24,000 nt of DNA from Kineococcus sp. SYSU DK003 (GCF_050871945.1 NZ_JBJLSI010000012.1:1-24000), one strand, 5' to 3'. Counted from the stretch's first letter, positions 1-24,000 are shown. Program-made: numbers and translations. The notes: a model not told the origin generated them from the letters alone.

Positions 1-3
1 CTC

Positions 4-264
4 GGCGCTGCGCGCCTCGCTCCAGAACGGGTCGCTGAAGCGACCCGGGTTTCCTCGCTGCGCTCGGAAACTGCGCTCGCGCTACGCGCTCCCGCCGCGA
101 CTATCGTTGCACCGCAGTAAGTTGCAGCGTCTGAACTTCGTACCCCCTCGCTGCGCTCCGGGGCCCCCGATCACCGACTAACTCTCTCCCGGAGTTTCGC
201 CTCGCTGCGCTCGGGCGAAACTCCTCAGCCCTACCGCTTGAATTTCACGCCGCTGCGCGGCTAG
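4..264. repeat. Cluster of six short GC-rich hairpins, five with the apex GC-TGC-GC (GCA triloop on the complementary strand)
   Basis: Read directly: GGCGC-TGC-GCGCC (4-16); CGGGTCGC-TGAA-GCGACCCG (28-47); GTTTCC/TCGCTGCGCTC/GGAAAC (49-71); CCCC/CTCGCTGCGCTCC/GGGG (143-163); GGAGTTTCGCC/TCGCTGCGCTC/GGGCGAAACTCC (191-224); GCCGC-TGC-GCGGC (249-261). The 11-nt core TCGCTGCGCTC is identical in three copies, while the flanking arms differ but stay complementary. No ORF with coding character covers the stretch. Confidence 0.6.
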
Positions 265-379
265 ATCAGTACCGCAACCTACGCCCTGAACAAGGCGTGG
301 CTCCCCTACTGAGTGCAGGCGTCAGTGTTTGTCATAGTCGGGGGAGGCTGAACCGTTCTGGGGTCACAGGAGGCGGGGT

Positions 380-819
380 TTAGGCCACTGATGCTACCAG
401 CTGATCGTCGTTTCCTCCGATGCTGCAACGGGTCTGCTCGAACGTGGCGGGCCGAACGTGCCTGATCGAGGAGTGCCGACGCTCCTGGTTGAACCACCGC
501 ACATACTCCGCAGTTTCGACCTCGACGTACTGCCGGCCCCGCCACGAACCGGCGATCTGGTGGATCAACTCGGCCTTGTACAGCCCGATCGTCGACTCCA
601 TCAGCGTGTTAGCCAACGCCTCGCCGACCGTTGCGATCGAGCCCGCGTCCGCTTCAGCGGTCTGCACCCAGCTGCGCAGGGTCGCCGGGTTGATGCCGAG
701 CACAGCGCCGACGTGCTGACGGCCCTTCAGCTTCAAGCCGGGTGGTCGACCAGGTACTCGCGGTACAGGCAGACCACCCGGTCACCGGTCTCCTCGTCGA
801 ACTCGCGGGGTGCTGCCAC
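380..819 (-). pseudogene. IS3-family transposase remnant (frameshifted, large internal deletion)
   Basis: Minus-strand translation gives VAAPREFDEETGDRVVCLYREYLVDHP from GTG 819, then a stop and frameshift near 737. It continues LKLKGRQHVGAVLGINPATLRSWVQTAEADAG (IS3 OrfA-type HTH). This is joined directly to SIATVGEALANTLMESTIGLYKAELI...YVRWFNQERRHSSI, which looks like the extreme C-terminus of IS3 OrfB (rve). The DDE core is absent. Possible degenerate ends TGAGTGCAGGC (310-320) and GCCTCCACACTA (886-897) are weak. Confidence 0.75.
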
Positions 820-969
820 GGCTCCAGTCTCCTCTTGTTCGATCAGAGCCTTCGCTACATCCAGGACGGTTCACCCCCGGCTTGGGCCTCCACACTATGG
901 CTGTGCCTGTTGGCCCGATCGATGGGCAACAGTTGCCGGCCACAAGTCGCCGGACTCTAGGGCATGGGA

Positions 970-1401
970 TCAAAGGGATGGGACCGACGAAGTCAGGACA
1001 CGGCCGGCGGTGGGTGCTTGCTCGCAACGCATGACCTGCCGGCCGACGACATTGACGTAAGGGGCGAGGAAGCATCCGATGCCCATCGCGGTGCCTGGAT
1101 CCTCGCCTGCGTCGGTCAGGAGCATCACCGGCCCGCGAGCGCCGGGGCCGGTGATGAGGTAGTAGCCGGGAGGTGGGTCGCGGGGACGGGGTTGGCGTAG
1201 CTGGCTGGCTGGTGCCGGGTCGCCGGGGTGTGATCCGCTGGCGGTGAGCTCGTGCCGCGAGCGCTGGTTGCTGGGCAGGGGCCAACGTCTGGCAGAGAGC
1301 TCATCGATGGTGATCGATGAGCCTAGGCGCCACGCCTGTGCCCTCATGGCCTTTGTGCCCTCGCCGGCGGTGTCCTCGAGCCCGACGTTCTCACGGCCCA
1401 C
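970..1401 (-). CDS. Hypothetical ORF, possibly a gene fragment
   Basis: The C-terminal half (GYYLITGPGARGPVMLLTDAGEDPGTAMGIGCFLAPYVNVVGRQVM) has high third-position GC and a non-junk composition. There is no recognisable domain, no clear start or SD, and it sits next to an IS remnant. Confidence 0.2.
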   Translation of the reverse strand: MGRENVGLEDTAGEGTKAMRAQAWRLGSSITIDELSARRWPLPSNQRSRHELTASGSHPGDPAPASQLRQPRPRDPPPGYYLITGPGARGPVMLLTDAGEDPGTAMGIGCFLAPYVNVVGRQVMRCEQAPTAGRVLTSSVPSL

Positions 1402-1606
1402 GTGATGGTGATCGAGTGCTCAGTCGAGTCCAGTCGAGTCCTCAAGAGCGCGTGGCCGGCACCGCCGTGGTGGTGACCGTTCGGCATCGGTGGCCGGTAG
1501 GGCTCAGAACTGTGACCGGGCCCGGCACACCGGTGCCATCGGTGCACCCGTGTGGCACGCTGGACCCAGATGACGACGAGCGAACAGGACGACTCTTCAG
1601 CCCCAT

Positions 1607-1681
1607 GACGTTGCGGCTCGACGACCCTGCAGCCACCAGGACGTTGCACTTGTTGGGACGTTGCAGCTGCTGGGACGTTGC
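1607..1681. repeat. Phased iteron array, core GACGTTGC, period about 17 bp
   Basis: Exact GACGTTGC at 1607-1614, 1640-1647, 1657-1664 and 1674-1681. A 6/8 copy (GACCCTGC) sits at 1623-1630 and fills the phase. The last three copies extend to GGGACGTTGCA. The array ends about 60 bp upstream of GTG 1742. Confidence 0.7.
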
Positions 1682-1741
1682 ACCTCCCGGGCTGTAGGTC
1701 GCACCACTGAACCGCCATCTGCAGCAGGCAGGAGTGATGAC

Positions 1742-2122
1742 GTGTCCCGGATCAACGCATACCGCGTCGGCACCGTCACCCTGACCTCCTTCGCCACCCA
1801 TGCCCTCCTGCCCTTGCTGGTCCTGCTGGCCGCGGTGCCGGCTGCCGCACTGTTCGACTACCTCGCCGGCTACCTCGCCGGCGACGCCGCTGAATCGGCT
1901 GGCGGTGCTGCTCACCGTCACGATGAGCAGCTGCAAGACCTCCAGCGTCACCTCGCACAGCTGCAGGCCGCACAGCGCAGTGCCGCCACCCTCCCGCCGT
2001 GCGCCCCGGTGCCCCCACCGGTCGGTGAGCCCGTTCCCGGCCCCGGGACCGGCTCCCCCATCAGCGGTGGCCACCTGGCCACCCTGGCCCGGCCCCCCGC
2101 AGACCCACACCCCAGCAGCTGA
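1742..2122 (+). CDS. Small membrane protein (one hydrophobic helix, short coiled-coil-like segment, Pro-rich tail); paralogue at 23790
   Basis: GTG 1742 is preceded by CAGGAG (1729-1734, 7-nt spacer). MSRINAYRVGTVTLTSFATHALLPLLVLLAAVPAAALFDYLAGYLAG aligns with the ORF starting at 23790. The upstream part of the tracked ORF (1661-1741) overlaps the iterons and was not used. Confidence 0.6.
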   Translation: MSRINAYRVGTVTLTSFATHALLPLLVLLAAVPAAALFDYLAGYLAGDAAESAGGAAHRHDEQLQDLQRHLAQLQAAQRSAATLPPCAPVPPPVGEPVPGPGTGSPISGGHLATLARPPADPHPSS

Positions 2123-2355
2123 CACCGCAGCAGCTAGTACTAAAGCTCAGTTGCAGCCCAGCGCTCTCGCGAGCGCCGCAGGGCCTAGACCGACTCACTC
2201 GCCGCAGGGCTAGAGCGCGAAGCCCCCTTCAGGTCATCACCGCCGTCTCATCTGCGCACCGCAGCGGCGCACCCCGTCACCCAGTGGCACCCCCACCCCG
2301 GGCCCTATGACACACCCGCCCGGGGCCCCTTCGCCCCTTCCATCGGAGACCTTCC

Positions 2356-2712
2356 ATGACCCAGACCCCCGCCTCCGTGAGCGCCGCGCACCTGCACACC
2401 AGCAACCCCGATGACGCCGGCGTGGACGTCACCGACCTGGCCCAGGCTCGCCGCAAGACCGAGGGTGACGTGGAGGACCTGGCCACCCGCGCCGCCCGGG
2501 CCCGCCAGATCAACGCCCACCGCGCCACCTACGCCGCCGCCGCCGTGCACCGGCACGGCCAAGTCAGCCGCAGCGACGCCGACGGCCTCCCGGAAGCCCT
2601 GGTGGAACTGCTGGCCGACCTGCACCACCTGTGCGACAGCTGCGACATCGACCTGGCGCCCCTGTACCAAGCCGCCGTCCTGGTCCACGCCCGCGAAACC
2701 CACGCCGCCTAA
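2356..2712 (+). CDS. Hypothetical 118-aa protein
   Basis: ATG 2356 with GGAGA 6 nt upstream. Composition is coding-like, with a helical C-terminal motif LVELLADLHHLCDSCDIDL. No family recognised. Confidence 0.55.
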   Translation: MTQTPASVSAAHLHTSNPDDAGVDVTDLAQARRKTEGDVEDLATRAARARQINAHRATYAAAAVHRHGQVSRSDADGLPEALVELLADLHHLCDSCDIDLAPLYQAAVLVHARETHAA

Positions 2713-2876
2713 GCAGCCCCCTCACGTCAGGCCCATCACCTCGAGACCCGCCCGCCCTTGTCCTGTGATGCAGACCCCGCTACCTCTGCTCCTGCTCACC
2801 TCCGGCGCCTGCCCAGGCCCCGCGGCCCAGGACCCAATAGGCTCGATTCAGGTCCTCACCCCATACGTAGCACTGC

Positions 2877-2905
2877 TTGACATTTTCGTGTGATCTTGAG
2901 ATAAT
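2877..2905 (+). promoter_or_regulatory. Near-consensus sigma70/HrdB-type promoter
   Basis: TTGACA (2877-2882), a 17-nt spacer, then GATAAT (2900-2905) with TG at 2897-2898 in the extended -10 position. It lies in a locally AT-rich island (about 2871-2915) within GC-rich DNA. A second TTGACA at 2908-2913 has a poorer -10. Confidence 0.55.
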
Positions 2906-3032
2906 CCTTGACATCACCCCGTAGTGGCCCATAGCCCGCGGGGTTTCGTCATCTCCAGGGTCTTTTTGCAGGACTTCCCGCCCCAGCCGACCACATCCGG
3001 ATGCGCCCCTACCGCCCACTACCTGGCCACCC

Positions 3033-3077
3033 AGCGCCTGATCACTCAGCACCTGATCACTCCGCACCTGATCACTT
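3033..3077 (+). repeat. Three tandem 15-bp repeats containing the palindrome TGATCA
   Basis: AGCGCCTGATCACTC / AGCACCTGATCACTC / CGCACCTGATCACTT. CCTGATCACT is exact at 3037-3046, 3052-3061 and 3067-3076. The repeats lie between the promoter and ATG 3101. Confidence 0.8.
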
Positions 3078-3100
3078 CGCTGTCCGAGCCGGGCGGCAGG

Positions 3101-4183
3101 ATGCAGCCCGTGCCCGCACGCGATCTCCAGCACCCCGCACCCGACCCCAGCGATCTGCCTGCTGACCTGCCGGAGGGCTACGCCGAGCTGCTCGAACAGC
3201 TCAAGGCCCGCGTGGCCACCGCCCGCGTGCGCGCCGCCCGCGCCGCCAACACCGAACTGCTCCGGCTGTACTGGTCCATCGGGCACGACATCCTGCAGCG
3301 TCAGCACGACGCCGGCTGGGGGGCCAAGGTCATCGCCCGCCTAGCTGATGACCTCCGTGAGGCCTTCCCCGACCAGCGCGGCTTCTCCCGCCGCAACCTG
3401 CAGTACATGCGCGCCGCCGCCGCGGCCTGGCCCCAGGAGGCCGACTTTGTGCAACAGGCCGTTGCACAATTGCCCTGGGGCCACCTCACCGTCCTGCTGG
3501 GCCGCCTGGATGAGCGCGCCGTCCGCGACTGGTACGCCACCCAGGCCCTGCAGCACGGCTGGTCCCGCGACGTGCTGGCCAACCAGATCGACTCCGGCCT
3601 GCACACCCGCATCGGCACCGCCCCCTCCAACTTCACCACCCAGCTGCCCCAGCCCGACTCCGAACTGGCCCAGCAGCTGACCCGCGACCCTTACGTCTTC
3701 GACCACCTGGCCATCACCGACCGCGCCAGCGAGCGGGCCATGGAACAAGGTCTGGTCGAGCGCCTGCAGCAGACGCTGACCGCCTTCGGGCACGGCATGG
3801 CCTTCGTCGGCCGTCAGGTCCGCTTCACCGTCGGCGACGAAGAGATGATCATCGACCTGCTGCTGTTCCACATCCCGCAGGTCCGCTACATCGTCATCGA
3901 ACTGAAGATCGGACGCTTCAGCCCCGCCTACACCGGCCAGCTCGGCGCCTACGTCGCCCTCATCGACGACCGCCTGCGCGATGAGGCCATCCACGCCCCC
4001 ACCGTGGGGATCCTGCTGTGCAAAGACCGCGACGAACAAGTCGTGCGCTACGCCCTGGCCGGCGCCCCGGCCCCCATGGCGGTGGCCACCTACACCTACG
4101 ACACCCTGCCCCCCGACCAACGCGCCGGACTGCCCGATGCGGCCACTTTGACTGCTGCCATCACCCCCCGACAGGCGGAGTGA
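3101..4183 (+). CDS. DUF1016 / YhcG-family PD-(D/E)XK nuclease-fold protein
   Basis: N-terminal region YAELLEQLKARV...NTELLRLYWSIGHDIL...FSRRNLQYMR...LPWGHLTVLL. C-terminal core MIIDLLLFHIPQVRYIVIELKIGRFSPAYTGQLGAYVALID (D ... E-L-K). ATG 3101 gives about 360 aa, typical for the family. An in-frame GTG at 2924 is an alternative start (see findings). Confidence 0.85.
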   Translation: MQPVPARDLQHPAPDPSDLPADLPEGYAELLEQLKARVATARVRAARAANTELLRLYWSIGHDILQRQHDAGWGAKVIARLADDLREAFPDQRGFSRRNLQYMRAAAAAWPQEADFVQQAVAQLPWGHLTVLLGRLDERAVRDWYATQALQHGWSRDVLANQIDSGLHTRIGTAPSNFTTQLPQPDSELAQQLTRDPYVFDHLAITDRASERAMEQGLVERLQQTLTAFGHGMAFVGRQVRFTVGDEEMIIDLLLFHIPQVRYIVIELKIGRFSPAYTGQLGAYVALIDDRLRDEAIHAPTVGILLCKDRDEQVVRYALAGAPAPMAVATYTYDTLPPDQRAGLPDAATLTAAITPRQAE

Positions 4184-4189
4184 GCTGTT

Positions 4190-5731
4190 ATGGCCTTGGG
4201 CATCTTCCGTAGCTTCAACAAGGAGAAAAGTCCGCTCTCCTACCATCTGCGTCAGCGCTTCCTGCGCCCAGCCGAGCGCCAGGTCGAACAGATCCCGCTG
4301 GAGGAGTTGACGGACCCCGGCGCCTTGGCGCACCGCCTCGCCGAGCAGTACAGGGTTCAGCCCCCAACGTTGCACGGACGTGAGGCCGCGCGCGACGGCG
4401 ACGACGGTGAGCCTCGCCCCACTGGCACCGCAGCTGTGCGGCTACCCACCACCCGCTTCTACGTCGCCATTCAGGTCACCGGCGAGGTAGAGCTGCTGGA
4501 GTGGTGGCCAGACACACTGGGCGCGAACCTGTCCCCGGTCGACCACGGGCTGGGCGAGTGGATTTCCCCCGCCCCTGGCACGCCTTTCGACGCCGCTGAG
4601 GCATTGCGCCGCCACCGGGCTTTGCTCGCGCAAGACCTGTGGACCATCGGGCGCCGCAGCGACCCCGGTCCCTTGGCGCTATACACCTTCCTCGATCTGA
4701 CCGACGACGAGCTCGACGAGCTCGCCACAAACGGGCGGGACCTGAGCGCCGAGGTTGATGAGTCCCTGATGGTGATCAAGCCGATCGTCGAGGCCATCGC
4801 CGCGCAGACCCGCGCTTTCTTCGACACTGAGATGCCGCGGCATCTGCAGCAGCTGATCGAGGCCAGACGCCGACACCTGCAGGGCCGACGTCGGGCGGTG
4901 CGCAGCTTGATTTGGCCGACGGGCTGGAAGTACGACTCCCCTGCACTGACCGCGCTACCTGGCACACCTACCCCCAGCCCCGAGGCGGGGGCTAACACCC
5001 ACCCCATGCTCATCCCCCGATCCACGCCCGCGGGGCAATCCGGACCTGATTTCGAGCAACAGTCCAGGGCGGACGAGGCAGCGCATACCTTGATCGATGA
5101 GTCCGCCTCGGTTGACGACACCTTGGTCCGCGGTGTCGCGGTTCGCGACGTCGCCCTCGGGCTGCCGGCCCGGTTGGCCGATGCGTCCTTCACTGACCTG
5201 CTGCGCACGATCCGGGTGTGGGCCGATGCCGTGCACCGCCACCCCACCGCCTACGTGCGATTGGCAGAAGAACGCATCAGTGACCTGCTGGCCGCCACCC
5301 TCAACGCCGCCCTGCCCGGAGCCCAGCGCGAGGTCTACAGCCGCAGCGGCAAGACCGACCTGTACGTGCGCGCCGACGTGCTGGCCACCGGAGCAGCCCC
5401 CGCCAAGGTCTTCATCTGCGAGTGCAAGCGCTGGAGCGGGCCCAGCCAAGTTGCCGGCGACCTCGACCAACTGCTGGGCTACCTCGACGGCACCGACACC
5501 GCCGCGGTCCTGCTGTACATCGTCGACCGCACCCGTCCCCACCTCGTGCACGAGGCCGCTGCCGCCAAGCTGCGTGAGCGGCCCGAGTACCGCAACGATG
5601 AGGAGTCGATCGTGGACGGCTGGCCGTTACTGAACTTGCAAACCCCAACCGGCCGCGTCCGCCTATGTCTGGTCTTCCTCGACCTGCCTGCCACACGCTC
5701 CGCCGCAGACCACAAAGCCAGGCGGCAGTAA
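4190..5731 (+). CDS. Unrecognised 513-aa protein with a C-terminal PD-(D/E)XK-like nuclease core
   Basis: ATG 4190 lies 6 nt after the upstream stop, with GGCGGAG 9 nt upstream. The C-terminus reads EERISDLLAATLNAAL...GKTDLYVRAD...KVFICECKRWSGPSQVAGDLDQLLGYL (Asp 5357-5359, Glu-Cys-Lys 5420-5428). The first ~350 aa match no family I recognise. Confidence 0.75.
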   Translation: MALGIFRSFNKEKSPLSYHLRQRFLRPAERQVEQIPLEELTDPGALAHRLAEQYRVQPPTLHGREAARDGDDGEPRPTGTAAVRLPTTRFYVAIQVTGEVELLEWWPDTLGANLSPVDHGLGEWISPAPGTPFDAAEALRRHRALLAQDLWTIGRRSDPGPLALYTFLDLTDDELDELATNGRDLSAEVDESLMVIKPIVEAIAAQTRAFFDTEMPRHLQQLIEARRRHLQGRRRAVRSLIWPTGWKYDSPALTALPGTPTPSPEAGANTHPMLIPRSTPAGQSGPDFEQQSRADEAAHTLIDESASVDDTLVRGVAVRDVALGLPARLADASFTDLLRTIRVWADAVHRHPTAYVRLAEERISDLLAATLNAALPGAQREVYSRSGKTDLYVRADVLATGAAPAKVFICECKRWSGPSQVAGDLDQLLGYLDGTDTAAVLLYIVDRTRPHLVHEAAAAKLRERPEYRNDEESIVDGWPLLNLQTPTGRVRLCLVFLDLPATRSAADHKARRQ

Positions 5732-5831
5732 GTCGCACCTTCACGCATCGGCTACTGGGTGAGCAGATGCAATGCGACGTAGGCGGTTAGTCCGCACGGG
5801 TGAACTTTGGCGATCGTCGTGACAAGCGTCG

Positions 5832-5863
5832 CGCATAACCTCGTGAGGACACGAGGTTATGCG
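5832..5863. terminator. Perfect 14-bp inverted repeat with a 4-nt loop (terminator or operator)
   Basis: CGCATAACCTCGTG-agga-CACGAGGTTATGCG, about 100 nt after the stop at 5731. There is no T-tract. It is unusually AT-rich for this DNA. Confidence 0.45.
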
Positions 5864-5993
5864 TGACGCCTTGTCCGGGTCTAGAGCCGTTCCGGTGAAC
5901 CCTGGACCTCGAATTTCCTATGCCGCCATAGTCATCGTGCACGCCACAGCCACGAGGACTCGCCCGTCGAGTCGCACCTCCGAGGAGGCCCTG

Positions 5994-6221
5994 TTGAGCA
6001 ACATTCAGTGGACCCACGTTCACTCGTCTCGCATCACGGCCGAGGCCTACGACGCCGTCAAGCAGCGGATTTACGTGCGCTTTCCCGACGGAGTCGAGTA
6101 CTGGTACGGCAACTGCACGCCGGAGGTCTGGGCGGACTTCACCGCACCCGGGCAATCGCGCGGAAAGTACATCGCCGCCCACCTGGATGAGAGACCCAGG
6201 GGACACCTCAATCGTCGATGA
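5994..6221 (+). CDS. KTSC-domain protein (about 75 aa)
   Basis: HSSRITAEAYDAVKQRIYVRFPDGVEYWYGNCTPEVWADFTAPGQSRGKYIAAHL follows the KTSC pattern (S..I..v.Yd......L.V.F..G..Y.Y..VP...y..l......sKG.yf...I). TTG 5994 is preceded by GAGGAGG (5982-5988). The longer tracked ORF (from 5859) starts inside the hairpin and was trimmed. Confidence 0.65.
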   Translation: MSNIQWTHVHSSRITAEAYDAVKQRIYVRFPDGVEYWYGNCTPEVWADFTAPGQSRGKYIAAHLDERPRGHLNRR

Positions 6222-6982
6222 ACTTCGCCGCCACAGTTCGCGAACGCGCTTCCGCAGTCTCTGTGCAGTGCTGCAGGTCAGTTGCTGCGCAAGGCCCAAC
6301 GCTGACTGCGGGTCGCCGACCTACGCGCCGCCGCGGGGTACTAGCGATCGAGACGCTCGGTCACGACAGCAGCTACAGCCGCGGCTGGAAGTGCACCGTC
6401 GGCGATAGAGACCGGCGACGGTGAGCAACAGTCGCCGTCTGGCGCACCGCGGCCTTCGGGCAGATCCTCCCCGGCGGCCCTCATGCCTTGCTCCCCGACG
6501 AGCGCTGCCAAGATCACTCGAGTACGCAGCAAACGCAGCCGACAGAGCGGTCGTGACCGATCCCGTCACGACCTCGCAGTCCTCGCCGCCTTCCAAGGCG
6601 GGGAACACTGTCTGGTATGGGCTCGGCGTAAGAACGATGGCACCCTGTTCCACCTGCGCGACGGTCAGGCCACAGCAGTCAGAGCTTGGGCCAAGGAGCA
6701 TCTGGAATGCTTCATGCCCGAGTGCGCCGACCGCCGGCTGACCACGGTCGCTAGTGGCGAGCTCGGCCTCCGCCGACGGCGCCCCATCACTGGCCGAGCC
6801 CGCGGAAGCTTGACTGGTCTGGCGGAGGCCATCGCATCGTCAAGAGCCCCACCGTGAGCCTGAAGCCCTCGCGTCACACCTCGGTGACTGACACCAGAAG
6901 TGATGCGTTCATCTGACTGCTCGCGCATGATCAACGTGCCCGCCTAGCCTGACGGTCCGCAGCCACTGAAGGAGTCCCAGCC

Positions 6983-9277
6983 GTGTCTCAGCCCTCTTAC
7001 CAACCGCGACTGCTTTCTGATGAGCCCCTCGACGCTGATGCCGCAGCTACCGATCAGCTGGGACGCGGACGCTTGGCAGCACACCTTCAGGTACTCCTCA
7101 CACGTTTGCGCCGCCAGCGCGCTTCAAGCGTCGTCGGGCTCGTCGGTCCATGGGGATCGGGCAAGACGAGCGTGTTGAACCTGCTGCAACAGCGTCTGCA
7201 CGCAGGCAACGCGGGTGAGCGCGACGGCTGGATCGTCACATGGTTCACCCCCTGGCTGTATAGCGACGCCGAAACTTTGCAGCGCGGTTTCTTCGCCGAG
7301 CTCCGGCAGGCGATGCCAGCGGATACGCGCTGGCGTGAAACCCGCACCCAGCTGGCCAAGGTTGCCAACGCGCTCACTCCGCTAGCTGCCCTGGCCCAGG
7401 TCGGCGGCGTCAACGGCGAGAAGCCAGCAGAGATGCTGCGGGACTGGATCGCCGGAGACACCAGCGTCTCCGCTACCCACCGGCAAGCCGCCGACGCGCT
7501 GGATCGACTTGATCAGCCCATCCTGGTGATCCTGGACGATCTCGACCGCCTCGAAGCGCCCGAGCTGCTACTGACCATCAAGCTCGTGCGAATGATCGGG
7601 CGCCTGCCCAACGTGCATTATCTACTCAGCTACGACGAGCAAACCCTCGTCGACCTGCTCAAACACACGTCCCTCGTCGGCGACAACGACCAACGAGCCC
7701 TGGACTACCTCGAAAAACTTGTCCAAGTCCGGGTCGACCTCCCCGCCCTACGTCCCTACCAGCGCACCACCCTGCTCACGACAGCTCTCAACGCTGTCCG
7801 CGACGAGCGCTACGCCCCCTTGACCAACGAGCAGGCCCAGCGCCTACGAACTCACCTCCACGAACACGGTCTCTTGCAGCGCCTCGACAGCCCCCGCACG
7901 ATCAACCGAGTCATGGGACAGATCGACGCCTTCCACGGCCTACTCGACGGAGAGGTCGACTTCGTCGACTATCTCGTCATCACCTGGCTGCGGACCGAGG
8001 AACCGCGGGTCTACCGCATGCTGGAGCAATACCGTGACCAACTGTTGGGCCAATCCCACGAGCAACTCACCCGACGGCTAGCTGCCTCCACCCGCGACTG
8101 GACCATCGTCCAGCAGCGGTGGCGTCAGCGCATCACCGACGCAGTCGCCGACCCAGCCAACAGCGACTCCATACTGCAACTTCTTACGTCTCTCTTCCCC
8201 GTCTTGCAGGCCGAGTTGACAGGCAACCTGCCGAATCCTCAAAGTACCAACTCGATCGCGCAACGGCGCGGTGTGGGCCACCCCTACTACTTCGACCACT
8301 ACTTCAGCTTCGGAGTGCCCGAGGAAGGGCTAGCCGACACCGTCGTCCGCGACGCACTCACCGCCCTGAGCGGGCACCAAGAAGTCGATGTCATCGAAGG
8401 CAACGACAACACCGACGGTCCCGATGACCCCGCCGTAGCGACCGTCCGCGCTGAACTACACGGCGACGTCGAACGAGTCACCTGGAAACTGGAGCACTAC
8501 CTCACACCCGGGCATCCGGCCACCACAGGGCTGCTCGACCTCGTCGCCCACGAGTTCGGCCGTCTCAACGACGGCGAAGTTGGTTTGCTCTTGAGCCGGC
8601 GCAATGTGGTGGAAGGCTTCATCTATCGGCTCCTGGCACGCACCGATCCTTCGGACGTTCTTGCCTTCACTGATCGACAACTGGCCACCGACGACGGGCT
8701 CCGATTGATGGGCATCGTGGCCCGCATTGCCCGTCCCAACAATGACCCGATCGACTCCACCGGAGCGCTGCACACTGCACCGCCGTGGAGCGAGGAGGTC
8801 ACCCGCCGAACCGCCGCCGCCTACGCCGTCCGCCACGAAACGGATCGCACGCACACCTTGGACGTCTTTGACCGAGTCGGTGTAGGCCGTTGGTACTCCT
8901 GGTGGTCCCTGGATTCCAGCGCCGCTGCCACCTGGCTGCGAGAGCAGGTGCAGACGGGGCGATGGGACCTGTGGAGTGTCCTGGCCACCTGGATCGGCAC
9001 CCGACGTATCGTCGGCGCCGACGACGCTCCCGCCCGCGTCGCTGAACTCGACGACCACCTCGTAGAGCAAGTATTTGGTATCGACTGGGTCCTGGAGAAA
9101 CTTCACAGCAGAATTACTGCGACCACCGCTCCAGCAGTCCACTGGGGCGAGGACCTACCTGACACCCCAACGAACCGCGACCGCGTCGTCCTCACCACCC
9201 TTCAGCACTGGGCACACCAGCGCGAGGCCGCGACGCCCTCAACTTCTGCTGCTGATGACGACGCCAGTGCACCATAG
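6983..9277 (+). CDS. KAP-family P-loop NTPase (764 aa)
   Basis: GTG 6983 with GAAGGAG (6968-6974). DQLGRGRLAAHL..., Walker A GLVGPWGSGKTS, WFTPWLY, Walker B PILVILDDLDRL, and LLTIKLVRMIGRLPNVHYLLSYDEQTL together give the KAP (PF07693-type) layout. The C-terminal ~450 aa are unassigned. Confidence 0.9.
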   Translation: MSQPSYQPRLLSDEPLDADAAATDQLGRGRLAAHLQVLLTRLRRQRASSVVGLVGPWGSGKTSVLNLLQQRLHAGNAGERDGWIVTWFTPWLYSDAETLQRGFFAELRQAMPADTRWRETRTQLAKVANALTPLAALAQVGGVNGEKPAEMLRDWIAGDTSVSATHRQAADALDRLDQPILVILDDLDRLEAPELLLTIKLVRMIGRLPNVHYLLSYDEQTLVDLLKHTSLVGDNDQRALDYLEKLVQVRVDLPALRPYQRTTLLTTALNAVRDERYAPLTNEQAQRLRTHLHEHGLLQRLDSPRTINRVMGQIDAFHGLLDGEVDFVDYLVITWLRTEEPRVYRMLEQYRDQLLGQSHEQLTRRLAASTRDWTIVQQRWRQRITDAVADPANSDSILQLLTSLFPVLQAELTGNLPNPQSTNSIAQRRGVGHPYYFDHYFSFGVPEEGLADTVVRDALTALSGHQEVDVIEGNDNTDGPDDPAVATVRAELHGDVERVTWKLEHYLTPGHPATTGLLDLVAHEFGRLNDGEVGLLLSRRNVVEGFIYRLLARTDPSDVLAFTDRQLATDDGLRLMGIVARIARPNNDPIDSTGALHTAPPWSEEVTRRTAAAYAVRHETDRTHTLDVFDRVGVGRWYSWWSLDSSAAATWLREQVQTGRWDLWSVLATWIGTRRIVGADDAPARVAELDDHLVEQVFGIDWVLEKLHSRITATTAPAVHWGEDLPDTPTNRDRVVLTTLQHWAHQREAATPSTSAADDDASAP

Positions 9278-9941
9278 CCAGCCGCCGGCTCCGTTCCGAC
9301 CGGCGATGACCACGTGGCGCACCCGCAACCCAGTTCAGCCGCCCCGTTACCTCCCGGGTGGTGGCGATAGCCGGGCCCGGCGTGGCCGCGGGCCTCACCG
9401 GTGCGTCCTGGCTCTGGATCGCCACGACCACCACGGTCCCGGCGCCAGTCAGCGGTCTCCTCGTCATGGCGTCGCCGGTCACCCCGACGACGTTGCGCGG
9501 GACGCCTGGGCACGCAACGGGACGGTCGGCTGGTCTGCCCAACCACCGCGGCATCTCCCGCAACGGTAGACCCGCAGGCGCGCTCCCGGCCACCCACCTG
9601 CGCGTGACAGCTCGACTGCGTACTGGCCAACACCAACAGGGGCGCGATGCGCCTGCGGTAACGAACCGCTGCACGCACACACGAAGCGCCCTAACCCCGC
9701 GATGCAGCGTGGACCCGAGGTGAGCGCGCCTCGCCCCCCAGCGCGCCAACGCCTTGGGCAGTGCGTCAAAGCTGCTTGCGCCACGCCGACACCGAGCCGG
9801 AGCGCAGCACCGGACACCGCCGGTCGTAGCGTGGTCCTCCCAGGCTCCTGCCTGACCCGCACCACGCGGACCTCACGCGGACGCCGCGCATCCCCTCCAC
9901 CCACGTCGCCCCCTATCGCGTTTCGCACAAGGAGCCCTCTG

Positions 9942-10640
9942 GTGAACAAGACCGAACTCGTCGATGCCCTCGAAACCCGCCTGGGCGGACGCAGGGAGGC
10001 CCTGGCCGCCCTGGAGGCGGTCCTGGAGGTCATCACCCTGACCGTGGCCAAGGGCGACAAAGTCACCCTCACCGGCTTCGGCACCTTCGAAAAGCAGACC
10101 CGCAACGCCCGCACCGGACGCAACCCCCGCACCGGCGAACCCGTCAAGATCAAGAAGACGTCCATGCCGCGTTTCCGCGCCGGCACCGCCTTCAAGGCCG
10201 TCGTCTCCGACACCAAGACCCTGCGTGCCTACCAGGCCGGCATCAAGGAACGCGCCGCCAGTGCCAACGCTGCCGCCAGCAGCAGCACCGCGGCGGCCAC
10301 CCCCAGGACCGCCGGCACCAAGACCACCACCACCGCGAGGGCAACTGCTGCCAACAAGGCAGCCAAGAAGGCGGGACCCGCCCGCACAACCACGGGTACG
10401 GCCACCAAGCCAGCCACCACACCGGCCGCCGCGACGCGCCCCCGCACGATCACCAAACCGGCCGCCACCACAGGGACGGCGACAGGGACGGCGACGGGGA
10501 CGGCAACCAGGGCCACGAAGAAGGCAGCCTCGGCCACCCCCAGCACAACCCGCGTCACCAACGCAGCGACCCGCGCCACCGCGACGAAGACCTCCGCGGC
10601 CAAGAAGGGGACCACCGCCCGGGCGGCGAAGAAAGCCTGA
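9942..10640 (+). CDS. hup: HU-family nucleoid protein with a long Thr/Ala/Lys-rich C-terminal tail (HupB/HupS/Hlp type)
   Basis: GTG 9942 with AAGGAG (9929-9934). MNKTELVDAL...VTLTGFGTFEKQTRNARTGRNPRTGEPVKIKKTSMPRFRAGTAFKAVV is a canonical HU fold. A ~140-aa low-complexity tail follows, including TGTATGTATGTAT. The 9702-9941 part of the tracked ORF was rejected. Confidence 0.9.
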   Translation: MNKTELVDALETRLGGRREALAALEAVLEVITLTVAKGDKVTLTGFGTFEKQTRNARTGRNPRTGEPVKIKKTSMPRFRAGTAFKAVVSDTKTLRAYQAGIKERAASANAAASSSTAAATPRTAGTKTTTTARATAANKAAKKAGPARTTTGTATKPATTPAAATRPRTITKPAATTGTATGTATGTATRATKKAASATPSTTRVTNAATRATATKTSAAKKGTTARAAKKA

Positions 10641-10705
10641 CCGGCCAGACATCTAGCCCCGGGCAAGACCTCACCGGCGGGAAGCCCCAGCCAGGCAGAG
10701 ATAAA

Positions 10706-10746
10706 TGATGGCCCCCGCACCCTCGGGGGGGGTGCGGGGGCCATCA
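10706..10746. terminator. 17-bp stem GC-rich hairpin
   Basis: TGATGGCCCCCGCACCC-tcggggg-GGGTGCGGGGGCCATCA, 66 nt after the hup stop. No U-tract, which is common in actinobacteria. Confidence 0.55.
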
Positions 10747-10946
10747 GCTGCCGGCTCGGGGGACCGCAGTGCCAGGCGACACCCAAGTCCGAGCCGAACC
10801 GGCGCCACACCTGGACCGCAGCACCGCCGCCAGTGACCTGACCGGCGCCAGCGGCGCGACCCGCTACGTCCCATCCCGGGGACCTCGACTGAGCCCTGAA
10901 GCAGGCCAACGGCATATCACCAGCTCACCGGCGGCTCAGCGGCGAC

Positions 10947-11201
10947 TCAGCGGCGGCCGTAGCGGCGGCGGAACTTCTCCACGCGCCCCTCACTGTCCAG
11001 CACACGGGCATTCCCGGTCCAGAACGGGTGACTGGCCGAGGAGACATCCACATCGAAGACCGGGTAGTCGTCCCCGTCCTGCATCGTCAACCGCGGCAGA
11101 CCATCGCGAGCACTCAACGTCGAGCGCGACAAGAACGTCGTGCCGGCGGACTTGTCGCGGAAGGCGACCAGACCGTAGGCGGGGTGGGTGTTCGACTTCA
11201 T
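10947..11201 (-). CDS. rpmE2: 50S ribosomal protein L31 type B (Cys-free paralogue)
   Basis: MKSNTHPAYGLVAFRDKSAGTTFLSRST...DGDDYPVFDVDVSSASHPFWTG...GRVEKFRRRYG. There is no CxxC zinc motif. ATG 11201 with GGAGG 5 nt upstream. The track's extra N-terminal M is a GTG at 11204. Confidence 0.9.
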   Translation of the reverse strand: MKSNTHPAYGLVAFRDKSAGTTFLSRSTLSARDGLPRLTMQDGDDYPVFDVDVSSASHPFWTGNARVLDSEGRVEKFRRRYGRR

Positions 11202-11413
11202 CACAGCCTCCGAACGTGCTCAGTGCGGAACTCGCCTACCTGAGAACCCTTCTCGACCGCATCCTGTTCCCGGCCCACCACCCGCGAGCGCCGGACACCA
11301 CCCACCCGCGAGCGCGCCGGCACCACCTCGCCTGCGGACGCCCACTCGAGCGCCCGCGACGTACGGCACATGGCGATGTCCGGGTGCAAGCCGAGCACGA
11401 CGATCACCCGCAT
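11201..11413 (-). CDS. Hypothetical 70-aa ORF whose stop overlaps the rpmE2 start
   Basis: MRVIVVLGLHPDIAMCRTSRALEW... shows high third-position GC. Its TGA (11203-11201) shares one base with the rpmE2 ATG. No SD at ATG 11413 and no recognisable family. Confidence 0.25.
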   Translation of the reverse strand: MRVIVVLGLHPDIAMCRTSRALEWASAGEVVPARSRVGGVRRSRVVGREQDAVEKGSQVGEFRTEHVRRL

Positions 11414-11623
11414 AATGACGATGACCGCGTCTTTTGATCTCCCACGCAGTGCCGATGAGCGAACATGCCTGCAGGCGGTCTCAGCCGGCTCATCGACATT
11501 GGCCACAGCCCTCGATCACGACCTCGAGCCGCAGCCGCAAGTGGGTGCTCGCGACGCAGGCGCACGACGGCTGGCTCTCAACCCGCGTGCTTGACAGCAG
11601 GGCGCGGAGCTAGGTTTTCTTGC

Positions 11624-12118
11624 ATGGCCGAGACACAGCGCGAGCCCGTGCCCAGAGTCGACACCGGCGAGCTCGAGACAGCCCTAGCGTTCTTGGACTT
11701 CTCCCGCTCCTGCATGTTGAAGAAGGCCGCGGGGCTTTCCGATGAGCAGCTGCAACGAGTGCTGGTCGACAGCGGCACCTCGATCCTCGGCTTGGTTCGA
11801 CACCTCACCATGTCGGAGCGCTGGTGGTTCGGCTACCACCTGCTGGGGCTGCACAAGGATCACGAGTGGGATTTCGAGATGACCCTGCCCGTGGGGACTC
11901 CCGTGCGGGAGGTGCTTGAGGACTACCGCGCCGCCATCGACGAGAGCAACGCGGCCATCCGGTCGGTGGGTGACCCGACCGCACCGTTGGCGCGGCAGGT
12001 CGACGGCGAACGGCTCAGCGTCCGCTGGATGCTTGCGCACATGGGCGCTGAGGTTGCGCGGCACGTCGGGCACGCCGACATCCTGCGCGAGCAGCTCGAC
12101 GGCACCACCGGCCGCTAG
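11624..12118 (+). CDS. DinB/DUF664-family protein
   Basis: ALAFLDFSRSCMLKKAAGLSDEQL...ILGLVRHLTMSERWWF...VRWMLAHMGAEVARHVGHADILREQLDG is the typical DinB-like four-helix pattern with His residues. ATG 11624 lies 7 nt after TAGGTT (11611-11616, TANNNT), so the transcript may be leaderless. Confidence 0.8.
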   Translation: MAETQREPVPRVDTGELETALAFLDFSRSCMLKKAAGLSDEQLQRVLVDSGTSILGLVRHLTMSERWWFGYHLLGLHKDHEWDFEMTLPVGTPVREVLEDYRAAIDESNAAIRSVGDPTAPLARQVDGERLSVRWMLAHMGAEVARHVGHADILREQLDGTTGR

Positions 12119-12226
12119 CCCTTCGCTGAGATCGTCCCCGAGCTCACTGATCGGCCGCTCCAGCCTCGATCTCCTGATCGCTGGCGTCAGCGCCAGCGCG
12201 CGAAGACGCACGGTCATCTCGTCGTG

Positions 12227-12247
12227 CGGGACGTCGTCGACGTCCCG
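12227..12247. terminator. 10-bp-arm palindrome between the DinB-family and CheB-like genes
   Basis: CGGGACGTCG-t-CGACGTCCCG. A second small hairpin, CTGGCG-tcag-CGCCAG, sits at 12181-12196. Function unproven. Confidence 0.3.
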
Positions 12248-12311
12248 GTCCTGGCGAAAGGCGCGCGTCCAGCGGAGATCTCCCCAGCCCCTGCCGTCCT
12301 AAGGTGCGGGG

Positions 12312-12968
12312 ATGCTCGAACCCACGGGTAGGCATCACGCGATCACCCAAGCCGGTGACCCGACCAGCAGCCAGGTCAGTGGCCAGGTCAGTGGCCCGGT
12401 CATCGCCCTGGTCTGCTCCGCAGGCGGGCTCAAGCCCCTCATCGAGATCCTCGCTCACCTGCCCGGCGATCTGCCCGCCGCCCTCATCGTCATCCAGCAC
12501 CAAGACCCCCGCAGCCACAACCTGCTGGCCCACGTCCTGCAACCACACACCGACCTGGCCGTACGCCCCGCCGAAGACGAGATGCTGCTGCACCCCGGAG
12601 TCGTCCACCTGCCCTCAGGGGGTCAGCACCTGCTCGTCAGCGCCGGGCGGCGCCTGCTGCTCCTGCCCGCCGGCCCCACACCCCCACCCCGCCCCAGCGC
12701 CGACCTGCTCCTGACCTCCCTGGCCCTGGCCGTCGGGCCCCAGGCCATCGCCGTGGTCCTGTCCGGAGGCGGCAACGACGGCGCCACCGGAGCCACCGCC
12801 ATCCACCGCTGCGGCGGACTGGTCATCACCGCCACCGAAGCATCCAGCGCCCAGCCGGACATGCCCCGCGCCACCGCCGAACGCGACCACATCACCGCCC
12901 ACGTCAGCGACCCCACCGACATCGCCGCCCTCCTGATACGCGCCGTGACCACTGCCCGGCCGGGGTGA
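12312..12968 (+). CDS. Stand-alone CheB-type methylesterase domain protein (no receiver domain)
   Basis: VIALVCSAGGLKPLIEILAHLPGDLPAALIVIQHQDP...RPSADLLLTSLA...AVVLSGGGNDGATGATAIHRCGGLVITA. The Ser (SAGG), His (IQHQ) and Asp (GNDGA) positions of the CheB triad are all present. Confidence 0.8.
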   Translation: MLEPTGRHHAITQAGDPTSSQVSGQVSGPVIALVCSAGGLKPLIEILAHLPGDLPAALIVIQHQDPRSHNLLAHVLQPHTDLAVRPAEDEMLLHPGVVHLPSGGQHLLVSAGRRLLLLPAGPTPPPRPSADLLLTSLALAVGPQAIAVVLSGGGNDGATGATAIHRCGGLVITATEASSAQPDMPRATAERDHITAHVSDPTDIAALLIRAVTTARPG

Positions 12969-13020
12969 GGAGTCGAGGACCCGCGACGGCACCAGCCCCA
13001 GCACCTGATGACAAGAAGAC

Positions 13021-13064
13021 GGCAAGGAGGGGGCAAGGAGGGGGCAAGGAGGGGGCAAGGAAGC
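13021..13064. repeat. Four tandem 11-bp repeats GGCAAGGAGGG (Shine-Dalgarno-like)
   Basis: Three exact copies plus GGCAAGGAAGC. Each copy contains AAGGAGG and, across unit boundaries, a G5 run. Intergenic, about 165 bp upstream of ATG 13230. Confidence 0.8.
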
Positions 13065-13229
13065 GAACGATCCGCGGGTCATGGCGCTCTGCGGGCTGGA
13101 CGCACCGTGAAGGATCAGCGCCTGCTGTCGCACTCCTGCCACCATCACGGCAAAGCAGCCCGAAAGTGGCTCCGGCGGCGCTATGAGTTCCCTGACTGGT
13201 CAGGACGCGAGCCGCCTGGGGGGAACCTC

Positions 13230-13547
13230 ATGAAGCAGCAGGACGCCATCGACACCTGGTGGTTCGACGCCGATGAGCCCACCCGGGCTCGAGCGCTGCA
13301 ACTGGCCCGAACCGACCTGCTGCCAGAAGACATGGTCATCGACTTGATGCTGGCCGGCGCGGCCATGGTCCGCGTCGACACGCCCGCAGGCGTAGGGCAC
13401 ATCATCCCGGAGGTGCTGTGGGACTTCCTCATGGCGGCCCGGCAGATGCGTTCGCGAGACCTCGGCGTCGGCTCGAGCCAGTTCACCGTCCACGGCGGCG
13501 ACCTCACTGAGGGCTACCTCACGCTCAACGCCAGCTACACGACCTGA
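13230..13547 (+). CDS. Hypothetical 105-aa protein
   Basis: ATG 13230 after GGGGGGAA. MKQQDAIDTWWFDADEPTRARALQLARTDLLPEDMVIDLMLAG... has coding-like composition and no recognised family. Confidence 0.5.
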   Translation: MKQQDAIDTWWFDADEPTRARALQLARTDLLPEDMVIDLMLAGAAMVRVDTPAGVGHIIPEVLWDFLMAARQMRSRDLGVGSSQFTVHGGDLTEGYLTLNASYTT

Positions 13548-13560
13548 GTAGCCCTCGGAG

Positions 13561-13945
13561 CGATGGAACGCTTCCTCACGGCACGTGCACCGCCATGCCG
13601 CGTCGTGGTCACTTCGGCAGCGGGCGGAGCCCGGTTCAGCAGGTCAAGCCCACCACGTCACCGTCGACCTGCGCGAGGTCGAAGAACCACCTTCGGGCCA
13701 ACGCAAAGTCTCGACCGGCGCCCCGACCAGCCGGTCGGTCCAGCTGACAGTCACCGACGACGGCACCGGCTTCGACCCAGCGGTCCTGCCCCAGCGGCTG
13801 CAGCAGGGGCACATCGGCCTGAGCTCTCAAAGCCTGCGGGTGCAGACCGTGGGAGGGCAGGTCGACATCACCACCCCGCCGGGGGGGTGGAACCCGCGTC
13901 CAAGTCACCGTTCCCGTGTCTGCCGCCGGCCGGCTGGCCAAATAA
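13561..13945 (+). pseudogene. C-terminal fragment of a NarL-partner-type sensor histidine kinase (HATPase_c), frameshifted
   Basis: N-box-like VHRHAAS, then VQLTVTDDGTGFDP, GHIGLSSQSLRVQTVGGQVDITTPPGG. After a G7 run (13881-13887), the expected ending GGTRVQVTVPVSAAGRLAK-stop (13943-13945) lies in another frame. No DHp or sensor region lies upstream. Confidence 0.6.
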
Positions 13946-14062
13946 GCCGGCACAGCCACCCACCCGTGATCACACCGACTGATGCACCGACTCACGGAGG
14001 CACCGCGAGCGCGAGAACACCTGCTGAATCCCGGCCCGCGACATCGGGCGTACGGCCGCTCC

Positions 14063-15328
14063 TCACTCACCGCCGCGATCACGCCGCGCAGGGATGGTGC
14101 TGACAGGTAAGGGGCGCTCAGGGTTGCTGATGATCGTTTCGATCGCCTGCAGAGCGTGACGGAGACCGTCCTCGCCACTCATGGCGTGCGCGATCTGCTG
14201 GGCGACGGGCGTGCACGGCAGCGCCTGCTCGATCGCCCGCCGCAGCCGGGCAGTGGTCATCTGGCGCACCGGAACCGGCCGCGCGGCGAGGTGGGCCCGG
14301 TGCAGCGTGCGTGCCCAGAACGGCTGGTCGCCGGTAAAGGGCACGACCACCTGCGACACACCGGCAGCGGCGACAGCGTGCACCGTTCCAGCCCCACCGT
14401 GGTGGACCGCGACGCTGGCGTGCGGCAGCACTGCCCGGTGAGGCACCGAGGGAACCGCCAGGACATCGTCACCACTGACGTCGTCGGGAAGGTCCAGACC
14501 TCCCCACCCCGTGGCCAGCAGCACCCGCAACCCGTGCGCCCGGGCAGCCTCCACCACAGCCCTGGTGCGGGAGCGCGGATCGCCGCTGGCCATGGAACCG
14601 AACCCGGCGTACAGGAACGGCCCGCCGGCAACGAACTCGGCGATCTGCTGCGGCAGTCGTTCGGAACCTCCAGGACCAGCCCAGGTGCCGGTCAGCACGA
14701 CGTGCTCGGGCCAGTCGCCGGGCCGGGGCAGCAGGTGAGGACTGACCGGGATCAACGAGGCGGCCGCAGGGGTGGGGCGTCCTCGCGAGCCGCTGGACGA
14801 CGGGGACAGCCCGGTCGCGGCGCACGCTGCCTGCACGTCCCGGGCGAACACCCACCCGGCAGCCGAGGCCGCGCGCCAGGTGGCGCGGTTGAACGGGCCC
14901 AGGTCGCGGCTGACGAAGCCCGGCAGCGGAAAGGCGCTCGTGGGCGACAGCGACGGCACCGCCTCGACGAGCAGGTGCGGAACTCCCGCTGCTGCCGCCG
15001 CATGCGGGGCGGTCAAGACCTTGGGGTGGTGGACCACGACGTCGGGAACGTCCTGCTGCACCACTCGGGCGGCCTCGGTGAACATCCGCCGCATGCCCGG
15101 TCGGATGCGTGTCCTGAAAGCCCGCGCGGCGGCGAGCGCCGTACTGCCCCGCTCCTGGATCAACTGGGCGAAGTCGATGCCCAGGGAGGTCGTTTGGAGG
15201 CCGGACAGGTCGACGCCGGGGTTGTCGGGAACGGCGAGCGTGACGTCGTGCCCGGCTGCGAGCGCTGCTCTGGCCAGTGCGGCGAAGGGTTCGATGTCGC
15301 CGCGGGTGCCGGCGGTCAGGAACAACAT
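14063..15328 (-). CDS. GT1-family (MGT/UDP-glycosyltransferase-like) glycosyltransferase
   Basis: ATG 15328 with AAGGAGA upstream. MLFLTAGTRGDIEPFAALARAL..., and the C-terminal donor-binding signature HHGGAGTVHAVAAAGVSQVVVPFTGDQPFWA. The upstream 66 codons of the tracked ORF were rejected. Confidence 0.9.
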   Translation of the reverse strand: MLFLTAGTRGDIEPFAALARAALAAGHDVTLAVPDNPGVDLSGLQTTSLGIDFAQLIQERGSTALAAARAFRTRIRPGMRRMFTEAARVVQQDVPDVVVHHPKVLTAPHAAAAAGVPHLLVEAVPSLSPTSAFPLPGFVSRDLGPFNRATWRAASAAGWVFARDVQAACAATGLSPSSSGSRGRPTPAAASLIPVSPHLLPRPGDWPEHVVLTGTWAGPGGSERLPQQIAEFVAGGPFLYAGFGSMASGDPRSRTRAVVEAARAHGLRVLLATGWGGLDLPDDVSGDDVLAVPSVPHRAVLPHASVAVHHGGAGTVHAVAAAGVSQVVVPFTGDQPFWARTLHRAHLAARPVPVRQMTTARLRRAIEQALPCTPVAQQIAHAMSGEDGLRHALQAIETIISNPERPLPVSTIPARRDRGGE

Positions 15329-15435
15329 CCTCACGGTCTTCTCCTTGAGTCTTGTTCTCGTGCGATGTGCGCGCGGTGCCGACGTCGGTCCAGGTGACGA
15401 TGGCGCCGACGACAGCTCCAGTCGAGCGGCTTTCC

Positions 15436-15468
15436 CTGAGGCGGTGCTGAGGCGGTGCCGAGGCGGTG
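15436..15468. repeat. Three tandem 11-bp repeats CTGAGGCGGTG
   Basis: CTGAGGCGGTG, CTGAGGCGGTG, CCGAGGCGGTG. They lie 110-140 bp upstream of the glycosyltransferase start, in the divergent intergenic region. Confidence 0.7.
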
Positions 15469-15772
15469 GGTCACGACTCCGGGCGCTGACTCTTCTGCCC
15501 GCGCACAGGAAGGGCTGGTCGGGCACCCGATCTGCGCGCCGTGCATGACCTGATCCGCCCGCAGCGTCGCCGAAACGTCCTTCGGGGCCTACCGCCCCCG
15601 AAGACCTGTCCGATGGTCCTCAGCGACGACTGCTGGGTGGCGCCGGCAGGCAGGCGGGCGGGGTGGTCGAGGCCTCAGCGAGACCTCAGTGACACCTGAG
15701 CGCAGCGCGGTTTGCTCCGGGCACTGCCCCGACCGGGGCGGGTGGAAGGGAGGCGGGACGTGGAGCGCACGA

Positions 15773-15910
15773 GGGAACGCCCGGGGGAACGCCCGGGGGA
15801 ACGCCCGGGGGAACGCCCGGGGGAACGCCCGGGGGAACGCCCGGGGGAACGCCCGGGGGAACGCCCGGGGGAACGCCCGGGGGAACGCCCGGGGGAACGC
15901 CCGGGGGAAC
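15773..15910. repeat. Perfect 12-bp tandem repeat GGGAACGCCCGG, 11 copies plus a partial twelfth
   Basis: Copies at 15773, 15785, ... 15893 show no substitution. All six frames stay open across it: (ERPG)n, (GNAR)n, (PRAF)n, (PGRS)n, (PPGV)n in the track. It ends 3 nt before GTG 15913. Confidence 0.95.
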
Positions 15911-15912
15911 AG

Positions 15913-16914
15913 GTGCACGTGGTGGTCGGCGCCGCAGGAGCCACCGGACACCGGGTGGTGCGTGAGCTGTTGTCGGCGGGGCACCTCGTGCGGGCGGTGA
16001 CCCGCGATGGGCGGTCACTGCCGATCCGGGCCCGGGACGCGGGGCGGTTGGAACAGGTGGCCGTCGACGCGGCCGACGGTGTGGAACTGGCTCGGATGTG
16101 CCAGGGAGCGCACGCGGTGCACCTGTGCGCGATGCCGCCGCTGCCGTCCTGGCGCCGCGACTTCCCGCCGATGCTGGATGCGGCGCTGGCGGCCGCGAGC
16201 CGGGCGGGGGCACGGTTGGTGTTCGCCGACGACACGTGGATGTACGGCAAGGTCGAGGGGCCGATGACCGAGGCCACGCCCTACCGGCCGGTCAGCGCGC
16301 ACGGGGTGCTGCGGGCCTGGCTGGCCGACCGGTTGCTGGCCGCGGCCGCGCGCGGTGAGGTGTCCGTCAGCATCGTGCGAGCCGGGGAACTGTACGGACC
16401 CGGCGTGCGGTCGATGATCGCCGGCAACGTCTTCGGCGCCGCCGCCCGCGGGCGGCGGGTGCACTGGCTGGGCGATCCCGACCTGCCGTTGACGCCGACG
16501 TTCGTCGACGACTTCGCCCGCACGCTGGCGGTGGTGGGCGAGCAGGACCTCGAAGCGGCGGGCGTGTGGCACGTGCCGCATCCGGCGCCCACCACCGGCC
16601 GGCAGCTGGTCGCCGAAGCGTTCGCCCGCAGTGGGCACCGGCTGCGGTTGTCCCGGCACGGGGCCGGTGAACTGGCCGCAGTCGGGACCGTGTGGCCGCT
16701 GGCCCGGGCCGGCGCGGACCTGGTGTACCAGTTCGAGCAGCCGTTCGTCGTCGACGGCTCGGCTGCCGCGGCCCGCTTCGGGCTGGTGCCGACCCCTTAC
16801 GCCGCAGGTGTTACGGCCACCATGACGGCCTTCGCACACCCTTTGGCCCCGGCACCTGCACCGCGCACCACCCAAACCCTGGAAACTCTCGCCTCTCGAG
16901 GAGTTCAACTGTGA
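15913..16914 (+). CDS. NAD(P)-dependent epimerase/dehydratase-type (extended/atypical SDR) protein
   Basis: GTG 15913 gives VHVVVGAAGATGHRVVRELL (Rossmann GxxGxxG). A typical SDR-like body follows (ADDTWMYG, IVRAGELYGPG). Confidence 0.85.
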   Translation: MHVVVGAAGATGHRVVRELLSAGHLVRAVTRDGRSLPIRARDAGRLEQVAVDAADGVELARMCQGAHAVHLCAMPPLPSWRRDFPPMLDAALAAASRAGARLVFADDTWMYGKVEGPMTEATPYRPVSAHGVLRAWLADRLLAAAARGEVSVSIVRAGELYGPGVRSMIAGNVFGAAARGRRVHWLGDPDLPLTPTFVDDFARTLAVVGEQDLEAAGVWHVPHPAPTTGRQLVAEAFARSGHRLRLSRHGAGELAAVGTVWPLARAGADLVYQFEQPFVVDGSAAAARFGLVPTPYAAGVTATMTAFAHPLAPAPAPRTTQTLETLASRGVQL

Positions 16915-18344
16915 GCACGACTGGTACTGCGGTGGACCGCCTTGCCGCCGACCCGTTGCACGACTTGTCCCACCTCGTCCTGGGCCCGGTGTGGCGGCCC
17001 GGGGATGCCGAGTACGCCGCCGGGTGCCCAGGATTCAACGTGGCCACCGTGCACCGTCCGGAGGCGATCGTCGCCGCGGCCGACCCCGGTGACGTGGTGG
17101 CCACCGTGCGCTGGGCGGTGCGTCACGGGCGGACCCTGGCCGTGCGCGCCACCGGGCACGGAGCGCCGGCCACCGGGCCCGGCACCGTTCTGCTGGACAC
17201 CCGGGGCCTGGATGCGGTCAGCGTCGATGCGCCCGCCCGTACCGCCACGGTGGGCGCCGGCGCGCGGTGGCAGGCGGTCCTGGACGCCGCCGCTCCTGCC
17301 GGGCTGGGGGCCCTGTGCGGGTCGGCGCCCGGTGTGGGGGTCGTGGGGTACACCCTGGGCGGGGGCTTGGGTCCGGTGGCCCGCACGTTCGGGCTGGCCG
17401 TCGACCGGGTGCGCTCGATCGACCTGGTGAGCGCGGACGGCCGGTTGCGCCGCATCGATGCGATCTGCGACCCGGACCTGTTTTGGGCGGTGCGCGGCGG
17501 TGGGGCCGCCTTCGGCATCGTGACCTCGATGACCTTCGACCTATTGCCGGTCGCCTCGGTGACCGCCGGCGGTGCGTGGTTCAGCGCCCAGGTCGCCCGC
17601 ACGGTGCTGCAGCGCTGGCGGGAGTGGGCCGCGGCGGTGCCCGGCAGTGTCAGCACCTCGCTCAGCCGGCTGAACCTGCCGCCGGACCCGGCGCTGCCCG
17701 AGGCGTTGCGCGGGCAGGCGCTCGTGCACGTGCGGTTCACCCACGTCGGCGAGCAGGATTCGGGGGTGGCGTTGTTCGCCCCGATGCTGCAGGCGGCCAC
17801 TCCCCTGCTGTCGTGGGTGCAGCAGATCCCGTTCGCGCAGATCGGCCGGGTGCACGCCGACCCGGTGGACCCGCTGCCGGTCGCCGAGCGGGGCTTGTTG
17901 CTGACGGAGTTTCCCGCCGCCGCCGTCGACGCCTTCGTCGAGGTGACGTCTGCAGCGGCGGGGTTGCCGTTGCTGGCTGCCGAGTTGCGGTTGCTCGGTG
18001 GCGCCGTCGCCGAGGTGGCGGGCGCGCCGGCTTCGGCCGCCGGTGGGCGGTCGGCGGCCTTCAGCCTGCACGTCCTCGCCGTTGCGGTGCCACCGATCGC
18101 CGAGGCGGTGCCCGCGGCGCTGCAGACCGTGCTGGACCGGATGGCTCCATGGTCCACGGGCGGCTGCTTGGTGAACTTCTCCGGAGTCCCGTCGCCGGCC
18201 GTCGATGCGGCGGTGGCCGCCGGCTACAGCGCGGCGGACTACCAGCGGCTGCTGGATCTGCGGCAGCGTCACGATCCGGGCGGGGTGTTCGCCGCGGCAG
18301 CGCGCTGGGCGCCGATGCAGGCAGGAGAGCGCTCGTGCGGGTGA
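16911..18344 (+). CDS. FAD-binding (PCMH-type) oxidoreductase, berberine-bridge-enzyme-like
   Basis: GTG 16911 overlaps the upstream TGA (GTGA), with CGAGGAG upstream. VVATVRWAVRHGRTLAVRATGHG..., GVGVVGYTLGGGLGPVARTFGLAVD, DLFWAVRGGGAAFGIVTSMTF, and the C-terminal YQRLLDLRQRHDPGGVF. Confidence 0.9.
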   Translation: MSTTGTAVDRLAADPLHDLSHLVLGPVWRPGDAEYAAGCPGFNVATVHRPEAIVAAADPGDVVATVRWAVRHGRTLAVRATGHGAPATGPGTVLLDTRGLDAVSVDAPARTATVGAGARWQAVLDAAAPAGLGALCGSAPGVGVVGYTLGGGLGPVARTFGLAVDRVRSIDLVSADGRLRRIDAICDPDLFWAVRGGGAAFGIVTSMTFDLLPVASVTAGGAWFSAQVARTVLQRWREWAAAVPGSVSTSLSRLNLPPDPALPEALRGQALVHVRFTHVGEQDSGVALFAPMLQAATPLLSWVQQIPFAQIGRVHADPVDPLPVAERGLLLTEFPAAAVDAFVEVTSAAAGLPLLAAELRLLGGAVAEVAGAPASAAGGRSAAFSLHVLAVAVPPIAEAVPAALQTVLDRMAPWSTGGCLVNFSGVPSPAVDAAVAAGYSAADYQRLLDLRQRHDPGGVFAAAARWAPMQAGERSCG

Positions 18345-19624
18345 TCGTGGTGGGAGGGGGAATCGGCGGGCTGGCTGTGGCCGTGGGGCTGCAGCGCGCC
18401 AGCATCGAGGTGGTGCTGTACGAACGGGACGTGGCCGCGCGTGCCACCGGGGCCGCGCTGTCGTTGTTCGGCAACGGGTTCGCCGCGCTGGACAGCCTGG
18501 GGGTCGGGGAGCGCGTGCGGCAGCTGGCCGGGCCGATGCCGCTCTTGCGGGCCGGGCAGCGCCGTCCAGACGGCCGGTGGCTGGCCACCACACCGGCGGC
18601 GGCGACAGCGCAGATGCGGGTGGTGCTGCGCACCGATCTGCACCGCGCGCTGAGCAGCGTCCTGGCCCCGGGCACCGTGCGCACCGGCAACCGGGTCGTA
18701 CAGGCCGACCCCGACGGCCAGGTCGTGGTCGTCAACGACTCCCCCGACGGCCCGCGCACACCGCGCTGCGAACGCGCCGACCTCATCGTGGCCGCCGACG
18801 GGTTGCACTCCCGCCTGCGCGGTGGATGGCCCGGCGATCCGGGCACCCGCTACGTCGGCTGGTCGGCCTGGCGCGGAATCACCAGCCGCCCGGTCGACCT
18901 GCACGAGGCGGCCGGTGAGACGTGGGGACGCGGGCTGCGCTTCGGCCTGGCCCCGCTGGGCGATGGCCGGGTCTACTGGTTCGCCGTCGCCACCGTCGCA
19001 GAAGGCCAGCCGCTGCTGCCCGGTACCGACGACCTGAGCGCCCTGCACCGCCGGTTCGCCGGCTGGCACGACCCCATCGGGGAAGTCCTGCGCTGCACCG
19101 GGCCCGAAGTGGTGCACCGCACCGCGGTGCGCGAACTGGCCGGCCCGTTGCCCACCTTCGTACGCGGTCGCTGCGTGCTGCTGGGGGATGCCGCCCATGC
19201 GATGACCCCGGACCTGGGGCAGGGCGCGAACCAGGCGCTGGAGGACGCCGCGACCTTGTGCGCGTTGCTGACCGGTACCGCCCGGCAACAACCAGGGCGG
19301 GAGTCAGGGCGTGGGTTCGATCGGGAGCCCGGGAGGGACCTGGAGGCGGCGCTGGCGCGATACGACCGGTTGCGCAGGCCACGGACGCAAGGAGTGGCCC
19401 GTCAGGCCCGGCGGCTGGGACGCCTGGCCCAGGCGCCAGAGCGCTGGCAGGCCGCGGCCCGAGATCTTGCCCTGCAGCTGGTGCCGGCCGGGGTCATCGG
19501 CCGGCGAGCGGTGCAGCTGCAGACCTGGCAGCCGCCGCAGGTGCAGCACACGGGTCAACGCCCGGGTCAACACGCGGGTCAGCGGACCGCAGCCAGCGAG
19601 GTGGCCAGCAACTCCTCCACCTGA
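18335..19624 (+). CDS. Group-A FAD-dependent monooxygenase
   Basis: VRVIVVGGGIGGLAVAVGL (GxGxxG), AADGLHSRLR (DG motif), LLGDAAHAMTPDLGQGANQALEDA. The start is GTG 18335 (SD GCAGGAGAG) or GTG 18341 (GTGA overlap with the upstream stop). The 3' end overlaps the convergent regulator gene by 46 nt. Confidence 0.9.
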   Translation: MRVIVVGGGIGGLAVAVGLQRASIEVVLYERDVAARATGAALSLFGNGFAALDSLGVGERVRQLAGPMPLLRAGQRRPDGRWLATTPAAATAQMRVVLRTDLHRALSSVLAPGTVRTGNRVVQADPDGQVVVVNDSPDGPRTPRCERADLIVAADGLHSRLRGGWPGDPGTRYVGWSAWRGITSRPVDLHEAAGETWGRGLRFGLAPLGDGRVYWFAVATVAEGQPLLPGTDDLSALHRRFAGWHDPIGEVLRCTGPEVVHRTAVRELAGPLPTFVRGRCVLLGDAAHAMTPDLGQGANQALEDAATLCALLTGTARQQPGRESGRGFDREPGRDLEAALARYDRLRRPRTQGVARQARRLGRLAQAPERWQAAARDLALQLVPAGVIGRRAVQLQTWQPPQVQHTGQRPGQHAGQRTAASEVASNSST

Positions 19625-22600
19625 GCCCGGTCCAGCTCCGCGCCCCGGGCGGTCAGCGCCGCCCACCGGTGCGCGGGCACGGCGGCGTGGACGGCGGCGG
19701 CCTCCTGCGGGCCGTCGATGGGGTCCATCACCTCAGGGGAGAAACCCCACTGCGCTCCGAGGTGGTGGACCGCGCCCAGCAGGACCCCGGCCGCCTCGGC
19801 CTGCCCCGCCCGGGCCAGCACGGCGGCGGCGCTGTGCACCAGCACCAGCCAGGAGGTCCGGTCCCCGTCGGCGCTCAACGGTTCGCGCAGCGAGGCCGCC
19901 ACCGCGGCCGCGCCCGGCAGGTCACCCTCGTCCACGGCCGCCTTGACCAACGCCCAGGAGGAGGAGATCACCGCCCACCGGTGACCGGCCGCACCGGCCA
20001 CCTCAACTGCTTCAGCCAGTACCGTCCGGGTCGCAGGGCACCGGTTGCGGCGCATCGCCATGCCCTGCACCATCAACGCCTCGCCCAGAACTGCGGCATC
20101 CCCGGCCCGCCGCGCCTGCTGCACCGCGCCGACGGCGTCCACCAGCCCGGCGGCCGGATCCTGAAAGGTCCGAACGTGCCCCGCCCAGGCCTGGGCGCGG
20201 GCAGCCAGCGCGGGCTGGCCGGCCGCGGCCGCCAGGCGCTGCGCGGCAGCGAAAGCCTGCGCGCCGGGGGAACCCCCCGCGACCTGCCCGGCGAGGTAGC
20301 TGAGCTGTCCCAGACCGAACCACGCCGCCGCGACGTCGTCGGGACGCGGTTGGACCGGTGTGCGCTCGGGAACCTGAGGTAGGCGCAGAGCCCGCCGCAG
20401 GTGAGACAGGCCCTCCCCGATCCGGCCGTGGCGGTACCAGGCCCAGGCCAGGCAGCCGGCCAGCTCCTGGGCGTAGGCGTACTCGCCGTCCTGCAGCGCC
20501 CCGGTCAGCGCGACCCGGTGTTCAGCAGCCGCGCGGTGCAGCTGCGCCAGCGCGGCCCGCGCCCCCGGCCCGCGGTCCTGCTGCGACCACAGGCGCGCCT
20601 GCTCCAGCACCCAGTCGCGGTGCGCGCCGGTGGCCTGGAGCCGTTCACCGGGGCAGAAGGTGGTGGCGGCGAAGGCGCGCAGGGTGCGCAACATGAGGTA
20701 GCGCCGTGGGGTGCTGCCCGCCTCGACGCTGAGCAGCGAGCGGCGCACCAGGTCGGCCAACGCGTCCATCGTGACCGCCGTGGGCAGCGCGGCAACCCGC
20801 GCCGCCGAGCTCAGGTCGAAGGCCCCGGCGAACACCGAGCACCGCGCGAACGTCCGCGCCGGCACCGGTTCCAGCGCGCCGTGGCTCCACTGCACCACCT
20901 CCAGCAGGTCCCTGGCCCGCGGGTCAGCCGCTCGCCGCGGGGCACGCAACGCGGTGAACCGGTCGGCCAGCGCCTCGAAGATTTCAGCCAGGGACAAGAC
21001 CCTGAAGCGGGAGGCGGCCAGTTCGATGGCCAACGGCAGACCGTCGACCTCGGCGCAGATCCGGCGGACCACCGCCAGGTCGTCGGCGCTGGGCACCCAC
21101 CGCGGATCGACCGCGGCCGCCCGCTGGACGAACAGGTCGGCGCCATCCTGATCCGGCTCGAGGCCGCTCACCACGACGGCGACCTCGCCGGGCACGTCCA
21201 GGACCTCCCGGCTGGTCAGGACCAACCGCAGCGCTGGGCAGCGGCGCAGCAGGTGGGCCGCCAACCGGCCCACCGCGGCCAGGTGACGCTCGCAATCGTC
21301 CAGCACCACCACCCGCTCGACTCCCTGCAGCGCAGCCGCGAGCGCCCCGAGGGTGGCCGCGACGGGAACGCCGAGCGCGGTGGCAGTCAGTGCGCACAAC
21401 AGATCCACGTCCTGCCTTGAGTCCTGGCTTGAGTCCTGGCCCGAGGTCTGACCCGAGTTCTGGCCTGGGTCCTGGTTCCAGCCCAGGTCCTGCTCGCTCG
21501 CTGCCTCACCGGCCGCGCCGGGTTCGGGACCGGTTGCTGGAACGATTCCAGGGTCGAGCTGGGGGGCGAGCCACAGGTCGAGTTCGGCGTTGGAATCGGA
21601 GTCGAGCTTGGAGTGGGGGTTGCAGTCGAGTTCGGAGTTGAGATTGGATTTGGGGCTGGGGTCGAGTTCGGTGAGGTCGACCCAGGTCACCGGCAGCCGC
21701 GAGCTCAGCGCGGTGGCGACCGCCAGTGCCAGCCGCGACTTGCCGACTCCACCGGGTCCGGTCAGGGTGGTGAGTCGTTCCTGACGCACCGTGGTCACGA
21801 CGGCGTCTACTTCGGCCTGGCGGCCGACCAGTTCGGTGAGGGCACTGGGCAGGATCGGGCTCACCGGCCGGCTGACGTCCACGGGCCGGGTCGAGCGTTG
21901 GGTCGTTCCCGCGGGAAGGGAGAGTTCTTGGTTCAGGACGGCTTGCTCGAGTGAGCGCAGCGCCGGTCCGGGATCCAGACCGAGTTCGTCGGCCAGCAGG
22001 GTGCGTACGGTGCGCAGCGCGCTCAAGGCCTCGGCTTGGCGGCCACCGGCGCACAAGGCGGTGACCAGCAGTTCCCAGCCCCGTTCCCGCAGTGGGTGCC
22101 AAGCGGTGTGCGGGCGCGCGATCTGAACCGCCTGCTCGTACTGTCCGGTGCGCAGCAACGCCTGCACCAGGTCCTCGGTGATGTCGGCTCGCAACTCGGC
22201 CAGGCGTTCGCGCTCCAGGACGAAGGTGGGCAGGTCGTCCAGGTCGGCCAGCGCCGGGCCCCGCCACAGGTTGGCGGCGGTGTGCAGCAGCTGGACCGCT
22301 TCGGCGGGCCGGTCGGCGGCGGCGGCGGCACGTGCAGCCAGGTCGACGACGCGAGCGGTGTCAAGCTCTCCTGGCTCCAAGTCCAGGACGTAGCCATCAC
22401 CACGACGTTGCAGCACCTGCGCCGCGCTGCCGGCTGATCGCGTGGGTTCCAGCAGCCGGCGCAACGCCGCGACCTGGTAGTGCAAGGCTCCACGGCTGGG
22501 TGCGGCCGAGGCCGCCCACGCCCGACTCAGCAGGTCATCGACGGCGACAGGGTGCGGCGCCGCCAGTGCCAGCACGGCGAGCAAGGCTCGCTGTCGGGCG

Positions 22601-22671
22601 CCGGGCACCTCCACAGGGCGGTCCTGCAGGTGCACCTGAAACGGTCCGAGCAGATGCACCCTCAGGGTCAT
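19579..22671 (-). CDS. AfsR/SARP-family large regulator (OmpR-type wHTH + BTAD + NB-ARC-type P-loop ATPase + TPR-like C-terminus)
   Basis: MTLRVHLLGPFQVHLQDRPVEVPGARQRALLAVLAL..., a BTAD-like segment (LWRGPALADL...ERERLAELR...LYRAL-type helices), and Walker A LTGPGGVGKSRLALAVA ... VVVLDDCERHL. ATG 22671 is preferred over GTG 22713. Confidence 0.9.
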   Translation of the reverse strand: MTLRVHLLGPFQVHLQDRPVEVPGARQRALLAVLALAAPHPVAVDDLLSRAWAASAAPSRGALHYQVAALRRLLEPTRSAGSAAQVLQRRGDGYVLDLEPGELDTARVVDLAARAAAAADRPAEAVQLLHTAANLWRGPALADLDDLPTFVLERERLAELRADITEDLVQALLRTGQYEQAVQIARPHTAWHPLRERGWELLVTALCAGGRQAEALSALRTVRTLLADELGLDPGPALRSLEQAVLNQELSLPAGTTQRSTRPVDVSRPVSPILPSALTELVGRQAEVDAVVTTVRQERLTTLTGPGGVGKSRLALAVATALSSRLPVTWVDLTELDPSPKSNLNSELDCNPHSKLDSDSNAELDLWLAPQLDPGIVPATGPEPGAAGEAASEQDLGWNQDPGQNSGQTSGQDSSQDSRQDVDLLCALTATALGVPVAATLGALAAALQGVERVVVLDDCERHLAAVGRLAAHLLRRCPALRLVLTSREVLDVPGEVAVVVSGLEPDQDGADLFVQRAAAVDPRWVPSADDLAVVRRICAEVDGLPLAIELAASRFRVLSLAEIFEALADRFTALRAPRRAADPRARDLLEVVQWSHGALEPVPARTFARCSVFAGAFDLSSAARVAALPTAVTMDALADLVRRSLLSVEAGSTPRRYLMLRTLRAFAATTFCPGERLQATGAHRDWVLEQARLWSQQDRGPGARAALAQLHRAAAEHRVALTGALQDGEYAYAQELAGCLAWAWYRHGRIGEGLSHLRRALRLPQVPERTPVQPRPDDVAAAWFGLGQLSYLAGQVAGGSPGAQAFAAAQRLAAAAGQPALAARAQAWAGHVRTFQDPAAGLVDAVGAVQQARRAGDAAVLGEALMVQGMAMRRNRCPATRTVLAEAVEVAGAAGHRWAVISSSWALVKAAVDEGDLPGAAAVAASLREPLSADGDRTSWLVLVHSAAAVLARAGQAEAAGVLLGAVHHLGAQWGFSPEVMDPIDGPQEAAAVHAAVPAHRWAALTARGAELDRAQVEELLATSLAAVR

Positions 22672-22678
22672 GACCGCG

Positions 22679-22698
22679 GACTCTACATCCGTAGTGTC
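22679..22698. promoter_or_regulatory. Imperfect palindrome in the SARP/TetR divergent intergenic region (candidate TetR operator)
   Basis: GACTCTAC-atcc-GTAGTGTC (7/8 complementary). A further TTCTAC half-site lies at 22724-22729. Purely positional inference. Confidence 0.3.
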
Positions 22699-22730
22699 AT
22701 GGCGGGAAGACACGCGGAGCGTGTTCTACG

Positions 22731-23375
22731 GTGCCTGACGTGAGGACCGCTCCCGCCCCCGACGGCCGCCGCGCAGCCATCGCCGATGCAGCCATCGAAA
22801 TCATCGCCCGGCAAGGGCTGCGGGCGTTGACCCACCGGGCGGTCGACCGCAAGCTCGGCCTGCCCGACGGCTCGACGTCCTACTACACCCGCACCCGCCG
22901 TGACCTGCTGGATCTCATCGTGCGCCGCCTGGCCGGACGAACCCGTGACGAGCTACCCCCCACCTCCGACCCCATCCCGGCGAACGCCACCACCCTGACG
23001 AACATCACTGCACCGGCGACCGTCACCGCGGAGCAGGCCGTGCAAGCGCTGCTGCAGTTCCTGCAACAACTCAGCCTGCGCCCCGACGACCACCTGGCCC
23101 GCTTCGCCCTGGCCATCGACCTGGTCAACGATCCCGAACTGCACCCGTTGATCACCCACCACTCCCCGGTTCGACAGCAGGCGCTGGCCGCGGCGCGAAG
23201 TCTGCTCACCCAACTCGGCGCACGCGATCCAGCCGGCTGCGCTCCCGCGCTGGTCGCCGTGGTCGACGGCCTGCTGTTCGACCACCTCATCGGCAGTGGG
23301 TCTTCGGACACCGCCTGGCGCACAGCACAGACCACGCTCACCGCCTTTGTCGCCGGACTTTCCCGCATCAACTGA
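22731..23375 (+). CDS. TetR-family transcriptional regulator
   Basis: RRAAIADAAIEIIARQGLRALTHRAVDRKLGLPDGSTSYYTRTRRDLL is a TetR_N HTH. The start is GTG 22731 or GTG 22740. Confidence 0.85.
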   Translation: MPDVRTAPAPDGRRAAIADAAIEIIARQGLRALTHRAVDRKLGLPDGSTSYYTRTRRDLLDLIVRRLAGRTRDELPPTSDPIPANATTLTNITAPATVTAEQAVQALLQFLQQLSLRPDDHLARFALAIDLVNDPELHPLITHHSPVRQQALAAARSLLTQLGARDPAGCAPALVAVVDGLLFDHLIGSGSSDTAWRTAQTTLTAFVAGLSRIN

Positions 23376-23681
23376 GCTCGGCGGCTGCTGCCATCAGGCA
23401 CCAACGATCCCGGCCGTTGCGATCGACGACCCATGCACCGCCGGACCATCGATCGACCCCGGACGCAAGCGACCGTCCCCAGCAGTGTCGCGCGAAACAG
23501 GGTGCGCACTCATCGACCCGACTTCGGCAACTGACCATTCCTAACGGCTGAGGTACTCGCCCACCGTCGCGCCACACCAGGCCACGACTACCCCTTATGC
23601 ACCTGCTGTGGCAGGCTCGAGCGCGAGCGCCGCCATGGCGCCGACCTCGCGCGGACCGATGACGCTCCGCACAGCAGCACG

Positions 23682-23702
23682 CAGCAGCAGCAGCAGCAGC
23701 AG
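23682..23702. repeat. (CAG)7 microsatellite
   Basis: Seven uninterrupted CAG units, preceded by ACAGCAGCACG, about 90 bp upstream of GTG 23790. Confidence 0.9.
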
Positions 23703-23789
23703 TGAGCAGGATCGGTCAGCATCACCAGCCCGCACCGGCCCTCCGCGCCGGCGGGCCCAGCCTCAGCATCCCCGAAGGAGACGGCGACA

Positions 23790-24000
23790 GTGCCCCGCAT
23801 CAATACCCGCCGCGCCCTGACCGTCGGCCTGACCTCCCTGGCCTCCCTCACACTCCTGCCGCTACTGGCCGAGGCGCGCCCTACCGAGCGCACCATCCTG
23901 CTGATCGCCGCGATTCCCGCGGCCACGCTGTTCGGCTACCTCGCCGGCTATGCCGCCGCCCCCACCGGAGGCGACCTGACCGGCCACCAGGCGCCCGCCA
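23790..24000 (+). CDS. Small membrane protein, paralogue of 1742-2122 (3' end outside the window)
   Basis: GTG 23790 with GAAGGAG (23774-23780). VPRINTRRALTVGLTSLASLTLLPLL...LLIAAIPAATLFGYLAGYAAA aligns with the 1742 product apart from a short indel. Confidence 0.55.
   Translation, partial: MPRINTRRALTVGLTSLASLTLLPLLAEARPTERTILLIAAIPAATLFGYLAGYAAAPTGGDLTGHQAPA

Follow-up and report, generated by a model that had tools for sequence, protein, structure and literature searches.

Two candidate single-gene nucleases joined in Kineococcus, in a probable small defence island

Our analysis of a 24,000-nucleotide stretch of DNA from Kineococcus sp. SYSU DK003 (NZ_JBJLSI010000012.1:1-24000; hereafter the window) favours a model in which two adjacent plus-strand genes, ORF1 (3101..4183) and ORF2 (4190..5731), are independent single-gene candidate anti-phage nucleases that became joined in Kineococcus, forming a small defence island and no new two-part system. 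We consider this model probable, because the genes are paired only within Kineococcus and each stands alone elsewhere. Both products are predicted to carry intact PD-(D/E)xK-type nuclease cores, and both genes are under purifying selection (dN/dS 0.24-0.47 for ORF1 and 0.27-0.31 for ORF2). A preliminary description, made from the DNA sequence, had proposed a dual-nuclease module corresponding to no named system. The pair is indeed nameless, but its members are both catalogued, ORF1 as PDC-S02 and ORF2 as a branch of PDC-S54. The two families are single-gene phage defence candidates whose status is based solely on guilt-by-embedding (Payne et al. 2024, bioRxiv 10.1101/2024.01.29.577857); PDC-S names are absent from the supplements of that paper, and our literature search did not find PDC-S54 mentioned by name.

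The assignment of ORF1 to YhcG/DUF1016, made earlier from its motifs, is borne out by both Pfam domains, which lie far above their gathering cut-offs (DUF1016_N, 140.9 bits, E 3.8e-41, cut-off 32.8; YhcG_C, 148.1 bits, E 2.5e-43, cut-off 32.5), and by the PADLOC HMM for PDC-S02 (E 2.4e-128; profile positions 19-351 of 357). The catalytic motifs D (IDLLLF), E-L-K, and Q-x3-Y are all intact; in an alignment of 21 homologues, D252 is at least 90% conserved and E267, K269, and Y284 are invariant, and the window protein has all four. The gene ends at TGA 4181-4183 and likely begins at ATG 3101, giving 360 aa, or at GTG 3110, as implied by the 357-aa NCBI model. We place the start here rather than at GTG 2924 because blastn homology to related cassettes begins only at 3081-3092, the family profile first aligns at residue 81 of the longer ORF (residues 81-414), and relatives measure 357-374 aa. 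The extension from GTG 2924 is not conserved and encodes a tandem repeat, and this start was rejected. The YhcG/DUF1016 family is abundant, and its genes are habitually found in or next to restriction-modification and BREX loci.

ORF2 begins at ATG 4190 and encodes a 513-aa protein of a divergent actinobacterial branch of PDC-S54; neither the whole protein nor its halves match Pfam or NCBIfam (E<=10). The order E...D...ExK, read earlier as a nuclease core, is more than chance: across 46 homologues with a mean column identity of 34%, E360 (codon 5267-5269), D390 (5357-5359), E411 (5420-5422), K413 (5426-5428), and Y431 (5480-5482) are invariant and Q427 (5468-5470) is at least 90% conserved. 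These residues fall in a C-terminal domain (residues ~333-500, 5186..5689) delimited by the invariant columns, the PDC-S54 profile, and the order of secondary-structure elements, and DSSP on the AlphaFold model gives it the core topology alpha-beta-beta-beta-alpha-beta (helix 360-374, strands 378-385, 388-395, and 406-414, helix 418-431, strand 438-446), with a pLDDT mostly of 84-97 that falls to ~53-70 around beta1/beta2 and in the loop 396-405. A profile of the domain found nothing meaningful among all PDB sequences. Alignment to YhcG_C/DUF1016 with hhalign brought ExK and QxxxY into register with a non-significant score, which speaks against close paralogy of the two nucleases.

Some 350 N-terminal residues of ORF2 had been left unplaced in the preliminary description. 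They still have no profile or fold match, but they divide into a folded domain of ~245 residues and a linker, because residues ~250-330 (4937..5179) are predicted to be disordered (pLDDT <50 for 259-328); the linker varies in length among homologues and, judged from alignment gaps, is longest in the Kineococcus proteins. The N-module (residues 1-248, 4190..4933) is modelled by AlphaFold as an alpha/beta domain with a long helix (pLDDT 92.6, pTM 0.88) and has invariant W106-P107 and P116-x-D118 ahead of the ~55-residue helix (185-239). Foldseek found no match for this model in PDB or BFVD (best PDB hit, E 0.28, prob 0.06), and the corresponding profile matched neither PDB sequences nor Pfam. 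Likenesses of the full model to nucleotidyltransferases in PDB (poly(A) polymerase, TUT7, OAS1; E 0.06-0.3, rmsd 17-20 Å) were judged to be noise, because the isolated N-domain model failed to reproduce them. In other proteins the N-module is joined to an alpha/beta hydrolase with a weak LmuA-like hit (P0127) or to a low-complexity region and a transmembrane helix (P0138). These fusions to other C-termini suggest that ORF2 is a sensor-effector protein, and we propose that the N-module is its sensor or regulatory module. A division into sensor and effector had been raised tentatively for the two proteins; the evidence places any such split inside ORF2, between N-domain and nuclease, and not between ORF1 and ORF2.

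The relationship of ORF2 to PDC-S54 is direct in the nuclease half and, through the N-domain, may extend over the full length. The PADLOC profile matches ORF2 residues 329-478 (E 2.8e-30, positions 239-382 of 410) and gives no direct match at positions 1-137, while the family members L003 and L017 match positions 138-407 and in some relatives the profile spans residues 193-457. The N-domain profile weakly reaches P0136 (E 2e-6, in the helix region), a bona fide PDC-S54 protein (E 5.9e-141), and P0151 (E 6e-4, residues 1-112), which covers PDC-S54 positions 9-408. The subfamily around ORF2 is small: clustering at 90% identity gives 56 clusters, a set of 1.84 billion proteins contains 112 representatives, and members were seen only in actinomycete genomes and on unassigned metagenome contigs.

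Away from Kineococcus, the two families do not travel together. A tblastn search with ORF1 (E<=10) detected no DUF1016 beside 22 full-length homologues of ORF2, counted at species level (L002-L023); the annotations of two additional contexts from metagenomes or genomes (L039-L041) include none, and there was no DUF1016 or PDC-S02 among the matches listed for 87 flanking genes in Pfam and PADLOC scans. Altogether, DUF1016 is missing from some two dozen ORF2-homologue contexts outside the clade (30-45% identity). Seen from ORF1, the closest DUF1016 homologues (79% and 70% identity) are solo genes with unrelated convergent genes downstream, and the database that yielded 56 ORF2 clusters contains at least 2401 of DUF1016. 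Co-occurrence of the families across divergent lineages was not observed, and the linkage of 513-aa homologues to DUF1016, which the preliminary description had itself chosen as one test that could overturn its module, is absent outside the Kineococcus clade.

The other expectation, that these homologues lie in defence contexts, was upheld. ORF2 homologues occur singly within defence islands. Their neighbours include Wadjet-like DUF2397/2398 and Bil genes; SMC_N, TCAD9, and an integrase; and PifA (three times), mad3, QatA, DrmD, SoFic, Aga_SIR2, and LmuB. Wadjet-like, Bil, PifA-like, Qat, MADS, and DISARM genes are represented among them. The neighbourhood of the pair in the window is defence-like too. 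A PADLOC profile search of the region, as had been proposed, matched PDC-S02, PDC-S54, and PifA, the last in a KAP-family P-loop NTPase gene (6983..9277, plus strand; E 1.7e-60). This KAP NTPase and an IS remnant (383-736, minus strand) identify the region as a small island of defence or variable genes, in keeping with the earlier reading of the neighbourhood, and GC content is 0.62-0.68 in this region versus 0.70-0.76 in the downstream housekeeping genes. A KTSC gene downstream of ORF2 lies within the same small variable island.

Within the clade, the two genes do recur as a block with a conserved junction. It is present in four Kineococcus-level contexts (the window, L035/L036, L046, and L045) with unrelated flanks, and homology among the four cassettes is confined almost exactly to the two coding sequences; the pairing itself is confined to a clade of at least 74% identity. 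The cassette is not accompanied by a transposase or an integrase. ORF1 and ORF2 are separated by 6 nt, as originally noted, and the junction GGCGGAG-TGA-6 nt-ATG (4174..4192, plus strand), in which a Shine-Dalgarno-like GGCGGAG (4174-4180) overlaps the 3' end of ORF1, is conserved as GGCGGAG-TGA-6 nt-RTG in L035, L046, L045, and the K. terrestris remnant (L001), an arrangement compatible with co-transcription and translational coupling. A conserved junction and homology bounded by the coding sequences would be expected of a functional operon too. The divergence of the two genes is incongruent, ORF1 being 79% identical to a solo homologue versus 69-70% to its cassette partners, and ORF2 77% identical to its partners. 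Decay is reciprocal, in that either gene is lost or disrupted in a genome that retains the other. In K. terrestris, DUF1016 is reduced to a 32-aa 3' remnant and the adjoining ORF2 is intact (dN/dS 0.27); the DUF1016 slot is filled by a low-GC insert with a gene of the GIY-YIG family, a classical homing-endonuclease family. L045 has an intact DUF1016 together with an ORF2 split by a frameshift in the linker region, which could be an assembly error. The two genes thus do not behave as mutually dependent, since K. terrestris keeps ORF2 and L045 keeps DUF1016.

Candidate regulatory elements flank the block on the plus strand. The sigma-70-like promoter match reported earlier (TTGACA-17-GATAAT with a TG extension, 2877..2905) has 11 of 12 matching positions and precedes the ORF1 start by ~195 nt. 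It is local to this genome and the only such match in 2500-7000 against 0.3 expected; we infer that the pair is co-transcribed from it. Between this site and the ORF1 start, three tandem 15-nt repeats (3021..3076; core CACCTGATCACT; spacing 15, 15), each with the palindrome TGATCA, are possibly an operator. The hairpin described as a perfect 14-bp repeat is real but longer, with 20-nt arms (5826-5845 and 5850-5869) that are 95% complementary around a 4-nt loop. It begins 95 nt past the ORF2 stop, lacks a T tail, includes the first ATG of the KTSC ORF, and is possibly a T-tail-less terminator; a search found no canonical terminator. Neither the promoter-like site nor the inverted repeat belongs to the block shared with related cassettes, whose downstream limit is 5730-5746.

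In our model, ORF1 and ORF2 would have merged into one co-transcribed block in a Kineococcus variable island that comprises the IS remnant, ORF1, ORF2, the KTSC gene, and the PifA-like KAP NTPase. ORF2 would most likely be a self-contained sensor-effector protein in which the N-domain and long helix may recognize a cue and/or mediate oligomerization, and in which the flexible linker would tether this module to a RecB-like PD-(D/E)xK nuclease (D...ExK...QxxxY). Infection might then trigger the N-module, whereupon ORF2 would cleave DNA. The data show the domain content and family membership of the two proteins, their invariant catalytic residues, purifying selection, the occurrence of both families as solo genes, and neighbourhoods of the defence-island type; nuclease activity, an anti-phage role, and its trigger are presumed.

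One alternative is a clade-restricted system of two interdependent nucleases, encoded by a translationally coupled operon and mobilized as one cassette, in which, for example, one protein senses or processes DNA and the other cleaves. The recurrence of the block between unrelated flanks, its coding-sequence-bounded homology, the conserved junction, and purifying selection on both genes all speak for such a system, and the failure of DUF1016 alone to protect in the single published test would be expected if it needed a partner (PMC12881386). However, the four cassettes may share a single juxtaposition event and then count as one observation, linkage is absent at greater evolutionary depth from the side of either gene, a solo homologue is nearer to ORF1 than the ORF1 copies of the other cassettes are, and ORF2 has stayed intact and conserved in K. 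terrestris despite the destruction of DUF1016, with the converse in L045; we regard this alternative as unlikely. A bolder version, in which DUF1016 is an accessory of the effector in a coupled mobile immune cassette and the N-module is a new sensor fold that recurs in front of effectors of nuclease, hydrolase, and membrane type, would account for the frequent embedding of DUF1016 in defence loci as an accessory to neighbouring effectors, and seems to us improbable as a whole. A toxin-antitoxin pair was also considered and rejected, because the two proteins are both large nucleases without likeness to an antitoxin and either gene persists where its partner has been lost.

It is also unlikely, in our view, that one or both genes have no part in defence and are selfish nucleases (hitchhikers similar to homing endonucleases) or housekeeping nucleases of DNA repair or recombination that accumulate in variable regions. 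DUF1016 is enriched beside many unrelated systems and is present in prophages and conjugative elements (PMC9881135, PMC11341870), one representative of PDC-S02 gave no protection against T4, T5, or T7 in E. coli B (PMC12881386), PDC status reflects embedding only, and the GIY-YIG-bearing insert occupies the DUF1016 slot in K. terrestris. Against this stand the recognized defence genes that repeatedly flank ORF2 homologues in unrelated genera, a layout with swappable C-terminal effectors that is typical of immune proteins, the lack of any accompanying transposase or integrase, and the lack of viral relatives in IMG/VR (0 in 2.9 million viral contigs) and of full-length relatives on plasmids, where only C-domain relatives were found, on actinobacterial plasmids. 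Finally, the best PDB fold match of the full ORF2 model (4f0p_C, E 0.016, prob 0.82) and the order of N-terminal reader and C-terminal nuclease recall MspJI, a type IV modification-dependent restriction enzyme in which the N-domain would read modified bases and the C-domain would cut nearby. That ORF2 is an enzyme of this kind is very unlikely: the match falls short of significance (TM 0.14-0.16) and is most likely due to the shared nuclease core only, the N-domain alone matches no PDB structure, including SRA and other reader folds, and its fusions to a hydrolase or a transmembrane segment fit a signal-sensing module better than a reader of DNA modifications.

If the model of two independent candidates is true, the conceptual gain is small, an island of two catalogued candidates and a PifA-like gene. 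The locus nonetheless defines a small PDC-S54 subfamily with a confidently modelled N-domain that has no fold match in PDB or BFVD, and it offers precise ORF2 catalytic residues for mutagenesis. The combination of one N-module with swapped C-terminal effectors provides a testable sensor-effector hypothesis for a candidate family, and the three natural states of the cassette (pair intact, DUF1016 lost, ORF2 broken) amount to an experiment on whether DUF1016 is solo, accessory, or selfish.

Compared with known systems, ORF1 is a typical full-length YhcG/DUF1016 protein (PF17761 and PF06250; PDC-S02) with an intact D...ELK...QxxxY core, and its sole special trait is that, in Kineococcus, it is joined to a PDC-S54-like gene by a fixed junction. 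ORF2 shares with bona fide PDC-S54 members such as P0136 the G-x-x-D...ExK...QxxxY core, the overall length, the layout of N-domain, long helix, and nuclease, and the occurrence as singletons in defence islands; it differs in that the window protein matches only ~145 of 410 profile positions, in its strongly diverged N-domain (WPD for QPS in the motif region), and in the ~80-residue disordered insert of the Kineococcus proteins. Like Shedu (SduA), a single-protein defence with a variable N-terminal sensing or regulatory region and a C-terminal PD-(D/E)xK nuclease, ORF2 combines two such parts, but it matches neither DUF4263 nor SduA profiles (Pfam, PADLOC) and is not a member. The association of its N-module with a nuclease, a hydrolase, or a transmembrane segment parallels the swappable effectors of Lamassu (LmuA type) and other systems, whereas the window has no LmuB/LmuC SMC partner and ORF2 no LmuA match. 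To the MspJI family, ORF2 is linked by the weak best structural match and the shared domain order, and is set apart by an N-domain without an SRA-like fold match in PDB and by the lack of sequence similarity.

Taken together, our analysis favours a reading in which the two genes encode autonomous candidate defence nucleases that came to be joined in a single transcription unit in Kineococcus, and in which ORF2, a PDC-S54 family member, works by itself as sensor and nuclease; we consider this reading fairly probable. As the preliminary description had it, both ORFs lie on the forward strand and are separated by 6 nt, the ORF1 stop codon occupying 4181-4183 and the ORF2 ATG beginning at 4190; a GGCGGAG run (4174-4180, forward strand) overlaps the 3' end of ORF1. 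The assignment of ORF1 to YhcG/DUF1016 also holds, with Pfam matches to DUF1016_N (E 3.8e-41) and YhcG_C (E 2.5e-43). The probable start of ORF1 is ATG 3101, or else GTG 3110, the start in the 357-aa NCBI model. A start at GTG 2924 is unlikely because the family profiles begin only at residue 81 of the long ORF, homologues are 357-374 aa in length, and DNA homology with the related cassettes (Kineococcus-level loci that carry both genes) begins at window position 3081-3092.

ORF2 (513 aa) is 100% identical to an NCBI-annotated hypothetical protein of Kineococcus sp. SYSU DK003, and ORF1 too has its identical counterpart in that strain. ORF2 has no Pfam or NCBIfam match, even when its halves are searched individually at E<=10. 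Among 5.8 billion proteins, a word-indexed search recovered a family of only 56 clusters, most of them from metagenome contigs and most 440-550 aa long; all clusters with an organism name are actinomycete (Kineococcus, Micromonospora, Nocardia, Rhodococcus, Kribbella, Blastococcus, Modestobacter and Acidimicrobiales). Across an alignment of 46 sequences with a mean column identity of 34%, there is no variation at E360, D365, R380-E381-V382, G387, D390, E411, K413 or Y431, and at least 90% keep Q427, bearing out the D...ExK core that had been read from the sequence. Along the chain, a helix E is followed by a strand D, a strand ExK and a helix QxxxY, which is the RecB/Cas4-type motif. An AlphaFold2 model (pLDDT 81.8) contains two confident domains, residues 1-245 (block mean pLDDT >90 across most of the domain) and residues 333-500 (nuclease core mostly 84-97, dropping to ~53-70 at residues 371-410, which comprise beta1-beta2 and the 396-405 loop), connected by a disordered segment at 259-328. 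The C-terminal domain is modeled in the order alpha-beta-beta-beta-alpha-beta, as in PD-(D/E)xK folds, with the invariant residues on the expected elements. The nuclease assignment thus follows from motif conservation, topology and family membership; in a Foldseek search against the PDB the model had no significant match to any solved structure, the top match, the MspJI restriction endonuclease, reaching only E 0.016.

Searching the PADLOC HMM library placed a protein that the preliminary description had left unrecognised: residues 329-478 match the candidate PDC-S54 at E 2.8e-30, and other members of the ORF2 family match from the long helix on (residues 193-457 versus profile positions 138-407). 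Queried with a profile of the ORF2 N-domain, an exhaustive HMM search across 1.84 billion representatives reached only 112 proteins, nearly all with the ORF2 architecture. Its weak tail includes true PDC-S54 proteins, namely P0136 (410 aa), which fits the PDC-S54 profile over its full length at E 5.9e-141, and P0151, which fits positions 9-408 of that profile. On these profile matches we conclude that ORF2 represents a putative divergent subfamily of PDC-S54 rather than an unrelated protein; its members here all come from actinomycetes or unassigned metagenome contigs. The same N-module is also joined to an alpha/beta hydrolase in P0127 (Abhydrolase_6, E 3e-9; weak PADLOC match to LmuA), to a low-complexity region with a terminal hydrophobic, predicted transmembrane helix in P0138, and to a different, unassigned C-terminal region in P0122 (380 residues, possible D...LLK motif). 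In Bacteroidota and further phyla, conversely, different N-termini precede the ORF2-type nuclease domain. Such domain shuffling is typical of sensor-effector immune proteins. The three proteins point to possible effector swapping upon one common N-module, and from this shuffling we propose a sensor/effector division that may lie within ORF2 itself.

Linkage between the two genes was examined from both sides. Our species-level scan, with one genome per species, gave 34 loci: that of K. terrestris, 22 others with full-length ORF2 homologues and 11 with the C-domain only. By tblastn with ORF1, no DUF1016 gene lies within 8 kb of these loci, even at E<=10, except for a 32-residue C-terminal remnant immediately 5' of the K. 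terrestris homologue. When 87 flanking genes were scanned against Pfam and PADLOC, neither DUF1016 nor PDC-S02, the candidate to which ORF1 belongs, was among the families shown, and no DUF1016 is annotated in the contexts of homologues with 45% and 40% identity; a 57% homologue sits at a contig end, its upstream side being uninformative. DUF1016 is itself at least 40 times commoner than ORF2, with at least 2401 clusters reaching E<=1e-40 in the set of candidates that was scored. Its closest homologues outside the cassette, in K. xinjiangensis (79%) and K. rubinsiae (70%), are followed by convergent unrelated genes and have no ORF2 relative nearby.

The proposal of a dual-nuclease module is partly supported: the block is shared within the Kineococcus-level clade by the window and the related loci L035/L036, L046 and L045, but not beyond it, from either gene's side. 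Flanking genes differ in each cassette, and nucleotide homology to the window spans only 3081-3150 to 5730-5746, matching the extent of the two CDSs. The junction GGCGGAG-TGA-6 nt-RTG is kept among these cassettes, and dN/dS values of 0.24-0.47 for ORF1 and 0.27-0.31 for ORF2 indicate purifying selection on both. A genuine clade-specific system that needs ORF1 together with ORF2 would accommodate this recurrence; we nevertheless regard it as unlikely. In K. terrestris (L001:6300-7995), an insert of lower GC content has taken the place of all but the last ~130 nt of DUF1016; it encodes a protein with a GIY-YIG domain (Pfam E 1.2e-5) as well as a 114-aa ORF, and ORF2 is intact at 74% identity. 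Conversely, L045 (GCA_050871645.1) has an intact DUF1016 and an ORF2 homologue split within the disordered linker region into two overlapping frames (5938-7490), which could be a pseudogene or a sequencing or assembly error in a repetitive GC-rich stretch. ORF1 is 79% identical to a solo homologue versus 69-70% to its cassette counterparts; for ORF2, identity to the cassette counterparts is 77%. Combining the evidence from the ORF2 side, the ORF1 side and the Kineococcus clade, the two genes seem to have come together once, recently and at genus level, after which the arrangement was inherited and moved; the pair does not look like a conserved system. Because nature has already made the single-gene variants, the two-gene alternative is cheap to test. 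We also observe that in K. terrestris one small nuclease gene has been swapped for another directly 5' of the same defence gene.

ORF2 homologues occur singly amid recognised defence genes: one has Wadjet-like DUF2397/DUF2398 genes on one side and a Bil cluster (BilD_N, Prok-JAB) on the other, one adjoins SMC_N, HATPase_c and TCAD9 genes and an integrase, and others are near PifA-like KAP NTPases (three loci), mad3, QatA, DrmD, SoFic, Aga_SIR2, LmuB and several other PDCs. IMG/VR yielded no relatives, and a plasmid search found only relatives of the C-domain. The IS remnant, KTSC gene and KAP NTPase first described around the pair are all present. The window KAP NTPase (6983-9277) is a strong PifA match (E 1.7e-60), and KAP genes adjoin ORF2-family genes in the window and in three of the 22 loci (L018:5297-7537, L020:9378-11657 and L004:2455-4335; Aeromicrobium, Microbacterium and Nocardia), immediately beside the homologue and on the same strand in L018 and L020. 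These KAPs are ~30% identical to that of the window, a divergence similar to that between ORF2 and its homologues, and KAP is absent from the closest ORF2 relatives (L001, L035, L045 and L046). The adjacency could reflect defence-island clustering or a recurrent partnership. The left side of the variable region is marked by a fragment of an IS3-type transposase, just 118 aa long (383-736, reverse strand; rve_3/rve_2 integrase core). GC content is 0.62-0.68 over 5.5-9 kb versus 0.70-0.76 further downstream, and housekeeping genes begin at ~9.7 kb with HU, L31 and a DinB/MST protein. The HU-type gene (9702-10640) encodes a long Lys/Ala/Thr-rich C-terminal tail of the actinobacterial HupS/Hlp type; ~80 residues precede its Bac_DNA_binding domain, and its true start is probably later.

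Of the flanking signals, the promoter and hairpin reported earlier were both located, but lie outside the segment common to the related cassettes. The sigma-70-like match (2877-2905, forward strand; 11/12 positions, with TG) is the only promoter-like site in 2500-7000, versus 0.3 expected, and lies ~195 nt 5' of the probable ORF1 start. Between them, at 3021-3076, are three tandem 15-nt repeats with the core CACCTGATCACT, each containing the palindrome TGATCA/GATC and absent in the related cassettes; they could form an operator or an iteron-like binding array. The inverted repeat 3' of ORF2 (5826-5869) has 20-nt arms, and the first ATG of the KTSC-domain ORF (5859-6221) falls within its 3' arm; the real start of this ORF is probably 3' of 5859, since its Pfam match runs from residue 56 only.

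DUF1016 is reportedly a PD-(D/E)xK nuclease family, as predicted by Kosinski and colleagues in 2005. It is strongly enriched beside genes targeted by programmed inversions in RM and BREX loci, and is embedded within type I RM operons (PMC9881135); it is also present in prophages (PMC11341870). One PDC-S02 representative gave no protection against T4, T5 and T7 in E. coli B (PMC12881386). PDC-S54 belongs to a set of 145 "phage defence candidates", each put forward because one of its members lies inside a BREX, DISARM or type I RM locus, and it is not among the seven systems confirmed in that work (Payne et al. 2024, bioRxiv 10.1101/2024.01.29.577857); our literature search found no paper naming it.
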